From the IMG/VR virus record IMGVR_UViG_3300049460_000312, positions 219,374-283,373 of that record: a stretch of DNA of 64,000 nt. The stretch is one strand, 5' to 3'. Each line of letters starts with the position of its first letter. Position 1 is the stretch's first letter. The notes below the pieces were generated by a model. That model did no database searches. It had not been told where the DNA came from and saw only the letters and a list, made by a program, of their open reading frames with translations. This document shows, one piece after another, positions 1 through 64,000 of this stretch. The position numbers and the translations under genes were made by a program.

Positions 1-437
1 CGTCATTTGTAATTTGTTGGTACGGATACTACACCAGAAGGAAATCATCTGGACCACACTTTTGTGCTCAGTGGTAAGCTTCACGCACTGCAGGTCTCGT
101 GTCTTCGCCGGTTCCAGGCGAACACTGTGACCACTGGCGCTGATAAAGCTCACCAAAGCGTGGCCTGCCAAGAACTTGGCGGTGTCACTTGAAAACAGGT
201 TGGACAAGAAACCCATGGTTGACTCCAAAAAGAAAAACCGGTGAAAAGAACGGGGAAGAGCTTGCGCCCTTCCCCGTATAAAGGCGTAACCCAGAAGGGA
301 AACGCAATCGAGAAAGAACCAGAAGCAGCCACATGGATGCTTATGTTCAGGTTTGTTATATGTGGTTGAAAATTATTAGACTTTAATCCAGCGGCATAAC
401 AGCCAGAGCAGGCGTATGCCCGCTCTGGCGAAAGCCT

Positions 438-1220
438 TTACTGAACGTGCGCCTGGGCGACCTGCCGGGCGAAATAGACCGTGTGGGTCGACTCCGTCGG
501 ATTGCGATCCTTGATACTCGCGATCACGCGTACCAGAACCTGTGGTGCTACCGCCATATTCTTGCCTGCGTCCGGAGTGGCATCCATCACAAACGACAGC
601 GACACGCGAATCGACCCGCTGGTCTGGTTCTGCGCGCAATGCTCGGTGATATACTTCTCATTGTTTTTCAGGCAATGGTAGAGGTAGACACCCAGTTGCT
701 CGACGCTATCGTTCATGCACATCCAGCCGTCCTGCGCCATGGCCGCAACCATCTCTTCTGTCAACACGGTCATAACAGAATAGTCCATCTCCAGTTGCTT
801 AAGCTCATGCCAGCGGTTCTTCTCGTAGCCCGCCACATTGCTGTAGTTGGTCACGCGCTGTTCACCCTCCGCTGTGTAATGGGTGGTGGTCACCAGGTTC
901 AGGCGCACCGGCCCCTTGCGGACGCCGGAGAGTTTGCGGATATGGCTCAGAATCGAAATGCAGGCACTACGCGGATCTTGCGGTTCGCTGATCGCCTGGA
1001 CATACGAGGACAGATCGATGAAGGGAATCGCTCGTGCGCTCGTCTGCTGCATCTCCTCAAGACTGTCAACCACTGATTCCTTGCGATCTTCCGGTACGGT
1101 TTCCTTCTTAGTGGCAGGCACTTCACGAGCACGATCGGGCAAGACATAGCCCGCGATAAACAGCAGCAGGTAGCCGAAGAACAGCCGGATACCGCGCACA
1201 CACCTGGCGATGGTTTTCAT
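438..1220 (-). CDS. Hypothetical protein with an N-terminal transmembrane segment
   Basis: 260 aa ORF; hydrophobic LFFGYLLLFIAGYVLP; ATGA overlap with the upstream NTase. Confidence 0.75.
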   Translation of the reverse strand: MKTIARCVRGIRLFFGYLLLFIAGYVLPDRAREVPATKKETVPEDRKESVVDSLEEMQQTSARAIPFIDLSSYVQAISEPQDPRSACISILSHIRKLSGVRKGPVRLNLVTTTHYTAEGEQRVTNYSNVAGYEKNRWHELKQLEMDYSVMTVLTEEMVAAMAQDGWMCMNDSVEQLGVYLYHCLKNNEKYITEHCAQNQTSGSIRVSLSFVMDATPDAGKNMAVAPQVLVRVIASIKDRNPTESTHTVYFARQVAQAHVQ

Positions 1221-2164
1221 TTGCCTCCTTCGAGCAACATTTCAGCAAAGCGAGTGTTCAGCCTGTTGATCTGCTTGAGATAGTTTTCCATACTCCGGTC
1301 CGCCAGATGCGGCGGGACGATGATCACCGGACGGCTCAGGACCAACGGGTGCAGCTTATCGATCACCCGAATACAGGTCGGGTGCCAATAGCTGTGACCG
1401 TTCTTGAACAAGCCATCGCGCAGATGCGGCAACATATTGCGTTGCAGGAACGAGACGTTGACATCCTGACCCACGTCCTGCAGATAGCCGTCGATGAGTT
1501 CGGCTAGGGTGAGGGTTTTGTTCAGCACCAGCTCGCTCACAAAGCGCTGGCTCGTCACTGCCCAGCCAAGGAACAACCGGTAGATCGCATCCGAGATTTC
1601 CGAATGCTTGATCTCACCGCCTGACTTCATCAAGCCCCGGGCTTTGCTGGCGCGCCCGGCACAGGAATGCCGATAGCGCTCTGCGTCGAACGTAGAGGCT
1701 GCGAACGTATCGATCTGCTTGGTAAGGACGTCATTGCCCATGAAGTCGATCACGAGGTTGTCGTGCCCGATGCGGAAGTCCAGATTACCCTTGCCGATTT
1801 CCCGCACAAAGAAGTCCAGGCTGACGAAGTTCAACTGCACCTCTTTTTCATCCACGGTGAAGTCTGCGTGCGTGCGTTGAAGCACTGACAGCGTGACTTG
1901 GGGCGGCACCGATTCTTCTTCAGCTACCTGACGCGTATCGGCGGGGATCATCCGGGCATACTGGGAGATACCGCCCAGATACACCACGTACAGATCGATG
2001 TCCGATTCCGGACCCGCATAGCCTTTGGCCTGTGAGCCGAAAACTCCGGCATAAACCGGACGGATGTGAAAACGATCGCACTGCGCCTGGATCTCACGCA
2101 TCAACATCCCGTAAAACGCTTCGCCGAACTGACGTTCGAACGTCTTGTTATCGAAAAGCCCCAT
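1217..2164 (-). CDS. Pol-beta superfamily nucleotidyltransferase (PF10127/RlaP-like)
   Basis: GVFGSQAKGYAGPESDIDLYVVY matches GS-x3-G-x5-SDxD; start placed at MGLFDNK after a GAGG RBS. Confidence 0.8.
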   Translation of the reverse strand: MGLFDNKTFERQFGEAFYGMLMREIQAQCDRFHIRPVYAGVFGSQAKGYAGPESDIDLYVVYLGGISQYARMIPADTRQVAEEESVPPQVTLSVLQRTHADFTVDEKEVQLNFVSLDFFVREIGKGNLDFRIGHDNLVIDFMGNDVLTKQIDTFAASTFDAERYRHSCAGRASKARGLMKSGGEIKHSEISDAIYRLFLGWAVTSQRFVSELVLNKTLTLAELIDGYLQDVGQDVNVSFLQRNMLPHLRDGLFKNGHSYWHPTCIRVIDKLHPLVLSRPVIIVPPHLADRSMENYLKQINRLNTRFAEMLLEGGK

Positions 2165-2217
2165 ACCACCCTCAATGTGTTCAGATGTTAAACGGGCCGC
2201 GCGAGGCGGCCCGGGTC

Positions 2218-3156
2218 TCATGCAGCCAACAACTCCGTCGGCGGCGTTTCGGCTTTGCTCTTGCCGTTACGCTCGTCTTCGTGATCGAGCAACTCCTGGT
2301 AGAGGTCGATCATTTCGCGAGTTTCTTCGGGCAGGTTCGGATACTGCTTCGGATGCTCGCGCAGGTAGTCCGTCGCCAGACGCAGTACGCGGCCGGTGAA
2401 CTGCCTGAGCAGGCTGACGGCGTTCTCGTTGATGCCCTGCGGCATGTCGAACGGGCTACGTTCGGTACGCGCACGAATCACGCCCGTGACTTCCCGAAGA
2501 AAGCCTTCGGACATCGAGGTGGCCCAATTGGCACGATTCATTTCGATCAGTTCCTGAATCGTACGGCAATGCTGCTTGTCGCCATCCAGGTAGGCGAGCA
2601 TGCGGTGCGCCGACCAGAGCGTACCGAGGTAAGTGCGTTCCTGCTTGTACTCACGGCCATGATCGTCAATGGCTTGTAGCGTGCGCATACCGTTGGTGAT
2701 ATGTTCACCGCAGCGATGCACCAGGTTCGGCAACAGGAAATAATCCTGCGCGATGTCCTCGAACAGGAACCGTACCTGAGCGTTGTCCGCGGCGAAGCGT
2801 TCGTACGCCATCAGCGAGAAGGTGCTCGCATTCATGATGCCGCGCAAGAGACTACGCATATCCAGCAGCGATACCATGATCTGCCAGCCGAGCTCCCGCG
2901 ACATCTGCGTGGAGAGCTTGGCGAGCTTGTCGCGCCGGTCATCCAGCGTGCCTTCGAAAATCGGCGCGTTGGACATGTTCAGGTAGTCCGAGACGGGTCG
3001 GTTCAGCAGGAAGCAGATGTCCGTGTCGGAGTTCGGGTCATTGAAGCCGCGCAGGATCGATCCGTGGATCGTCGCTGCCGTTACTTCCAGTCCCAGGTGA
3101 CGAGAGACTAGGGCGGTGGCTTCAGCAAGTCGTTGCTTTTTGAGTTGTTCGTTCAT
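2218..3156 (-). CDS. Pol-beta superfamily nucleotidyltransferase (PF10127/RlaP-like), paralogue
   Basis: IHGSILRGFNDPNSDTDICF motif; LLDMRSLLRGIMNAS resembles the family WDLRKAL-type segment. Confidence 0.8.
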   Translation of the reverse strand: MNEQLKKQRLAEATALVSRHLGLEVTAATIHGSILRGFNDPNSDTDICFLLNRPVSDYLNMSNAPIFEGTLDDRRDKLAKLSTQMSRELGWQIMVSLLDMRSLLRGIMNASTFSLMAYERFAADNAQVRFLFEDIAQDYFLLPNLVHRCGEHITNGMRTLQAIDDHGREYKQERTYLGTLWSAHRMLAYLDGDKQHCRTIQELIEMNRANWATSMSEGFLREVTGVIRARTERSPFDMPQGINENAVSLLRQFTGRVLRLATDYLREHPKQYPNLPEETREMIDLYQELLDHEDERNGKSKAETPPTELLAA

Positions 3157-3209
3157 TTTGGTATCCTCGATGTGGTTTTTGGCAATAGACCTAGATCCAT
3201 TCTACGTTT

Positions 3210-3217
3210 GTGATATG
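3210..3217 (-). promoter_or_regulatory. Putative phage early promoter (CATATCAC)
   Basis: Variant of the phiKZ early motif TATATTAC, upstream of the NTase operon. Confidence 0.5.
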
Positions 3218-3308
3218 TGTCTGAAACTAAGTCCAGATCACCATCCAAGCCAGTTGCTCACAACAAGGACACCGTGCTGTATTTTCTAATTACTTACAAC
3301 TATCCTAC

Positions 3309-3716
3309 TCAGAAATATATCTGGATAGAATGACCGTCTGCTTCCCGGTGCAGTGTATCGGTATTATGCAACCGCATCGAGACCACGCCGTGACAGCCCT
3401 TGGCATTGTCCTTCGCCCATTGGCTTGTGACCTTCTCAAAGCCCGCGTACGTGCAGAACCACAGGCGTTCGTCACTGTTGTTGACGGTCTTGATCACGCC
3501 CTTCTCGTAAAAGGCTTCAGAAGTCACGACGTCGAAGATATCGCTGACTTCCGGACTCATCTCGGGATCGGTATCACCCCAGTAAGCGAGTAGGATAGCG
3601 ATGATCAAGCGAAAGTTATCGCGTAGCTCAGCCTGCGAGCGAGCGCGACCGACGCCGTAGAGCAAAGCCCGTGTGTAGATCTTGTTGTTCGGTGTGATAA
3701 GGTGAAGGAAAGCCAT
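3309..3716 (-). CDS. Hypothetical protein
   Basis: About 135 aa ORF collinear with its neighbours. Confidence 0.7.
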   Translation of the reverse strand: MAFLHLITPNNKIYTRALLYGVGRARSQAELRDNFRLIIAILLAYWGDTDPEMSPEVSDIFDVVTSEAFYEKGVIKTVNNSDERLWFCTYAGFEKVTSQWAKDNAKGCHGVVSMRLHNTDTLHREADGHSIQIYF

Positions 3717-3732
3717 AGTAAGCAATAAAAGG

Positions 3733-4140
3733 TTAAGTTTCCCAGGGACGAGGGCACGCTACCCCAAGCGCGCGTTTTCTTTGCAGTTCGTCCCGCCGTT
3801 TTGTTTCTTTGATACAAATCTGTCGCACCCGCTGATATGAGATATCCAACGCCTGCGCAATCCTGCGATACGTGTAGCCCCGGATGTTGTGCTGAATGAC
3901 GATGTGACCAAATAACTGCGCCACGCAATACACGCTGGTCTGTAAGCCGGTTTCCTTTCTCGCCACAAGCATGTTCTCCCGCGTACGGACTACCCACTCT
4001 TTCTGAGCGGACGTCAGTAATGGGGAAAGCTCTTGCTCCAGCTTATTCAGCTTGACCAGAATCTCGTCAAAACGCTGCAGATGAAAAGACTTACGCTCGT
4101 TGAGCTGCTCCATGGTTAGGGAATGGGGCTTAGCGATCAT
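3733..4140 (-). CDS. Helix-turn-helix protein, sigma70 region 4-like
   Basis: YTYRRIAQALDISYQRVRQICIKETKR resembles the sigma r4 HTH (T.EIA..L.IS.ERVRQI). Confidence 0.65.
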   Translation of the reverse strand: MIAKPHSLTMEQLNERKSFHLQRFDEILVKLNKLEQELSPLLTSAQKEWVVRTRENMLVARKETGLQTSVYCVAQLFGHIVIQHNIRGYTYRRIAQALDISYQRVRQICIKETKRRDELQRKRALGVACPRPWET

Positions 4141-4313
4141 CGTTCTTCCTCATGTGGGTGCATGCGATAAAATAACCCTCCGAGTAAGAATTAGCAGCGC
4201 GCCCGCATTCTGTAGCCGCCACAACCCAATCCCGGTGGCTAGTTACATTCCATTTAACCTGGGTCGCTGTTCAGCTCGTTGGTTGAGGAAGTGCCGGTAA
4301 CGCCCGCAGTACC

Positions 4314-4384
4314 TGCTCTGGTAGTAGATTGGAATAACGCCGGTTACGACCCGGAAAAGTGGGTTCGATTCCCATCCAGGCAGT
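4314..4384 (+). tRNA. Degenerate tRNA-Arg(ACG)-like element
   Basis: Canonical T-arm GTGGG-TTCGATT-CCCAT; anticodon arm CCGG-TTACGAC-CCGG; bulged acceptor TGC(T)CTGG/CCAGGCA; weak D-stem; no encoded CCA. Confidence 0.55.
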
Positions 4385-4391
4385 GTCACAG

Positions 4392-4437
4392 CAAAAAAAA
4401 AAATAAAGCAGGGAGGCCGAAGCCTCCCTTTATGCCG
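4392..4437. terminator. Bidirectional intrinsic terminator
   Basis: A-run, then AGGGAGGC-CGAA-GCCTCCCT hairpin, then TTATGCCG. Confidence 0.8.
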
Positions 4438-4441
4438 CTGA

Positions 4442-4792
4442 TTACCAGTAACGGGCATCCCCGGGCTTCTCGTACACCTGCACCTCGTGGTCTGCGTTAC
4501 GCGTGTAGCGATGCAGTTCTTTCGAGACCTGTTGACGATAAGTCCGTTCTGCCGTATTGCGATAGCTCCAGGGCACACTCGCGTGAAGGTATTCCTTGGT
4601 CAGGCAATCGCCGCGCTTCTTGCGAAGTTTGGCGTACTCGACTTTGGACAGCATTTCCTGCGCCGCCTTCCATCCGCCCGATGCGACTGGAATCCAGTGC
4701 AGATCCCACAGATAACCGCCGTCCACCGGACGGGAGTTATCGATGCAGTATTCGAGTGTACGGCTGGCGTTGCTGCGATAGGTGCGAGACAT
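4442..4792 (-). CDS. Small basic phage protein (MSRTYR... type)
   Basis: 116 aa, Arg/Lys rich. Confidence 0.65.
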   Translation of the reverse strand: MSRTYRSNASRTLEYCIDNSRPVDGGYLWDLHWIPVASGGWKAAQEMLSKVEYAKLRKKRGDCLTKEYLHASVPWSYRNTAERTYRQQVSKELHRYTRNADHEVQVYEKPGDARYW

Positions 4793-4883
4793 GGTTTTCT
4801 CCGAATGAAGGGCACATTCGGGTACTGGCATGCCAGCGTGTGGCGACGTGATACATGAGAGACTCCAAAGTTGGACTACAGTA

Positions 4884-5555
4884 TTACAGGTCGTGAAGCA
4901 TCGCGATCAGTTCCTGATACTGGGCACGCGTCCAGCTCGCCAGCATCTGGTGCTGGGTGTTGTCTGCCTGCAGCTCTTCACGGAATTCGATCGTGCTGGC
5001 GTCACCATTCAATAACTTGGCGACACCATTCGAAAACGGTGTGGTGGTGCAGCCGAGCCATTGGCTGAAGTGGAAGAGCCAGTAGCATTCGCCAATCGTC
5101 AGCGGCAGCGGTTCCTTGCTGTTAAAGCGCTGATGAAACAGCGCGGTGTGACGTGTGGTCGGCGCTGTCTGGTAGTTGGTGAACACGTTCTTGCGAGCGT
5201 ACTCGGCGAGCAGGAAGCGATCGAAGTCCGGATCGTTCGAAGCGATCAAACGCATGACTTCGTTGCTGCCCATATACAGATCGCGCGCCAGGTGACTCGG
5301 CACACAGACGAGGTAACGAGCGACTTTCACGTTGGCAGCGAGGGTATCGAACATCTCGTAGATACCGAGCTGCAGCGTGTGACGGGTCATCTCGACGTGT
5401 TCGAGATCGCGCTGTTCTTCAAGCGACAGGGTGTTCCAGTTCGCAGGACGCGGGCGCGTGACCAGCGCGCCACGACTGGCCGCGCTGCGCTGAATCGCTT
5501 GTTCGAACTTTTCAGCCAGCGCCTTGGTCTTTTCTTGGGTGGTGATGATGCTCAT
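4884..5555 (-). CDS. Hypothetical protein
   Basis: Start at MSIITTQEK with a GGAG RBS; 223 aa. Confidence 0.7.
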   Translation of the reverse strand: MSIITTQEKTKALAEKFEQAIQRSAASRGALVTRPRPANWNTLSLEEQRDLEHVEMTRHTLQLGIYEMFDTLAANVKVARYLVCVPSHLARDLYMGSNEVMRLIASNDPDFDRFLLAEYARKNVFTNYQTAPTTRHTALFHQRFNSKEPLPLTIGECYWLFHFSQWLGCTTTPFSNGVAKLLNGDASTIEFREELQADNTQHQMLASWTRAQYQELIAMLHDL

Positions 5556-5634
5556 GGTAAAACTCCTTTGTGGTGAGAGAACAGAGGGATTGAACGGCAT
5601 AAAGGCCCAGAGCCAAAGCCCTGGGCAGACAGCA

Positions 5635-5988
5635 TTACAGGAACACCAGTAGCACGTGTGCCGTGGCCGGATTCTCCAGCACCGTGATGACGAGCTCATA
5701 CCCCGCTTCAGGATGCTGCGCCAGCGCCCACTTGCTGCTGGTGGCGCGCAAGCCCGTGCGACCGAAGGTGAGCGGCTTGAGGAGGTCGAACGGCAGCACG
5801 ACGTTACCCTGCTTCTCGGCCGCCTGCAGGTACGCCAGCGTATCGGTCACCAGCTCCTGGATGTTCAACGACGTGCCACGAAAATCGATGGTGGCGACGT
5901 CCAGCTGCAGCGCGTCGTGCTGATGGACCAGCTGGACGTCATGAGGGTCGGGGATGATCTGATGCAGATCGATAACAGCAATACTCAC
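5635..5988 (-). CDS. Hypothetical protein
   Basis: 117 aa ORF. Confidence 0.7.
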   Translation of the reverse strand: MSIAVIDLHQIIPDPHDVQLVHQHDALQLDVATIDFRGTSLNIQELVTDTLAYLQAAEKQGNVVLPFDLLKPLTFGRTGLRATSSKWALAQHPEAGYELVITVLENPATAHVLLVFL

Positions 5989-6014
5989 GGGGAAGACTCC
6001 TGGAGGGGGGGGGG

Positions 6015-6344
6015 TTAGAGCAGACAGCGTTTGAGCGTGGGATTGGAAATCAGACGACCCTTCACCTTGCCTTGTTGTGCCAGTTCAGCCGCTGCCGTGT
6101 GTTCACCTAACAGCACGACGAACTTGCCTTCAAATTTGGCGAACACAGGTTCCCGATAGAAGAGCTTGGCGCGCACCCGGTCAGTCAGCTTGTCCCGAGG
6201 TTCCACATTGGCTTGGTGCGACAACGCAGCCTGCGGGACTTCCACCGCCGGTGCCATGGCCAGATGAGCCAGCACTGCCTCAGCATTGTACTGGTGACCC
6301 TTGAACGCGATAAATGGCTTGGCCTTCAGAGTGAGGGTAGTCAT
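6015..6344 (-). CDS. Hypothetical protein
   Basis: 109 aa ORF with RBS. Confidence 0.7.
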   Translation of the reverse strand: MTTLTLKAKPFIAFKGHQYNAEAVLAHLAMAPAVEVPQAALSHQANVEPRDKLTDRVRAKLFYREPVFAKFEGKFVVLLGEHTAAAELAQQGKVKGRLISNPTLKRCLL

Positions 6345-6373
6345 GATTTCCTTTGGAAGTTAAGGCGAATTAC

Positions 6374-7720
6374 TCAGACACTGAGCGTGTCTGCTTTGCT
6401 ACGAAACACTTCGTCAGCAGCAGGCGTCGATGACGTGACAGCCTGCACAAAACCTTCTGGGTCGTCCTCGTGCTCACTGAAGAAGGCGCTGATGTCGCAG
6501 GCCCGCAGCGAGCGCTCAATGGGCGTATACGCCGGCCAGGAGCGTCCGTAGGACTTCTCGTAATACTCCATGATCGAGCGGGGTTCCATCCGACCCACTT
6601 CAATCAGACACGTCACGCGACCCGGGCGATACAGAGCAGGATCAATCTGCTCCAGATGGTTGGTGGTGAAAATCACCACGCAATCCGTGACCTCTGTGGG
6701 TGACTGCAGACTCGCCAGCATGCGACCCAAAACCGGATCATCGTCCATGATGAATTCACCAGGCTTTGGTTCAGTTTTCTGACGCTTACGCAGCCCCTGC
6801 ATATAGGTGTCGAAATCATCCATCAAAAGGACAGGCACTTCCCCTTCAGTGATGTTCTCGCGCGCGGCGTAGACCATCTCGGAGAGCAGTACCGGATTGT
6901 GTCCGGAGCTGCTGATGGCGTTGACCACAAAAAGCGAAGTCCGTAAACGCCAGGCGATATACTCCGCCAGTGCGGACTTACCGGTGCCGGGCTCACCATA
7001 CAGCATGATCACGAGCTTGTGCGGGAAGTCCATCCTATTCTTCTTCTCGCGATGCCGAAGAAAAGTATCGATAGCTTCATCGATCTGCTGCTTGACCTTG
7101 TGGTCCAGTGCTAGAATGGGTAGCCCGGTAAAATTACGCTGACGCATGGCTTTAGGCTCAGCGCTCGACCACGGCGGCGTGATCAACTGATAGATACCAG
7201 GCACGGTATATTCACGCGCACTTTCACCCAGCACCTCCAGAATCCGCTTGCGATGCATGCGCAGCGAGGTCAATGACAGGGTGATGATGCGGCGTTGCTT
7301 CTCGCCCTTTTGCTGCTGTTCCTGCCGCCGCGACACCCAGATCCAGGCGCCAGCATAATAGAAGAAGAAACCGCCATCGGCCAGCGTCTCAGCGAGCCGT
7401 TTCTTACGGGTGGTGAGGCGCGCGGTCGAACGTTGTCCGGAGATCCGTTTCTGGAGCGCATGCTCAAACTTCTCTGCCACCATCTGGATCATGGTGCGAC
7501 CATCATCGTAGTCGTACTCGATGTAATACGTGAAGACCACGAAGCGACGGGCAGCGAACCAGAACTTCTTGGGTAAGCCCCGCGCGAAATACGCAATCGA
7601 TGCAAAGATGGACGCTGTCGCTGCCCCGGCGATAAGCGGATTACCATTCAGCGCACTGGAGACCCAGCCCGTGAACATACCTACTAACTGCTGGACCTGC
7701 ATAAGGGAGCTTGAAATCAT
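6374..7720 (-). CDS. Membrane-anchored AAA+ ATPase (BCS1-like architecture)
   Basis: N-terminal hydrophobic helix; Walker A GEPGTGKS; Walker B LLMDDFD; SRH TTNHLEQIDPALYRPGR. Confidence 0.85.
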   Translation of the reverse strand: MISSSLMQVQQLVGMFTGWVSSALNGNPLIAGAATASIFASIAYFARGLPKKFWFAARRFVVFTYYIEYDYDDGRTMIQMVAEKFEHALQKRISGQRSTARLTTRKKRLAETLADGGFFFYYAGAWIWVSRRQEQQQKGEKQRRIITLSLTSLRMHRKRILEVLGESAREYTVPGIYQLITPPWSSAEPKAMRQRNFTGLPILALDHKVKQQIDEAIDTFLRHREKKNRMDFPHKLVIMLYGEPGTGKSALAEYIAWRLRTSLFVVNAISSSGHNPVLLSEMVYAARENITEGEVPVLLMDDFDTYMQGLRKRQKTEPKPGEFIMDDDPVLGRMLASLQSPTEVTDCVVIFTTNHLEQIDPALYRPGRVTCLIEVGRMEPRSIMEYYEKSYGRSWPAYTPIERSLRACDISAFFSEHEDDPEGFVQAVTSSTPAADEVFRSKADTLSV

Positions 7721-7816
7721 GTTGTTCTCACAGGGGATATTAGGATTGGTCTACTAACAAATCCCCTTGGTCGGTAAAAAGACGGCATAAGAGGCGGGTT
7801 ACCCCGCCCCTCATGT

Positions 7817-8416
7817 TTAAGCCGCCATGGCTTCGTAGCTGTAGTCCAACGTGAGACTGAGTACCGATTTGCCAGCCACCATAAAGGCGACGTGCATGCC
7901 GGTCTGTGTGGGCGTGAAGCGCACGTGATGCGGCGTGGTCGCGTCTTTCGGCTTGACTGACGTTCGCAGGGCTTTAAAACCTTCCACAGCGTAATGGGAA
8001 AAGCGCGGATTGGCCATCAGCACTTCATGCGCCTTAGCCCACTCCACACTCTTACCGAGCAGTGACAAGTCATGCTTGCGTGGCACCACAGGCTCACGTA
8101 CCACGTCGGTATAGACCGCCAGACTCTCACCACGTTCAGCCACCAGCACATTCACCACCTGAGAGACCGTCTCGTTTGAGCACAACGCAATGCGCAGTAC
8201 TGGCACGCTCGTATGTTCGCGACTCTCCCAGGTCTGGATATGGAAGCCGCGTGTCTTGGCCTGTTTCCACAAACGATCCAGCGCATCCCACAGCGCACGC
8301 ATGACCAGACCGTTATCGAACTCGTGATCGAATCCCGCATCCCGGAATGTGTACATCAATTCCATTACATCCTTGAACTGCTTGCCGTTAAAGGCTTTGA
8401 GCTTACTCGTGGTCAT
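7817..8416 (-). CDS. Hypothetical protein
   Basis: 199 aa ORF followed by the hairpin element. Confidence 0.7.
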   Translation of the reverse strand: MTTSKLKAFNGKQFKDVMELMYTFRDAGFDHEFDNGLVMRALWDALDRLWKQAKTRGFHIQTWESREHTSVPVLRIALCSNETVSQVVNVLVAERGESLAVYTDVVREPVVPRKHDLSLLGKSVEWAKAHEVLMANPRFSHYAVEGFKALRTSVKPKDATTPHHVRFTPTQTGMHVAFMVAGKSVLSLTLDYSYEAMAA

Positions 8417-8446
8417 GGCGGTCTAGTCCTCAAAGACTACATCCAG

Positions 8447-9100
8447 TTATCCCCATGGATGCCAGTTGGCGTCCCGGTCCTTTTTCTCTGCAGCCACCAG
8501 CGCTTCGACCTCGGGCAAAGTCCACGGCGGTTCGAAGTCTGGGTCTTGCTGATAGCACTGAAACGGGGTGAGCTCACCCGTCGCAAGCTTTTCTTTCTGC
8601 TCGCGCGAATATTCGTGGTGTTTCGGATGCCGGCTGTCACTGACGAAACCGTGATCCCCATCGTAGCGCATGCCTTGGCGCTCCACAAACTGCTTGCCGT
8701 CATAAACGAGCACGCTTTCCCACCAGGAGTCTTCCCCGGCTTCGCGCATCAGGATGTCGCCTTCAGTGAGCACCAGGTACTGTTCGATGCCGAACATCAG
8801 GGAGGCGAAGAGTTGCATGTTCGGGTGCTTGGTGGCGGCCCGGCTTTGATACAGCCAGTAGTCACCGCAGTCTTCCTTCACGCGCCACTTATACGTCTTG
8901 AAGATCACATCCTCGATACAGCTCGTGAGGCGCTGTAGGAGCGGGATAGCGTCCTGCACGAACGCGCTCTGTGCATCGGTCATCGGATAGACCGATTCAC
9001 CTTCCTCCAGCTCGAACACGCGGTCCAGAAATTGATACACCTCTTTAGGTGCAAACTTCCGGACCTTGATACGCGTTGCGATGGCAGTGTAGTAACCCAT
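8447..9100 (-). CDS. Hypothetical protein, paralogue of 9532..10143
   Basis: Shares ATR[IL]K[VI]RK.AP and WRVKE..G..W.Y.SRAA motifs. Confidence 0.75.
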   Translation of the reverse strand: MGYYTAIATRIKVRKFAPKEVYQFLDRVFELEEGESVYPMTDAQSAFVQDAIPLLQRLTSCIEDVIFKTYKWRVKEDCGDYWLYQSRAATKHPNMQLFASLMFGIEQYLVLTEGDILMREAGEDSWWESVLVYDGKQFVERQGMRYDGDHGFVSDSRHPKHHEYSREQKEKLATGELTPFQCYQQDPDFEPPWTLPEVEALVAAEKKDRDANWHPWG

Positions 9101-9107
9101 ATTAGCC

Positions 9108-9518
9108 TCAGATAAGTGAAAGGAGGGTGTAGTCGTTTGGTGAGAGCCTGTAATGGTCAGGGTCTAATCCCTGCTCATCAAAGCTTCCGTACGGCTTACC
9201 CTGATCCAGCGTTTCGAGCGCCATGGTCTTAATCTTGAAACCACCAAAGCGCAACCGATCAATGCCTCGGGAATGACCGATCCACAGCACAGCTTTCTTG
9301 TTCGGCACGGTGTGAGGTGCGCCTTCGTCGAACTCCACCTCAAAGCCGCGCTTTTCCAGGATAACCCGGATCTCGTTATAGAACGCGTCAGCCAACGGCT
9401 GGATCTTGGGATCGTCCAGATATTTCGGATTACCCTTGATTACCACCGCCAGAGGTTTCTTCTCGACCAGTCCTTCCAGACCGGCGACACTCAGCACTGC
9501 TTTCAGAAAGCTTTTCAT
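9108..9518 (-). CDS. Minimal alpha/beta-hydrolase-like protein
   Basis: LWIGHSRG nucleophile elbow; C-terminal DPDHY. Confidence 0.55.
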   Translation of the reverse strand: MKSFLKAVLSVAGLEGLVEKKPLAVVIKGNPKYLDDPKIQPLADAFYNEIRVILEKRGFEVEFDEGAPHTVPNKKAVLWIGHSRGIDRLRFGGFKIKTMALETLDQGKPYGSFDEQGLDPDHYRLSPNDYTLLSLI

Positions 9519-9531
9519 TCCTTGTTTTCCT

Positions 9532-10143
9532 TTAAGCCGCCTTTTCTACCGCGTCCAGTAGACGGGTATTCCAGGGCGGCACAAAACCTTCACAGGCCGC
9601 CTTACGGGAGGTACGGCTAATGGCCCCACAGAGGATCTGGGTGCGCTGGTCCTGCGGGTATTTGAAGTGGGTCGGATGGCGTTCGTCATCCAGCGTCTCC
9701 GAGAAACCCCGGAAGCTGGCGTTGTATTCGAAACCAATCGACTCGATGAACTTCATGCTCCAGTGACAGAGGACGATTTCCCGCACACTTGTAGTGTAGA
9801 GTTTACGGGCGAGGATGTCTCCGTCTTTCACAATCAGCCACGGCTGAATCGAGCGCAGCAACATCGCGAAGAGGTCGAGACTGCCAAAGTGGCAGGCTGC
9901 CCGACTTTCATAGACCCAGTGATTGCCCTTGTTCTCTTTCACCCGCCAGCCCCAGGTCTCGAACGACTCAGCGCCCGAGGTCAGCATCGTGCGCAGTGTC
10001 GAGCTGTTGTGCAGACCCAGTAACGAGTCTTTGAACTCCGGCGGATTCGTGATGCCATACAACTGATCCAGCATGGCGATGGTCCGCGCCGGAGCTGACT
10101 TGCGGATTTTCAAGCGGGTAGCGACACCTTCATAAGCACTCAT
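9532..10143 (-). CDS. Hypothetical protein, paralogue of 8447..9100
   Basis: Shared motifs with 8447..9100; lies just downstream of an early promoter. Confidence 0.75.
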   Translation of the reverse strand: MSAYEGVATRLKIRKSAPARTIAMLDQLYGITNPPEFKDSLLGLHNSSTLRTMLTSGAESFETWGWRVKENKGNHWVYESRAACHFGSLDLFAMLLRSIQPWLIVKDGDILARKLYTTSVREIVLCHWSMKFIESIGFEYNASFRGFSETLDDERHPTHFKYPQDQRTQILCGAISRTSRKAACEGFVPPWNTRLLDAVEKAA

Positions 10144-10173
10144 TGGTAAGACCTTTCAGATATATTCCACGTA

Positions 10174-10181
10174 GTAATATA
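10174..10181 (-). promoter_or_regulatory. Putative phage early promoter TATATTAC
   Basis: Exact phiKZ early consensus on the minus strand, about 30 nt upstream of the ATG at 10143. Confidence 0.65.
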
Positions 10182-10243
10182 CGCCCAACGGAAAGTTAGA
10201 ATCAATTCCACACTATAAATTGGACAATGCCTATAAAATTTGA

Positions 10244-10279
10244 CGGCATAAAAAAGGGAGAGGGCCAATGCCCTCTCCC
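10244..10279 (-). terminator. Intrinsic terminator closing the ORF-free region
   Basis: GGGAGAGGGC-ATTG-GCCCTCTCCC followed by TTTTTTATGCCG. Confidence 0.85.
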
Positions 10280-11020
10280 GGAGTGCATTGCCTCGCGGGA
10301 ACGTTCCACCAAACGTCCCGAGATTCAACCCGCAAACAAACCACAGCTGAACGACGCCACCAGTCTTAGTGAGCGCGGGGAGGGGATACGGGCCCATCTA
10401 CCTATCTTACCCCTCCCCACCGCCTCGTCCCAGGTCACCATCAAACCTGAGCGGAGTGTGGCTAAGCCCACTCACTACCCTCATTGTTCTCCGCACCCGT
10501 AAGTGCATTGGGTCAGCTCCCAACTCAATGAAGGAACTACGCTCGTTCTAACGTAGCTTTGCTTTTTACCGCATACCAAGATAGCGGTGTTGACCTCTCC
10601 TCGTTTGCTTGGGTCTTCGAGGTTTCGCAATACCCATATCCTTCTCAGATAGGCTGGTGCTGCTGAGGTAGAGACATGCTGACGCCACTGGCGGACCTGC
10701 ACTTTTCCCTACGCTGCTGCTACCCAGGCTAGCCTTCTAAACTGATCCATGACCTTTGCATGGCTGCGTCGGCTCGTCTGCATTTGACTTTAATTGTCGA
10801 TCCCAACCGCTACACTACCTTAGTTCGTTCGAGGTGTTGTCGGTCTTACTTATCCTACTACTGGTCCGATGACTCGGGTGGAGGAACCAGTGGCAGGCTG
10901 CCGCTGTAGGAGGAGCTGGTGATCGCCTGTCACTCACGCCAGACGAAAAATGTTACCGTTCAGAAAGATAGTCCACGAGCTGCCGAACATAAAAGTTCCA
11001 TGCTGGCTTAGGGGGACATA
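10280..11020 (-). ncRNA. Candidate large structured ncRNA (about 740 nt)
   Basis: No credible ORF; more than 10 hairpins, some with UACG/CUUG-type loops; most G-U wobbles favour the minus strand; lies between a TATG motif at 11016-11019 and a terminator. Confidence 0.55.
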
Positions 11021-11097
11021 ATAATTAGGGAACTTTTTTACAGTTATCATACATAACAGCAAAAAAAAAGAACTCAGGTGGCCGAAGCCACCCAAGC

Positions 11098-11226
11098 TTA
11101 CTTGAGCCAGTGCACCAAGAGAGCAATCGCACCCAGAGCTACAACCAGCTTCAGCTTGTTCTTCTGCACTTGCACGTAGAACTCGGGTTCTTCTACGAGG
11201 CGAACGAAGACGGTACGCTTTTTCAT
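11098..11226 (-). CDS. 42-aa single-pass membrane peptide
   Basis: Manual translation MKKRTVFVRLVEEPEFYVQVQKNKLKLVVALGAIALLVHWLK; ATGA coupling; terminator follows. Confidence 0.6.
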   Translation of the reverse strand: MKKRTVFVRLVEEPEFYVQVQKNKLKLVVALGAIALLVHWLK

Positions 11227-11390
11227 GTCAGGGCTTGCACTGCGGCGTGCAGTTCTTTGTTTTCCTTGAGCACGGCGTCCAGGCGAGAACCTGCGTCACG
11301 ACACTCGGTACAGTTGCTGTGGATCAGATGCTCGACAAGTTGTTCATCGGTGAACTCTTCGTCCAGGTCCTTCTGGTGACAAATCGTCAT
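11223..11390 (-). CDS. 55-aa hypothetical microprotein
   Basis: Manual translation MTICHQKDLDEEF...; GGGAG RBS. Confidence 0.6.
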   Translation of the reverse strand: MTICHQKDLDEEFTDEQLVEHLIHSNCTECRDAGSRLDAVLKENKELHAAVQALT

Positions 11391-11393
11391 GGC

Positions 11394-11507
11394 TTATCTC
11401 CCGTAAAGCGCGATCGCGCCGACCACTAGAAGAATAAGTGACGCGGTTGAAAGTAGCCGAGGCCAGAAGAACTCGGCCAGACTGACTTCGTGTTCTCCGA
11501 CCCGCAT
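11394..11507 (-). CDS. 37-aa single-pass membrane peptide
   Basis: MRVGEHEVSLAEFFWPRLLSTASLILLVVGAIALYGR; TAATG overlap with the upstream stop. Confidence 0.55.
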   Translation of the reverse strand: MRVGEHEVSLAEFFWPRLLSTASLILLVVGAIALYGR

Positions 11508-11734
11508 TACTGCCCCTCCGGCCACATCAATGCATCAGCCTTGCCGGTGAACACCCGCCAGGCGGCCCGAAAGCGCGATACGATGCCAATGGCACATTGC
11601 GGTCGCATCGGCACCCACTTGCCATTGATTTCGGTGGAGACTTCACGGGTACACTTGACCAGGCCTGCCAGGGTCCAGATCGTGGGTTCTTGTTTGAATT
11701 CCGGCCATAGTTTCAGTTTGCGCAACAACTTCAT
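11507..11734 (-). CDS. Small conserved-type phage protein
   Basis: KWVPMRP...RFRAAWRVFTGKADALMW motif; 75 aa. Confidence 0.7.
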   Translation of the reverse strand: MKLLRKLKLWPEFKQEPTIWTLAGLVKCTREVSTEINGKWVPMRPQCAIGIVSRFRAAWRVFTGKADALMWPEGQ

Positions 11735-11779
11735 TTTTCTTTCCTTTGGTGTTGGTGACAAAAAATAACAGCATAAAGG

Positions 11780-12020
11780 AGCGCAGGGGGCGGCGATGAC
11801 CCGAGGCTAACCCGTCCCCGTCCACCGCCGCCCTTCTCCTACACCGCCCTCCCCGGATTTGCCGGACGGAGGACTATTTTCGATCGCATGCACGAAAGGT
11901 CGCACTTCCGGATACTCCCGCGTAGGAAGCAATCCGACATGGCGTACCGCACGCGACCGACGTCGCGGGAACTCCCGCGAGGGTCAGCGCCGTCGGGTCT
12001 CTCTTCCCGGGGGCGCCAGA
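11780..12020 (-). ncRNA. Candidate structured ncRNA downstream of tRNA-Asn (about 240 nt)
   Basis: Consecutive GC-rich stems: TCGCGGG-AGTT-CCCGCGA; CCCTCC..CCGG-CAAAT-CCGG-GGAGGG; GGGCGGCGGTG/CATCGCCGCCC. Confidence 0.5.
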
Positions 12021-12040
12021 CTCTTTACTACAACAATACT

Positions 12041-12116
12041 TGGCTCCCCGGGTTGGACTTGAACCAACGACCAACGGATTAACAGTCCGCTACTCTACCG
12101 ACTGAGCTACCAGGGA
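12041..12116 (-). tRNA. tRNA-Asn(GTT)
   Basis: Full cloverleaf, anticodon loop CTGTTAA, encoded CCA. Confidence 0.97.
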
Positions 12117-12132
12117 TCTACTACAGAAACAA

Positions 12133-12209
12133 TGGCGCGGCGTAGGGGACTTGAACCCCTGACCCCTGGCGTGACAGGCCAGTACTCTAACCAACTGAGC
12201 TAACACCGC
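12133..12209 (-). tRNA. tRNA-Asp(GTC)
   Basis: Full cloverleaf, anticodon loop CTGTCAC, encoded CCA. Confidence 0.97.
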
Positions 12210-12219
12210 AAACTACAAA

Positions 12220-12590
12220 ACAAGAGGCTATACTCCCAGGGGCGACAGTTCGTTCTCTCAACCGCCGCTAACGCCGCAGTCAACTCTCGATCCTGCCCTA
12301 GGGGCTATAGTCTCGCTGCTAACGAGTTAATAACTTGAAGTTCCGATTGATGGTCTTCCCTTCCTACACTTTGACGCAAGGGTATCAGCCTTCGTCTCAT
12401 TGAGTCCCCGATGGGCGCGCCTCCTTTCGGTTAGCGCGCATGAGGCGATCGCGGCCTTTCGCCGCGCTCTACGTAGTTTCCGGCACCGTCCCCTTCGGGC
12501 GGCCGTGTCTTTGCCAGAACGCCAAAGTAGCTGCTTCAGGATTCTGGTAGAGCCGGATGCGAATGCTAGTGTGAGTCTTCGCATGTAATT
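12220..12590 (-). ncRNA. Candidate structured ncRNA upstream of tRNA-Asp (about 370 nt)
   Basis: GAAA/GAAG-capped stems, nested helices, a long 3' stem pairing 12224-12242 with 12296-12314; no credible ORF. Confidence 0.55.
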
Positions 12591-12742
12591 GACCGAACGT
12601 GTATTTTTTCACTCAATCAGGTTAGGAGAAAGCCTTGAGTAAACCCACGATAATCACCTCGACAATGATGCAGGCTAACAGCAAGTCATCGAGGTCACAC
12701 GAGGGTTCGTTCCAGGGTTCGTTCGGATCTTCGACCATCGGG

Positions 12743-13450
12743 CTAGTGAACCACTCGGCCAGGCACGTCACCGTACTGCTCGTACGGCGCTTCGTCGAAG
12801 TCCTGCTGCTCGATTTCCTGTTCCGACTTCCACTGGTATTGCGAATGGAAGCCAATCAGAATTTCCAGCCACCAGACACGGGCAAAGGGCGACGGCGAGA
12901 TGGCGATCTTGTGCTCAACGCCTGCGTCGTCGGTCACGAGCAGCACGGGCATCGCCAGCCACTTGTACTTCTCCTTGATCGTGCCCGACTTGTAATCCAT
13001 CGCGATGCGCAGCTTGTGCTTCTTGAGGAAGGTGTCCTCGAACTGCTTGTTCAGCTTGAGCGACGAGAAGACGGCTTCCCAGTCTTCCTTTTCCAGCGCG
13101 GCCTTGTTCTTCACGCAGGTGATGCCGAGATTGGCCACCGCGTCACAGAAAGTGAACCAGCGATTGAAACGATCAGCCCACTCCTTGTGGGTGAGCTTGT
13201 CCTTGCGCAGCGCCGACTGTTGGTCGCTGATAATAAACGGCAGAGCTGCTTCGAATTCCGCGCGGTCGAAAATGTAGCCATCAGCTTTCGAACGCTCTTC
13301 CTCGATCTGCTTTTGCACCTCTTCGAGCGTCTGCACGATGCTGTTGTAATGCGGGTCGACTGCGTCCACCGATTCCATTTCTTGTTGCACAGCAGAGATG
13401 CCGGCTTCGATGTCAGCCTGGACGTCGTCGGGAATCTTTGAATCAGACAT
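12743..13450 (-). CDS. Hypothetical protein with an acidic coiled-coil N-terminus
   Basis: 235 aa ORF. Confidence 0.75.
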   Translation of the reverse strand: MSDSKIPDDVQADIEAGISAVQQEMESVDAVDPHYNSIVQTLEEVQKQIEEERSKADGYIFDRAEFEAALPFIISDQQSALRKDKLTHKEWADRFNRWFTFCDAVANLGITCVKNKAALEKEDWEAVFSSLKLNKQFEDTFLKKHKLRIAMDYKSGTIKEKYKWLAMPVLLVTDDAGVEHKIAISPSPFARVWWLEILIGFHSQYQWKSEQEIEQQDFDEAPYEQYGDVPGRVVH

Positions 13451-13575
13451 GGTGTACTCGGATTAGTTTGAGAGAGATGTTACGAAGGATATAGCTCGGG
13501 GTAAAAAGCGGCATAAAGAGGGAATCCAGCGACTCCCTCTTTGAATGTTTTGGTCTTTCCCGTAAAAGTGCGTTG

Positions 13576-13926
13576 TTATTGCTGATCCGTCATTTCCACG
13601 ACGATATCAAACCCCGGGGCACGAACCAACGCGCAAGCTCGAATGTGCGGCGTGCTGTGATGCGTGACCAGCTCTAGACCAGTTTCGTGGCAGAAGGTCA
13701 GCAGCGCTGACAGTCTGACCGCTTTAGTTTGCGGCTCGATGAAGGTATTCTTCATCGCTTCCAACAACTGGCCTTTTTTCTGATTGAAGGCGACGGTCTG
13801 CCCGGCCTTGTTGCGATTACGCGACAGGACGAGTCTATTACCATCTTGAGAGACAACCGTCGACTGGGAGACGAACATATCAAATTCGTCGATCAGTCGC
13901 GCACACTGTCGATATGCTGCGTCCAT
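13576..13926 (-). CDS. Hypothetical protein
   Basis: 116 aa ORF. Confidence 0.65.
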   Translation of the reverse strand: MDAAYRQCARLIDEFDMFVSQSTVVSQDGNRLVLSRNRNKAGQTVAFNQKKGQLLEAMKNTFIEPQTKAVRLSALLTFCHETGLELVTHHSTPHIRACALVRAPGFDIVVEMTDQQ

Positions 13927-14024
13927 TTTTTATTAACTCCTACGCAGTTGGTCTTAACTGCATAAGATGGACAGCATAAAGCGCAGGCCGAAACCCGCGC
14001 TTTATTGACAGGCGAGCGACTCGC

Positions 14025-14399
14025 TTAGAACGTTCCCCAGAAGGCTTTCTCGGGGAGATGCTTTGCCCATTTGCTATCAAACAGACAGTTGGGCGGCGCA
14101 TCAGCAAACAACGGTGCGATCTGCACATCGCGGAAACCCGCGTAACCACAGCCGATCCGAGTGACGTGGAAAATCCTCAGGGGATGCTGGCGAGCGTAAT
14201 CCAGAAACTTTCTCACGTTCCAGCTCACTTCCTGCAAAGACAGACTCTTGCTCCAGTCGTAGTCCTTGGTGGGAATCGCGTAACTGTTGCCTTGCGGGCC
14301 CGCGCCATTGCCTTGGAATGCACCGTAGTGTTCGACCGCAGCAAGCGCCGCGCCCGCGCCGTGGTGGCCGCTCATGTTGGAACCGAAGACGAAGATCAT
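14025..14399 (-). CDS. Macro-domain-like phage protein (A1S_2505-like family)
   Basis: IFVFGSN..G.HG.GAA, SYAIPTK and TRIGCGYAG motifs. Confidence 0.7.
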   Translation of the reverse strand: MIFVFGSNMSGHHGAGAALAAVEHYGAFQGNGAGPQGNSYAIPTKDYDWSKSLSLQEVSWNVRKFLDYARQHPLRIFHVTRIGCGYAGFRDVQIAPLFADAPPNCLFDSKWAKHLPEKAFWGTF

Positions 14400-14411
14400 G
14401 AGTGATTCTCC

Positions 14412-15014
14412 TTAAACCATCGGGTTCTGGGTGCCGACTTGCTTGTCGTACTTGCCACCCCGGTCCTTGTAGCTGACCGTGCATTGTGCATCCGTCTTGT
14501 TAAAGAGCAGCTGCGCGATCCCCTGATCGACGTAGATCTTGGAGTGGGTATTCGTCGAGTTGACGATCTCCACCACCAGGTTGCCTTCCCAGGTCGGCTC
14601 CAGCGGCGTCACCAGCGGGAACACGCCAATGCGAGCATACGTGCTCTTACCCAGACACGTCACCAGGATGTCACGCGGGATCTTGAAATACTCACGTGTG
14701 TGACCGAGCATCATGCTGTTCGGGGGCAGCACCACGTATTCCAGCCCGTCGTCGTCGACACACAGCTTCGGCTCCGTGTAGACATCCACGTTCAGCTTGC
14801 GCGCGTCCGAGAGCACACCGTTCAGGTTCGTGAACAGCTTCAGGTCGTGCGGGGAAAGGACGATATCGTAACCATACGACGACACGCCGTAGGACAGGAT
14901 CTTCTGGACGCCCTTGGGGGTTTCTTTGGTTTTGACCGATTCCCGTTCAAACGGGTAGATCATGTTTTCTTCTTCGCAGCGTTTGATAATCTGCCAGTCA
15001 GCGAGCATGGACAT
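14412..15014 (-). CDS. dcd: dCTP deaminase
   Basis: SYGVSSYGYD, GKSTYAR, PLEPTWEGNLVVEI, IAQLLF and YKDRGGKY motifs. Confidence 0.95.
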   Translation of the reverse strand: MSMLADWQIIKRCEEENMIYPFERESVKTKETPKGVQKILSYGVSSYGYDIVLSPHDLKLFTNLNGVLSDARKLNVDVYTEPKLCVDDDGLEYVVLPPNSMMLGHTREYFKIPRDILVTCLGKSTYARIGVFPLVTPLEPTWEGNLVVEIVNSTNTHSKIYVDQGIAQLLFNKTDAQCTVSYKDRGGKYDKQVGTQNPMV

Positions 15015-15039
15015 ACGTGGCTTCTTTCAGGAGAGAGGG

Positions 15040-15558
15040 TTAGCGGTTAAGTCGGGCGAGTACAGCTTTCGCCAGATCGGTGAAGGCCTTGCAGTCTTCT
15101 TCGGTAAGGAAACGGCTGAACGAGCAGGTGACGTCTTCCAGCTCATGGCGGTAATACACCTTGGCGGTGAGCAGGTTCACGTGATCAAACTCGACAAGCG
15201 AGTCAAACTGCGGGCGCAGATGGATGCCCTTGGTCTGTTCGATGAACCAGCAGTTGTTCAGCTCGACCCGGCGACGCCCTTCACAGGTGTCGTTAAAGTG
15301 CTTGACGAGCATCCCTGCGGTTTCCGGAATGATCAGCGTCGAGGTCTTGCTTTCGTACGGTGTGCCCTTCAGGGCGAAGTCACGGTGGATCTGTCGCACC
15401 GCTTCCTCGTATTCGAGCTTGTTGAAGTAGGCGAGCGCAATCGCCTGCGTGTGCAGGGCAGTGGCGAGGTGGCCACGGGCGAAGAAATTGTCTTCGTTGC
15501 TGGGCGTGTGGTTAAGCTTTTCCTGCAGGGAATGAATCAGCAATGCATTGGAAGTCAT
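15040..15558 (-). CDS. Hypothetical early protein
   Basis: 172 aa ORF downstream of the promoter motif at 15613. Confidence 0.7.
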   Translation of the reverse strand: MTSNALLIHSLQEKLNHTPSNEDNFFARGHLATALHTQAIALAYFNKLEYEEAVRQIHRDFALKGTPYESKTSTLIIPETAGMLVKHFNDTCEGRRRVELNNCWFIEQTKGIHLRPQFDSLVEFDHVNLLTAKVYYRHELEDVTCSFSRFLTEEDCKAFTDLAKAVLARLNR

Positions 15559-15612
15559 GAGAGCCTCACTAAGTGGGGGAAAGGGGTTTGTGACAAAGCC
15601 CTGTCTACGTTA

Positions 15613-15620
15613 GTAATATG
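15613..15620 (-). promoter_or_regulatory. Putative early promoter CATATTAC
   Basis: Matches the recurring motif. Confidence 0.55.
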
Positions 15621-15722
15621 TCGCCAAAGAATTCTAGACTTCACTTGTACATGCCATGGTTCTAGCAGGTAAAAAGTTTATAGCAGCATAGAGCGGGGCT
15701 TTTGGCCCCGCTCCTTATGCCG

Positions 15723-17528
15723 TTACAGCGCCGTAATCGTGCCGTCTGTGTTCAGCTGGTAATACGCACTATCCACTGTGCTCTGAACCTTTCGAGGCGA
15801 TCCGTAAAAGTCATGGGGCTTCAATCCCACGATTTCCTGGATCGTGCCACTCTTGTACGCATACACCTTGCTGGTCTGCGCGTCAATGATGACGGTGCCC
15901 GGATTCGCTGGCGCGGCTGCTACCGCCGTCGCCGTCAAGGCCGACGTCTTGTAGAGCTTCCCAGTGAGACCTTCCACGGTTTGCAGCTTGCCATCACGCA
16001 GAGACTGCAGGAATGCCACGTTCATAGCGAGCGAGAGCTTCTGCGGCATCAACCCAGGCGGTAAGGTAGCGCTGAGGCTATTGAAGATCTGCACTGCCAC
16101 ATTCCCGCCAGGTGACAAACCAAACAGGGTACGGGCTTCTGCCATCAGCTGGGCCAAGGACACCTTGCCTGCTCGGAAGGTCAATTCCGGTCGTACCACC
16201 GTACTGGCCTTGTTATACGAGAAGGGCACCCCAATGGCCTGAGTAATCACATCCCCATTCTTCATGGGCGTATTGCCCGCTGCGCCCGCATACCAGTAGG
16301 TGTAGGCCACACCACCTGAGTAATACTGCTCGCCGATGCGCTTGCCATTGAGCAGAATCTCGCCCCACACCGTACCCAGCGTGGAACCATCCAGATTCAT
16401 CGACATATTGGCCTTCCCCAGGAAAGACGCATACGCCTTGCCGCTATTCTGTTCATCCTGGTTTGTCGTCGGATTGCGCGAAGTCGAGAAGACGAATTCC
16501 GCGCCCTGGATGTTGTACACATAGCGGCCGGTGATCACGGACCCATCCGAAAGCGTCGCCAGCACGTTCAGGGTATTCAGACCAGCCGTTGAGACGCTCT
16601 GAGAGGGCACGGAGGCGGGCGCATACAAAGTCGTAGGGGTAACGACGACGATCGACTCCGAGCCGCCTGCAGCGATGTTATCGCTGTCTGCCATGCCTGC
16701 ATACAGCGGGTGGTCGCCGTAGTGGCTGCGGATGAAGCCTACGTTCACTGGCACCCGGTCCACGTTCCCCGTCAGATAGGCACCAAACTTCGAGGCGATT
16801 GCATTGGCGGTCTTGAAGAACGCCGGGTCGGTGGTCGCGACATCGGCAATCGACGTCAGGTTGTAGCCGTGGTCAGTGATGATAATAATGCCGTTCCCGT
16901 TTTCCCGGTAGGTCACGATATCGTTCACTGCTTGCGCTGTAATCCCGGGTGTAGGCTGCCAGTTGGAGCTGAGCATCAGCACACAGGCAAACTGCTCGTA
17001 ATACGCCAGATTCGGATTGAGCAGGCCACCACCATAGTCGTCCGGCGCGAGGAACGTCGGGGTGAAGCCCGCCAGCGCACAGACATTGGTCATGGTGTCG
17101 TAAAAGCCGCTACTCGATGCAGCATTATTGGCTTTCACCGCATAGTTCGCCGGTGAGATCACATCGCCCATGATCAGGACTTTCTTGTTCCCCGCTGCTA
17201 CCTTGGAGGGATTGGCCACCCAGTTCAACGCGTTATACAGATACTTACAGGCCGGGGTCAACCCCGCAAAGCTCGCCTGGGCCGGGTTCGCTCCATTGTA
17301 GAACTTGGGGAAGCCGCCGTCGTACACCACCCGCCCGCGCCCGTCTTCCGTGACTGCAATAAACGGATTGGCAGGCGTGAGGGTGTCGTAAGCGATGTAC
17401 TTGGAAATGGATGGCGCCGCCGCATTCTTCGTGACTGCGACCTGGGTGATGTCACCACTGAAGGTGAAGGAGATCGTTTGGGGATCGAAGTACGACCCCG
17501 GAGCGACGCTAGGCGTAATGGTCCCCAT
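15723..17528 (-). CDS. Putative virion/tail-associated multidomain protein
   Basis: 601 aa; N-terminal Fn3-associated-like strand pattern, central GRVVYDGGFPKFYN alpha/beta domain, beta-rich C-terminus. Confidence 0.65.
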   Translation of the reverse strand: MGTITPSVAPGSYFDPQTISFTFSGDITQVAVTKNAAAPSISKYIAYDTLTPANPFIAVTEDGRGRVVYDGGFPKFYNGANPAQASFAGLTPACKYLYNALNWVANPSKVAAGNKKVLIMGDVISPANYAVKANNAASSSGFYDTMTNVCALAGFTPTFLAPDDYGGGLLNPNLAYYEQFACVLMLSSNWQPTPGITAQAVNDIVTYRENGNGIIIITDHGYNLTSIADVATTDPAFFKTANAIASKFGAYLTGNVDRVPVNVGFIRSHYGDHPLYAGMADSDNIAAGGSESIVVVTPTTLYAPASVPSQSVSTAGLNTLNVLATLSDGSVITGRYVYNIQGAEFVFSTSRNPTTNQDEQNSGKAYASFLGKANMSMNLDGSTLGTVWGEILLNGKRIGEQYYSGGVAYTYWYAGAAGNTPMKNGDVITQAIGVPFSYNKASTVVRPELTFRAGKVSLAQLMAEARTLFGLSPGGNVAVQIFNSLSATLPPGLMPQKLSLAMNVAFLQSLRDGKLQTVEGLTGKLYKTSALTATAVAAAPANPGTVIIDAQTSKVYAYKSGTIQEIVGLKPHDFYGSPRKVQSTVDSAYYQLNTDGTITAL

Positions 17529-17536
17529 GTTTCACC

Positions 17537-17896
17537 TCAGACTTCATTCAGGACAACAAATACCCGGATGATAAACGACAGCGTCGCCGTGTGCTGGTTT
17601 ACCACCCGTACCTGGCCGGTTTCCTTGAAGCCGATGCCGGCCACCGCACCCGCCGGCACGTAAAAACCGTTAGTGGGGGAACCTACGTCCGTATCGAGCA
17701 CATACACTTCAATTTCGGTCTTGGTCAGGTTGTACTTGGCTGCGTCGGCGCCTAGCGCAGCGGCACAGTCAAAGTCCCACACCTGAGCTGCAGTGAGGTC
17801 AGTCTTGGCCACATTGAGATAAGAGCGCCGCCCATACAGCGCCGCCTTGGACACGAGAATCGCGTCCTTCAGATTAGGGTAAGGTCCGGTAGCCAT
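17537..17896 (-). CDS. Putative virion protein
   Basis: Start at MATGPYPN; 119 aa; adjacent to 15723..17528. Confidence 0.65.
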   Translation of the reverse strand: MATGPYPNLKDAILVSKAALYGRRSYLNVAKTDLTAAQVWDFDCAAALGADAAKYNLTKTEIEVYVLDTDVGSPTNGFYVPAGAVAGIGFKETGQVRVVNQHTATLSFIIRVFVVLNEV

Positions 17897-18042
17897 AACT
17901 CGCTTGTCGAAAACAAAAAAAAAATAAAGACTCACGGGTTGTGAGCCAAACTCATAGTAATCGACGGCATAAAGGGGAGAGGTGTGACCCTCTCCCCCGA
18001 GCTTCAAGAACCTACGAGAAAAGCTTACACCGATCTACTACG

Positions 18043-18561
18043 TTAAGACAAACGTAAGGTATGCGTGTCCAAAACGTTTTTGACGTGCAAGATGCCACCC
18101 AGCGGAACGTGTTGATTGTCCAGACCAGGGAGTACATTGCCGCTATCCCGGACCACGGGTTCGATATGAGTTTGCCAGAACTCCACCGGACACCCCGCGT
18201 ACGGCTGAAACTGGTCGCCTTCCAGAACTGAGAGGAAAGGCAACTGTCGATCGACGGCTTCGTGAGGGTCACGCAATGCCACCACGTGACGACCCCCACC
18301 TACTACCAAATAGTTACTTTCACACAGCAGTTCGCCACCGATGTAGCCCACCGTCGTACGACAGATGTAATGCATGGGTTGCGTCTTGTACTGGTGAATG
18401 AAGTGCGCCCCGCTCTCGTGAAGACTCTGTAAGAAGTCAAACGCGAGCACTTCTACAAACTTGCACAAACGATTGCGCACGTTGCGATAAAGCATTTCAT
18501 ACTGCTGGAAACGCATCCGGTCCTGCATCGTAACGTGACCACAAACTTCGTTGTTGAACAT
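18043..18561 (-). CDS. Hypothetical protein
   Basis: 172 aa ORF. Confidence 0.7.
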   Translation of the reverse strand: MFNNEVCGHVTMQDRMRFQQYEMLYRNVRNRLCKFVEVLAFDFLQSLHESGAHFIHQYKTQPMHYICRTTVGYIGGELLCESNYLVVGGGRHVVALRDPHEAVDRQLPFLSVLEGDQFQPYAGCPVEFWQTHIEPVVRDSGNVLPGLDNQHVPLGGILHVKNVLDTHTLRLS

Positions 18562-18829
18562 CTCTAGCTACACCTTTCTCTGAGGTTATCGAATAGAAGA
18601 GATTTTCAGGCTGGCTTCTTTCCCTGTCACTATTAGTATCATTTTTATCGTGCTACATTGGCCGTTACTGAATTCTTACGGAAAAACCCTTCCACCAAGA
18701 TTACTGCTTCCTAGTAAAAAATATATTTTCCTCATCTTCTTACTTTTGGTTGATCTCCAGCAACGAGGGATGGATTTCGCCTGCCTCCCCAGGACAGGTG
18801 TCTATCTTTTTTCCTCGCGCCACCCCCGA

Positions 18830-19141
18830 TTACCGTGCTATCGTAATGCCCTTCACACGGGTCTTTCTCAACTGCGGTGCTGCCTGGCGTCGAGATGCCA
18901 AGCGACGCACTTGATGCGCTTTACGGCTTTGCTGCGTGCGCACTTCCTTGTTGATGGCATTCACCCACCCCATCTGGGCATGCATCGTGGTGTTTTCGTA
19001 ACGCGTGTGGCCAGTGGCCCACCAGCTACGCCATGACCAATCCTGATCGGCAGCACTGGCTGCTGAAACCAGTGCCCCGAGCTTCTGTCTAAGCATGGTC
19101 CGTACGGTGGCTGAGCCACCGATCACGAGTACGTTACTCAT
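18830..19141 (-). CDS. Small basic hypothetical protein
   Basis: Start at MSNVLVIGG; Arg/Lys-rich C-terminus. Confidence 0.55.
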   Translation of the reverse strand: MSNVLVIGGSATVRTMLRQKLGALVSAASAADQDWSWRSWWATGHTRYENTTMHAQMGWVNAINKEVRTQQSRKAHQVRRLASRRQAAPQLRKTRVKGITIAR

Positions 19142-19223
19142 TTCTTGTTCTTCCTGTTTTGCGAACTGACTTCGGTCCGTACTATGTTCCTCGCGGTATA
19201 TTCGTGCATATGCACACGGCATA

Positions 19224-19526
19224 CTAGAGATTGCCAAATGTACCAGCAGGCATCCGCGCTTCAGCTTCGGTCACTGCGCGAGCCAATAGGACCTGCCGGG
19301 TAGCACCGGGGGTGGTCAGATAGACGTGCAGCATCGCCAGTAATTCATCCGGTGTGTACTCGCCTTCGAGCAGGATCACCGGTGTGCTGTCTTGCGTACT
19401 GCGCTGATGCCAGAGCGTGTCCGGCGTCTGGTCATTCCAGTCCGGTAGCGGGTCTTTCGTCGCATTCAGAATCACCCGTGCTTCGTCATCCGTCATCTGC
19501 GTGAAATTCATCACGGTCATGATCAT
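19224..19526 (-). CDS. Hypothetical protein
   Basis: 100 aa ORF with a GGAG RBS. Confidence 0.65.
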   Translation of the reverse strand: MIMTVMNFTQMTDDEARVILNATKDPLPDWNDQTPDTLWHQRSTQDSTPVILLEGEYTPDELLAMLHVYLTTPGATRQVLLARAVTEAEARMPAGTFGNL

Positions 19527-19556
19527 CTCCTAAGTGAGGTACGAATAAGGCAACAG

Positions 19557-19693
19557 AGCTGTGTCGTAGGCACAGCTAAAAATGGAAAAGCAAAACCCCC
19601 CGTCAGGCTGGACTGGCTGTCTCTACAACCGCAAGGTCGTAGAGACGCGTCTCAGAGCAGCAGCAAGCTGCTCCATCGAATAGAGTCGGGAGG
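19557..19693 (+). ncRNA. Intergenic multi-hairpin element, candidate small RNA
   Basis: Three hairpins, one capped by GCAA and one by AGCAA on +, plus an enclosing CCCCCCG/CGGGAGG stem. Confidence 0.35.
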
Positions 19694-19701
19694 TAAAAAA
19701 T

Positions 19702-20235
19702 TCAGATCCAGCAGTTCAACTCATCGTCCCAGAACTTGGTCGCGCGGTACGCGCGTTCGAAGTCATAGCCGTCCCACTCGTGGAACTCCATCATGTCGTG
19801 GACTTTGATTCGGTCGTTGTTCAGATACACGGCGCGGATCTTGTTGTAACAGCGCACGATGATTTCCGTATCAGGAATCAGCTGACTCAGGGCCAGGGCA
19901 TCTTGATTGACAGAGAGTGCCGATGCCCACAGCACGAGCGGTCGTTGATGATGACCTTTGATCGCATTCGTGAGCACGATGAGTTCAAACATCGCCTGAT
20001 CACCACCGGCCTGACGGGTGAGTACGAGCTCGTGGCGCTGCTCACGAACCTGACCGCGACTGAGCAGCAAGCGACAGCTCGACGATTGATTGCGCTCGCG
20101 TTGCTCAGCGAACTGCTGGCGGGACTGGGCAATCTGCTCAATGGTGATTTCCAGATCCTTGGCCTTGAGCGTGCTCTCGGGCGTGGTGTCGTGTTCGTAC
20201 AACTCCGTGGTGCCGGGAAACTTCTTTCCAAACAT
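19702..20235 (-). CDS. Hypothetical early protein
   Basis: 177 aa ORF; promoter-like TATATCAC at 20264-20271. Confidence 0.7.
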   Translation of the reverse strand: MFGKKFPGTTELYEHDTTPESTLKAKDLEITIEQIAQSRQQFAEQRERNQSSSCRLLLSRGQVREQRHELVLTRQAGGDQAMFELIVLTNAIKGHHQRPLVLWASALSVNQDALALSQLIPDTEIIVRCYNKIRAVYLNNDRIKVHDMMEFHEWDGYDFERAYRATKFWDDELNCWI

Positions 20236-20332
20236 TGTGTTTCTCCTAGGGGTTTACATGTAGGTGATATATGGTCAGAAGAAGTTAGAAATGGCTCGAC
20301 GGCATAAAAGCCAGCCCGTAGGCCGGCTTTTA

Positions 20333-20557
20333 TTAGTAGTAGACTCGCTCGGCCCACCAGCCCATGTTGTCGATACCGCCGCCAGACGGATTCAGACGAA
20401 TCTGGATACGGATGTCTTTCGACAGTTCCTTCAGGTCATCCGTGATACCACTGGCAATCAACAACACGCGGTAACCACGGAACAGCAAGCGCTTGGCGTA
20501 AGCGCTGACCTCGGGGGCTTGTGCTTCAAAGAGTACGACTTTAGGGAGGGGTCGCAT
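20333..20557 (-). CDS. Hypothetical protein
   Basis: 74 aa ORF. Confidence 0.5.
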   Translation of the reverse strand: MRPLPKVVLFEAQAPEVSAYAKRLLFRGYRVLLIASGITDDLKELSKDIRIQIRLNPSGGGIDNMGWWAERVYY

Positions 20558-20587
20558 GATGGTAGATAAAGGTGATGGAACACACCA

Positions 20588-21022
20588 TTAAGTCATCGCC
20601 ACGCCATTGAGCAGATAGATCTCCCACTCGGATTCGACGTAGAAGACCTTACCTGTCGCGAGTGTGATGAACATCCGGCCCGAGCCCTTGTCTTTAACGG
20701 GAGCGTGTGCGGCATCCGCCACCCAGGCGCTGCCGTTGTACGAGTACGCCACCTGGTTAGGTACATCGTAAATGATATCCGTTGGCGTCGCGGCTGCCTG
20801 GGCGTTCGTCAGTTCCGTCGACGAGGTAATGAAAAACGCCGGTTGCAGAGCGAAGTCGAACTTCAGCTGGTTGGTGCCATCCACTGCGATAAAACCAATC
20901 TTGCCGGCAGCCCCTGACTGAATCGTCTTGTCACGAGCCGTATTGAAAGCGGTTTCAGCAGCGAGCGCGTTAGCCCCATCGGCCAATTGCTTGCCGTTGA
21001 TATTGGGATACGGAACAGCCAT
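20588..21022 (-). CDS. Putative tail/virion accessory protein
   Basis: 144 aa, beta-rich with a YSYNGSAW motif; in an operon with 21026 and 21436. Confidence 0.6.
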   Translation of the reverse strand: MAVPYPNINGKQLADGANALAAETAFNTARDKTIQSGAAGKIGFIAVDGTNQLKFDFALQPAFFITSSTELTNAQAAATPTDIIYDVPNQVAYSYNGSAWVADAAHAPVKDKGSGRMFITLATGKVFYVESEWEIYLLNGVAMT

Positions 21023-21025
21023 CTC

Positions 21026-21436
21026 TTAACTCCCTGCGTGAATGACGATGGTGTTGCCAGTCTGGGTATAGCCCAGCACACCGTTGCTGCAGTAGACAAA
21101 GCGACCCGGTCCTACGTCGGCGAGTAGCCGGTTGCCAGTCACCTTGACCCAGGAACCACCACTCCAATCCCAGCGACTGCCGTCACGCAGATCGTAGATA
21201 GACCCGCCTGGGCCCGCCTGCTCGCGTGCTTTCGCATCGGCGAGCTGGGTATCGGTGAGGATAAATTCCCCCAGCGCTACCAGCCCGCCTGCTACCAGGG
21301 TCTTGCTCGCATCGCCTTTGGTAAAATACGTGGCGCTCACACCCAGGGCCGGCACATTAGCTGCGTGATACGTCGCTGCTCGTGACTGAATAGCCGTGGC
21401 TGTGGTGCTTGAGAGTACTGTTTTATTGGAAAGCAT
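21026..21436 (-). CDS. Putative tail/virion accessory protein
   Basis: 136 aa with a RWDWSGGSW motif. Confidence 0.6.
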   Translation of the reverse strand: MLSNKTVLSSTTATAIQSRAATYHAANVPALGVSATYFTKGDASKTLVAGGLVALGEFILTDTQLADAKAREQAGPGGSIYDLRDGSRWDWSGGSWVKVTGNRLLADVGPGRFVYCSNGVLGYTQTGNTIVIHAGS

Positions 21437-22536
21437 TACATGAACCTCCGCACCGTATCGGGTCCGGCGTGAAATGTTTTACCCGTAATCGGGTTATGGA
21501 AGATCCGCCATACGCTCAGGGCTTGCACCATCTGCAGATCGGTCATCACCGCACTGCCGCTCCAGGAGTTGTCCGCGTTCTGGGTCCAGATTTGCTTGTT
21601 AAACAAATCGAAGATATAACGCTGGTCGCCCGTGAACTTGAGCGTTTTGAACAAGGCATTCTGTTGCGATTCGGCGGTGTAACCGTACGCACACGGACCG
21701 CGGAAGATCGCCAGCGACGGATCAGCACTCAGATCCACCGTGAAGTCAGCGCTCGGCTTATACGTCTGGTAACTGGCGCCAAACTCCGTGGTCGAGAAGG
21801 TGATGATGTCACCATTACGGACGATCTTGATACGCGTCGGTCCCAGACTACCCCAGCCCTGACCGGCCGTATTAGCCACATAGCCTGCGGCGGTGGCTGA
21901 TGCGCCATAGCCACCGTTACCGTAGGCAATCTGGTCGCTGGAGAAAAGATTCTTGGCGCCCGTCTTTTGCTGGTAGTTCTTGCCCACGAACCAGGACTTG
22001 CTGTTGCCACCCGGACTACGGATTGCCGTGAGCTTGTTCTCGTAGCCCGTAACCGGATCACGGGCAAAGGCGGCGACCAGACCTACATCGTCATCATCCG
22101 TATTGTCCGATGAGATCTCAACTTCGAGCGTGTACTGGTCGTACTTCTTTTTGCTCACAAAGCCCAGAATCGAGGCTGAGTTAAGCGTACTCATGATCGT
22201 GTCGGTGCCGCTGTCATACGACCAGCTGGAGAGCTCGCTCGGCAGGGCTGGTTGTGCATCCGTGCCAGTCTGGTGCGAAAAGCGATACCAGTTATTGAAC
22301 ACGTCCGCCATCGAGACGGTGCGAGCTTTTTCGTTGGCCAGCTCAGTGGCGTTTTCAGTGATCGAGGCCAGCGTCACGAGCCGGAAAGGTTTGGGTATGC
22401 CGTTGTTATCAGCCTGGATATACGAGCCTTCCTGACTGATCGGGAAAGCAGCTTCCATGCGGGCTTTGGCCTCTGCCTGCACTGCAGCGATCGTGGTCGG
22501 GCTGGCAAGCTGGCCTTGGAGCGGAAATGTGGACAT
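21436..22536 (-). CDS. Putative virion lectin-like protein (TSP C-terminal/L-type lectin-like)
   Basis: SSDNTDDDDVGLVAAF resembles the thrombospondin C-terminal DDD motif; 366 aa. Confidence 0.55.
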   Translation of the reverse strand: MSTFPLQGQLASPTTIAAVQAEAKARMEAAFPISQEGSYIQADNNGIPKPFRLVTLASITENATELANEKARTVSMADVFNNWYRFSHQTGTDAQPALPSELSSWSYDSGTDTIMSTLNSASILGFVSKKKYDQYTLEVEISSDNTDDDDVGLVAAFARDPVTGYENKLTAIRSPGGNSKSWFVGKNYQQKTGAKNLFSSDQIAYGNGGYGASATAAGYVANTAGQGWGSLGPTRIKIVRNGDIITFSTTEFGASYQTYKPSADFTVDLSADPSLAIFRGPCAYGYTAESQQNALFKTLKFTGDQRYIFDLFNKQIWTQNADNSWSGSAVMTDLQMVQALSVWRIFHNPITGKTFHAGPDTVRRFM

Positions 22537-22626
22537 GGCTTTATAAGAAGGGATTGAACATAAAATTACAGGACTAAATACACTTTATGAGCCGTCTCAC
22601 CTTTCTTCCTTTCCCCGGGGTCTACC

Positions 22627-23217
22627 ATGTTGTCCAAGCTGTCTCTCCTTGCACGGTTAGCCGTGATTGCTGTCGCCATCTATCTGTTTCTTGCTGAGAC
22701 CACCGGACCCGTGATGGTCTACTGGGCTGTTGGCGCGGGGATCTGTTTTGCCACACTGTTCAAGCTCAAACGCAAGACCCCGAAGGGCGAGGAAGTGACG
22801 ATGCCCAAGCAGATTCCGACCACCGATGGCCGTGTCGCTTATGCTGGTAAGGCAAAAGCGTTCACCACGTACTTCGGCGGCCGGGACATCGATCCCGAAT
22901 CGATCAGTATGGCAGCGATGCGCCGGGAAGACGGTTATATCGTGGCATTGGATAAGCAGGGTGGCTACGACGAGCTCGTCTTCGTGCTGTTTAACATGAA
23001 GCTGATTCGTGAGCCTGGCAGGCACACCACCATGAATTGGGAGAAGGGTTACCTGACATCGGAAGGCCGATTTGTCTCAGGCAAGAAGGTAATCAAAATC
23101 GCCCAACTCGCCGGCCAGTTGCCAAACGACACGCCGATGGAGCGTCTGTTCTCCATCAGGGATTTGTACCCGGACGAGCCGACTCTGGCCCGGCAGGCAA
23201 TGGCTGTAGTGGGTTAA
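22627..23217 (+). CDS. Membrane-anchored hypothetical protein
   Basis: Two N-terminal hydrophobic segments; C-terminal GYLTSEGRFV...IAQLAGQL...LFSIRDLY phage motif; convergent terminator at 23224-23261. Confidence 0.7.
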   Translation: MLSKLSLLARLAVIAVAIYLFLAETTGPVMVYWAVGAGICFATLFKLKRKTPKGEEVTMPKQIPTTDGRVAYAGKAKAFTTYFGGRDIDPESISMAAMRREDGYIVALDKQGGYDELVFVLFNMKLIREPGRHTTMNWEKGYLTSEGRFVSGKKVIKIAQLAGQLPNDTPMERLFSIRDLYPDEPTLARQAMAVVG

Positions 23218-23261
23218 TCGGAATAAAAAGCAGAGAGCGACCGCTCTCTGCTTTTATGTCG

Positions 23262-23939
23262 TTAAGATGTAAAGGGCGTAGCCTGAGGAGTAAAGGCGCT
23301 GGTGTAAAGAGCCTTCCCTTTTGAAAGACGAACCTCGTCCATATAACCTGGAAAGGTGCCGTTACCATTCTGTACGTTACCAATGATGAGTGGGCCCGTA
23401 TTTACCCCAAACGTTTGTGAGCTCACAAACGAACCCACTAACGCCCCGTTATACCATGCAGACCACGTGTTACCCGATCGCGTAACAGCAAAGTGAAACC
23501 ACTGCCCGGTGACGAGAATGTCATTTACCAACAACTGGGCCTGTCCGGCATTGCCTGCGAGCTTCAGATAAATTTTACGCTGATAGAATTCAATCCAGCA
23601 TCGATTAACCTGATTCATGTCGGGCGATTTTTCTATAAAAACGGTGTCGTTCGCCACCGTCGTCAGATAACACCAGGCCTCCATGGTACAGTCTGCATTG
23701 AACTGCAGGTCAGCTGCATTGGGAGTGGTGACCATCGCGTTCGCGCCAGTCGGCAATAGCGAGGAACCCCCGAACCTGGCCTGAACGGTGCTGAGCGCCG
23801 CACCATTCGAAGCCGTCATCGGGTGACCGTACACGTCAACGATATTGGTTGAGCCGTTTGCCCCGTCGGCATGCAGGAGAAGGGAGGTAAAATTAGCCGC
23901 GACTACCTGACTGCGAGTCGCTAGAAGGGATTCAAACAT
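23262..23939 (-). CDS. LamG/concanavalin-like jelly-roll virion protein
   Basis: LLLHADG...CTMEAW...WFHFAVTR...GYMDEVRLSKG.ALYT..FTP; N-terminus MFESLL. Confidence 0.8.
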   Translation of the reverse strand: MFESLLATRSQVVAANFTSLLLHADGANGSTNIVDVYGHPMTASNGAALSTVQARFGGSSLLPTGANAMVTTPNAADLQFNADCTMEAWCYLTTVANDTVFIEKSPDMNQVNRCWIEFYQRKIYLKLAGNAGQAQLLVNDILVTGQWFHFAVTRSGNTWSAWYNGALVGSFVSSQTFGVNTGPLIIGNVQNGNGTFPGYMDEVRLSKGKALYTSAFTPQATPFTS

Positions 23940-23958
23940 ATCGCTTTTCCCTTTTTCC

Positions 23959-24657
23959 TTAGGAGGTAAATGGTGCGCTCGGCGGCGTGAACGCTGTGGT
24001 GTAAAGCGCTATGCCCTTCACCGTACGAAACTCGTCGATATAGCCGTTATAGTTGAAGGGCTTGGAACTGGTCGTTAATCCCCAGTTACCAATCATCAGA
24101 GGTCCGGCATAATTACCGAAAGTTGCCGAGCTGGTCCGAGTTCCCGCAGCTACTCCATCTATCCACAGCGTATAAAGATTTCCCAGCCGGGTCAACGCGA
24201 TGTGTTGCCATTGACCTGCTTTAAGTGCACCGGCATTCACGATCTTGGTGGCGGGCTGCGGCTCTCCATCCAGTTTCAGATAGGCCGTGCCTTGATAGAA
24301 TTCAATATACGACGACTGTGCAGCACTTGACCAGTTCGACAGATACTTGCAAACCGGCATCGAATCGTAGTTACTGAAATCAATGAGATACGACCAGAAT
24401 TCCAGCGTGAAGTCGGCGTCAAACCGTAACGTAGCATCATCGGTCACGACGATACTCGATGCCCAGTTAGGAAAGGAGGCCGACGCTCCCCCAAATTTAG
24501 AAAACGCGGTAGTGAGGGAGCCTGAGTTCGATGCTGTACACGTCCGACCATGGACGTCGACAATATTGGTCGAACCATTCGTCCCATCAAAATGTAGCAG
24601 CAACCGATTTGGATCAAGCGCCTGTGGTTTTCTGATAGCTAACAAAGCTTCTAACAT
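23959..24657 (-). CDS. LamG-like jelly-roll virion protein
   Basis: LLLHFDG...DFTLEFW...WQHIALTR...GYIDEFR; N-terminus MLEALL. Confidence 0.8.
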   Translation of the reverse strand: MLEALLAIRKPQALDPNRLLLHFDGTNGSTNIVDVHGRTCTASNSGSLTTAFSKFGGASASFPNWASSIVVTDDATLRFDADFTLEFWSYLIDFSNYDSMPVCKYLSNWSSAAQSSYIEFYQGTAYLKLDGEPQPATKIVNAGALKAGQWQHIALTRLGNLYTLWIDGVAAGTRTSSATFGNYAGPLMIGNWGLTTSSKPFNYNGYIDEFRTVKGIALYTTAFTPPSAPFTS

Positions 24658-24666
24658 AATTTATCC

Positions 24667-25965
24667 TTAGCTCGGCGACAAGAACTGCGACGGGTCGAGC
24701 GCAGTCCCTTTAATCAGCCGCACTTTACGGATATAGCCATTGAAATAGCTAGAGGAAATCGCGTCACCGCTATCACCGAGCCAGATAGCGTTCGCAGTCC
24801 CTACCACCTTCACGGTCGTCGCATACGTGGCTTCTTTCACCCCGTTCACATACAGACTCAACGAACCGGCTTTACGCACCAGCGCGAGGCGTGTAGGTGT
24901 ACCGTAGGCAATGCTCGACTGACTCTGCATTACCGGGAACGTACCATTGAAGCCCACGCCGTATTTCGTGGTATCACCAGCACTGTGACCCGCAAAGATC
25001 GACATTGAACCGTTAGCGCCCCAGGTACTGTAGTTACTGAACAGCGCCGGATACTGCACCGACCGCGCTGTTGGGTTGACCACCATTTCAAGCGTGAAGT
25101 CACCCGGCAAAATGAAATCAGGCTGAGTAGCCGTCAGCGTCAGATACTTGGAAGAACCATTCAGCGCAATACCACTTCCCGCTACTGATGCCGCGCCACC
25201 AATGCTGGAGATACTGCGTGTGTAGTGACTGGCGTCCGCGAGCGTGCCGTCCATGGCATTGATATCGAGCAGCGTGTCATAGTGATCGAATGGTGCGGTA
25301 GGTGGAGTGAAATCTCCGTCGTACAGTACTTGCTCCACCATGCGCATTTCATCCAAAAAGCCTGGGAACTGGGAGGCACCGTTGTACTGGTTACCGCCAA
25401 TGGTCCAGGTGCCGGTGGCCAGACCAAAGCCCAGTGCCGAAGCCAGTGTCTGCTGGCCAACTCCGTTGATATAGCCTTTGTAGACCCCTGCTTTCTTGAC
25501 CACCGCCCAGTGATTCCACTGGTTCAGCGGAAAAGCTGAAGTCGGTGCCAACGACTTCCAGCCGGCGCCATCAGTCAGGAAAATGCCCAGGCCCTTGTCA
25601 GACTGCTGGCCAATCGAGGTCTGACCGGTGCTGGTGTTCGCGGTCTTGCAGCTGAACATCGTGGTGTCACCAAACGCGCCATTACGGAACGCCCAGCCTT
25701 CGATCGTAAAGTTATCCGTGAGGACGAGACGGGATGAGCCCGGGAAAGAAAGGTTGCCTGTGCCAGGATTAAGCGCGGCGCCGCCAAACTTGGACTGGGA
25801 GGTACTCAGGGAGCAGCTGTTGGCCGTGGTGACGATGCCGTTCTCTTCCGGCATACTCGTTGAGCCATTGGTTCCGTCAAAGTGGATCAGCATCAACGTT
25901 TTGAGATCGACCGGTAGCACCCCGGTCGCCGGCTTTTTATACGCGGTAAGAAGTGCTTCTAACAT
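24667..25965 (-). CDS. Tandem LamG-like (two-domain) virion protein
   Basis: Two copies of the DFT[IL]E...G[FY][LI] jelly-roll signature; N-terminus MLEALL. Confidence 0.8.
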   Translation of the reverse strand: MLEALLTAYKKPATGVLPVDLKTLMLIHFDGTNGSTSMPEENGIVTTANSCSLSTSQSKFGGAALNPGTGNLSFPGSSRLVLTDNFTIEGWAFRNGAFGDTTMFSCKTANTSTGQTSIGQQSDKGLGIFLTDGAGWKSLAPTSAFPLNQWNHWAVVKKAGVYKGYINGVGQQTLASALGFGLATGTWTIGGNQYNGASQFPGFLDEMRMVEQVLYDGDFTPPTAPFDHYDTLLDINAMDGTLADASHYTRSISSIGGAASVAGSGIALNGSSKYLTLTATQPDFILPGDFTLEMVVNPTARSVQYPALFSNYSTWGANGSMSIFAGHSAGDTTKYGVGFNGTFPVMQSQSSIAYGTPTRLALVRKAGSLSLYVNGVKEATYATTVKVVGTANAIWLGDSGDAISSSYFNGYIRKVRLIKGTALDPSQFLSPS

Positions 25966-26203
25966 ACGGAGAGGCCCAGGAGAATTTAGTTATACACATA
26001 CGATTTACGGCATAAAGACCCGGCTTTGTGCCGGGCTTTTATGGGTAGCTTAAAGAGTGAACGGTGCGGTGGGTGGGGGGAAATGGCAGCCGTATAGACA
26101 GCCACGTCTTTCATGATCTGCACTTCATCGATGTAACCCGGAGAAACTCGTTGATAGAAATTACGGCACAAGGGTCGGGAGAACCCGACCCTATACCTGA
26201 GCT

Positions 26204-27364
26204 TTACTGCAAAACTTCTTTCAATACATTTTCAGTCAGTGACAAACCAGTCACAGTTTTAAGCGTATCGAAGTTGGTTCCGTCATTGCTCCCCTGAATC
26301 ACAAAGTTGGTGGGTTGTTGATTAGCCCCCGTGAGCGCGGCAATCTTGATAGAGTCAAACGAACGCGCCTGCCCCAGATCTATCATCCACCAGTGCGGTG
26401 GTGTCTGGCTTCCAGATGACCAGCGATGCTCCGGAAGCTGATCGATATAACCATCAATTGCATTGCCCGGCGCCTGAGGAAGACCCGTCAGCGCATAGTA
26501 GGTGCTAGCCGTCGCGACAACGCCGCTCTGACGACACCAGTTCGTAGCACTGGCGGTATCGAGAACCTGTACTTCACTCAGTGTAGCGTACCCATTACCC
26601 ACTGGAACAATGCTGTTCAAACGCACATAGCGATACGAGCCGGAGTTCGAGAACGAGGTCGGTGGGGTGAACGAGGCGGCGGTGTAGCGTGCGACACCGT
26701 TAGTAAACCGGAAGGCATCCATCAAGCCCGGGAAAGAAACACCCGTCGGGCCACCCGCCGTGCGGGCACCCACCGTTGGCTTATAAGCGCTGTACCATGG
26801 AATCGCCACAGCACCGATACTGCCCTGAGCAATACGACTGCCGTCCAGGTACAGAGAGATCGTAGTACCCTGCCTTACCGCTGCAATGTGTGACCAGACA
26901 TTCTGCGTCATAGGTACGGATGTAGAGACCAGATCCAGCAACGTGCCTGAATCACCCCGGATTAGTATTCGCGGTTTCGCGCCTGTAGACGTGTTACCTA
27001 CCAGCTCAAACGAAAATATCTGCTGATTGCCGGCAGTCTCGCCCTGGTAGTAAATACCACAGTCGTTGTTCGTCGGAATGTCGCTGATCCGATTGAGGAT
27101 CGCTTCGATCGTCCAGTCGTTGGTGCCGAGGTTAAACTCGCTGGCGTTGGGCGTGGTGTAACACGACAGCGCGCTGCGCAAATCCACAGCGGTGCCATGG
27201 GTATCTGTTGTAAAAGAAGGCGCCCCCGAGGCAGTCATCGGGTGGCCTTTCACATCAGTTCCGTTGCCATTAAACTGCATCAACAGTTTGACATAGGAGA
27301 AGTAAGGATCAGCTGGCGCAACCGGTATGCCCGGCGGCTTTCCAGTCAACAAAAATTCCAACAT
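26204..27364 (-). CDS. LamG-like plus F5/8-type C (discoidin) domain virion protein
   Basis: DWTIEA...WSHIAAVR...DAFRFT followed by NAIDG...WSS...HWWMIDLGQARSF...IQGSNDG; N-terminus MLEFLL. Confidence 0.8.
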   Translation of the reverse strand: MLEFLLTGKPPGIPVAPADPYFSYVKLLMQFNGNGTDVKGHPMTASGAPSFTTDTHGTAVDLRSALSCYTTPNASEFNLGTNDWTIEAILNRISDIPTNNDCGIYYQGETAGNQQIFSFELVGNTSTGAKPRILIRGDSGTLLDLVSTSVPMTQNVWSHIAAVRQGTTISLYLDGSRIAQGSIGAVAIPWYSAYKPTVGARTAGGPTGVSFPGLMDAFRFTNGVARYTAASFTPPTSFSNSGSYRYVRLNSIVPVGNGYATLSEVQVLDTASATNWCRQSGVVATASTYYALTGLPQAPGNAIDGYIDQLPEHRWSSGSQTPPHWWMIDLGQARSFDSIKIAALTGANQQPTNFVIQGSNDGTNFDTLKTVTGLSLTENVLKEVLQ

Positions 27365-27448
27365 AATGCGCACCGGCTAGAATAGAGGACATACGATTTG
27401 CGGCATAAAAGCCCGGGTTGCCCCCGGGCCCTTATGTCCACTAACTGA

Positions 27449-28447
27449 TCAAATCAGCTCCAGCACTGGCCGCCAGTACAGATTCGCGTTATACGCCGCC
27501 GTATTGGTTTTACCCGGATGATAGCTGATGGAGGACGCCGGCAAATAACCGCGCGTGATCGTCTTCAGCCCAGGGATCATCTCCTGATGAATGTTGTTTT
27601 CAGTCATGCCGATGTAGGGCGAACCGTTGTAGGCCATCTGGGCATCGTAAGCCGCCCAGTTCTCACCGCGCTGGGATGCCGAGGTCCAGGACAGCAGCTT
27701 CATGATCAGGTCGTTCCATTCCGAACCCACCAGATTCAGCGTAGTGTCGTAGGAGTCGGCCGTGTACCAGTTGGTGTTGAGCGGTGAGTTAGTTGCGCCC
27801 GTATTGCTATTGACAAAATCCGAAGTCAGGTCAAATCCTGGCGGCACGGCCGTCGGCAGGCGAACCTTGAACTGCGAGTTCTGGACGGTGATAATCCGCA
27901 GCTGGTTGGTCGCGGCCATCGTATTATAGGTACGCGGCCCCACGTCGTCGATACCGTACACCAGACCTCCCGCATACAGCGTAGACCAGGCACAGGTGCC
28001 CACCGGTTGGTACGGCATGAACAACGTTTTGCCCTTATAGGCAAACTTGAGCCACATCTGGTTGGCGTAGGGATTCTTCGCCGGTACGCTGACGTTAGCC
28101 CAGGCGATAAACGTCGTCCAGTCGATAAAGTCACTTGCATTCACGGTGCCGTAAAAGCCCATATCCAGATCGCCGGCGATCAGTGCCTGCGGTCCCGGTC
28201 CACTATAAGCCGCCGCCGTCGCCACAACGTTGGGGCTGAATACCCGGTCCGCGCCTTTATAGACTTCAAACATGTAGTAGTACGTCACTCCGATCAATAC
28301 GCTTGTATCGATGTAGGTGGCCGCATTACCGGCCAGGGTGGCGTAAACTGCCGGCAGATTTGCCGGATCAATAGCAGAAGCTGATCGATAGACACGTACA
28401 CCGTCTGCTGTCGTATTCAGGTTCTGCCAACCAATTTTAATTTGCAT
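27449..28447 (-). CDS. Virion structural protein: FN3-like N-domain plus GPGPQ-GD domain (phiKZ-type paralogue family)
   Basis: IGW.N...GVRVYRS...YIDT...TYYY; SGPGPQALIAGDLDMGFYG...WRPVLELI. Confidence 0.75.
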   Translation of the reverse strand: MQIKIGWQNLNTTADGVRVYRSASAIDPANLPAVYATLAGNAATYIDTSVLIGVTYYYMFEVYKGADRVFSPNVVATAAAYSGPGPQALIAGDLDMGFYGTVNASDFIDWTTFIAWANVSVPAKNPYANQMWLKFAYKGKTLFMPYQPVGTCAWSTLYAGGLVYGIDDVGPRTYNTMAATNQLRIITVQNSQFKVRLPTAVPPGFDLTSDFVNSNTGATNSPLNTNWYTADSYDTTLNLVGSEWNDLIMKLLSWTSASQRGENWAAYDAQMAYNGSPYIGMTENNIHQEMIPGLKTITRGYLPASSISYHPGKTNTAAYNANLYWRPVLELI

Positions 28448-28473
28448 GATAAAACTACCTTAAGAGTCAGCGA

Positions 28474-29499
28474 TTACAGAACCAGTTCCAGCACCGCGCG
28501 CCATGCCGGATTGACGGTGACCCCTGCGGCGTTGTTCACCGCGACTGTCGAAGTGGTGTTGCTCGTGACGATTGATCCTGCGCAGCCCGGATTCCAGCCA
28601 GAGCCGGCGCTGTTGAGTCGCCCACCGCGCCACGGGGCGCTGGTATTGGCCAGACCAGCCCATTGCTGGCAAAGATCGCTGATGACAAGGTTCGACACGT
28701 AGGCACCAAACTCGTCCCGCAGATTGGTGAGGCTACCGTAGAGTTTGTCCCCTACGTAACGCGGAGAGTAAGCACCGGTGGTGCCGACAATTGCTCCCAT
28801 GATGTCGTCCCATTCGTTGCTCGCCAGGGCGGCGGTCAGCAAAGAGTTGTTGGTCGACGTCGCGGGAATACCGCTCTGACTGGCAGGCATGCCCTGTAGA
28901 ATCCGGGGCAGTACCGTGAAGCCACCAATGACGAGCGGCTTGTACTGGTTAGTGGCAGTGACACCGCTCGGTGTGACTAATCCGTTATCATTGGTGCCGT
29001 AAATCAGACCCAGCTGATAAAGCGCATTGTAGGTGACGCCATATCGCAGGATGCCACGGGCGATAAAGAGCACCTTACCCTTATACGCCATCTTGACCCA
29101 GTCCTTGTCAGCCGGTCCAACCGTACCCGTTGTTACCCCTACCGCGGCTGTCAGGCTGGCATAGGTAATCAGATCAGAGGATTTCGCGATACCGAAATAG
29201 CCCAGGTCCCAGTCACCCGCCTGCAGTACCTGCGGGCCCGGGCCGGTATCGGTCGGCGCTACCGCTTTGACCACAATGTTTTTGGTCAGCAGGACGTCAC
29301 TACCCTTGACACTGCCCATGCGATAGTAGTATTTCGTGCCGCGTACAGCGGTCGTATCCACGTAGGTGTTGCTTCCTGCAGCGAGACTTGCCAGCGGCGC
29401 CGGCAAGGGTGTATCGGGGATCGGGTTGGTATCGCGGTACACATTGACGCCATCTTCCAGCGCGCCGTTATAATTGTTCCAATTAATGGTGAGGTTCAT
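28474..29499 (-). CDS. Virion structural protein, same family
   Basis: INW.N...GVNVYRD...YVDT...KYYY; TGPGPQVLQAGDWDLGYFG...WRAVLELV. Confidence 0.75.
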   Translation of the reverse strand: MNLTINWNNYNGALEDGVNVYRDTNPIPDTPLPAPLASLAAGSNTYVDTTAVRGTKYYYRMGSVKGSDVLLTKNIVVKAVAPTDTGPGPQVLQAGDWDLGYFGIAKSSDLITYASLTAAVGVTTGTVGPADKDWVKMAYKGKVLFIARGILRYGVTYNALYQLGLIYGTNDNGLVTPSGVTATNQYKPLVIGGFTVLPRILQGMPASQSGIPATSTNNSLLTAALASNEWDDIMGAIVGTTGAYSPRYVGDKLYGSLTNLRDEFGAYVSNLVISDLCQQWAGLANTSAPWRGGRLNSAGSGWNPGCAGSIVTSNTTSTVAVNNAAGVTVNPAWRAVLELVL

Positions 29500-29512
29500 A
29501 TCCTACCTGTGC

Positions 29513-30508
29513 TTAGGCATTAAAAGTAATGGTGGGGCTACTCGGCGCCTGAGGATTACCTGCGCTCTGAGGAACAATTACCGTGAGGCGGGTGAGATCG
29601 ACCACCGGGACAATAGCCGCACTACCCACGCTGCTCGCCGCCGTGGTTTGCGGAACAAACGCAGTCAGACGCTGCACGCTACTGGCGTCGACCGGATTAA
29701 CCGAAGCGCTGGCGAAAGCCTTATTGATATCCCCCACCTCCAGATCATTGATCTGGGGCTTGAACAGCTCACTGGCACCCACGAGCTCCAGCACCGGTCG
29801 CCAACTAGCCGAAGACACCTTGGTGTTCATGGTGTAAGTGCGAATATCTCCGCCCAAGCCTGGCCGAATCACGTACTTGGTGGTGTCTGAGCTGACACTT
29901 TCGCGCAGGACTTCACTCCCGGACGTAATCTGGCTATCGGTGTAGGCGGCCCACTTGTCACTGGGGTAAGCCGATCCCATGCCACGCGAGCAGACTCGAT
30001 ACAGCAGATCCGTCCACATTGATGCACGATAAGGCGAGATATCGGTACTGTAGCTACCGGCCGCGATATAAGCCAGCGTAGTAGGGTCCGACGCATCGCT
30101 GGTGAGGGTACGGATCTTGAAGCGATATGGACCTGTACTTGCCAACCGGATCTGGTTAGTGGGTGCGCCGTTATTGAACGTGCCAGCGTCGTCCGTACCA
30201 TAGACCAGGCCTGCCGCATACAGTTTGTTCCACGTCAGTGTATTAAAGAGCGGTCGCTTGGCGATAAAGAGATACTTGCCGTTATAGACAAACTTCAACC
30301 AGGGGTCACCTGCATTGATTTGGCTGTAGGCGGCGAGATCAGAAATCTGCGTAGCCAGGGCGGTCGATGTCAATACATCACTGGCTGCTACTTCACCAAA
30401 GAAACCGAGATTCTGATCACCGAAAAGCAACTGCTGAGGCCCAGGACCGGAGTCCAGTAAGATGGGACGATTCCCACCGCCTCCTGTCATCAAAAGAAGT
30501 TCGAACAT
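29513..30508 (-). CDS. Virion structural protein, same family, lacking the FN3 domain
   Basis: SGPGPQQLLFGDQNLGFFG...WRPVLELV; N-terminus MFELLL. Confidence 0.75.
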   Translation of the reverse strand: MFELLLMTGGGGNRPILLDSGPGPQQLLFGDQNLGFFGEVAASDVLTSTALATQISDLAAYSQINAGDPWLKFVYNGKYLFIAKRPLFNTLTWNKLYAAGLVYGTDDAGTFNNGAPTNQIRLASTGPYRFKIRTLTSDASDPTTLAYIAAGSYSTDISPYRASMWTDLLYRVCSRGMGSAYPSDKWAAYTDSQITSGSEVLRESVSSDTTKYVIRPGLGGDIRTYTMNTKVSSASWRPVLELVGASELFKPQINDLEVGDINKAFASASVNPVDASSVQRLTAFVPQTTAASSVGSAAIVPVVDLTRLTVIVPQSAGNPQAPSSPTITFNA

Positions 30509-30591
30509 GGTGCATTCCCGAGAAAGCTTACATACGATTTGCGGCAGCATAAAAGGCCGGGGGTAACCCCGGCCCTTATGACTTTTAACGC

Positions 30592-31245
30592 TTAGACGTC
30601 CAGCGTCGCCGGGATCACCGGCAGGTCAGCCGCAACAGTAGCGGCATCAACCGCTTCCTTCAGGGTCCAGCTTGCTCCATAGACCGCGGAGACGCGCTGG
30701 AAAGCCGCGTTCGACATGGCCACGATCGCGTTGGCGGTAGCCATCACGACCTTGTTTTCGAGCGTCCGGAACGGCAGGGTCTGGTCACCCTGACCGGCGG
30801 CGATAAAACCGTCCGCCGTGACCCGCAGACCCGTGATGTTCAGACAGTCGCGCTCGCGCAGCTGCACGCCGAGCACACCATCAGTGCCACCGAAGTCGTA
30901 CTGGAAACCTTCACCCAGCTTGGCATCGCGCAGCGTGTCGATCTGTGTTGAGAGTGCCGCCTTCTGCGTGGTGAGCATGCCCGCCAGTTCATCGGTGGTG
31001 TAGTCACGCACGGCCCATTTCTGGGTCCACACACCATCGATCTGTTCGGGTTTGTCTTCAGTGACTACGTCGCCAGTCGGCGACGGGGCCGACTGCACTA
31101 CCGAATAACCGAGGTCTTCGATGAGCGATTCGTCCGGCTCCGCCGCGAAGCTGATCGTCGGATTGTCCTGACGGACCTTGAACAACGAGACCGGATACTC
31201 CAGTGTCTCGTTGTTGATCAGCAGGGTTGCTGCAGTGATTTTCAT
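30592..31245 (-). CDS. Tail fibre assembly chaperone (DUF4376-like)
   Basis: YPVS...E..P...DG.W.Q.W N-domain, then RD....GF.Y...QLR..D..NITG...FRT.EN; directly downstream of the fibre gene. Confidence 0.75.
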   Translation of the reverse strand: MKITAATLLINNETLEYPVSLFKVRQDNPTISFAAEPDESLIEDLGYSVVQSAPSPTGDVVTEDKPEQIDGVWTQKWAVRDYTTDELAGMLTTQKAALSTQIDTLRDAKLGEGFQYDFGGTDGVLGVQLRERDCLNITGLRVTADGFIAAGQGDQTLPFRTLENKVVMATANAIVAMSNAAFQRVSAVYGASWTLKEAVDAATVAADLPVIPATLDV

Positions 31246-31297
31246 GAGAGTTCCTGAGGGGAGACGGGGCAGTCCCGAAGGACCACCCCTAGGTTAC

Positions 31298-34200
31298 TTA
31301 GGCCGTCGCGCCCACCGAGCCCGTCCACTTCGTGCCATCCCACAAGAGGATAACGTTGGTGTACGTCGCGCCCAGCGTCGGTGCCGTACCGCCGGACCAG
31401 CTGATGCTGCCCGGCCAGGTGATTGCAGCGGCGTTACCCGTCACGGCGATCACGACCGTCATGGCCCGGTTTGCACCCGGGGCATTCACGAATGCCAGCG
31501 TCTTGGCCGTTGCCGCGCTCACAGTGAATGCCTGGTTCGCAGCCAAGTCCAAGTTGGCTGTCGTCGCCACGATCGGCAGATCGTAACGGTCCAGACGCTT
31601 CAGACCCACCGTGGTGCCGTTGTTGTAGGCCACGTAGTAGGCGCTGTCATTCGGCGCCAACGGGGTCGTCAGCGTTGCCACGTCCGTCCAGTTGCCACCC
31701 TTTTGCACGTAGGCCTTTGCGTCATTCGGCGCAGCCACCGTGGCCAAGGTCGAGAGATCGGTCCAGTTACCGCCCTTCTGAACATACGCCTTCGCGTCAT
31801 TCGGCGCTTTCGTATCCGTCAGCGTCGACAGGTCCACCCACGCACCCGTCTTCTGTACGTAGGCTTTCGTGTCGTTCGGAGCCGGCGTGAAGGCCGTCCA
31901 TGCACCATCCTTACGGAGATACAGGCCATGGTCGAGCGGAGCTTCGCCAACAGCCGGAGCCGGCAGCGGCACCCACGCACCGTTCTCACGAACGTACGGC
32001 GTGTCGTCGAGGTTGGCATCGTAGACGTTACCACCGCCCAGATAACCCAGCCAGCTCCAGGCCACCGTGGTGGTCTTCTGGAAGAAGCGCAGTGTCGAGC
32101 TGTTGAGGAAGTAGTCACCCACCACCCCGTCAGCCGGATTCGGATCACGGCCGAGCACAATCCAGCGCGTGCCTTGGTCACCCTTATCGCCCTTCAAACC
32201 TTGCAGACCCTGGTCACCCTTCAGACCTTGCAGACCTTGCAGACCGCGATCACCCTTGGGACCCTGAATCGGACCCACATCGATGAACGCGGAACCGGTC
32301 CACGCCCAGCCATGCAGCGTGTCGGACGCGATGTACATATCGCCCGCATTGGTAGCCGAGCCCGGCAGAGCCGCGCTATTGGCCACCGTGCCAAGAATCT
32401 TGACGCCCGGACCCATCGGACCCGTATCGCCTTGATCACCCTTGTCACCGGTGTCACCCTTCAGACCTTGAACGCCTTGAAGACCTTGGTCGCCTTGGAT
32501 GCCTTGGAGACCCTGGTCTCCCTTATCACCCTTGTCGCCCTTCCACTGTCCCACATCCACCCAGACCGTACCGTTGTACGAGTAAAGGTGATCGCCCACG
32601 CGGTAAGCATCACCTTGCGTGTTGCCCGAGACTGGGAGGTCACCCGAGGTCGCAACAGTGCCGAGGATCTTGACGTTGTTACCGGCTGTGCCAGTATCGC
32701 CCTTATCCCCCTTCACGCCTTGCAAACCCTGAATGCCCTGAATACCTTGCAAACCGGTATCGCCCTTATCCCCCTTGTCACCCTTCAGGCCCTGGAGACC
32801 CTGGATACCCTGATCGCCCTTCGGACCTTGAATCTGGCCCAAATCGGTGAATGCTGCACCCGTCCAGCCCCAGAAGTGGCCCTGGATCAGATAACCATCA
32901 CCGATGGCTTCAGTGGTGTGCGCTGGCAGTTGCGAGGAATCCGCGTACGTACCGAGAATCTTGATACCGGGACCGAGGTCACCCTTGACACCCTGGATAC
33001 CCTGAATACCCTGGATACCTTGATCGCCTTGGTCACCCTTATCGCCTTTATCGCCTTTGACACCCTGAATGCCCTGAATACCCTGGATACCTTGGTCACC
33101 CTTCGGGCCGACGAACGGACCTGCATCCACCCACGCGGTGTTCACGTAGATGAAGAGGTTCGAACCGACGATGTACGCGTCTTCTTGCGCCGGGTTGCCG
33201 GGTAGAGCAGCCTGATTCGCAACCGTACCCTTGATGACGATACCACGACCCATCGGGCCAGTCAGACCCACGTCACCCTTGGCGCCCTTCAGCGAAGCGA
33301 TCCATTGAGCCTGCGTACCCACGTAGCCGTTGTCGACTGCTGTCTGGTAAGCTGAGTCACCGGACACACCCACCAGCGAAGCCAACCACTGGGCCTGCGT
33401 ACCGACAAAGCCACCGGCGACTGCTGCCGTGTAAGCCGAGTCGCCTTGATCGCCCTTGTCACCCTTATCGCCCTTGACACCCTGGATACCCTGAATGCCT
33501 TGGTCACCCTTCGGGCCTTGCACCGGACCGACGTCGATAAACGCAGTGCCCGTCCATGCCCAACCGTGGAGGGTATCCGCGGCAATATACATATCGCCAG
33601 CGGTCGTCGACGAACCCGGCAGTGCGGAGCTCGTAGTCACCGTACCGAGGATCTTCACACCAGGACCCATTGGGCCTTGGATACCTTGCAGACCTTGGAT
33701 ACCCTGATCGCCCTTCGGGCCAACGAGGGTTGCCAACCATGCCGATTGCGAGCCCACAAAGCCGCTATCCAGCGCGAGCTGGTAAGCCGTTTTGCCCACG
33801 AGCGATTGCAGCCATGCGGCTTGCGTACCCACGAAACCATTGGCTTGCGCCACCTGGAACGCGGTCTTACCGTTGAGCGACGTGATCCACTGCGAGAGCG
33901 TCATCGTGCCCGGGATCAGCCCCGCATCCTTCGCGAGCTGGTAAGCGGACTTACCGTCCGGCCCCACCTGACCCACCGGCACCCAGTTCGTGCCATCCCA
34001 CACCCACATCACGGCGTCAATGATGAACGCGTCGCCTGCGGTGTTGCCAGCCGGACCCGGCGGCAGATCACCCACGGTCTGGAACGAACCCAGCACCTTC
34101 AGGCCGATACCATCTGCACCATGCAACGACGCGAGCCAGTCATCGGCTGTGCCGCTGAACCCAGCGATCAACGCGAGGTCATAGGCCGACTTACCGTCCG

Positions 34201-34879
34201 GGCCTTGCAGGTTACCGAGATAGGTCCAGGCGCCACCCGACAGCGCCCAGAATTGCGGTCCGATCAGGTAGCAGTCACCTTCTTGCGATTCACCCACCGG
34301 CGGCAGGGAAGCCTGATCAGCAACTGCACCCAGCAGACGGGCACCATTACCCATCGCGCCTTGTGCGCCGGCGTCGCCCTTCACGCCTTTCAGCGAGGCC
34401 GTCCATTGCGCTTCCGTACCCACAAAGCCAGCCAGCACAGCGGACTCGTACGCGCTCTTGCCTGCAGCGCCGTCGTTGCCTGCCGTACCCGTATCGCCCT
34501 TGTCGCCTTTATCGCCTTTGAGACCCTGGATACCTTGGAGACCCTGGTCGCCTTTGACACCCTTCAGACTGGCGAGCCAGTTGGCTTGCGTATCGGCGTA
34601 ACCGCCAGCAACAGCGAGTTCGTACGCGGATTTACCGTTCGTACCATCTGCGCCCTTGGCACCCACCAGTGACGCGAGCCACTGGGCTTGGGTGCCGGCA
34701 TAGCCGCCGTCAACGGCGACCTGGTAAGCGGATTTCCCCGCTACCATCAACTGCGCCAGGGTGAACTTGACGTTCTTGCCACCCTGGATGGCCTCGACTA
34801 CTTCAGCACCGGTGATGGCCGATGCATCCGGAAGGTCAGAGATCCGGTAATACAGTGCGGGATCGAGTGTATCACTCAT
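31298..34879 (-). CDS. Collagen-like long tail fibre
   Basis: 1193 aa; Gly-X-Y tracts, 9 SAY..A...G..GT...W..SL repeats, 7-8 [KR]ILGTV...LP....GD.Y...W beta modules, foldon-like repeats, C-terminal tip domain. Confidence 0.9.
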   Translation of the reverse strand: MSDTLDPALYYRISDLPDASAITGAEVVEAIQGGKNVKFTLAQLMVAGKSAYQVAVDGGYAGTQAQWLASLVGAKGADGTNGKSAYELAVAGGYADTQANWLASLKGVKGDQGLQGIQGLKGDKGDKGDTGTAGNDGAAGKSAYESAVLAGFVGTEAQWTASLKGVKGDAGAQGAMGNGARLLGAVADQASLPPVGESQEGDCYLIGPQFWALSGGAWTYLGNLQGPDGKSAYDLALIAGFSGTADDWLASLHGADGIGLKVLGSFQTVGDLPPGPAGNTAGDAFIIDAVMWVWDGTNWVPVGQVGPDGKSAYQLAKDAGLIPGTMTLSQWITSLNGKTAFQVAQANGFVGTQAAWLQSLVGKTAYQLALDSGFVGSQSAWLATLVGPKGDQGIQGLQGIQGPMGPGVKILGTVTTSSALPGSSTTAGDMYIAADTLHGWAWTGTAFIDVGPVQGPKGDQGIQGIQGVKGDKGDKGDQGDSAYTAAVAGGFVGTQAQWLASLVGVSGDSAYQTAVDNGYVGTQAQWIASLKGAKGDVGLTGPMGRGIVIKGTVANQAALPGNPAQEDAYIVGSNLFIYVNTAWVDAGPFVGPKGDQGIQGIQGIQGVKGDKGDKGDQGDQGIQGIQGIQGVKGDLGPGIKILGTYADSSQLPAHTTEAIGDGYLIQGHFWGWTGAAFTDLGQIQGPKGDQGIQGLQGLKGDKGDKGDTGLQGIQGIQGLQGVKGDKGDTGTAGNNVKILGTVATSGDLPVSGNTQGDAYRVGDHLYSYNGTVWVDVGQWKGDKGDKGDQGLQGIQGDQGLQGVQGLKGDTGDKGDQGDTGPMGPGVKILGTVANSAALPGSATNAGDMYIASDTLHGWAWTGSAFIDVGPIQGPKGDRGLQGLQGLKGDQGLQGLKGDKGDQGTRWIVLGRDPNPADGVVGDYFLNSSTLRFFQKTTTVAWSWLGYLGGGNVYDANLDDTPYVRENGAWVPLPAPAVGEAPLDHGLYLRKDGAWTAFTPAPNDTKAYVQKTGAWVDLSTLTDTKAPNDAKAYVQKGGNWTDLSTLATVAAPNDAKAYVQKGGNWTDVATLTTPLAPNDSAYYVAYNNGTTVGLKRLDRYDLPIVATTANLDLAANQAFTVSAATAKTLAFVNAPGANRAMTVVIAVTGNAAAITWPGSISWSGGTAPTLGATYTNVILLWDGTKWTGSVGATA

Positions 34880-34902
34880 CTCTTTAATCCTCTTATGTTA
34901 AA

Positions 34903-35454
34903 TCAGGAAACCGGCTTTTCGAGAACGCGGATGCGGCGTTTCTCATCGGTCGGGATATTACCGTCGACATTCCGCGCAGCAGGCTGCTTGGAGTTAGGCG
35001 CGTAGGGGAAGAAATAATCCCCAGCGAGCCAGGCGAGAGACGTGGTGGTGATTGTCAAGGTAAGACCATTGACCGGGATGCTGTCAAGAGCGGCATCCAC
35101 GACTTCCGAGGCCACGAGGTTCAGACCCAGACCCGCATTGATCTGCGGCAAGATAGCATGAACCGTGGTGGGAAAAGTCATGGGATCGAAGGGGACTAAT
35201 TCCCCTTCCGGCAAGCGCGAGAGCGCATCCATGCTCAGGCGCTTATAATTCACGTCCCGCGCCGCGTCACGTCGCGTCGTCGTATACGCTGTGGCCGCAA
35301 CCGTTGTCGAGCCAGCAACCGGAGCGGAACCTGCAGCAGGCGTTCCGAAATCGAAGTTGACGTTACTCGGCAACACCGGCGTCTGGGCGTTACGAATCAG
35401 TTGTGACAGGCGCACTTGGCTCGTGCCTTGATAGGGCTTGATACGACTTGCCAT
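34903..35454 (-). CDS. Putative virion protein associated with the fibre
   Basis: 183 aa; YKRL...TVHAILPQIN..LGL.L...EV.D motif typical of jumbo-phage virion proteins. Confidence 0.6.
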   Translation of the reverse strand: MASRIKPYQGTSQVRLSQLIRNAQTPVLPSNVNFDFGTPAAGSAPVAGSTTVAATAYTTTRRDAARDVNYKRLSMDALSRLPEGELVPFDPMTFPTTVHAILPQINAGLGLNLVASEVVDAALDSIPVNGLTLTITTTSLAWLAGDYFFPYAPNSKQPAARNVDGNIPTDEKRRIRVLEKPVS

Positions 35455-35617
35455 ATTCGACCTTGTCTAGCTTGGTGGAAAAAACAAAAAAACGACCCGT
35501 TAGCGAAACGGGGCGCCAATTAAGTCTATAAAATTGCGGCAAAAAAATACAGTCGCTACCACAGCATAAAGGCCCGGGTTTCCCCGGGCCTCGTATGTCG
35601 GAGTTATGCGATACGCA

Positions 35618-36829
35618 TTAGAAGCCGAGATCGATGTCCGCGCCAATCACTTCCTTCGACACGTTCTCGGTAGAAACGACGTTGACCAAATACTGGTTGT
35701 TATCCTGCTCCTGGGGCGACTTCTGGTTTTCGTTGATGTCGATCCAGTCACGCATATAGTTCAGCGGCAGCTGGGCCGGCATCGTGACAGCCAGACGCGT
35801 TTCGACTTCCTGCAGGATGCCGAACGAGATACACACCGCGCGGCCATTGAACAGCGTCCAGTCCTTGAGCTTCGGTTTGGTGGCGCCGGGCAGTTCGTCC
35901 CCGTCCGAGTGCACGTAGTCGAGCCAGCTCAGCTCACCGGTGAGCACTTCACACACCGCGTCGATCAGCATCGGTCGGATGGCCTTGAAGGCTGCGCGAC
36001 CCCAGGACGTTGCCATCAGGTGCTTGAACACCGCTTCGCCGAACGGCACGTGGTTGGTGTACTCGTCACGACAGATGGATTGCACCGCGGCACCGATCGG
36101 CTCAAACAGGCTCATCTCGCAGATCGCGAAGGTCACTGCGAACGAAGCCATGAACTGAATACGTTCCAGCATGTACACGGCAGCAATCAGTGCCACTACC
36201 GCTTGCTCGATCTCCGGCGTGCGGATACCCGTGGTCTGCCACTCCAGCGAAGCGAGACGAGCACGCTCCATGATCTTGCCGACGGCAGCCATGCGGCCAT
36301 GCGCTTCACGCACCGCCAAGATCTCGTTCAGGATCACCGACGGGTCTTCAAACGAACCCCGCACGATTTCCGAGTACGTCATCGCGTGCAGGTTTTCGTT
36401 GTCGATGATCCGACCGTAACCGACGCGCGACTCCGTGGCCGTACACAGCGGGATCAGGACGTCTGCCAGGCCCCGGGCGGCCGTGCTGTCGCCTTCCCAC
36501 TGCCAGGCCAGCGTACGGATCATCATCCGGTAGATAGACGGCGAGCAGGTCTTGAATTGCGCCACACACAACGAGTAGTCGAACTCGTTGTGCTTCCAGT
36601 CACTCGCCTTCAGCTCCTCGAAGAGGGTGAAGAGATCCGGGTAGGCCATGTGGATCGTATCGAGCAGGCCGCCGGGCTGCCCCAGGAACAGTTCGGGCTT
36701 CTGGTAGTCGTTCTTGCTGACGTTGAAGATGCGCGACGACAGTTGTTCTCCCCGCTGCGCCAGCGTGAGGTCGATGTAGTCGGCGGGGGCGGTTTCAGCC
36801 AGCGTGAGGTTGTTTGCGTTTTCGGACAT
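35618..36829 (-). CDS. nrdB: Ribonucleotide reductase class Ia beta subunit
   Basis: W..NEF, QWEGD, ENLHAMTY (radical Tyr), ERIQFMASF and RDEYTNH diiron ligands. Confidence 0.93.
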   Translation of the reverse strand: MSENANNLTLAETAPADYIDLTLAQRGEQLSSRIFNVSKNDYQKPELFLGQPGGLLDTIHMAYPDLFTLFEELKASDWKHNEFDYSLCVAQFKTCSPSIYRMMIRTLAWQWEGDSTAARGLADVLIPLCTATESRVGYGRIIDNENLHAMTYSEIVRGSFEDPSVILNEILAVREAHGRMAAVGKIMERARLASLEWQTTGIRTPEIEQAVVALIAAVYMLERIQFMASFAVTFAICEMSLFEPIGAAVQSICRDEYTNHVPFGEAVFKHLMATSWGRAAFKAIRPMLIDAVCEVLTGELSWLDYVHSDGDELPGATKPKLKDWTLFNGRAVCISFGILQEVETRLAVTMPAQLPLNYMRDWIDINENQKSPQEQDNNQYLVNVVSTENVSKEVIGADIDLGF

Positions 36830-36963
36830 GTTCTTACTGAGAGAGGGAGTGTGGAATGAGGTGCTGCTTCATGCAATACCGAAGGCCAGTATTTTCTCAT
36901 CCAGGAATTTTGAGGGCATAAACAGAGGGGAGATTTCTCTCCCCTCTGCCTAGGCTTGACTGC

Positions 36964-39669
36964 TTACAGCTTGCAGGCGCCGCCACCGCACGCGTCTTCC
37001 TGTTCGGATTCCACGTACTCCACCTCCGGCATGGTGAACAACTTGATCCACGCTTCGGTGTTCCAGACGTGCCAGCTATTGCCGATCAGGTAGCTATCGC
37101 CGAACTCGTCACCCGTGCTGGGTAAGTCACCGATACGCGAGACCGTACCACGGAACTTCACGAGACAGTCGGTGCCGAAAAGTTCACGTGCGACGGCGAA
37201 CTTCGCTTCTGCTTCCGCGTAAGCGGTCGGCTGCTTCACTTCAAACGACACGGCGTCTCCCGACGCTGCTTTACTGATGGCTTGCTGCGCCAGTGCTACC
37301 GGGGTCGGGACGTAGTGCTTGCTTTCTGCCGAGACAGCTTCGACAATTCCATGCGCTTCGGCTGCCGCTGCTGCTTCCGTAGCCGCTGCTGCTTCTGCTG
37401 CACCCGGAATCCGATCCACCAACGATTCCGCCTTGGCCGTATCCTTGACCTTCGGACGCAGCGTGTTGGTGTAGTAACGGCTCTTCATGCCACGCATGAT
37501 CATGTACAGGAAGGTGCGCACCACTTCTTCTTCCGAGACTTTCGTCTCACCCGACTTGAACTTGCGATACAGGTCCGCCGAGATCCCTTGGTCCGTCCAC
37601 TTCTGCGCGATTGCGTAGTCGTCGATCAGATCTTCGGTGGCGATGTCCCAGGCCGATTGATACGCGTCGCCGAGGATGTCGCCATCCACCGCGGCCCAAC
37701 GGATCATGTTGTTGTCGCCATCGCCCTTGGTGATCACGACCGACCGGATCGGGTAGATCGAGTTGGTCGACCCCAGCGCCTTCGACGACGACTCACCCGG
37801 CATCATCGACGACAGCACGCTGTGGCCGAGACCACCGTTGTCGATCAGTTCCTGCGAGAGCGCATCCCAGTCGTACACGTTGACGAAATCCGCGATCTTG
37901 TCGACGTTGCGGTTGTACGTCTTGAGCGGCGTCCAGCCTTCCGGCCACTTCGTCTTGTGCATCCATGGCGCGAGACCCCGTTCCTTCGAGATCTTGATCG
38001 ATGCCTTGATCAGCCAGTACATGTGACGTTCGAACACACGGTGAATTTCCTGCTTGCCTTCCACCGTGTCCCAGCGCAGACCCTTGCGCGCCATGTGCGT
38101 GGCGAGACCCATAATGCCGACGCCTGCGTTCATCCGTTGCTTGGCCGTGAAGCCCAGATGCGGAAACGGATACTTGCCGTTGAGGACCGTGAAGTCGATC
38201 ATCTTCAGCGCGTAATAACAGGCATCGAAGTAGTCAGCATCGTCCGTGATGTTCTCGATCGGAATCGCAGCCAGGTTACACATGGCGATTTCGCCCCGGC
38301 CGTGATCTTCTTCGCTGTACAGATCGCGCATGTCGTAGTACGGGGCCTGGATCTCGAAGATCTCCTGGCACAGATTCGACGAATGGATGCGATGCGTCGG
38401 CGTGATCTTGAACGGTGTGTGACGGTTTGCTTCATGGATGTTCGTGAGGTACGCTGTACCCGTGTCGAACGCTTCGGCAAACGAATGCAGCACCAGCTTG
38501 CGCGCCGAGATATACTTCTTCGGGAACAGCGGATCGTTCTCGTACTTGTTGTACAGCTCGACGAAGCCCTTGATGTCGTCCGAGAAGAACTTGTCAAAGA
38601 GATCCGGTGCCGAGAACTTGGTGAACGTAAAGATGTCTTCCGACTTCTGCACCTTCGCCGCGAACCACGGATTCACCAGCATCGAGAAGTGCAGTTCACG
38701 CAGCTGCTTGTCCGCCGGTTGCAGCGGATTGCGGTATTGCACAATGTCCACGGCTTCCGGATCGAAGGCCGAGAAGCTCGTCGTCCCAGCACCAGCACGG
38801 GCAGCTTGCTTGTTTGCGATGGTCGCTTCTGCATTCGCCTTGTAATAGCGATACTTGCCAGCGTGCTTGACCCGGCCCTTAGCGACGGGGTCGCCGACGG
38901 TACGCGTGTTGATGAACGAACCGAGCCCAGCCGAGTTCACGGTCATTTTGTACGCAATGTGGTCGCCAATCGCGAGCGACTCCGCGTCGTCGTCCGACGT
39001 GAAGATGCAGCACGAGGCGTAACCGTTGTGCGTTGAGCCCAGGTACAGGTAGTTCGGCGTCGGTGCCGACAGCTTCTTGCCCGAGAGCTTCTCGTAGAAC
39101 TTGCGCACGTGCATCATGCGCTGGGCCTGGGGTTCCTTCTCGGCCAGCTGCATCGCCATACGCATGTACAGGTGCTGCGGCGTCTCGAAGATCTCGCCCG
39201 TGGCGTGATTGCGAATCGCGTACTTGTCCCGAATCTGCTTCAGCGCAAATTCCGGATAGAAGAAATCCTTGTTGTGGTCGATCAGTGCTTCGATCTTCGT
39301 GTATTCCTCACGGGAATAGTCCAGCCTGCACATCAGGCCCAGTTCTTCACCGGCCAGACGCATGTGTTGTTCGTACACGGTCGGCGGAATGATAGAGCCG
39401 TACACGTCCTTGCGGTACACCGTTGCAAACAGGCGACCCGCCATCAGATAAGCCGGCCACGTACGGATCGCGAGCAACTCTTCGATAAGCGCGAGCATCA
39501 ATTCACGTGTGGAGGCCTTCTCGGGCAATTTCGCGACGGCAGCCAGCGCTGCCTGAGACCAGTCCACACGGTTCGAGAGGTGATTGGCGGCCCATTCACC
39601 CCAGCCGTTGAGCTTAGCCGGGATCATAGGCTCTTCGGAGCCGTTCCGCTTGATGAGAGTCTGCAACAT
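36964..39669 (-). CDS. nrdA: Ribonucleotide reductase class Ia alpha subunit with an extended C-terminal tail
   Basis: IKRNG cone-like N-terminus, SAPTP, ASCCIF, SNLCQEI, MCNL, MPGESSS, KSRYY, terminal CGGGAC. Confidence 0.95.
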   Translation of the reverse strand: MLQTLIKRNGSEEPMIPAKLNGWGEWAANHLSNRVDWSQAALAAVAKLPEKASTRELMLALIEELLAIRTWPAYLMAGRLFATVYRKDVYGSIIPPTVYEQHMRLAGEELGLMCRLDYSREEYTKIEALIDHNKDFFYPEFALKQIRDKYAIRNHATGEIFETPQHLYMRMAMQLAEKEPQAQRMMHVRKFYEKLSGKKLSAPTPNYLYLGSTHNGYASCCIFTSDDDAESLAIGDHIAYKMTVNSAGLGSFINTRTVGDPVAKGRVKHAGKYRYYKANAEATIANKQAARAGAGTTSFSAFDPEAVDIVQYRNPLQPADKQLRELHFSMLVNPWFAAKVQKSEDIFTFTKFSAPDLFDKFFSDDIKGFVELYNKYENDPLFPKKYISARKLVLHSFAEAFDTGTAYLTNIHEANRHTPFKITPTHRIHSSNLCQEIFEIQAPYYDMRDLYSEEDHGRGEIAMCNLAAIPIENITDDADYFDACYYALKMIDFTVLNGKYPFPHLGFTAKQRMNAGVGIMGLATHMARKGLRWDTVEGKQEIHRVFERHMYWLIKASIKISKERGLAPWMHKTKWPEGWTPLKTYNRNVDKIADFVNVYDWDALSQELIDNGGLGHSVLSSMMPGESSSKALGSTNSIYPIRSVVITKGDGDNNMIRWAAVDGDILGDAYQSAWDIATEDLIDDYAIAQKWTDQGISADLYRKFKSGETKVSEEEVVRTFLYMIMRGMKSRYYTNTLRPKVKDTAKAESLVDRIPGAAEAAAATEAAAAAEAHGIVEAVSAESKHYVPTPVALAQQAISKAASGDAVSFEVKQPTAYAEAEAKFAVARELFGTDCLVKFRGTVSRIGDLPSTGDEFGDSYLIGNSWHVWNTEAWIKLFTMPEVEYVESEQEDACGGGACKL

Positions 39670-39927
39670 AATCGTGTTGTTTTGGAGAGAAATGGTTAAA
39701 TGTGTGCGTACCTATGGGAGAATGATGGCTTCTCCAACACACTAAGGAACTGCCAGGTAATTTTACCATGACGCATAAGGCGCCCATGTGACACGGACGG
39801 GATTCGTCGTGTCTTTAGAGGGCATGGTTATACCCTCCTCTGGGCTATCGGCATAGCATACAGACAAGAAAAAAATAAGGCGGCATAAAACCCCGTGAGC
39901 CACGAGGGCTCACAGGGCGAGGGGCCT

Positions 39928-40377
39928 TTATGGCACGATAATGCTCGATGGTTCAGGCTCCGGCAAGCTCTCCGGGACCGGAAAGTAGATCGCCATTTCA
40001 CTGAGATCGACGTTTTCGTTGACCGACCCGTCCTTCGCCCAGATGACTTTGGGCAGAATGCGGATCTTGCCTTCCTTGGCGTCGAGTTCGTAGTGCATCC
40101 ACACCCGGAAACGGTCTTGTTCCGACCACGGGGTGACATCATCGTGGTCCGGCACCGGCTCCAGCGCGTTCATCATGAAGTTCAGGTCCAGAAAGATCCG
40201 TGAACCATTGACCGCAGTGTGGTTTTGCTGATCCGGGTGGTGACCCAGACACTGTTCCAGCACCGAGGCCATCCCTTCACAATACTCCACCAGCTTCTTC
40301 AAGCGCTCGTCCGGGTTACGCCGCACCTCAGCAGCCATCTTGGCCAGAAAGATGCGTTCACCTTCATTATTATCCAT
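39928..40377 (-). CDS. Hypothetical protein
   Basis: 149 aa; overlapping operon. Confidence 0.7.
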   Translation of the reverse strand: MDNNEGERIFLAKMAAEVRRNPDERLKKLVEYCEGMASVLEQCLGHHPDQQNHTAVNGSRIFLDLNFMMNALEPVPDHDDVTPWSEQDRFRVWMHYELDAKEGKIRILPKVIWAKDGSVNENVDLSEMAIYFPVPESLPEPEPSSIIVP

Positions 40378-40951
40378 GACAGATCCTGTTTCCCTCAGCG
40401 TCCTCTAGAGCGCCGTGGATTTGAGTGGGGTTACACATCTGAAATACAACCAAACCATTATCCCAGATGTCGGCCAGCCGGTAGACACTCCCGAAATCCG
40501 AGACGGCTGGACTCATGAAACGTTGCAGCACACTAATCACCGTGCCAATCAGTTTCTGCAACGCGCCGGTGAGCATAATCAGCTGTTCCTGGATTTGCTC
40601 TTCGATCCGTTTCGGATCTGATAGCGCCACTCTAAGATCTTGCCGGAGGGATTCGAGATCTCGGGAGGAAAGGAATTCGTCCGTGACGGCGACAACGCTT
40701 TCCCAATCGCAGTAATAATAGCAAGCCAAATCGATGACATCTGCCACCTCCACATGTAGACTTGGGGGCACGCTGGTGACAAAGCGTACGATTTCTTCAC
40801 GCAGCGTAATCGAAAAGCGCTCGGGCATGCGCTGGAGAATACGGGGGTAATGTTCATCATACTCTTCGACCGCGTAGATGGGAATGAAATCAAACAAACC
40901 CTGATCCACTCCCATCGTAAAGTAACGATCGTCCCCGTCAGGAACGATCAT
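40370..40951 (-). CDS. Hypothetical protein
   Basis: 193 aa; overlaps both neighbours. Confidence 0.7.
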   Translation of the reverse strand: MIVPDGDDRYFTMGVDQGLFDFIPIYAVEEYDEHYPRILQRMPERFSITLREEIVRFVTSVPPSLHVEVADVIDLACYYYCDWESVVAVTDEFLSSRDLESLRQDLRVALSDPKRIEEQIQEQLIMLTGALQKLIGTVISVLQRFMSPAVSDFGSVYRLADIWDNGLVVFQMCNPTQIHGALEDAEGNRICHG

Positions 40952-41870
40952 CGTCGTAAGGTTTCATGTTGTCGACAGGTTTGGTGCCGTCTGCATTCAC
41001 CCACCTACCGTTCTCGTCGAAGTGCCCGTATTCGTCGAGATCACTGGAAGGAACAGGGTGCCACGTCGCGCCCGATTCCCGGAAGGCTTTTTCCCGTGCT
41101 TCTTGCTCAGCCATCTCCTGTTCAAAGAGCCGTAGCTCGATGTCCTCGCCTTCGAGCTCCGACACCGTCCCATCCGGATTCACCGAGTGCTTGGGCACGT
41201 TGACGCCGTCATGCAGGCGCTTGAGCGTCTCTTCCTGCTCCAGCGTCTGTTGCTCGATCGCGGTGTCGTCATCCACACCACCATAGGCTTCGACGAACTG
41301 TTCGTAGGACTTCACGCGCAACGCGAGAATGCCTTTCGAATACTCTTCGACGCCATAGATGGATTCCTTCTCCACGATCGGGAACTTGGCGTTGATGAGA
41401 TAACGCTGAACCACGTTGGCGATTTCGTAGACCACCTCCATAGACGAGTTAAAGGGCGAACCCATCAGCACGGCAGTGGTATCGGTGTCTTCCAGCCCGA
41501 GCTTGGCCTGGATCTCGGCGGCGACGTCGTCTTCGAAGTCACCCCAGAGCATATCGGGGATATTGGTGTCTTCACCGAGGAAGTCGCAGACGATCTGAGC
41601 AATACGCTTGACATCAATGGCGCCGACGCCGTCGATATTCACCACCTTCAGATACTTGGCAATGTCCGAGACGTCGATAAACACCACAAAGGGAATATCC
41701 CGAATACAGCGCAGGTACTCTTCCTTGTTGGCAAAGTCATCGAACTCCACCTTCGGCACATCAGCCAAGTCTTGCGCAGTAATTGGTTGTCGGAAGAAGT
41801 TGTCATCCTTCTGGTACTTCAGCACGCCGCGGTCTTCTGGCGGCTCCTGGTCATGTTCAATTATCGGCAC
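40938..41870 (-). CDS. Acidic hypothetical protein
   Basis: 310 aa, Asp/Glu rich. Confidence 0.75.
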   Translation of the reverse strand: MPIIEHDQEPPEDRGVLKYQKDDNFFRQPITAQDLADVPKVEFDDFANKEEYLRCIRDIPFVVFIDVSDIAKYLKVVNIDGVGAIDVKRIAQIVCDFLGEDTNIPDMLWGDFEDDVAAEIQAKLGLEDTDTTAVLMGSPFNSSMEVVYEIANVVQRYLINAKFPIVEKESIYGVEEYSKGILALRVKSYEQFVEAYGGVDDDTAIEQQTLEQEETLKRLHDGVNVPKHSVNPDGTVSELEGEDIELRLFEQEMAEQEAREKAFRESGATWHPVPSSDLDEYGHFDENGRWVNADGTKPVDNMKPYDDDRS

Positions 41871-41872
41871 GG

Positions 41873-42334
41873 CTATATCCTTTTCATCACATACTCGATT
41901 AGGTCGAGCTGGCCCAGTTTCTCAAAGATCATGATCCTCTGGTTAGATCGAGCCACTTTGTAGGGGAAGAAGTCCCTGAAATCATTCATTACGCGCCCCA
42001 TCAGTTCCTCGTACTTATTAAGGAACGCTGCGTCCACCACTTCGTCGACTTGGGCAGACATACCAGCCTGTCGCATTGTCACGAGACTACGACGCTGGAC
42101 TTCGTCAGAGTGAGAAAGCTGCAGAGCTTGCGTCAGATCGAAACACCGTTCGCCCCAGATGTCGGCAGGCACCAGCGTATAGGCTTTCTGCATCACCGGC
42201 TCGTTATGCGAGACGAGGTGCTTGGGGAAGCGCAGAACGGTGTCGAAGAAATATTTGAGCGTGGTGTTGGTGGTGCGCGGCAAGCCCAATTGCTGGACGT
42301 CGCTGAGTTTCCTTACGTCGTAGGAGTTGGTCAT
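41873..42334 (-). CDS. Hypothetical protein
   Basis: 153 aa with a GGAGGAG RBS. Confidence 0.75.
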   Translation of the reverse strand: MTNSYDVRKLSDVQQLGLPRTTNTTLKYFFDTVLRFPKHLVSHNEPVMQKAYTLVPADIWGERCFDLTQALQLSHSDEVQRRSLVTMRQAGMSAQVDEVVDAAFLNKYEELMGRVMNDFRDFFPYKVARSNQRIMIFEKLGQLDLIEYVMKRI

Positions 42335-42434
42335 TTCTCCTCCTCAAGATAATAGTCAAAAGATCCCATCTCGTGGTAAATTCGGGCATTGCCGGCATAA
42401 AAGCCGAGAGAGCCGCAGCTCTCCCAGCCAGCAA

Positions 42435-42752
42435 TCAGTAGCTCGGTCGTTCGATGCCGAAGCTAAACGGCTGTCCAGCGTAACCCATCGCAGCCATATT
42501 CATGCGCATCTCGTCTTCCGACTCGCCTTCGATGACGATGGAGGTATCGAAGAGGTCCGGGTTCAGATGGCGCATGGCGCTGATGGTATCGGCGTCGTGC
42601 GTGGTGTGCATCGGGTATTCGACCGCGACATTCACGTCACGGAAACCAGCGGTGCGAAGTGCCGCAGCAACCACGGTGCACAGTTGGCTGTTTTCTTCGG
42701 CGCTACCGCCGTTGACGGCAATCGACATACCGGCAGAGAAATTGTTGAACAT
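42435..42752 (-). CDS. Hypothetical protein
   Basis: 105 aa ORF. Confidence 0.65.
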   Translation of the reverse strand: MFNNFSAGMSIAVNGGSAEENSQLCTVVAAALRTAGFRDVNVAVEYPMHTTHDADTISAMRHLNPDLFDTSIVIEGESEDEMRMNMAAMGYAGQPFSFGIERPSY

Positions 42753-42902
42753 GATGGGCTTTGCGATGTTGAGGTGTGAAGGAGGCCGGTGAGTGGTTTT
42801 ATGGACCGGCGGTGCTATGAAGCAGAGGACTGAGGAGGTGACTCAATCCTCTCGCGCATAGCATAAGTAACTGGTTTTTTCTTTGCAGAAAATTCGTTTG
42901 GT

Positions 42903-43154
42903 TTAAGCGAGTTCGCCGATTTCGAGCAGCTCATTCTCCAGACTTTTGATGCGATCGATCGCTTCCTGGAGGACATCCACCTGTTGCTGATGGTGGTCGA
43001 TCTTAGTCTGGTCGGCACGCTGGATGCGTTCTGCCCATTTCGGGTACTTGGCGTGTTGCACACCGTGCTTGTGATGCAGAGCCTGGTGACGGGCCACGGC
43101 GCTTTGATGATACTTCAGCATGTCTTGCAGACTAGCGATTTTCATAGTGGTCAT
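42903..43154 (-). CDS. Small coiled-coil hypothetical protein
   Basis: 83 aa ORF. Confidence 0.6.
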   Translation of the reverse strand: MTTMKIASLQDMLKYHQSAVARHQALHHKHGVQHAKYPKWAERIQRADQTKIDHHQQQVDVLQEAIDRIKSLENELLEIGELA

Positions 43155-43240
43155 AAAAGATGGAAAAAGCCCCAGAAGAGTTCGGACGTGAACAATCCTC
43201 TTCTGGGGTGAAACCCTCCCCCCGGAGGGCTTGGAGAGAC

Positions 43241-45196
43241 TTACGCGAAGAAGCTGAGGAAGGTGCGATAGTCGATGACGTCCACACCGAGCATGCCAGC
43301 CTTGCGCACCTTGGAACCAGGTGACTCTCCAGCGACTACATAGTCGGTTTTCGCACTGACACTACCGGCGACGTGACCGCCGCCCGCGAGCACCTTGTTT
43401 TCCAACGCGTCCTTGGTTTCCGGGAACTTGCCCGAGAAGACAAAGGTCTTGTCAGCCACTCCTTCAATCTTGACGACTTCACCCATCTCGTCGATCCTCA
43501 GACACGCATAGAGATCCAGGGCGTCCTGGCGCTTTTGCGGATTGGCGAAGTAGTTGGCGATATTGGTGGCGGTGCTCGGCCCGACATCTGGCACCTTAAG
43601 TTCAAGCACCTTCTCAGGTGTATCGAGCTCAAAGAGGGCAGCGTGTTTGTGGATGCGGTGTGCCAGTTTGCGTGCGGTGGACTTCCCCACCTCCAGAATG
43701 CCCAGAGACATGATAAAACGGTCCATGGTGGTCTCGTAGGAGGAGGCAATAGCAAACCGTAGCTTCTGCGCCGAGTAGGCCGTGTAGCCCTCTAGCGTCT
43801 CGATTTCATCCAGGGTGAGCTTGTACAGATCTGCCGTGCGTTTGATGAGTCCAGCTTTGAGCAACAGGTCGATGGTGTTTTCCGCCAGCCCATCAATGTC
43901 CAGTACGTCCCGGGACACCGCGTAGGCGATGCTCGCGACGGCTTGCGCTTCGCAGCGTGAGTTGTCGCAGTAATACGCTGCACCACGTTTGACCACAGGA
44001 GCCGAACAGCACGGACACTGGTGCGGAAACACGGCGGGCCTCGCGTCAGGCACCGTCTTGAGCAGCTTGCCAATGTGCGGGATTACGTCCCCCGAACGAT
44101 AGACTTCGTAGTTGTTGCCAATGGCGATCTGCTTCTCACGCATCCGGTCTTCGTTGTGCAACGAGACCGAGGTTACAACGACACCCATAAGTGGCGTTGC
44201 GGTAATCTTGGCCACCGGCGCGATTTCACCTGTACGCCCAACCTGGAAAACAACATCGACGACAGTGCACTCTCCTTTAATTGGAGGAAACTTGTATGCA
44301 AAGGCCCATCTTGGCGAATGCGACGTTTCGCCAAGCTGCACTTGCTTAGCTGTATCGTTAATCTTGAAGACCATCCCGTCAATGTCAAACGGGATATCCC
44401 CTCGTTCCCGAATCTCAGAGATTTGGTCGAATACTTCCTGGATCGCAGACGGCGTGAGCAGGAAGCAGCTAAGCATGGAGAACCCGAGGTTTTTGAGTGT
44501 CTCAAGCTTGTCGGTGTACGCGTTGAAGACAAAATCGACTCCTTCGATGTCGTAAGGAACGAAGGAAATGCCGTGCGTGTGTCGACCAGGCTCGTCTCGG
44601 CCGAGCAAACCGACTACCGCGCTGCGACAGTTCGCATACCGTTCTGATGTCGAATTCATGAGATCCAGCCAAGACTTCTTGACTAGCGCTTCCCCACGGA
44701 TTTCCACCGATCCCATGGTTTCAATCCGGTCCCGCACAAACTGCGCCGCGTGCTTGGTAATGTCCTCTCCATACTCGCCGTCCCCACGCGTGAGTGAACG
44801 AGTAAACACTCCGTCCATATAGCGGTTGGACACCGCCATACCGTCGTACTTGAATTCCCCCACTACTTTGACGTCTGGGCCAAAGGTTGAGACCCACAGG
44901 TTGATCCATGCCTGGGCTTCATCTTCGTCCAGGGCGTTTTCCAGCGAGAGCATCGGATACTCGTGCCGCAGGTGTTCCTTCTCCCGGCTCTGCGGCTCCA
45001 CAAAGCCCACCTTGAAGGTCGGCGAGAGTTCCAGCGTCTGGTCGGGATTGGCGGTCTCCCAGGCAATCAGGGCTTTACGGGTTTCGTCATACTCAGGGTC
45101 CGTGATCGGCGACTCGCCACCCGAGTGATAGATGCGATGGTACTCTGCCATCTTACTAGCGAGACTTACGTACTCAAGGTAGTTGGTAATAATCAT
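43241..45196 (-). CDS. ligA: NAD-dependent DNA ligase
   Basis: YH...ITDPEYD (domain Ia), MLSLEN, KYDG, TRGDG, RGE, DGMVFK, OB fold, C4 Zn finger, HhH, BRCT. Confidence 0.97.
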   Translation of the reverse strand: MIITNYLEYVSLASKMAEYHRIYHSGGESPITDPEYDETRKALIAWETANPDQTLELSPTFKVGFVEPQSREKEHLRHEYPMLSLENALDEDEAQAWINLWVSTFGPDVKVVGEFKYDGMAVSNRYMDGVFTRSLTRGDGEYGEDITKHAAQFVRDRIETMGSVEIRGEALVKKSWLDLMNSTSERYANCRSAVVGLLGRDEPGRHTHGISFVPYDIEGVDFVFNAYTDKLETLKNLGFSMLSCFLLTPSAIQEVFDQISEIRERGDIPFDIDGMVFKINDTAKQVQLGETSHSPRWAFAYKFPPIKGECTVVDVVFQVGRTGEIAPVAKITATPLMGVVVTSVSLHNEDRMREKQIAIGNNYEVYRSGDVIPHIGKLLKTVPDARPAVFPHQCPCCSAPVVKRGAAYYCDNSRCEAQAVASIAYAVSRDVLDIDGLAENTIDLLLKAGLIKRTADLYKLTLDEIETLEGYTAYSAQKLRFAIASSYETTMDRFIMSLGILEVGKSTARKLAHRIHKHAALFELDTPEKVLELKVPDVGPSTATNIANYFANPQKRQDALDLYACLRIDEMGEVVKIEGVADKTFVFSGKFPETKDALENKVLAGGGHVAGSVSAKTDYVVAGESPGSKVRKAGMLGVDVIDYRTFLSFFA

Positions 45197-45939
45197 TTTT
45201 CTTCTTTGTATTCGTCGAGTATGAAATGCCGCGCAGTGAAAGCACCCGGGGCGTTAGGGAATTCGTCACTGACTACCAGACCACGCATCGGCAGCATATA
45301 GGTGTCGTGACCGCGAATCATTTCGGCGATGGTATTCTCAATCGTCTCGTAGGTCGCGTACATGGAGTATTCAGTCGTCATCGACTTACCGATGTCATCC
45401 AGTACGTCATCTACGTCGGCTGAGAGTCCGTCGACATAAAGACGCTCCACCCGACACACCACCGATTGACTGGAGTAACGCGGTTGCGTGCCGAGCCGGA
45501 TAAACTTGCGTACTGCCGTTGGCACCTTATGCGCAGGCAACAGCTTGCGGCGAAACTTCTGCGGGTCTGAAATCGTCAGGATCACGTGCATGGTGATCTT
45601 ACCCTGATGTGGGATATCGAACGGCACAAAGCGTAAGGCTGTGATATCAGACAGCCGCTCTCCTTCTTCACCTGTACCTTTCAGGATCAGGCTCCGGAAT
45701 TTCCCGCCTTCGTAATTGACGCTGGCTTCGAGCCCGTAGTTGTCGTAAGAGACAAGCACAGTTCGATCCTGAAAGGGCGTTAGCGCCGCTTTCACCCGGG
45801 AAAGGATATTCTGGCGATCTACTGTTTCAGAGACGAAGTCAGGAAAGACAACCGGATGACGTTCGATACCTCGCACCGGTCCCTCTTTGCCCAACAAGTC
45901 TGTGTTGTCGTCGAGTTTCATGATGAAGGCCTCGTTCAT
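45193..45939 (-). CDS. Degenerate ligase adenylation-domain paralogue
   Basis: SYDNYGLEASVNYEGGKFRSLILKGTGEEGE aligns to EFKYDGMAVSNRYMDGVFTRSLTRGDGEYGE of LigA but lacks the catalytic Lys. Confidence 0.6.
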   Translation of the reverse strand: MNEAFIMKLDDNTDLLGKEGPVRGIERHPVVFPDFVSETVDRQNILSRVKAALTPFQDRTVLVSYDNYGLEASVNYEGGKFRSLILKGTGEEGERLSDITALRFVPFDIPHQGKITMHVILTISDPQKFRRKLLPAHKVPTAVRKFIRLGTQPRYSSQSVVCRVERLYVDGLSADVDDVLDDIGKSMTTEYSMYATYETIENTIAEMIRGHDTYMLPMRGLVVSDEFPNAPGAFTARHFILDEYKEEK

Positions 45940-46029
45940 TTTGCGTTTAGCTCCTACACACTTTAATGCCCGTCAGAGTAAAAAGCGGCATAAGCCCCAG
46001 AGAGCCGAAGCCCTCTGGGGAACCGCGTT

Positions 46030-46428
46030 TTATGCCTTCGCAGGCTCGTCATGCTTACCTGCCTCACACTTGTGCAGCCGCCACGAGGAAATCTCTTTCA
46101 ACGTGTAGACCTGCCAGTCCTGGGTATTGCGGCTACGGCGCCGCTCCACTACAAGCGGTTCAAGCTTGTCTGTAGCGCCATCCGGTCCACGCCACTGTAC
46201 CGACGTCGTATAGCCCGACAGGATCGGATCACCCCCGAAGCCAACAGCGTGGCGGAGAATGAACTCGATACAGGCGTCTAGCGGCGGCCAGTAGCCCTTC
46301 GGATGATGCGTGTTGCAGAATCGCGTATCCCATAGCGGGATCATGTCCTGCACCGGATCGGCCGTCGAGGGCAACGGGTCCTGGAGATTGACTTTGAACG
46401 TGCCCGTCATTACTACGTCCTTAGGCAT
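46030..46428 (-). CDS. Hypothetical protein
   Basis: 132 aa ORF. Confidence 0.6.
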   Translation of the reverse strand: MPKDVVMTGTFKVNLQDPLPSTADPVQDMIPLWDTRFCNTHHPKGYWPPLDACIEFILRHAVGFGGDPILSGYTTSVQWRGPDGATDKLEPLVVERRRSRNTQDWQVYTLKEISSWRLHKCEAGKHDEPAKA

Positions 46429-47024
46429 GCCGGGCCGCTGTCGTAGTTACCGTCAGCGTCAATTTTGCCTTTCTCGCGCAGCGTGTACTCCAGCGCCTTC
46501 CACTCGTTGTAGGTGAGATCAGAAGCTTCCCACATATCCGTGACCTCACATTGCGTCCAGCAGTTGGGCACTGAAGTTTCGACGAGCTTGAGCATAGCTG
46601 GTGTGAACTCGGCATAGTCGTTGATCTGCCGCCACTTACAGACTTCGGTGAATTCGTAGAGCGTCGTCGACGTTTCACCCAAGACTGCAAAACCACCGAT
46701 GTTTCGGTAGAATGGTCCGATCGGCTCACCCACCGGGGTATAGGCGCCCTTGAGCAGTACGTCGGGTTCCGCGATCAGCGAGAACTCGATGAAGATACCC
46801 ATCGGCGGGATCACACCTTCGATCTGGACATCTTTCGACTCCCGAAGGAATTCGAATTCACCCTGCCTGGCTTTGCTCCTGCAATCAAAGTACGGCTGCG
46901 GCGGCATCCGCACGTCAAGGCGCTTGGACTCGCCGCCCTCGGCATAAGGCTTGAAAATACGATGCAGCAAGGCGAGGCGTTTACTTTTATTCTCTGTACC
47001 GAACGAGACTGGAAAATCAGCCAT
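46413..47024 (-). CDS. Hypothetical protein
   Basis: Start at MADFPVSF with a TAAGGAG RBS. Confidence 0.7.
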   Translation of the reverse strand: MADFPVSFGTENKSKRLALLHRIFKPYAEGGESKRLDVRMPPQPYFDCRSKARQGEFEFLRESKDVQIEGVIPPMGIFIEFSLIAEPDVLLKGAYTPVGEPIGPFYRNIGGFAVLGETSTTLYEFTEVCKWRQINDYAEFTPAMLKLVETSVPNCWTQCEVTDMWEASDLTYNEWKALEYTLREKGKIDADGNYDSGPACLRT

Positions 47025-47043
47025 GATACTCCTTAATAGTTTA

Positions 47044-47622
47044 CTACTGCGCTGGCAGGGCGAGAGGCTCACAAACAATCCAGTCATACTTGCCCGGCAT
47101 TCTATCTGGGGACCCTTTACCCGTGGTATTCAACCACGCGCCGGCCAAAAGACAATCGACGCCAGCCCCACCCCGTGCCTTCACGTACTCGTTGCAGAGG
47201 TGGATGACTGGCAACAGGTCTTTACTCCAGTGGGGCGCGTTGTCGGTAATCCGATCTTGCAAGTCGGGCTGGTGGAAGCGGCTGAGGACGATGGTGACCT
47301 GGCCGAGCAGGCGCCGATAAGTAAGCTCATCGAAACCCTCAGACCAGTTCGGCGGCTCAAACTTTTTACAAGTCAGCTGAAAAGCAGCGTGCGACAAGTC
47401 GCCGATTTCGCAACTGGTCAGATGTGCGAGATGCTTCTCATAATCGAAGCACCGCAACCCATTCAGTTCGGAATAGCGCAAGCGCAGATAGTCGATCATC
47501 GATTGAATCGTGCGCACGTCGTTCTCATCCGGCTCATCACCACCCAGGCCAAACATCCCGTCCTCACTTTCATAGTGCCACTGTTTCTTGGAACTCATCG
47601 CCTTCTCCTTATCGACAATCAA
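47044..47622 (-). CDS. Hypothetical protein
   Basis: 192 aa ORF. Confidence 0.65.
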   Translation of the reverse strand: MIVDKEKAMSSKKQWHYESEDGMFGLGGDEPDENDVRTIQSMIDYLRLRYSELNGLRCFDYEKHLAHLTSCEIGDLSHAAFQLTCKKFEPPNWSEGFDELTYRRLLGQVTIVLSRFHQPDLQDRITDNAPHWSKDLLPVIHLCNEYVKARGGAGVDCLLAGAWLNTTGKGSPDRMPGKYDWIVCEPLALPAQ

Positions 47623-47670
47623 CTAGAATAGCAGGTAGTTGCGACTACCTGCCGCTTTATGCCGTCAACC

Positions 47671-49524
47671 TTACTTCCAGCTGGTAAGCGCGATCGTCTG
47701 CTTCGTGCCGTTCTTCAGCGTGGCTTCAAACACCATGCCGACGCGCAGCATCGCGCCACCGACCGTGTGCTCGGCATCCCGCCCTTCCATCGGGATACGC
47801 TTGGAGATCTCGCACAGCGGACGCGACATGCCGAAGTGATCGCTACGAATCGAGCTGCCGAGAATCATCGTGCCGAAGCTCGCCAGCTGGGTAGCGAAGC
47901 CCGAAGCAAAGCCTTCGACATGCACGAGATAATTCGGCTCCGTACCCGGAATGCGATGCGAACGTATGATCGCGCCGACCGGCAGATCTTTCGTCGCGGA
48001 CAGGATACGATCGTTGCCCATCACCGAACAGAAGTCCGCGTAGGTAATCGGCTTCGGCGTATGGAGCGTCGCGGCGTACGGCCCGAGTTCCTTGTCGAAC
48101 GTGAGCAACTGATCGTGATCGCCTTCGGTCGCGGCAGTCGTCACCAGCGCAGCCACCGCATTCACATTCAGCTGCGACAGACGAAGACTTTCGAAGTTAT
48201 CCAGTCCAGCGATAAAAGCCAGCACCGACATTGACACCTGTACGTTGACGTTACCGAGGAGCTTGTCCATCTCAGCGCCCGCGTTCAGGTCGGTGTTCTT
48301 CTCGACCTTGAGTCCGGCGATGGCCTGCGCCACCGGATCGTAGTCTTCTGCCGCCGTCGGTTCGAAGTCCGACTTGTTCCGCAGCGCGTCTTCTGCCGAC
48401 CACAGCACCGACTGCACTTCGTCCAGACGCATCAGGCGACGACGCATCGTGTCTTTCAGGCCGCGCTCCATCAGGAAGGCGACTGCCTGATCGAAACTGG
48501 CTTCTTTCGACGGTGCAGTCTTCTGCTTGTGGTTCTCGGGATCGGTTGCGGACGCCAACAGCGTCTTGACATTGCCCAGGATCAACGCCATCTTGCTCGG
48601 ATCAGCCTTGACTTCGCGTTCACCGTCCAGCACGATCCCCAGACACGAGCCGTTGATGTGGCGCATCCAGCTGTTCTGGCGTCGCTGCATCGTCGACCAC
48701 AGCCACAGTAGGCCACGACCCGTCTTGTCCTGAACCCGACGTGTGTCCAGAATCAACTGCACCAGGCGTTCACCGTGCACGAGTGCGGTGTGTTCCTGCT
48801 TGCCGATCTGCACTTCGATGTAGGTGAAGATCTTCGCGAGCAGATCGGTGTTCAGTTCGTTGGTTACGAACCGTTGGAACAGCGTCTGCACATATTCGAA
48901 ATCGAACACCGGGCGCAAACCTTCGTTGAACTCACGCAGATGTACCCCGTGCTTCAGGCCGTAGAAGTGCGACCAGCCACCGACGTCGTTTTCGAGCACT
49001 ACTTGCGAGAGCGACGAGACGGGGGTGAGGATCGCCCGCTGCGCTTTACGCTCGCCGAGCTTGTCGAGCAGGAGCGCGGCGAACGGATCGCCTTGAGCCA
49101 CTTCCTTTAGGGCGTCGACCAAAGGGTAGGTAATTACCCCATTGTCGTCCAGTACCGCGATACCTGACATCTGCGACCACACCTGGCGGCAGTGCGAGCA
49201 GTTGTAATACTGGTGCGTGGATGCTGGCAGTGCGAGTCGGAAGTCGTCGAAATTGAACGGGCCGTAGCTCATCGTAAGATCGCCGGGCGCCGAACCGTAT
49301 TGGGCTTTTTCGACAACGATATGTTTGCCGCTGGTGAGCGCCGCTTCGAAGTGACGGCCAATAGCGTCGCGCATCCGGTCGTAACAGCGGTCGGCGTCGT
49401 CGTGATCTTGCTTGAGCTGCAGGTCTTGTGACGAGAGTTCTGCTGCGTCGTTAACGTCAACTAGCGTTTGAATATTGTTCTCTTGCACGTTCTGGTCTTG
49501 AGGTTCGTTGAGAGGAGACGACAT
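47671..49524 (-). CDS. Large hypothetical protein with an NCxxC motif
   Basis: About 617 aa from MSSPLNE; HQYYNCSHCRQVW motif. Confidence 0.75.
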   Translation of the reverse strand: MSSPLNEPQDQNVQENNIQTLVDVNDAAELSSQDLQLKQDHDDADRCYDRMRDAIGRHFEAALTSGKHIVVEKAQYGSAPGDLTMSYGPFNFDDFRLALPASTHQYYNCSHCRQVWSQMSGIAVLDDNGVITYPLVDALKEVAQGDPFAALLLDKLGERKAQRAILTPVSSLSQVVLENDVGGWSHFYGLKHGVHLREFNEGLRPVFDFEYVQTLFQRFVTNELNTDLLAKIFTYIEVQIGKQEHTALVHGERLVQLILDTRRVQDKTGRGLLWLWSTMQRRQNSWMRHINGSCLGIVLDGEREVKADPSKMALILGNVKTLLASATDPENHKQKTAPSKEASFDQAVAFLMERGLKDTMRRRLMRLDEVQSVLWSAEDALRNKSDFEPTAAEDYDPVAQAIAGLKVEKNTDLNAGAEMDKLLGNVNVQVSMSVLAFIAGLDNFESLRLSQLNVNAVAALVTTAATEGDHDQLLTFDKELGPYAATLHTPKPITYADFCSVMGNDRILSATKDLPVGAIIRSHRIPGTEPNYLVHVEGFASGFATQLASFGTMILGSSIRSDHFGMSRPLCEISKRIPMEGRDAEHTVGGAMLRVGMVFEATLKNGTKQTIALTSWK

Positions 49525-49783
49525 CTGGTCGTCCTGAGGATAACAGCAGGGCATGACATGCATGACGCCCGGCACCCTGTGGCAGGAACAGGTACAGCCG
49601 CCATAGCTAGGATCACAACCCTCGGGTAATAAGGGAGGAGGCAACATCGTGAGTGGAAATAGTTGGTACACAACAACTTCCAGATGGGTTAAAAAACGAC
49701 TGCGGCGGCATAAAGGCCAGGAAGCCATCGCTTCCTGGCCTGTGCCCTGCACGTAGCAGTGTGCTGGACTTTTGTAAGTGTTG

Positions 49784-50425
49784 CTAATGCCCGGCGGCTA
49801 AGAGAGTTGCACGCGGGGGTGTCGGGTTAAACACGACAGATGAGGCAGCACTAACAGAAGTGGCGGTAGTTCCACGGGGGTTTTCAAAACGGGACGCATC
49901 GACGAGCGGATACCCATTCTGAAACCGGTACAAAAGGTCGGCCTTCCGGGCCAACGTATGTCCTGCTTTGAGTAAGGCAGCGTAATTACGCGCGTTACCC
50001 GAGTAACATCTCAGGGCAGGATGAATCTTGCCCTTGTAATCATCCAGGCAGTCTGCGAGGATTTGTGTACCGACTTGAATGTTGGTGTCGATGTTAAAAG
50101 GACTTCGGCCCTTGAGCTTGTCGCGGTGAAAGCGTGGCACAATCTGCATGAGACCAGTGGCACCGTAGCGATTTCGCACATTGGGCTTGAAGCGGCTTTC
50201 TTGTCGCATCACCGCCATGATCAGAAAGGGATCGACGCTATACCGTTGAGCATTGGTAAAGACGGCGTCCACGATATGGGCGGCTTCTGCGGGAGGGACA
50301 GCGTGTTTCGTTTCATCCACAATCAACTGCGCCATAGCGGCCTCAGTGGGTGAAGGATCAGCGTAAGCGAACGCTGATAGCAGAAGCACGGTGACCATTG
50401 CGATCACTGACTTCAGATTCGTCAT
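49784..50425 (-). CDS. SLT-family lytic transglycosylase with a signal peptide
   Basis: AVMRQESRF (catalytic Glu), GATGLMQI, NIQVGT..L, ALRCYSG; N-terminal signal peptide. Confidence 0.88.
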   Translation of the reverse strand: MTNLKSVIAMVTVLLLSAFAYADPSPTEAAMAQLIVDETKHAVPPAEAAHIVDAVFTNAQRYSVDPFLIMAVMRQESRFKPNVRNRYGATGLMQIVPRFHRDKLKGRSPFNIDTNIQVGTQILADCLDDYKGKIHPALRCYSGNARNYAALLKAGHTLARKADLLYRFQNGYPLVDASRFENPRGTTATSVSAASSVVFNPTPPRATLLAAGH

Positions 50426-50428
50426 GTG

Positions 50429-50578
50429 TTACTCCATGAGAGAGTTAAGCCGCAAGCTGCTGTGTAAGAACAGCTGGACTCGGATGAACCGTGTATTGGT
50501 TGTTACTTTTGGTTCATGCGCTTGTACAGGATACTGCTTTCGGAACACAAAGATGCGTCCGGTGTGTTTAATTCTCAC
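50429..50578 (-). CDS. 49-aa putative early microprotein
   Basis: GTG start with a GAGGAG RBS just downstream of CATATTAC at 50607-50614. Confidence 0.4.
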   Translation of the reverse strand: MRIKHTGRIFVFRKQYPVQAHEPKVTTNTRFIRVQLFLHSSLRLNSLME

Positions 50579-50606
50579 CTCTCTCCTCGTGGAGTATTAC
50601 CTAGTG

Positions 50607-50614
50607 GTAATATG
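50607..50614 (-). promoter_or_regulatory. Putative early promoter CATATTAC
   Basis: Matches the recurring motif. Confidence 0.55.
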
Positions 50615-50690
50615 TGGCTGGCGAATCTTTAGCTACAGTCAACGACCTACGGCATAAGGGCCAGCTTGCGCCGGCCCCTATACCAGATAA

Positions 50691-50733
50691 GGATCACCTC
50701 CTTTAGTTCGTCGACTCCATAACGCGCTCCTTA
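50691..50733 (-). promoter_or_regulatory. Minigene MESTN* followed by a 14-nt perfect complement of the 16S rRNA 3' end
   Basis: TAAGGAG-6nt-ATG GAG TCG ACG AAC TAA, then AGGAGGTGATCC; no downstream start codon before the terminator. Confidence 0.45.
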
Positions 50734-50864
50734 CACAAAGGCGTCACTGATAGCAAAACAATCTTCAAAGCACTAACCGTTTTCATTGCGCTAGTGTTTC
50801 TCCTGTTTTTAAGAACTGCGGGAGGGAAAAGGTGATGTAGACTACTGCTCTACACAAGATAGTT

Positions 50865-51824
50865 CTAAATTGCTACTTCATCGCAGGTATGCAATTGGTG
50901 GACGAAATCCAAGCCTTCTCGCAACGGCAACCGGAAGCTGGCTGCATGGGGATGACCTCCGCCACCGAACTTCGTGGCCACCATTTTGGCGGTGATAGCG
51001 GTGTTTTCAGCCGAACGAACATTGAACACGACGATATCACGCTTGATCCGATAGCCGATCGACACATCCACCTGCTTTTCCTGGCAGATGAAGCTACCCA
51101 GCTGGGAATGCAAAATCCCCATGCCGTTGTGCGCGGCGTAACGCGCCACTTTCACAGCGTTCTGTAACAGAGGTGACTCGAAAGTGTCCGACTCCTCCGC
51201 GGTCATCGCACGCGACAGATTACCATACGTCAGGTTGCCGCCAAAGACGATCGTACGCATCGCGCTCTCGTTGCTCTGTTCCAGGATCATCCCGGTCTTG
51301 ATCGCGTTATCCATCGCCGATGCATCAGTCGAGAGCAGATCCCACTTCTCCCAATTCTGCTTGACCCGGTCGTAGTGCAGGTAGGCTTCAAACGCCGCAG
51401 TCTGCGCGTACTTCCACGCCCACATATCGAAGTCGTTCACTAGCAGACAGGCCAGCGGCGGAGAACGGTCCTCGAAGAAGTATTCCCAGGCGAGCAGCGC
51501 CCCGGACTTGGTCTTATCGAAAAACACGTAGGGCGCACCCTGCAGCCGCTCTTCAGCCGATTCGTGGTGGTCCAGGACTTTCAGGAAACCCACTTTGGCA
51601 AACACCCGATCGAGCGTCTCGCGATCATACGAGAAGTCGAGGATGTACATCTGGTCGTTCACCGTCAACGACTCGATGTCCAGTGGAAAGGCCTGTTGAT
51701 ACTGGACTTCCTTGAACTGCACGTCCTTCAGGTCAAACGCCGGGTTATCCCGGAAATAGCGCCATGCGCAGTAACCCGCAAAGCGGCCATCACTGTCTGC
51801 ATGGTGGAGAATGTGGATCGTCAT
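50865..51824 (-). CDS. DHH/DHHA1 family phosphoesterase (NrnB-like)
   Basis: HHADSDG, DFS, DHH and GGGHPHAASF motifs. Confidence 0.9.
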   Translation of the reverse strand: MTIHILHHADSDGRFAGYCAWRYFRDNPAFDLKDVQFKEVQYQQAFPLDIESLTVNDQMYILDFSYDRETLDRVFAKVGFLKVLDHHESAEERLQGAPYVFFDKTKSGALLAWEYFFEDRSPPLACLLVNDFDMWAWKYAQTAAFEAYLHYDRVKQNWEKWDLLSTDASAMDNAIKTGMILEQSNESAMRTIVFGGNLTYGNLSRAMTAEESDTFESPLLQNAVKVARYAAHNGMGILHSQLGSFICQEKQVDVSIGYRIKRDIVVFNVRSAENTAITAKMVATKFGGGGHPHAASFRLPLREGLDFVHQLHTCDEVAI

Positions 51825-51833
51825 AAACTCTTC

Positions 51834-52130
51834 TCAGCTTTGAATAGGTTGGACAGGTGGACTGGACTCTCCGGCTGGGTCGGCGACACTCAGTGCGCCA
51901 CGCACCGTATGCAACGGAATGCACTTGGCTACGGGAAAGAAATAACCTTTGTAGCCGTTCGAGAAGAAAACCATCGACGGATACTCTTTCGGATAACCAA
52001 CCAAGTCCGATTTCATTTCGGCATAACTCTCGCCGAGAAACTTCTTCAGCGCTTTCCGGAAGCCAGCTTGAGTCCGAACTATGTAAACACCCGGTGCCAC
52101 ACGGTGGAAGTTAGGCGAGAGATTGTCCAT
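51834..52130 (-). CDS. Hypothetical protein
   Basis: 98 aa ORF. Confidence 0.65.
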   Translation of the reverse strand: MDNLSPNFHRVAPGVYIVRTQAGFRKALKKFLGESYAEMKSDLVGYPKEYPSMVFFSNGYKGYFFPVAKCIPLHTVRGALSVADPAGESSPPVQPIQS

Positions 52131-52146
52131 TCCAGATCTTTCCTAT

Positions 52147-52260
52147 TTAGCTTGCGCGGAGCATGTCAAAATGCTCGTAGCAGTAGTTGCTGTTAAGCAG
52201 GGGCGCATTCGTGCAGCCCTTGTGCATGCAGGGGAGATAAAAACTATAACGCTTGTACAT
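52147..52260 (-). CDS. 37-aa C3H zinc-finger-like microprotein
   Basis: MYKRYSFYLPCMHKGCTNAPLLNSNYCYEHFDMLRAS; GAGG RBS; below the ORF-track cutoff. Confidence 0.55.
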   Translation of the reverse strand: MYKRYSFYLPCMHKGCTNAPLLNSNYCYEHFDMLRAS

Positions 52261-52281
52261 CCAGTTCCTCTTCAGTGTTTA

Positions 52282-52617
52282 TCAGTGGTACTTTGCTACC
52301 GGACTGGGCACCGCTTTGATTACCGCAGATGTCCCGTCCTCACCGAGCACGATCACCCGCACGTCATGACAGATGCGCTTTTCCAGTTGATGGATCAGCT
52401 GACGCATCACGCCGATTTCTTCACCTTTCTTGAAACCGCCCAGCTGGCCTGCGATGATGGGTAAGGTCGGGCTCTGGTCCGGTGTCGGGTTGGCTGACCA
52501 GTGGGGCAGTTGAATGCTGCACAGGTTCTGGTCGCTACCCACCAGAATCCGACGAGCGCTTTCCAGACACCGCTCACAGCGGATATATTCGGTACAGAAC
52601 GAGCCGAGTTTGGTCAT
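52282..52617 (-). CDS. Hypothetical protein (CxxC)
   Basis: 111 aa ORF. Confidence 0.55.
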   Translation of the reverse strand: MTKLGSFCTEYIRCERCLESARRILVGSDQNLCSIQLPHWSANPTPDQSPTLPIIAGQLGGFKKGEEIGVMRQLIHQLEKRICHDVRVIVLGEDGTSAVIKAVPSPVAKYH

Positions 52618-52704
52618 GATGGTCTCCCGCTAACGGATGCTATACAAAACACAAGTGAAGTAAATAACCGCATAGACAGAGGGTTTCCCCTCCGTCTACA
52701 CGCT

Positions 52705-55077
52705 TTACCAGCTGAACTTCTCCAGACCCAGATTAAGCGGCGCAGCGGTGACTGCCGGTTGCTTGTTTGCAGGCTGGTTCACAGCAATAGCGACACCTAC
52801 GTCTTCCACCGAGACGGCGCGGTTGATGTGCGGGAACTTGGCGTAGCGTTGTGTTTCCGATTCCTCCCGTCCCCACAGTGTGCCATCTGCGAAGTAATGG
52901 AACGGATCGAGTCCCAGGCTTTCCCCAGCCATGTGCCCCGGATGCTTCTCCGGCGTAATCGACGGCTCCCCCGGCTCGGTCAACGAAATCGAGCGCATGG
53001 TCTGCTCATTGATCTCGGTGGTGTTGTTCATCAACCCCCAGAGCTCAACGCCGTCTTCCGAGTCCAACCACTCCAGGGCTGCGGCGCCTGACGTACCAGC
53101 GGTGCCGAGCATCTGCTCCACCTGACTCTTGGACCAGGCCATGATGTCGAGACTGCGAGTGGAGATATTAGGCTCCTTACCGGTATCCAGATACACGTCC
53201 CAGATCTGCACGACTTCAGTCTGACCCAGACGATCCACCCGGGAGCAGGCCTGCTCGTACTCATGATCGCGGAACGGCGCGTTCAGGAACACAACGGTGT
53301 TCGCCATAATCAACGGCACCGCAGTGGAGAGCGACTGCAACGTCGCAATCAATGGATTGGCGCGACCGTCCTTGTCAAACCGCCCCACGATCTGCGGCAG
53401 CTCACCATTGGTCTGGCCATAGACCTTAAGCGGCGCGGCGCCTTCCTTCGTGAGGATCTCCGCACAGCGATCGACCACTTCCACGTAGCTCGTGAACACC
53501 ACGGTCTTCTTCACCGAGTTCTCGATGATGTCCACCAGGTTGGTGTCGAACTTCTCGCCGGTCTGCACATCCGTGACACTGTAACGGTTCCAGGCGTTGA
53601 GCATGTCCACGTTACACTGAGTGCGGCGCTTGCCGAGAATCCGGCCGAGCGCTTCACCCTGCACTTTGAGCTTTACGTACTTGTAGACCGAACGTGCGTT
53701 CTTGAAGTCTTCCTTCAGTTCCCGCGGCAACACCGGCAGGATCTTGTTCTTCTCAAAGGCGTTGCAGAAGATCGGCTCTTCCTTGTGGACCATCGGGTCG
53801 TAGTTCGTGTGCAACAGATTGGCCGTGCGCACGTACTCGTCAAAGAGCTTGACTTCCGCCGTAGTCTTGATCGTGCGTTCGTAAGCGCGCAAGCCAGCCC
53901 GGTACTGAGCCACGTACTTGTCCATGTTCTGCTTGTAATACTCCAGCCGCTCCTTGACGAACTTCGCCATGTCCTTGCTGATCGCATCCAACGTGTAATC
54001 GTGCCCGTTGGGGAGCGTCACGTCCACCCGGTAGTGTTCCACCGTATTGCCAACGATCTGCTTCTTGTCGATCTTGAAGGTCATGTAACCAAGGCGGTGC
54101 GCCAGGATGTCCAGTCCTCGTGCCGACGATAGACCAAAGATGGCCTTGAAACGTTCTTCCGCTTCCTCGTCAAAGTACGGATCGATCGAACGCAGGATAG
54201 GAATGACTTCCGAACCCATCGCCTTGATCGGCGTACCCGAGGACCACAACGTGTCCTGGCTGTGCGTGACCTTGACCAGCTTGAGGAACAGCTCAGTGCG
54301 CAATGACTTCAGCTCATTCAGATTGTGCGACTCATCCAAAATGATGTTGATCTGCTTGTCCTTGAACGCCGGATCACTGAAGAAGTCCAAAATCAATTGC
54401 AGCTGCTCGTAGTGGGCCACGTAATAGCGGCAACCCTTCTTGAGCGGTTCACCGGAGGTCGACTTCCAGTACGGTTGCTTGGCCTTGAACACCCAGTCGA
54501 GCGTATCGGCCCAGACGCGATCCACCGCGTTCTTCGGCACGATACAGATGGTGATGTCCGTGTTCAGACACTCGGAGAGGGCAATACCAGTGATGGTCTT
54601 ACCCGAGCCCGGTGCAGCTCCGAGGATCGAACCCTTCAGCTGCCAGCGCGAGACCATCTCGTTGTAGTACGCGAGGAACTCGTTCTGGTGCGGCAGCAGC
54701 GTCACTGACAGACGATCCAGCGCTTTCAGATCCAGACGGTTCGAGTATTTATCCTCGAAGGCGGTCTTCATCCAGATGTTCGTTTCCATCTGGTTCAGGA
54801 TGTCTTGCACCGCCGAGCGATTGATACGTGCCCGGCGTTCACCCATCAAACGCTTACAGACGTAGTAGAAGTCCGGCGCAAAGAACGGGTGCATGTCCAG
54901 CTGACGACTTTTGATCTTGCGGAACATGTTGTTCGAGATCTTGGACGTCTTCCACAGCTTGTCGATCTCGTACAGAAAAGGTGGCACTTTCATGCCTAAA
55001 ATGCGCACGGTCTTGGAGTCTTCTTGCTTGACCTCCACGCCCGTGAAGAAACTTGTGATGTTATCGATGTCGAACAT
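52705..55077 (-). CDS. SF2 (SNF2-like) helicase/ATPase
   Basis: GAAPGSGKT, IILDESH, SGTP, C-terminal QACSRVDRLGQ. Confidence 0.88.
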   Translation of the reverse strand: MFDIDNITSFFTGVEVKQEDSKTVRILGMKVPPFLYEIDKLWKTSKISNNMFRKIKSRQLDMHPFFAPDFYYVCKRLMGERRARINRSAVQDILNQMETNIWMKTAFEDKYSNRLDLKALDRLSVTLLPHQNEFLAYYNEMVSRWQLKGSILGAAPGSGKTITGIALSECLNTDITICIVPKNAVDRVWADTLDWVFKAKQPYWKSTSGEPLKKGCRYYVAHYEQLQLILDFFSDPAFKDKQINIILDESHNLNELKSLRTELFLKLVKVTHSQDTLWSSGTPIKAMGSEVIPILRSIDPYFDEEAEERFKAIFGLSSARGLDILAHRLGYMTFKIDKKQIVGNTVEHYRVDVTLPNGHDYTLDAISKDMAKFVKERLEYYKQNMDKYVAQYRAGLRAYERTIKTTAEVKLFDEYVRTANLLHTNYDPMVHKEEPIFCNAFEKNKILPVLPRELKEDFKNARSVYKYVKLKVQGEALGRILGKRRTQCNVDMLNAWNRYSVTDVQTGEKFDTNLVDIIENSVKKTVVFTSYVEVVDRCAEILTKEGAAPLKVYGQTNGELPQIVGRFDKDGRANPLIATLQSLSTAVPLIMANTVVFLNAPFRDHEYEQACSRVDRLGQTEVVQIWDVYLDTGKEPNISTRSLDIMAWSKSQVEQMLGTAGTSGAAALEWLDSEDGVELWGLMNNTTEINEQTMRSISLTEPGEPSITPEKHPGHMAGESLGLDPFHYFADGTLWGREESETQRYAKFPHINRAVSVEDVGVAIAVNQPANKQPAVTAAPLNLGLEKFSW

Positions 55078-55201
55078 AGCGCGCTCGGGGAGGAATATTT
55101 GTTCAAAAGATTGAGCGGGACTATGATGACAAAAAAAAAATAAAGCAGCGACATAACGGAGAGAAGAGAGCCTTGTGCTCTCTTCTCTCCTAGCGAATTG
55201 C

Positions 55202-55675
55202 TTAAAACTTATTTGCACTCCAGCGACTGCTAACCGAAGCTCTTCCAGCTGGCGTGAATTCTTTCAGCACCGACATGCAGATGAAAAGAGATTTCTCACA
55301 CTCTCGGCGCTCGGCCACAGGGAGACTCTCTTCTCCAAACTTGCTCGCCGCGATCGCCCACGGCGGCGAGCAGTCGTTGTAGTAGTATTCAGCGCTCACG
55401 ATGTCCGGGACCCATTCATTTCGGTCAGCGTACGAGAGCGTGCCGTTGATGCGTTGAAGAATAGGCTGATACTCACGATTGAAAATGACTTCGCGCCCGC
55501 TCTTGCATGTCCACTTACCGTAAGGGAGTGTGCGACGCACCGAATGCACGATCATAAAAGCAATCGGATTCGTCTCAGGGCATGCCTGCGCGTAGCTCTC
55601 ACGAATCTCTTTCAATTTGAGCTTTTCAAAGCGCTCACGGGTTTCCGGGGCGTGCGCGGTAATAATTTCATCCAT
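55202..55675 (-). CDS. Hypothetical protein
   Basis: PYG.W.C..GREV.FNR.Y.PI phage motif. Confidence 0.7.
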   Translation of the reverse strand: MDEIITAHAPETRERFEKLKLKEIRESYAQACPETNPIAFMIVHSVRRTLPYGKWTCKSGREVIFNREYQPILQRINGTLSYADRNEWVPDIVSAEYYYNDCSPPWAIAASKFGEESLPVAERRECEKSLFICMSVLKEFTPAGRASVSSRWSANKF

Positions 55676-55749
55676 GGCATTTCTCCTTTTTAAATTACGA
55701 GAAAACAGCATAAGAGCCAGAGCCCGAAGGCCCCGGCTCCCATCAACAA

Positions 55750-56760
55750 TTACTCAATGCGTCCGGCCAGCACTGCAGCCATGCGAATACCCGACGGATC
55801 AGGCACCTCGAACCCGTATTCGGTCCGCGTCCCGTTGCTATCGGTGATGATCTTCATCGCCCCGATAAACTCCTGGAAACGTACACGCGACTCCAGTTCC
55901 ATCTTGTTCAGCATCAGGGCGAGTTCCTTGCCCTTGCCGTCCCTATTGCGTTCCTGCAACATCGTGGCGGTATTGCTGGACAGATCCGTCATGTGGGTGA
56001 TGTTGACGCTCGGCATCGAATCAATCATTGCATCCGTCAGACGCAACGCCGACTCGTACCCAGGCTTGAACGATTCGCTCGCGCGCAGGTAGTCGGACAG
56101 CCTGAAGTTCTTGACGTCACGCAGCATCGCAGTAATGATGCCACGTACCGCTTCTTCCGGCTCATCATAACCAACCACGGCCTTGCCACCGGCCCGATGC
56201 GACAGCACGAAGTGGAACTCCGACGTGCCAAACAAACCCCCGGTCAAGCGATACAGCTTAAGCGTGATCGGAATCAGCCGCGGGTTCTTATCCTTCATCC
56301 GGCGCTGACGATCTTCATGATACGCCTGCAGACCCGCCTCGATCGTGTCCAGATGTTTCATGAACAGATCGAAGTTACCGACGTACACCGTGTCGGCGAT
56401 GTTAAAGAACTCCTCGGTCGACACCACCTGGAGATCCTCAGCCGGCCGGAACATTTCGGGTGCATTGGCCACACCCAGAAAGCGAATGGTCAGGTCCTGG
56501 ATGTCCTTGAGAAGCTTCTCGGCCTTCCCGTACATCGCGCGCTCATCAGCCGTGAGGGTGTCCAAGGTTTCCATCTTGGCCTTGACATCACGGTCCAGCT
56601 GATTGATGACTGCACGCATACGGCGTGAGGGCGACGCATTCCCGGCACGCACAGTCTTGAAGCCCGGTACGCCGAAGATCTCGAACGACATCACGACGAC
56701 CGACTTGCTCGTCGAATCAGGCAGAACTACCACTTCTTCATTGCTGATGAAATCAGACAT
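55750..56760 (-). CDS. Hypothetical protein
   Basis: About 336 aa ORF. Confidence 0.75.
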   Translation of the reverse strand: MSDFISNEEVVVLPDSTSKSVVVMSFEIFGVPGFKTVRAGNASPSRRMRAVINQLDRDVKAKMETLDTLTADERAMYGKAEKLLKDIQDLTIRFLGVANAPEMFRPAEDLQVVSTEEFFNIADTVYVGNFDLFMKHLDTIEAGLQAYHEDRQRRMKDKNPRLIPITLKLYRLTGGLFGTSEFHFVLSHRAGGKAVVGYDEPEEAVRGIITAMLRDVKNFRLSDYLRASESFKPGYESALRLTDAMIDSMPSVNITHMTDLSSNTATMLQERNRDGKGKELALMLNKMELESRVRFQEFIGAMKIITDSNGTRTEYGFEVPDPSGIRMAAVLAGRIE

Positions 56761-56878
56761 GATTAACCCCTCCATGGGTCAGTTGAAATGTGGGTATCCA
56801 TACCCACAATAAAAATAGTGTCTGGGTAAAAAACAGAAAACCAGCATGAGAGAGCGTGGCGAAACCACGCTCTCTCAG

Positions 56879-57136
56879 TTAATCGTGTTTGTCCCGATCC
56901 TGCTTCCTGCACACATGGCGCACGCCCAGATACCCGGTAACTAGCGCCACAGGCAGAGCCATAGGCCAGAGCAGAATCGTCAATACCGTTGTGATACTGG
57001 TGACGTACCACGGCAGAGCCAGCTCATACAGGCTGAGGATTAGGGCTACTGAGCGGTACTTGAGGACATAGATGACGAACCAGCCAACGGCCGTCCAAAC
57101 AGCAAAGACTGCCAGGAAGACATCCCAGCTCATCAC
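56879..57136 (-). CDS. Small two-TM membrane protein
   Basis: Two hydrophobic segments; ATGA overlap. Confidence 0.65.
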   Translation of the reverse strand: MMSWDVFLAVFAVWTAVGWFVIYVLKYRSVALILSLYELALPWYVTSITTVLTILLWPMALPVALVTGYLGVRHVCRKQDRDKHD

Positions 57137-57645
57137 AGGTCATCCGGCATCTGATACGGCGGATGGAAATACGTCTCAGGCTCGCCGAATGCACGGATCG
57201 GTGCTACGCGATCCCGTGGACCGATGACCGGCGTCTCGGCAGCAGCCAGTTTGCGCGTCCAGTAGTCCCCTTCGACCTTTTTCTTCAGGCGCTCCTGCGC
57301 TTCTTTCAACAGAGTGGCATTGAGCTCCGGATACTTGCCGCTACGCACTTCTTCGACGGCCTGCATGGCTGAGCGACGATTGCCAAAAAACCAGCGCTCA
57401 CCGTAGCCGTCTTCACGCTTCGGTTCAGCCAGAAAGCCTCTCCAGCTATCTTGCTTGAACCAGGCGGTAGGCGGACGGAAGAACATAAACATGCCTTGTG
57501 CCGGAAGAATCCGTTTCTTACCGAGCAACAGATGAGCTTTCATCTCGACGACCAGCTCCAGCGAGTCATCGACGTAGGCGTCGACGTAGTACAGCGTCTG
57601 GCCGGAGACTAAGCGACTGACTTTCTGCAAAGAAAGATGTTTCAT
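57133..57645 (-). CDS. Hypothetical protein
   Basis: 170 aa; TAAGGAG RBS. Confidence 0.7.
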   Translation of the reverse strand: MKHLSLQKVSRLVSGQTLYYVDAYVDDSLELVVEMKAHLLLGKKRILPAQGMFMFFRPPTAWFKQDSWRGFLAEPKREDGYGERWFFGNRRSAMQAVEEVRSGKYPELNATLLKEAQERLKKKVEGDYWTRKLAAAETPVIGPRDRVAPIRAFGEPETYFHPPYQMPDDL

Positions 57646-57689
57646 GACTTACTCCTTAAGAAAGGGTGGCCGAAACCACCCTCGGTCCC

Positions 57690-58007
57690 TTAGGCTTGCG
57701 GGAACAGCGCGCGCATCATCTTGAGGAAGATCTTCTGGCCCATATTCGGGTTCGTCGCTTCCTTGATTAGATTACCCGCCAAACTCTTGGCGGTCATGCT
57801 GTCGCCCCAGATCGTTTTCGTGTAAGCATGCACACGTCGACGCAGTTCTTCCGGTGTCACTTGCTGATCCCGCAGAATCTGGGCATACATTGCCGAATAG
57901 ATCGTTGGTGAGTCATCGACAGCGGGCATATGCAACGCCGCCATCAAGAGGCCAATCTGATCTGCAGCGGCTTGTGAGACAACACTCACAACTTTCTGAC
58001 TTACCAT
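57690..58007 (-). CDS. Hypothetical protein
   Basis: 105 aa ORF. Confidence 0.65.
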   Translation of the reverse strand: MVSQKVVSVVSQAAADQIGLLMAALHMPAVDDSPTIYSAMYAQILRDQQVTPEELRRRVHAYTKTIWGDSMTAKSLAGNLIKEATNPNMGQKIFLKMMRALFPQA

Positions 58008-58044
58008 GACAATGCTCCTGTCTAAAGGGGAGGAGGGGAGAAGC

Positions 58045-58386
58045 TTATGAGCGCGGGCGGCTCATCGCGGCCAGCTGCGTGGTGAGGATATACCACTTGT
58101 TAAACTTGCGCGCGTCAGCAGCCGTCTTGATCGACAGGTACGCGTGCTTGGTGTTGGGGGCGGTCGTGGACTTGATCTTGCCCGAGTCCTTATCGACCAT
58201 ATACACGGTGTAGCGGTCGCCCGCCCATTCGAGACGCACGCGGCCGATATACTTGCGTTCGTCGAAGTTGATTTCGATGACGTCGTTGTTGTCGAGCAGG
58301 CGTACACGGGCGATGCCCGGAATGTCTTCACTGTGACGCAGTTTGGTCAGGACTGCGACGATTGCATTTTTGCTGGTAGTTGCCAT
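58045..58386 (-). CDS. Hypothetical early protein
   Basis: 113 aa; CATATTAC at 58441-58448. Confidence 0.7.
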   Translation of the reverse strand: MATTSKNAIVAVLTKLRHSEDIPGIARVRLLDNNDVIEINFDERKYIGRVRLEWAGDRYTVYMVDKDSGKIKSTTAPNTKHAYLSIKTAADARKFNKWYILTTQLAAMSRPRS

Positions 58387-58440
58387 TGTTCTAGTACCTT
58401 ATTGAGAGATAGACGGACTACGTGTTTGTATTCCATCTTA

Positions 58441-58448
58441 GTAATATG
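58441..58448 (-). promoter_or_regulatory. Putative early promoter CATATTAC
   Basis: Matches the recurring motif. Confidence 0.55.
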
Positions 58449-58509
58449 GCTCTGAATATTTTTAGAAACCAACGGCATAAAGGAGAAGGCCGCAGCCCTC
58501 TCCTGGTGC

Positions 58510-58899
58510 TTAGTGGGAACTGCGTCGACAGAACTCACGGAACTGGTTCTGCATCTTGGCGCTGGTATAACTCCAGCCCCATGGATAGGCAGTATTAACT
58601 TCTCGCTCTAAAACCGTCGGGGCGAACTGACGCTCGAAGATTTCAGCGTCTGCCGCAATGGCTCGATTCACCGAGGCCATATGGGCGGCGACCGGTCGCC
58701 GTTCCTGTTGCTTGGCGAGCTCGGCGGAGAAGATTTCCCGGGCTACGTTTAAATTACCTCGCCAGTAGGCATGGCTGACTGCTTCGCGGATTTTGGTCCG
58801 AACGTTTTCATCCAAAGCATGCATCACTTCGGAGGGAAAGAATTCAGCCACCATCTTCTCAACTTCTGCGTCATGTGCTTCCTGATTCAAAGTGCTCAT
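58510..58899 (-). CDS. Hypothetical protein
   Basis: Start at MSTLNQE with an AAGGA RBS. Confidence 0.65.
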   Translation of the reverse strand: MSTLNQEAHDAEVEKMVAEFFPSEVMHALDENVRTKIREAVSHAYWRGNLNVAREIFSAELAKQQERRPVAAHMASVNRAIAADAEIFERQFAPTVLEREVNTAYPWGWSYTSAKMQNQFREFCRRSSH

Positions 58900-58990
58900 T
58901 CGTAGTTCCTTGTCGGATACAAAGGTATCTTGTGTGTCAGGATAACCTGACCGTTTCAACCCACATCTAAGAACGGGTGCAGGAATGGCA

Positions 58991-59428
58991 ATGAGAATCG
59001 CCTTGTGGAAAGGCACCGACCCCGGCTTTGCCGGTATTCTCGATCGCGCGATTCGCTGGTGGACCAGTGGACCGTACTCGCATTGCGAGGTGATCTTTTC
59101 TGATGGCTGGACGGGCACCGCCTCTGCAGCCGATAAGGGCGTTGCACTGGTGCAGCGGCCCGAGGGGTATTACGACCCCAAGGATTGGGACTTCATCGAT
59201 CTCGAAGGAGACGAGCTAGCTGTACGTGCCTGGTACAAGCTGCATCGTGGTCTTCCATACGATCTGTTAGGCGACTTCGGTTTTGTCTGGCGACCGATAC
59301 GCGGGGATGGCGGAGCCTACTTCTGCTCCGAGGCTTTTGGTGCCGCGTTCCGCTGGCCAGACAGCTGGCAATTCAGTCCCAACCAGGTCGCGAGTGTGTT
59401 GCGCATTCCTAAATATGTTCCGGCCTGA
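58991..59428 (+). CDS. Permuted papain-like/NlpC-P60 (YiiX-like) cysteine hydrolase
   Basis: SGPYSHCEV (His), YDLLG and YFCSEA (Cys) in permuted order. Confidence 0.75.
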   Translation: MRIALWKGTDPGFAGILDRAIRWWTSGPYSHCEVIFSDGWTGTASAADKGVALVQRPEGYYDPKDWDFIDLEGDELAVRAWYKLHRGLPYDLLGDFGFVWRPIRGDGGAYFCSEAFGAAFRWPDSWQFSPNQVASVLRIPKYVPA

Positions 59429-59516
59429 TAAAAAGAAGCATTGATCGCCAGAGCGGGACGCCGCTCTGGCTTTTATGTCGGAATCCTATGTCATTCTTTG
59501 GGTTCCACTATACATC

Positions 59517-60221
59517 ATGCTTGAGGCGCTACTCACTGCCAAAAAAGCCGCAGCCCCCGCTGGGTTGCCACAGGATCAACCATTGATCGGCTTTAATTAC
59601 GACCGTAATGCCAGCACCGGCACCACGGCCATTACTTCCTCTCACTCCGCCAGCCAGTTGATTGTGCCGGGTGTAGCCGTCCCTGGTTACAACAAAGTGC
59701 TAAGCGCCAACGCGCAGTCCAATACCTTCACGAATTCATCGGCGATGAACGTAGGGACAGGTGACTTCACGATGGAGATGCGCGTGCTGTTAAAAGGCAC
59801 ATCCGGCTACGTACATCTTTGGTGGTCGACCAGTACGAACTCTACCGGTATCCGGATGGAAGATTCTGGCTTCGGCGATAAGCTCGCGTTCTTTATTAAT
59901 GCCAATACTCACGTCTTTTATGCCGGTGGTAAGACCAAAGCAGATATGCAGGTCTGGCGTCATTTGGTGCTGATGCGCAAGAACGGGAATGTCAGCTTTT
60001 ATTGGGATGGCGTACGCATCGGTATCGCTGCTGATCGTGGCGCTGACTTTTCGCAACAGGTATTGCCTGCTGCTGATGCACTATCGGCCTTCACGGCATC
60101 AGGCATTGGCTACGCAGGCTATGGTGCCGGGTACTGTGTAGCGGAATGGGCTTTTTACAACCGTGCCAAGTTTGACGGGATGACATCGTTCACACCGCCG
60201 TCTGGTTACATTGCGCCGTAA
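59517..60221 (+). CDS. LamG-like jelly-roll virion protein, displaced paralogue
   Basis: MLEALL N-terminus; GTGDFTMEM...WRHLVLMRKNG...FTPPS. Confidence 0.75.
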   Translation: MLEALLTAKKAAAPAGLPQDQPLIGFNYDRNASTGTTAITSSHSASQLIVPGVAVPGYNKVLSANAQSNTFTNSSAMNVGTGDFTMEMRVLLKGTSGYVHLWWSTSTNSTGIRMEDSGFGDKLAFFINANTHVFYAGGKTKADMQVWRHLVLMRKNGNVSFYWDGVRIGIAADRGADFSQQVLPAADALSAFTASGIGYAGYGAGYCVAEWAFYNRAKFDGMTSFTPPSGYIAP

Positions 60222-60251
60222 CAACAAAAAAAGAATGATCTCTCGCAGTAC

Positions 60252-60287
60252 AGGCTAGAGCGCCCGGGCGCTCTAGCCTTTATGCTG
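60252..60287. terminator. Convergent terminator; perfect 28-bp palindrome
   Basis: aggctagagcgccc/gggcgctctagcct followed by TTATGCTG. Confidence 0.75.
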
Positions 60288-60288
60288 C

Positions 60289-60801
60289 TTATTCGCGGAC
60301 TTGACCCACCAACAGCACGTCACCGTCCATCACGAAGAAACCAACCGCCGGTTCGTTCAGCGCGTTCTTCTTGGTGCCGACGATCATCGGTTCGTGACCG
60401 GTCATTTCCTTGATCGTCTGGAAGATCGAGTTGACTGCCGGAGCATACTTCTCACCCAGGCCCGACTCACGAAGCATTGCGTCGATCGTGAGATCGCGCA
60501 GCGTGTCCGGTTCTTCGGACAGCATCAGCTCGATCGCACGCCCAATCGTCACCGGCGCTCCATCCGTGTAGGTGGCTTGCGAGATGCGCAGATGGAAGCT
60601 GATCTCATCACTGTCGTCGTCCTTGAACTGGTTCATGCCGTAGTCAGCCACCACGAACTTGACGTGACGCGAATTCATCGTCTGACCTTGCTGACCACCG
60701 AGTTCGAATTCCACTTCGGCGGCACGGTTATAACGGGTCACCACACGAGCTTCACAACCCAGAACTGCTGCCAGCATATTGATCGACTTTGCGTATTCCA
60801 T
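60289..60801 (-). CDS. Hypothetical protein
   Basis: 170 aa ORF. Confidence 0.7.
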   Translation of the reverse strand: MEYAKSINMLAAVLGCEARVVTRYNRAAEVEFELGGQQGQTMNSRHVKFVVADYGMNQFKDDDSDEISFHLRISQATYTDGAPVTIGRAIELMLSEEPDTLRDLTIDAMLRESGLGEKYAPAVNSIFQTIKEMTGHEPMIVGTKKNALNEPAVGFFVMDGDVLLVGQVRE

Positions 60802-60949
60802 GATTCTTCCTGATTTAAAGTTAGATTGTTGAGCACCATGTAGGTATGGCTCTAGTTAGTATATGTGGTTAAAAGTTTTTTCATTTGACCCGCAGGCAAA
60901 AAAAAAGAACGGCATAAACGGAGAGGGCGCAGACCCTCTCCGTATGCAG

Positions 60950-61549
60950 TTAAAAGAGTGGCTCTTTCCAGATGTCACCCGAGAGCATGCCAAGCACGAG
61001 TTCGTCCGTGATCTCGTCATCGTAAGCGAGCTCGGAGATCGAGATGAAGTCGCCGTTGGCTGTCGCGATGACCATGCCGTGGATATTGCACGACGGCCCC
61101 ACGAACGGCTCGCGCATGACGTAGAACACCTTGTCCGGCGCCCCCATGCACGCGGTCCGAACTTTCTCCACCCAGCCATCCATCGGGATCAAAGGAGTTG
61201 CGGGATCGCGATTGTAGAGGATGTCAAAGCCACGGGCATGGCGCAGAAACTCCATTCCGTGCGTCCACGCCTGCACAGTATGATTGGCTTCATCCAGATT
61301 GCCATACAGCGTAACCGACATCGACAACCTACGATCTGGTGTCATGTACCGGTATGTATCGGCCTCCGGCGGTTCAGCCGGGATATGACGATTCTCGAAC
61401 GTCAGCGCGTGCGTTTTCTGATCGTACTGAAAAGGCCGGAAATCAAAGATGCGCACCAGATCCATACCTTCCGGACCGACGGCCTGTGCCTCAGCCTTTC
61501 GGACCACCTCGTTGGTGAATGAACTTGGTACGATAGAACGTTTTGTCAT
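60950..61549 (-). CDS. Hypothetical protein (start uncertain: 61549 or 61465)
   Basis: ORF followed by the hairpin element. Confidence 0.65.
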   Translation of the reverse strand: MTKRSIVPSSFTNEVVRKAEAQAVGPEGMDLVRIFDFRPFQYDQKTHALTFENRHIPAEPPEADTYRYMTPDRRLSMSVTLYGNLDEANHTVQAWTHGMEFLRHARGFDILYNRDPATPLIPMDGWVEKVRTACMGAPDKVFYVMREPFVGPSCNIHGMVIATANGDFISISELAYDDEITDELVLGMLSGDIWKEPLF

Positions 61550-62024
61550 AGCCTTTCGCCTTTGCGTGTTCAGCCCAGTCACTGGCCAGGAGGATGTAAG
61601 GATCGTAGATACCCGAGACTTCGTGTTCTTCCACAAAACGGCACGCTTCTGCAATCGTCTGGCAGCCACGTAGCAGCCGCAGATAAGCGTACGTGATGTC
61701 GCGCGACGCATTGAGCAGTTGGAACGTCTCGGTAGTAACAGGCGTGATCGTGATCGAGTTATCTTCCGAGTCGGCATGCATCACCATCACTTCCCCGTCG
61801 TTGTCCACGTGGATGAAGTAGCAGCCAATGGCATTCTTCGGCAACACATCCTTCATGCCCTTGCGCACCCAACGGATAAACTGGTAGCCCGAGAGCGTGA
61901 TCGGAATGAACATCCCGTATTCAGTTCCGAAGGCTTCAAACGGATCGATATGGACTGGTCCAAAGTCACCGCCGTCGTAGTTACGGAAGGCAATCACGTT
62001 TTTGTTGTAGATGATATTAACCAC
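61491..62024 (-). CDS. Hypothetical protein
   Basis: 177 aa, GTG start. Confidence 0.65.
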   Translation of the reverse strand: MVNIIYNKNVIAFRNYDGGDFGPVHIDPFEAFGTEYGMFIPITLSGYQFIRWVRKGMKDVLPKNAIGCYFIHVDNDGEVMVMHADSEDNSITITPVTTETFQLLNASRDITYAYLRLLRGCQTIAEACRFVEEHEVSGIYDPYILLASDWAEHAKAKGYDKTFYRTKFIHQRGGPKG

Positions 62025-62934
62025 GCTGTGCTTCCTCTTTCACTTGTTCTTCTGTGGACAGCCTAAAGCCAGTGATCTCGCAAGCGGTATCGAACCACTG
62101 GGTCTGACGCGACTCTGGTGTGGAGAAGTCGAAGCAGATACTGGCTTTGTTGAAATGGATCAGACCATCGCGATACTCGCCTAGCGAGAGGAACGTAGCA
62201 ATCGTTTCCGTCAGACGTTTGAGCGATTCGGCTCGGTCCTTTTCCTCGATGAGATTAAGCTTGAGATCGACTTGCAGGACTTCGTCCACATTCGAGAAGA
62301 GCTCAAGCAGGAAATCGTTATCGAGCACGGGCGGAAAGAGACTCGCGTCGAGCTGGTCGATGCCGAGCGTCTCAAACTCGTACCCTGTCGGAATCCCGGA
62401 ATCCCGCAGCGACTCGTAGACGTCGCTTAACGGCAAGCCGTGATCCAGCAGGATGGCGGCTTGCTTGCGGCCCGCGCCAATGATGGCGGGCTCGTCGTTG
62501 TTGTAGACATGGAACGCCCCGTTGTAGAAAACAAAGGTGGTTTCGATGCCCACGGCGATCATCTGCTGGTCGCGCGCATTGATTGCCTCGGAGAGGGCCT
62601 GACCGAGCATCCCGCGTAGCCGTTCGAGGCGTTTGCGGAACTTGAAGAAGGCGTCGAGATCGAGGATCGCGAAGCGATAGAATTCGGTTTGGCGAAAGCG
62701 GTCTTCGAGGAAGTAGTGCAGGGCAAAGATCGTGGCCAGGCGCTGCTGGTGATTGAGCTTGGCTGTCTCTGCCTGGTCGTCGCTGAACTCAAAGCCCGAG
62801 CAGCCGTAGATACAATAGGGCGTCACAGCGAGCTTAGTTTCGTCGCGCACGCCGATGAGGCCCACACCGTGGCCGTTCACGATCTTGCGGCGGTCCGCTG
62901 AGATCTGTTTTTTCTGAGCGATGATGGTGGTCAA
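62017..62934 (-). CDS. HslV/proteasome-beta-like Ntn-hydrolase
   Basis: N-terminal TTIIA...ADRR, a Lys near position 33 (ETKL), IGAG at the GSG position. Confidence 0.65.
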   Translation of the reverse strand: MTTIIAQKKQISADRRKIVNGHGVGLIGVRDETKLAVTPYCIYGCSGFEFSDDQAETAKLNHQQRLATIFALHYFLEDRFRQTEFYRFAILDLDAFFKFRKRLERLRGMLGQALSEAINARDQQMIAVGIETTFVFYNGAFHVYNNDEPAIIGAGRKQAAILLDHGLPLSDVYESLRDSGIPTGYEFETLGIDQLDASLFPPVLDNDFLLELFSNVDEVLQVDLKLNLIEEKDRAESLKRLTETIATFLSLGEYRDGLIHFNKASICFDFSTPESRQTQWFDTACEITGFRLSTEEQVKEEAQRG

Positions 62935-63024
62935 TTGTTTTCCTTAGCGAGTGCAAAAAATTCTACGTCATAGAACCCCGAAGAGCCGAAGCCCTTCGGG
63001 GAACTTTACAGCGTCGACGGGTGC

Positions 63025-63324
63025 TTAGAACAGCGCCTTCTCGGCAAAGCCATTGCAGCCCTGACGGGCGGCGGGCTTCGCGTTCTTCTCGGCAGCCGCC
63101 GGGGCGGTCGGCTGTTCTGCAGCGAGCACTTGCTCGTACGACTCTTCGCCGGTGACGGTGAGGTCGTAGACACCCGGTTCGACCGTGTCCTGGTCAGCCG
63201 GCAGGTCCATCTTGAGCGTTGCAGTGCCGTCGCTGAACGTGACGTTCTTGTCCGTGTAGGTGGCGGTGAGTTTCGTGCCAACGCCGAACACAGCGGCGAG
63301 CTTCTTGGCGATTGCAGTGGTCAT
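63025..63324 (-). CDS. Hypothetical protein with an Ala-rich tail
   Basis: Start at MTTAIAK with an AAAGGAAG RBS. Confidence 0.6.
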   Translation of the reverse strand: MTTAIAKKLAAVFGVGTKLTATYTDKNVTFSDGTATLKMDLPADQDTVEPGVYDLTVTGEESYEQVLAAEQPTAPAAAEKNAKPAARQGCNGFAEKALF

Positions 63325-63403
63325 GATGCTTCTTCCTTTTGATAATAGGTGGGTGAGGTGGCACTCGCTGGTGCTCACGAGATGGTGGTGTAGGGTATTT
63401 TTG

Positions 63404-63592
63404 CTACGAGGCGCGCGTGGGCGGAATGGGCTGTGCGGGCGGCGCGTCGAGTTCGGCACGCAACGCATTCATGTCGTCACGCAGCTTGAGGATACGGTCC
63501 CGCAACTCGCCGGCATACATGTCTTTGTAGACCGGGTCCGCCAGATAGCCGTCTATCTCTTCCACAGCTTCAAACAGCACATCAGAAATCAC
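63404..63592 (-). CDS. Small early protein
   Basis: 62 aa; CATATTAC at 63620-63627. Confidence 0.6.
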   Translation of the reverse strand: MISDVLFEAVEEIDGYLADPVYKDMYAGELRDRILKLRDDMNALRAELDAPPAQPIPPTRAS

Positions 63593-63619
63593 AGCGTTCT
63601 CCTGGAAAAATCTCTAGGG

Positions 63620-63627
63620 GTAATATG
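63620..63627 (-). promoter_or_regulatory. Putative early promoter CATATTAC
   Basis: Matches the recurring motif. Confidence 0.55.
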
Positions 63628-63637
63628 CTGCCGAAAC

Positions 63638-64000
63638 TTAGTTCGATCGAGCCTCGATCACGCGATGCTTCTTGGCCACCTGACAGAGCGCGGCCGTGTT
63701 AAGCGTCTTGACCAGCGCCGAGCCAGAGCTCTTGTCGCGCACCAGACTGTCTTTCAGGTCCGGTCGACAGAGGATCTCGAAGTGTTCGGTAGCCCGCGCC
63801 CGCACGGACGCGACAAAAGCCTTGACGTCCGCACAGACCTCAGGACGGGCTGCTTCCATCAGTTCAGCGTTGGATACCAACGACTCCACGCGAACCAGCA
63901 GGCGACGCCATACGTCAGGCTGAGACACCCCCTGAGCGACAGAAATGAAGTACGACATCCCGGTCAGTCGATGCTTGTACTCAAACACGTCGGCATTGAC
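63638..64000 (-). CDS. Hypothetical protein, probably 5'-truncated by the window edge
   Basis: Frame stays open to the window end. Confidence 0.6.
   Translation of the reverse strand, partial: VNADVFEYKHRLTGMSYFISVAQGVSQPDVWRRLLVRVESLVSNAELMEAARPEVCADVKAFVASVRARATEHFEILCRPDLKDSLVRDKSSGSALVKTLNTAALCQVAKKHRVIEARSN

What the first reader, a model, noticed from the sequence alone, without database searches (positions are those of the whole stretch)
36964..37450. NrdA carries a tail-fibre repeat module inside its redox-active C-terminal tail
Seen: after the YY pair, NrdA has an Ala-rich linker of about 90 aa, then KFRGTVSRIGDLPSTGDEFGDSYLIGNSWHVWNTEAWIKL (about 37039-37161), then the terminal CGGGAC. 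This segment matches the fibre module 2-5 kb away (e.g. KILGTVATSGDLPVSGNTQGDAYRVGDHLYSYNGTVWVDV; KVLGSFQTVGDLP...GDAFIIDAVMWVWDGTNWVPV). Known: the class Ia alpha tail is normally a short flexible arm that shuttles electrons from thioredoxin or glutaredoxin. Inference: domain capture from the fibre gene could oligomerise RNR, tether it to the virion, tail or phage nucleus, or recruit a reductant. I know of no described case.
Basis: partly seen in the sequence, partly recalled or inferred. Interest (0 to 1): 0.8.

Follow-up and report, generated by a model that had tools for sequence, protein, structure and literature searches.

The report
Tail-fibre module inside phage RNR tail
A small group of giant Ralstonia phages carries, inside the flexible electron-shuttling tail of their ribonucleotide reductase, one folded 45-residue bead of the kind otherwise found only as repeats in phage tail fibres. 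The bead is real, old and kept by selection, but what it does is untested.

Summary
NrdA (36964-39669, minus strand, 901 aa) is a complete class Ia alpha subunit. About 160 residues lie between its YY pair (732-733) and its terminal CGGGAC (894-899), against about 27 in its nearest relatives, the phiKZ-like NrdAs.

The extra stretch has four parts:
- a fast-evolving Ala/Glu-rich linker that varies by indels;
- a conserved amphipathic helix (about 814-831);
- a four-stranded beta module (836-881);
- a 20-residue acidic disordered leash that carries the cysteine pair.

The module is homologous to the seven repeats of the collagen-like tail fibre 2-5 kb away. A profile of the fibre repeats hits it at 31-34 bits, against at most 8.2 bits in 5000 shuffles. 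A profile built from NrdA tails alone finds 178 proteins among 1.84 billion, nearly all multi-repeat fibre proteins. Foldseek gives TM 0.8-0.88 to phage fibre proteins.

Seven NrdA lineages carry the module, all Ripduovirus-like. It is under purifying selection and is supported by independent assemblies.

A recent capture from the neighbouring fibre gene is not supported. There is no DNA similarity, and the NrdA modules form their own clade. The published RP31 virion proteome lists the fibre but not NrdA.

Function is inferred only. The most likely role is an interaction or self-association handle on an intact redox arm. This is a new variant of a known enzyme.

The parts
36964..39669 (-). nrdA, class Ia ribonucleotide reductase alpha subunit, 901 aa
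   Evidence: ORF. Pfam lgN and lgC domains. NCBIfam TIGR02506 380.6 bits, cutoff 341. Collinear with E. coli R1 over residues 5-739 with the NLCxEI, C225- and C462-equivalent and YY motifs kept. 91% nt identity to Ralstonia phage FLC1-1B and 80% to RP12/RP31.
37471..37476 (-). YY pair (aa 732-733), end of the canonical catalytic body
   Evidence: Aligns with E. coli Y730/Y731.
37231..37470 (-). Ala/Glu-rich variable linker (aa 734-813)
   Evidence: AF2 pLDDT below 50. Amino-acid identity is 23-38% between distant lineages, with length changes of up to about 28 aa. GC3 is 0.57, against 0.81 in the core.
37177..37230 (-). Conserved amphipathic helix preceding the module (aa about 814-831)
   Evidence: AF2 predicts a helix at pLDDT about 70. 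F824 is invariant, and G832 nearly so (replaced only in the P0011 fragment), across the NrdA tails.
37027..37164 (-). Tail-fibre-type beta module (aa 836-881), single copy
   Evidence: Fibre-repeat HMM E=6e-9. Shuffle control. PHROGs tail-fibre hits. Gap-free register with the fibre repeats. AF2 predicts four strands, pLDDT 90 with the mixed alignment and 70-79 with NrdA tails only. Foldseek BFVD TMq 0.8-0.88 to phage fibre and collagen-like proteins. dN/dS 0.11 against FLC1-1B.
36967..37026 (-). Acidic disordered leash with the redox cysteine pair (aa 882-901; C894 at 36988-36990, C899 at 36973-36975), ending CKL
   Evidence: The EYVESEQ-[ED]-D stretch is conserved in all seven lineages (one E-to-D change, in P0010) and leads into a cysteine pair spaced CxxxxC, CxxxC in P0003, then CKL. 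AF2 pLDDT about 33. phiKZ-like relatives end with C..G.CTL.
35618..36829 (-). nrdB, class Ia beta subunit, 403 aa
   Evidence: Pfam Ribonuc_red_sm. NCBIfam class Ia beta. Same gene order in all relatives.
34903..35454 (-). DUF7941 protein, 183 aa, between nrdB and the fibre gene
   Evidence: Pfam DUF7941 E=2e-12. PHROGs virion structural protein. DUF7941 proteins form fibres in phage Goslar (bioRxiv 10.64898/2026.04.21.720040).
31298..34879 (-). Collagen-like tail fibre, 1193 aa, with 7 modules and foldon-like repeats at the C-terminal end
   Evidence: Pfam Collagen and Fibritin_C. phrog_3904 E=4e-284. Modules lie at aa 179-226, 259-306, 407-455, 546-591, 638-685, 735-781 and 825-873, which is nt 34202-34345, 33962-34105, 33515-33661, 33107-33244, 32825-32968, 32537-32677 and 32261-32407. 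The RP31 orthologue ORF150 was detected in virions.
30592..31245 (-). DUF4376 protein, 217 aa, downstream of the fibre gene
   Evidence: Pfam DUF4376. Syntenic in L008 and L007.

Best explanation
NrdA here is a working class Ia alpha subunit whose C-terminal redox arm was lengthened, once and long ago, by an in-frame insertion. This happened in the ancestor of the Ripduovirus-like Ralstonia jumbo phages. The arm now reads: catalytic body, YY, about 80 aa of flexible Ala/Glu-rich spacer, an amphipathic helix, one fibre-type four-stranded beta module, a 20-residue acidic disordered leash, and the CxxxxC-KL dithiol.

Shown: the homology of the module, its restriction to this clade, its predicted fold, purifying selection on it, and the intact cysteine pair at the extreme end.

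Inferred: the dithiol still shuttles electrons from host thioredoxin or glutaredoxin to the active site, because only the last 15-20 residues or so need to enter the site and they remain disordered. The helix plus module is a small folded bead retained as a protein-protein interaction handle. In every other context the module sits in homotrimeric fibres. The most likely action is therefore self-association of arms, which would cluster alpha2 dimers, or docking of the arm onto a partner surface.
For: Homology in both directions and by fold.

Insertion specific to this clade: phiKZ, 201phi2-1, PS119XW and Viktualia NrdAs (about 60% core identity) are 761-764 aa with a spacer of about 27 aa. Only Ripduovirus-type NrdAs carry the tail among 50,697 phage records and in two searches of 5.8 billion proteins.

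Single origin: the NrdA modules form one clade, 98/74.

Selection: module dN/dS is 0.11 against FLC1-1B. Amino-acid identity between distant lineages is 43-67% in the module, against 23-38% in the linker, which also gains and loses up to about 28 residues, yet no lineage has lost the module.

A bead on a string: linker pLDDT below 50, helix plus module 70-79, last 22 aa about 33.

The enzyme looks intact and nrdB is adjacent. A long arm is compatible with shuttling: fungal R1 has flexible arms of 120-135 aa that enter the neighbouring subunit's site (PMC3618301).

The module otherwise occurs almost only in multi-copy fibre proteins. Of the 150 representatives listed, 130 have G-X-Y runs, and the others that were checked carry phage tail domains.
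Against: No experiment or multimer model addresses the oligomeric state or any partner.

In NrdA the module lacks the collagen flanks that enforce trimers in fibres. The conserved helix may instead cover the sheet and make the unit monomeric.

In the whole FLC1-1B genome the module occurs only in NrdA and two fibres, so no other enzyme shares it as an obvious partner. No phage redoxin was found by a crude motif scan.

Purifying selection on a folded insert can arise merely because an unfolded insert would expose the essential tail to proteolysis.

Only seven lineages are known, so 'never lost' is weak evidence.
Confidence: 0.45

Rival explanations
1. Tolerated passenger. A fibre-module-coding fragment landed in the one part of nrdA that tolerates insertions, the disordered arm. 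It persists without a positive function. Selection only keeps it folded and soluble so that the essential terminal cysteines are not degraded or aggregated.
For: The arm is the permissive site: long variable arms exist in fungi and the linker here changes freely. The module evolves faster than the core (43-67% against 77-88% identity). No partner with the same module exists other than the fibres. Phage RNR genes are frequent targets of mobile DNA (PMC3045599 abstract).
Against: The linker next to the module has repeated indels, yet none of the seven lineages removed the module. A helix and an acidic leash specific to this clade are conserved around it (F824 invariant, EYVESEQ-[ED]-D nearly so), which suggests a co-adapted unit. 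dN/dS is 0.11 in the closest pair.
Confidence: 0.3
2. Link to fibres or virions. The NrdA module co-assembles with, or binds to, the homologous modules of the tail-fibre chains. This would either carry RNR on particles or let late fibre synthesis sequester the redox arm and switch dNTP synthesis off.
For: The only other carriers of the module in the genome are the tail fibres. nrdA, nrdB and the fibre cluster are adjacent and co-oriented in all relatives.
Against: The RP31 virion LC-MS/MS lists the fibre ORF150 but not NrdA ORF153, although band-based MS can miss low-copy proteins. The NrdA modules are only 22-35% identical to the fibre modules and form a separate clade. They also lack collagen flanks, so mixed trimers seem unlikely.
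Confidence: 0.1
3. Reductant or subunit docking. The helix plus module binds host thioredoxin or glutaredoxin, NrdB, or the alpha body near the active site. This would raise the local concentration of the dithiol where it is needed.
For: The module sits only about 12-20 residues from the cysteine pair, so it must approach both the active site and the reductant in every cycle. The acidic leash is highly conserved. No phage-encoded redoxin was detected, so a host reductant must be used.
Against: The module family has no known redoxin-binding member, and every other context is structural. There is no co-variation or modelling evidence. Related phiKZ-like enzymes manage with a plain tail.
Confidence: 0.1
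4. Chance resemblance, mis-assembly or mis-called ORF.
For: None found.
Against: statistics; fold; seven lineages; independent contigs without indels; purifying selection in frame through to the conserved CKL end.
Confidence: 0.01

Closest known systems
Class Ia NrdA of E. coli and of phiKZ-like (Chimalliviridae) phages
   Same: Same domain order, catalytic motifs, YY pair, terminal Cys-x4-Cys and adjacent nrdB. Core identity to the phiKZ-like enzymes is about 60%.
   Different: Those enzymes have about 25-27 disordered residues between YY and the cysteines. Here there are about 160, including a folded helix plus beta module.
Repeat module of collagen-like phage tail fibres (PHROGs 15437 and 3904; no Pfam or NCBIfam model)
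   Same: Same length, register, conserved LP...GD.Y.I...W.W....W pattern and predicted four-stranded fold.
   Different: In fibres the module comes in 2-14 copies flanked by G-X-Y triple-helix segments. In NrdA it is single, flanked by a helix and an acidic leash, and has its own conserved residues (FGDS, VWN, KL).
Long flexible C-terminal arm of fungal RNR large subunits (yeast Rnr1, Neurospora UN-24)
   Same: An arm of 120-135 aa lies between the body and the terminal cysteine pair and still serves the shuttle. In UN-24 the variable arm carries a second function, nonself recognition (PMC3618301).
   Different: The fungal arm is described as flexible and variable, not as a folded module borrowed from a structural protein. 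It was not tested for homology here. It is eukaryotic, not phage.
Folded C-terminal domains of class II RNRs (IscU-like domain, zinc finger)
   Same: They show that RNR C-termini can hold folded domains tied to turnover or oligomerisation (PMC9669993; PMC5704485).
   Different: Different class, different folds, cysteine-rich and metal-binding. The same survey describes class I tails as disordered.
Fragmented phage NrdA assembled through interaction domains derived from a mobile element
   Same: A precedent for a phage nrdA acquiring foreign protein-interaction segments (PMC3045599 abstract).
   Different: That case concerns a split gene and domains from a mobile element, not a fibre module inside the redox arm.

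Membership tests
Class Ia RNR alpha subunit (NrdA) | All-alpha and ten-stranded barrel domains | tested here: met
   Pfam PF00317 and PF02867. TIGR02506 above its cutoff.
Class Ia RNR alpha subunit (NrdA) | Active-site cysteines, the Asn/Cys/Glu finger-loop motif and the YY radical-transfer pair | tested here: met
   Residue-by-residue alignment to E. coli R1 4r1r_A. YY at 732-733.
Class Ia RNR alpha subunit (NrdA) | C-terminal redox cysteine pair at the extreme end | tested here: met
   C894 and C899, ending CKL, conserved in all lineages.
Class Ia RNR alpha subunit (NrdA) | Partner ferritin-like beta subunit encoded alongside | tested here: met
   nrdB at 35618-36829.
Class Ia RNR alpha subunit (NrdA) | N-terminal ATP-cone | tested here: inconclusive
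   Residues 5-100 align with the E. coli R1 N-terminus, but Pfam reported no ATP-cone hit at E<=0.01.
Class Ia RNR alpha subunit (NrdA) | Short disordered tail between YY and the cysteines | tested here: not met
   About 160 aa with a folded unit, against about 27 aa in the nearest relatives.
Class Ia RNR alpha subunit (NrdA) | Enzymatic activity and reduction by thioredoxin or glutaredoxin | not testable with these tools
   Needs biochemistry.
Tail-fibre repeat module (PHROGs 15437/3904 type) | Significant profile match in both directions | tested here: met
Tail-fibre repeat module (PHROGs 15437/3904 type) | Same predicted fold | tested here: met
   AF2 pLDDT 90. Foldseek BFVD probability 1.0, TMq 0.8-0.88, rmsd 0.7-1.6 A to fibre proteins, including the RP12 fibre.
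Tail-fibre repeat module (PHROGs 15437/3904 type) | Tandem copies interspersed with collagen G-X-Y runs in a virion protein | tested here: not met
   Single copy, no G-X-Y runs in NrdA. NrdA is absent from the RP31 virion proteome.
Tail-fibre repeat module (PHROGs 15437/3904 type) | Trimeric assembly | not testable with these tools
   Only single-chain prediction was available.
Foldon (Fibritin_C) | Profile similarity to the foldon hairpin | tested here: not met
   hhalign of the module against the fibre's own foldon-like repeats gives probability 19% over 20 columns.
DUF2793 tail-fibre domain | Sequence match to a solved member (JBD30, 8rk3) | tested here: inconclusive
   E=0.024, made up of fragmentary stretches.

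The most novel reading that the evidence does not exclude
The fibre-type module makes the redox arms of this phage RNR assemble with each other or with the homologous modules of nascent tail-fibre chains. dNTP synthesis would then be organised into higher-order clusters, or be shut down by sequestration of the arm when late structural proteins accumulate. This would be a direct physical coupling between nucleotide supply and virion morphogenesis in a phiKZ-related jumbo phage.
Probability: 0.1. Interest if true: 0.75.

Novelty: new variant of a known kind. Interest (0 to 1): 0.55.

Why it matters
Class I RNR tails are treated as plain disordered dithiol arms. A survey of 6,779 alpha-subunit sequences reported folded C-terminal domains only in class II (PMC9669993). 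This is a naturally occurring class Ia enzyme with a folded structural-protein module placed 12-20 residues from the shuttle cysteines.

It offers three things:
- a test of how much cargo the swinging arm tolerates;
- a possible new way of organising or regulating RNR in jumbo-phage infection;
- a clean example of a virion-fibre module reused in a metabolic enzyme.

It also defines a small beta module that is widespread in phage fibres but has no Pfam or NCBIfam model and no solved structure. The practical stakes are modest unless a function is shown.

Tried and rejected
1. Pfam and NCBIfam on the tail and the fibre: no model covers the module.
2. PDB by profile: only weak, fragmentary hits (DUF2793 protein 8rk3 at E=0.024, NEQ068, villin).
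3. PDB by fold: nothing significant. The top hit was a 34-residue chain of the phiKZ capsid, 8y6v_I, at E=1. Its identity could not be established from the paper.
4. Foldon relationship: hhalign probability 19%. It is a resemblance only.
5. ESM Atlas: scores of 0.81 or less, below the lead threshold.
6. Recent capture from the adjacent fibre: no DNA similarity, and the modules are not nested among the phages' own fibre repeats.
7. Linker as out-of-frame collagen repeat: the other frames show no G-X-Y pattern.
8. A shared module marking a multi-enzyme complex: six-frame scan of the whole FLC1-1B genome finds the module only in NrdA and two fibres.
9. Phage-encoded thioredoxin, glutaredoxin or NrdH: none by a crude motif scan. 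This is not a sensitive test.
10. Virion association: NrdA is absent from the RP31 virion MS.
11. Word-based searches of the 5.8-billion-protein set for more carriers returned only 4 and 2 clusters. The 50%-identity representative library hides full-length carriers inside clusters of ordinary NrdAs, so the count of seven lineages is a lower bound.
12. The nearest non-NrdA relative of the module (the P0090 family) is a small ORF in a phage morphogenesis and lysis region. It gives no functional clue.
Full report
Source and context. The window comes from a jumbo phage of Ralstonia. The nrdA region is 91% identical in DNA to phages FLC1-1B and FLC4-3B and 80% to RP12 and RP31, genus Ripduovirus. 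The RP12/RP31 paper describes these as phiKZ-related (PMC5468394). On the minus strand the order is DNA ligase, several small ORFs, nrdA (36964-39669), nrdB (35618-36829), a DUF7941 protein (34903-35454), a collagen-like tail fibre (31298-34879) and a DUF4376 protein (30592-31245). The same order is found in FLC1-1B, RP12 and two metagenomic contigs, L007 and L008.

The observation. NrdA is 901 aa. It has the two Pfam RNR large-subunit domains, ending at residue 733. It passes the NCBIfam NrdE_NrdA cutoff. It aligns collinearly with E. coli R1 from residue 5 to 739, and keeps the active-site cysteines, the NLCxEI motif and the YY pair. After YY (732-733) the chain runs on for 168 residues and ends with CGGGACKL (C894, C899). 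The fibre ORF holds seven copies of a module of about 46 residues between collagen G-X-Y runs, followed by foldon-like repeats.

Is the match real? A profile built from the seven fibre copies hits the NrdA tail at E=6e-9 (31 bits, 40 of 47 positions). Among 631 stop-to-stop segments of the window it hits nothing else significantly outside the fibre. Five thousand shuffles of the tail reach at most 8.2 bits, against 34.2 for the real sequence. PHROGs tail-fibre families match the same residues independently. NrdA modules and fibre repeats align without internal gaps in the same register.

The reverse test is the strongest. A profile made only from four NrdA tails, with no fibre sequence in it, was run against 1.84 billion representative proteins. 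It returns 178 hits at E<=0.001 and 40 at E<=1e-10. Of the 150 listed, 130 contain collagen-like runs and most have 2-14 matched stretches. Those without collagen that were checked carry phage tail domains (PTR, Phage_tail_C, He_PIG).

AlphaFold2 folds the module as four beta strands. The pLDDT is 90 with the mixed alignment and 70-79 with NrdA tails only. Foldseek against predicted viral structures gives probability 1.0 and TM 0.8-0.88 to modules of tail fibre, collagen-like and virion structural proteins, the RP12 fibre among them. No solved structure matches significantly, and no Pfam or NCBIfam model covers the module.

Is it an artefact? No. The same architecture is present in FLC1-1B, FLC4-3B, RP12 and RP31. 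It is also in two full-length metagenomic NrdAs (P0003, P0004) and two C-terminal fragments (P0010, P0011), and P0011 is followed by nrdB. Contigs from independent rhizosphere metagenome runs cross the insertion with only point differences and no indels. One example is a 998-base contig of run X2 covering 36733-37730.

How unusual is it? The nearest NrdAs outside this group are those of phiKZ, 201phi2-1, PS119XW and Viktualia, at about 60% identity in the core. They are 761-764 aa, with about 27 residues between YY and a C..G.CTL end. Among 50,697 phage records only the Ripduovirus-type NrdAs carry the tail, and the other hits to it are fibre proteins. Two word-based searches of 5.8 billion proteins found four and two clusters. 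The count of seven lineages is a lower bound, because the 50%-identity library can hide carriers inside clusters of ordinary NrdAs.

In the literature held here, the survey of RNR insertions and extensions describes class I C-termini as disordered double-cysteine tails. It finds folded C-terminal domains only in class II (PMC9669993). The RP12/RP31 paper lists the gene without comment. Long arms are not unprecedented in themselves. Fungal R1 proteins have flexible C-terminal arms of 120-135 aa, and in Neurospora UN-24 that arm carries a nonself-recognition function (PMC3618301).

Anatomy of the arm. AlphaFold2 of residues 715-901 with six NrdA tails gives three zones:
- low confidence for the Ala/Glu-rich stretch, drawn as weak helices;
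- a helix at about 814-831 followed by the four strands at 838-878, with pLDDT 70-79;
- a disordered last 22 residues.

Conservation follows the same boundaries. Between distant lineages the linker is 23-38% identical and changes length by up to about 28 residues. The module is 43-67% identical and the core 77-88%. The final acidic stretch, EYVESEQED, varies only by one E-to-D change, and it is followed by the cysteine pair. F824, L836, LP, GDS, W.VWN and W874 are invariant across all seven lineages, while G832 and the K876-L877 pair vary only in the two fragments P0010 and P0011. dN/dS for the module is 0.11 in the closest pair, and synonymous sites are near saturation in the others. The linker has a lower GC3 (0.57) than the core (0.81) or the module (0.74).

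Origin. All five phages with full context have 6-7 modules at corresponding positions in their fibres. In a tree the fibre modules group by position rather than by phage, so the fibre array predates these phages. The seven NrdA modules form one clade (98/74). It lies outside the own-fibre positional classes and next to a small phage structural-region protein family, P0090. With 47 columns the deeper branching is unresolved. There is no nucleotide similarity between the tail and the fibre gene. The data therefore support one old acquisition of a fibre-type module. They do not identify the neighbouring gene as the donor.

What it may do. The enzyme looks intact, and the cysteine pair remains on a disordered end. 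The dithiol shuttle is therefore most likely preserved, as it is in fungal enzymes with long arms. Three things argue that the bead is kept for a reason: no lineage has lost it despite frequent linker indels, dN/dS is low, and a clade-specific helix and acidic leash are conserved around it. This evidence is thin.

In every other context the module is part of homotrimeric fibres. Self-association of arms, which would cluster alpha2 dimers, is therefore my first guess, and docking to a partner surface is the second. Against this, the collagen flanks that force trimers are absent in NrdA, and the preceding helix may simply cover the sheet.

The whole FLC1-1B genome contains the module only in NrdA and two fibres. 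There is thus no sign of a multi-enzyme complex built on a shared module. A crude motif scan finds no phage redoxin. Virion tethering is disfavoured, since the RP31 virion proteome has the fibre but not NrdA. In the related phage PhiPA3 the ordinary NrdA is diffuse in the cytoplasm (PMC10245766). Localisation of the module-bearing enzyme is unknown.

Verdict. The specific donor and all proposed functions remain open. This is a new variant of a known enzyme, restricted to one clade of soil and rhizosphere jumbo phages. It will interest RNR and phage-domain-evolution specialists, and its wider importance depends on showing a function.

Noticed in passing
window 34903-35454 (-): A small DUF7941 protein sits between nrdB and the fibre gene, and L007 has two such genes. 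A 2026 preprint on phage Goslar reports that DUF7941 proteins assemble head-to-tail into a 'fibre cloud' around chimallivirus virions. This cluster may therefore encode more than one kind of fibre.
   Followed up: partly
window 31298-34879 (-), fibre aa 407-455 and 825-873: Two of the seven fibre modules, with their flanks, are near-identical to each other and pair up in the tree (98/94). In RP12, L008 and FLC1-1B the corresponding copies also fall in one clade. This suggests an intragenic duplication or gene conversion within the fibre.
   Followed up: partly
window 31298-31900 (-), fibre aa about 950-1080: The C-terminal part of the fibre has five foldon-like repeats (pattern AP.D..AYV.K.G.W..L, Pfam Fibritin_C E=8e-6) instead of a single terminal foldon.
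   Followed up: partly
L007:12850-14056: In the metagenomic relative L007, nrdB is called as two ORFs (164 and 226 aa), both with Ribonuc_red_sm hits. This could be a split gene, a frameshift or a sequencing error.
   Followed up: no
FLC1-1B (LC819005.1) 147873-151940: FLC1-1B has a second collagen-like fibre paralogue (gp156, 7 modules) about 3.4 kb beyond the first. The 64-kb window shows only one module-bearing fibre.
   Followed up: partly
window 39255-39669 (-), NrdA aa 1-139: The N-terminus aligns with the ATP-cone region of E. coli R1, but Pfam reports no ATP-cone at E<=0.01. Allosteric activity regulation may be degenerate in this phage enzyme.
   Followed up: no
window 37231-37470 (-): The Ala/Glu-rich linker has a GC3 of 0.57, against 0.81 in the NrdA core. 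This fits relaxed constraint or a different origin of this stretch.
   Followed up: partly
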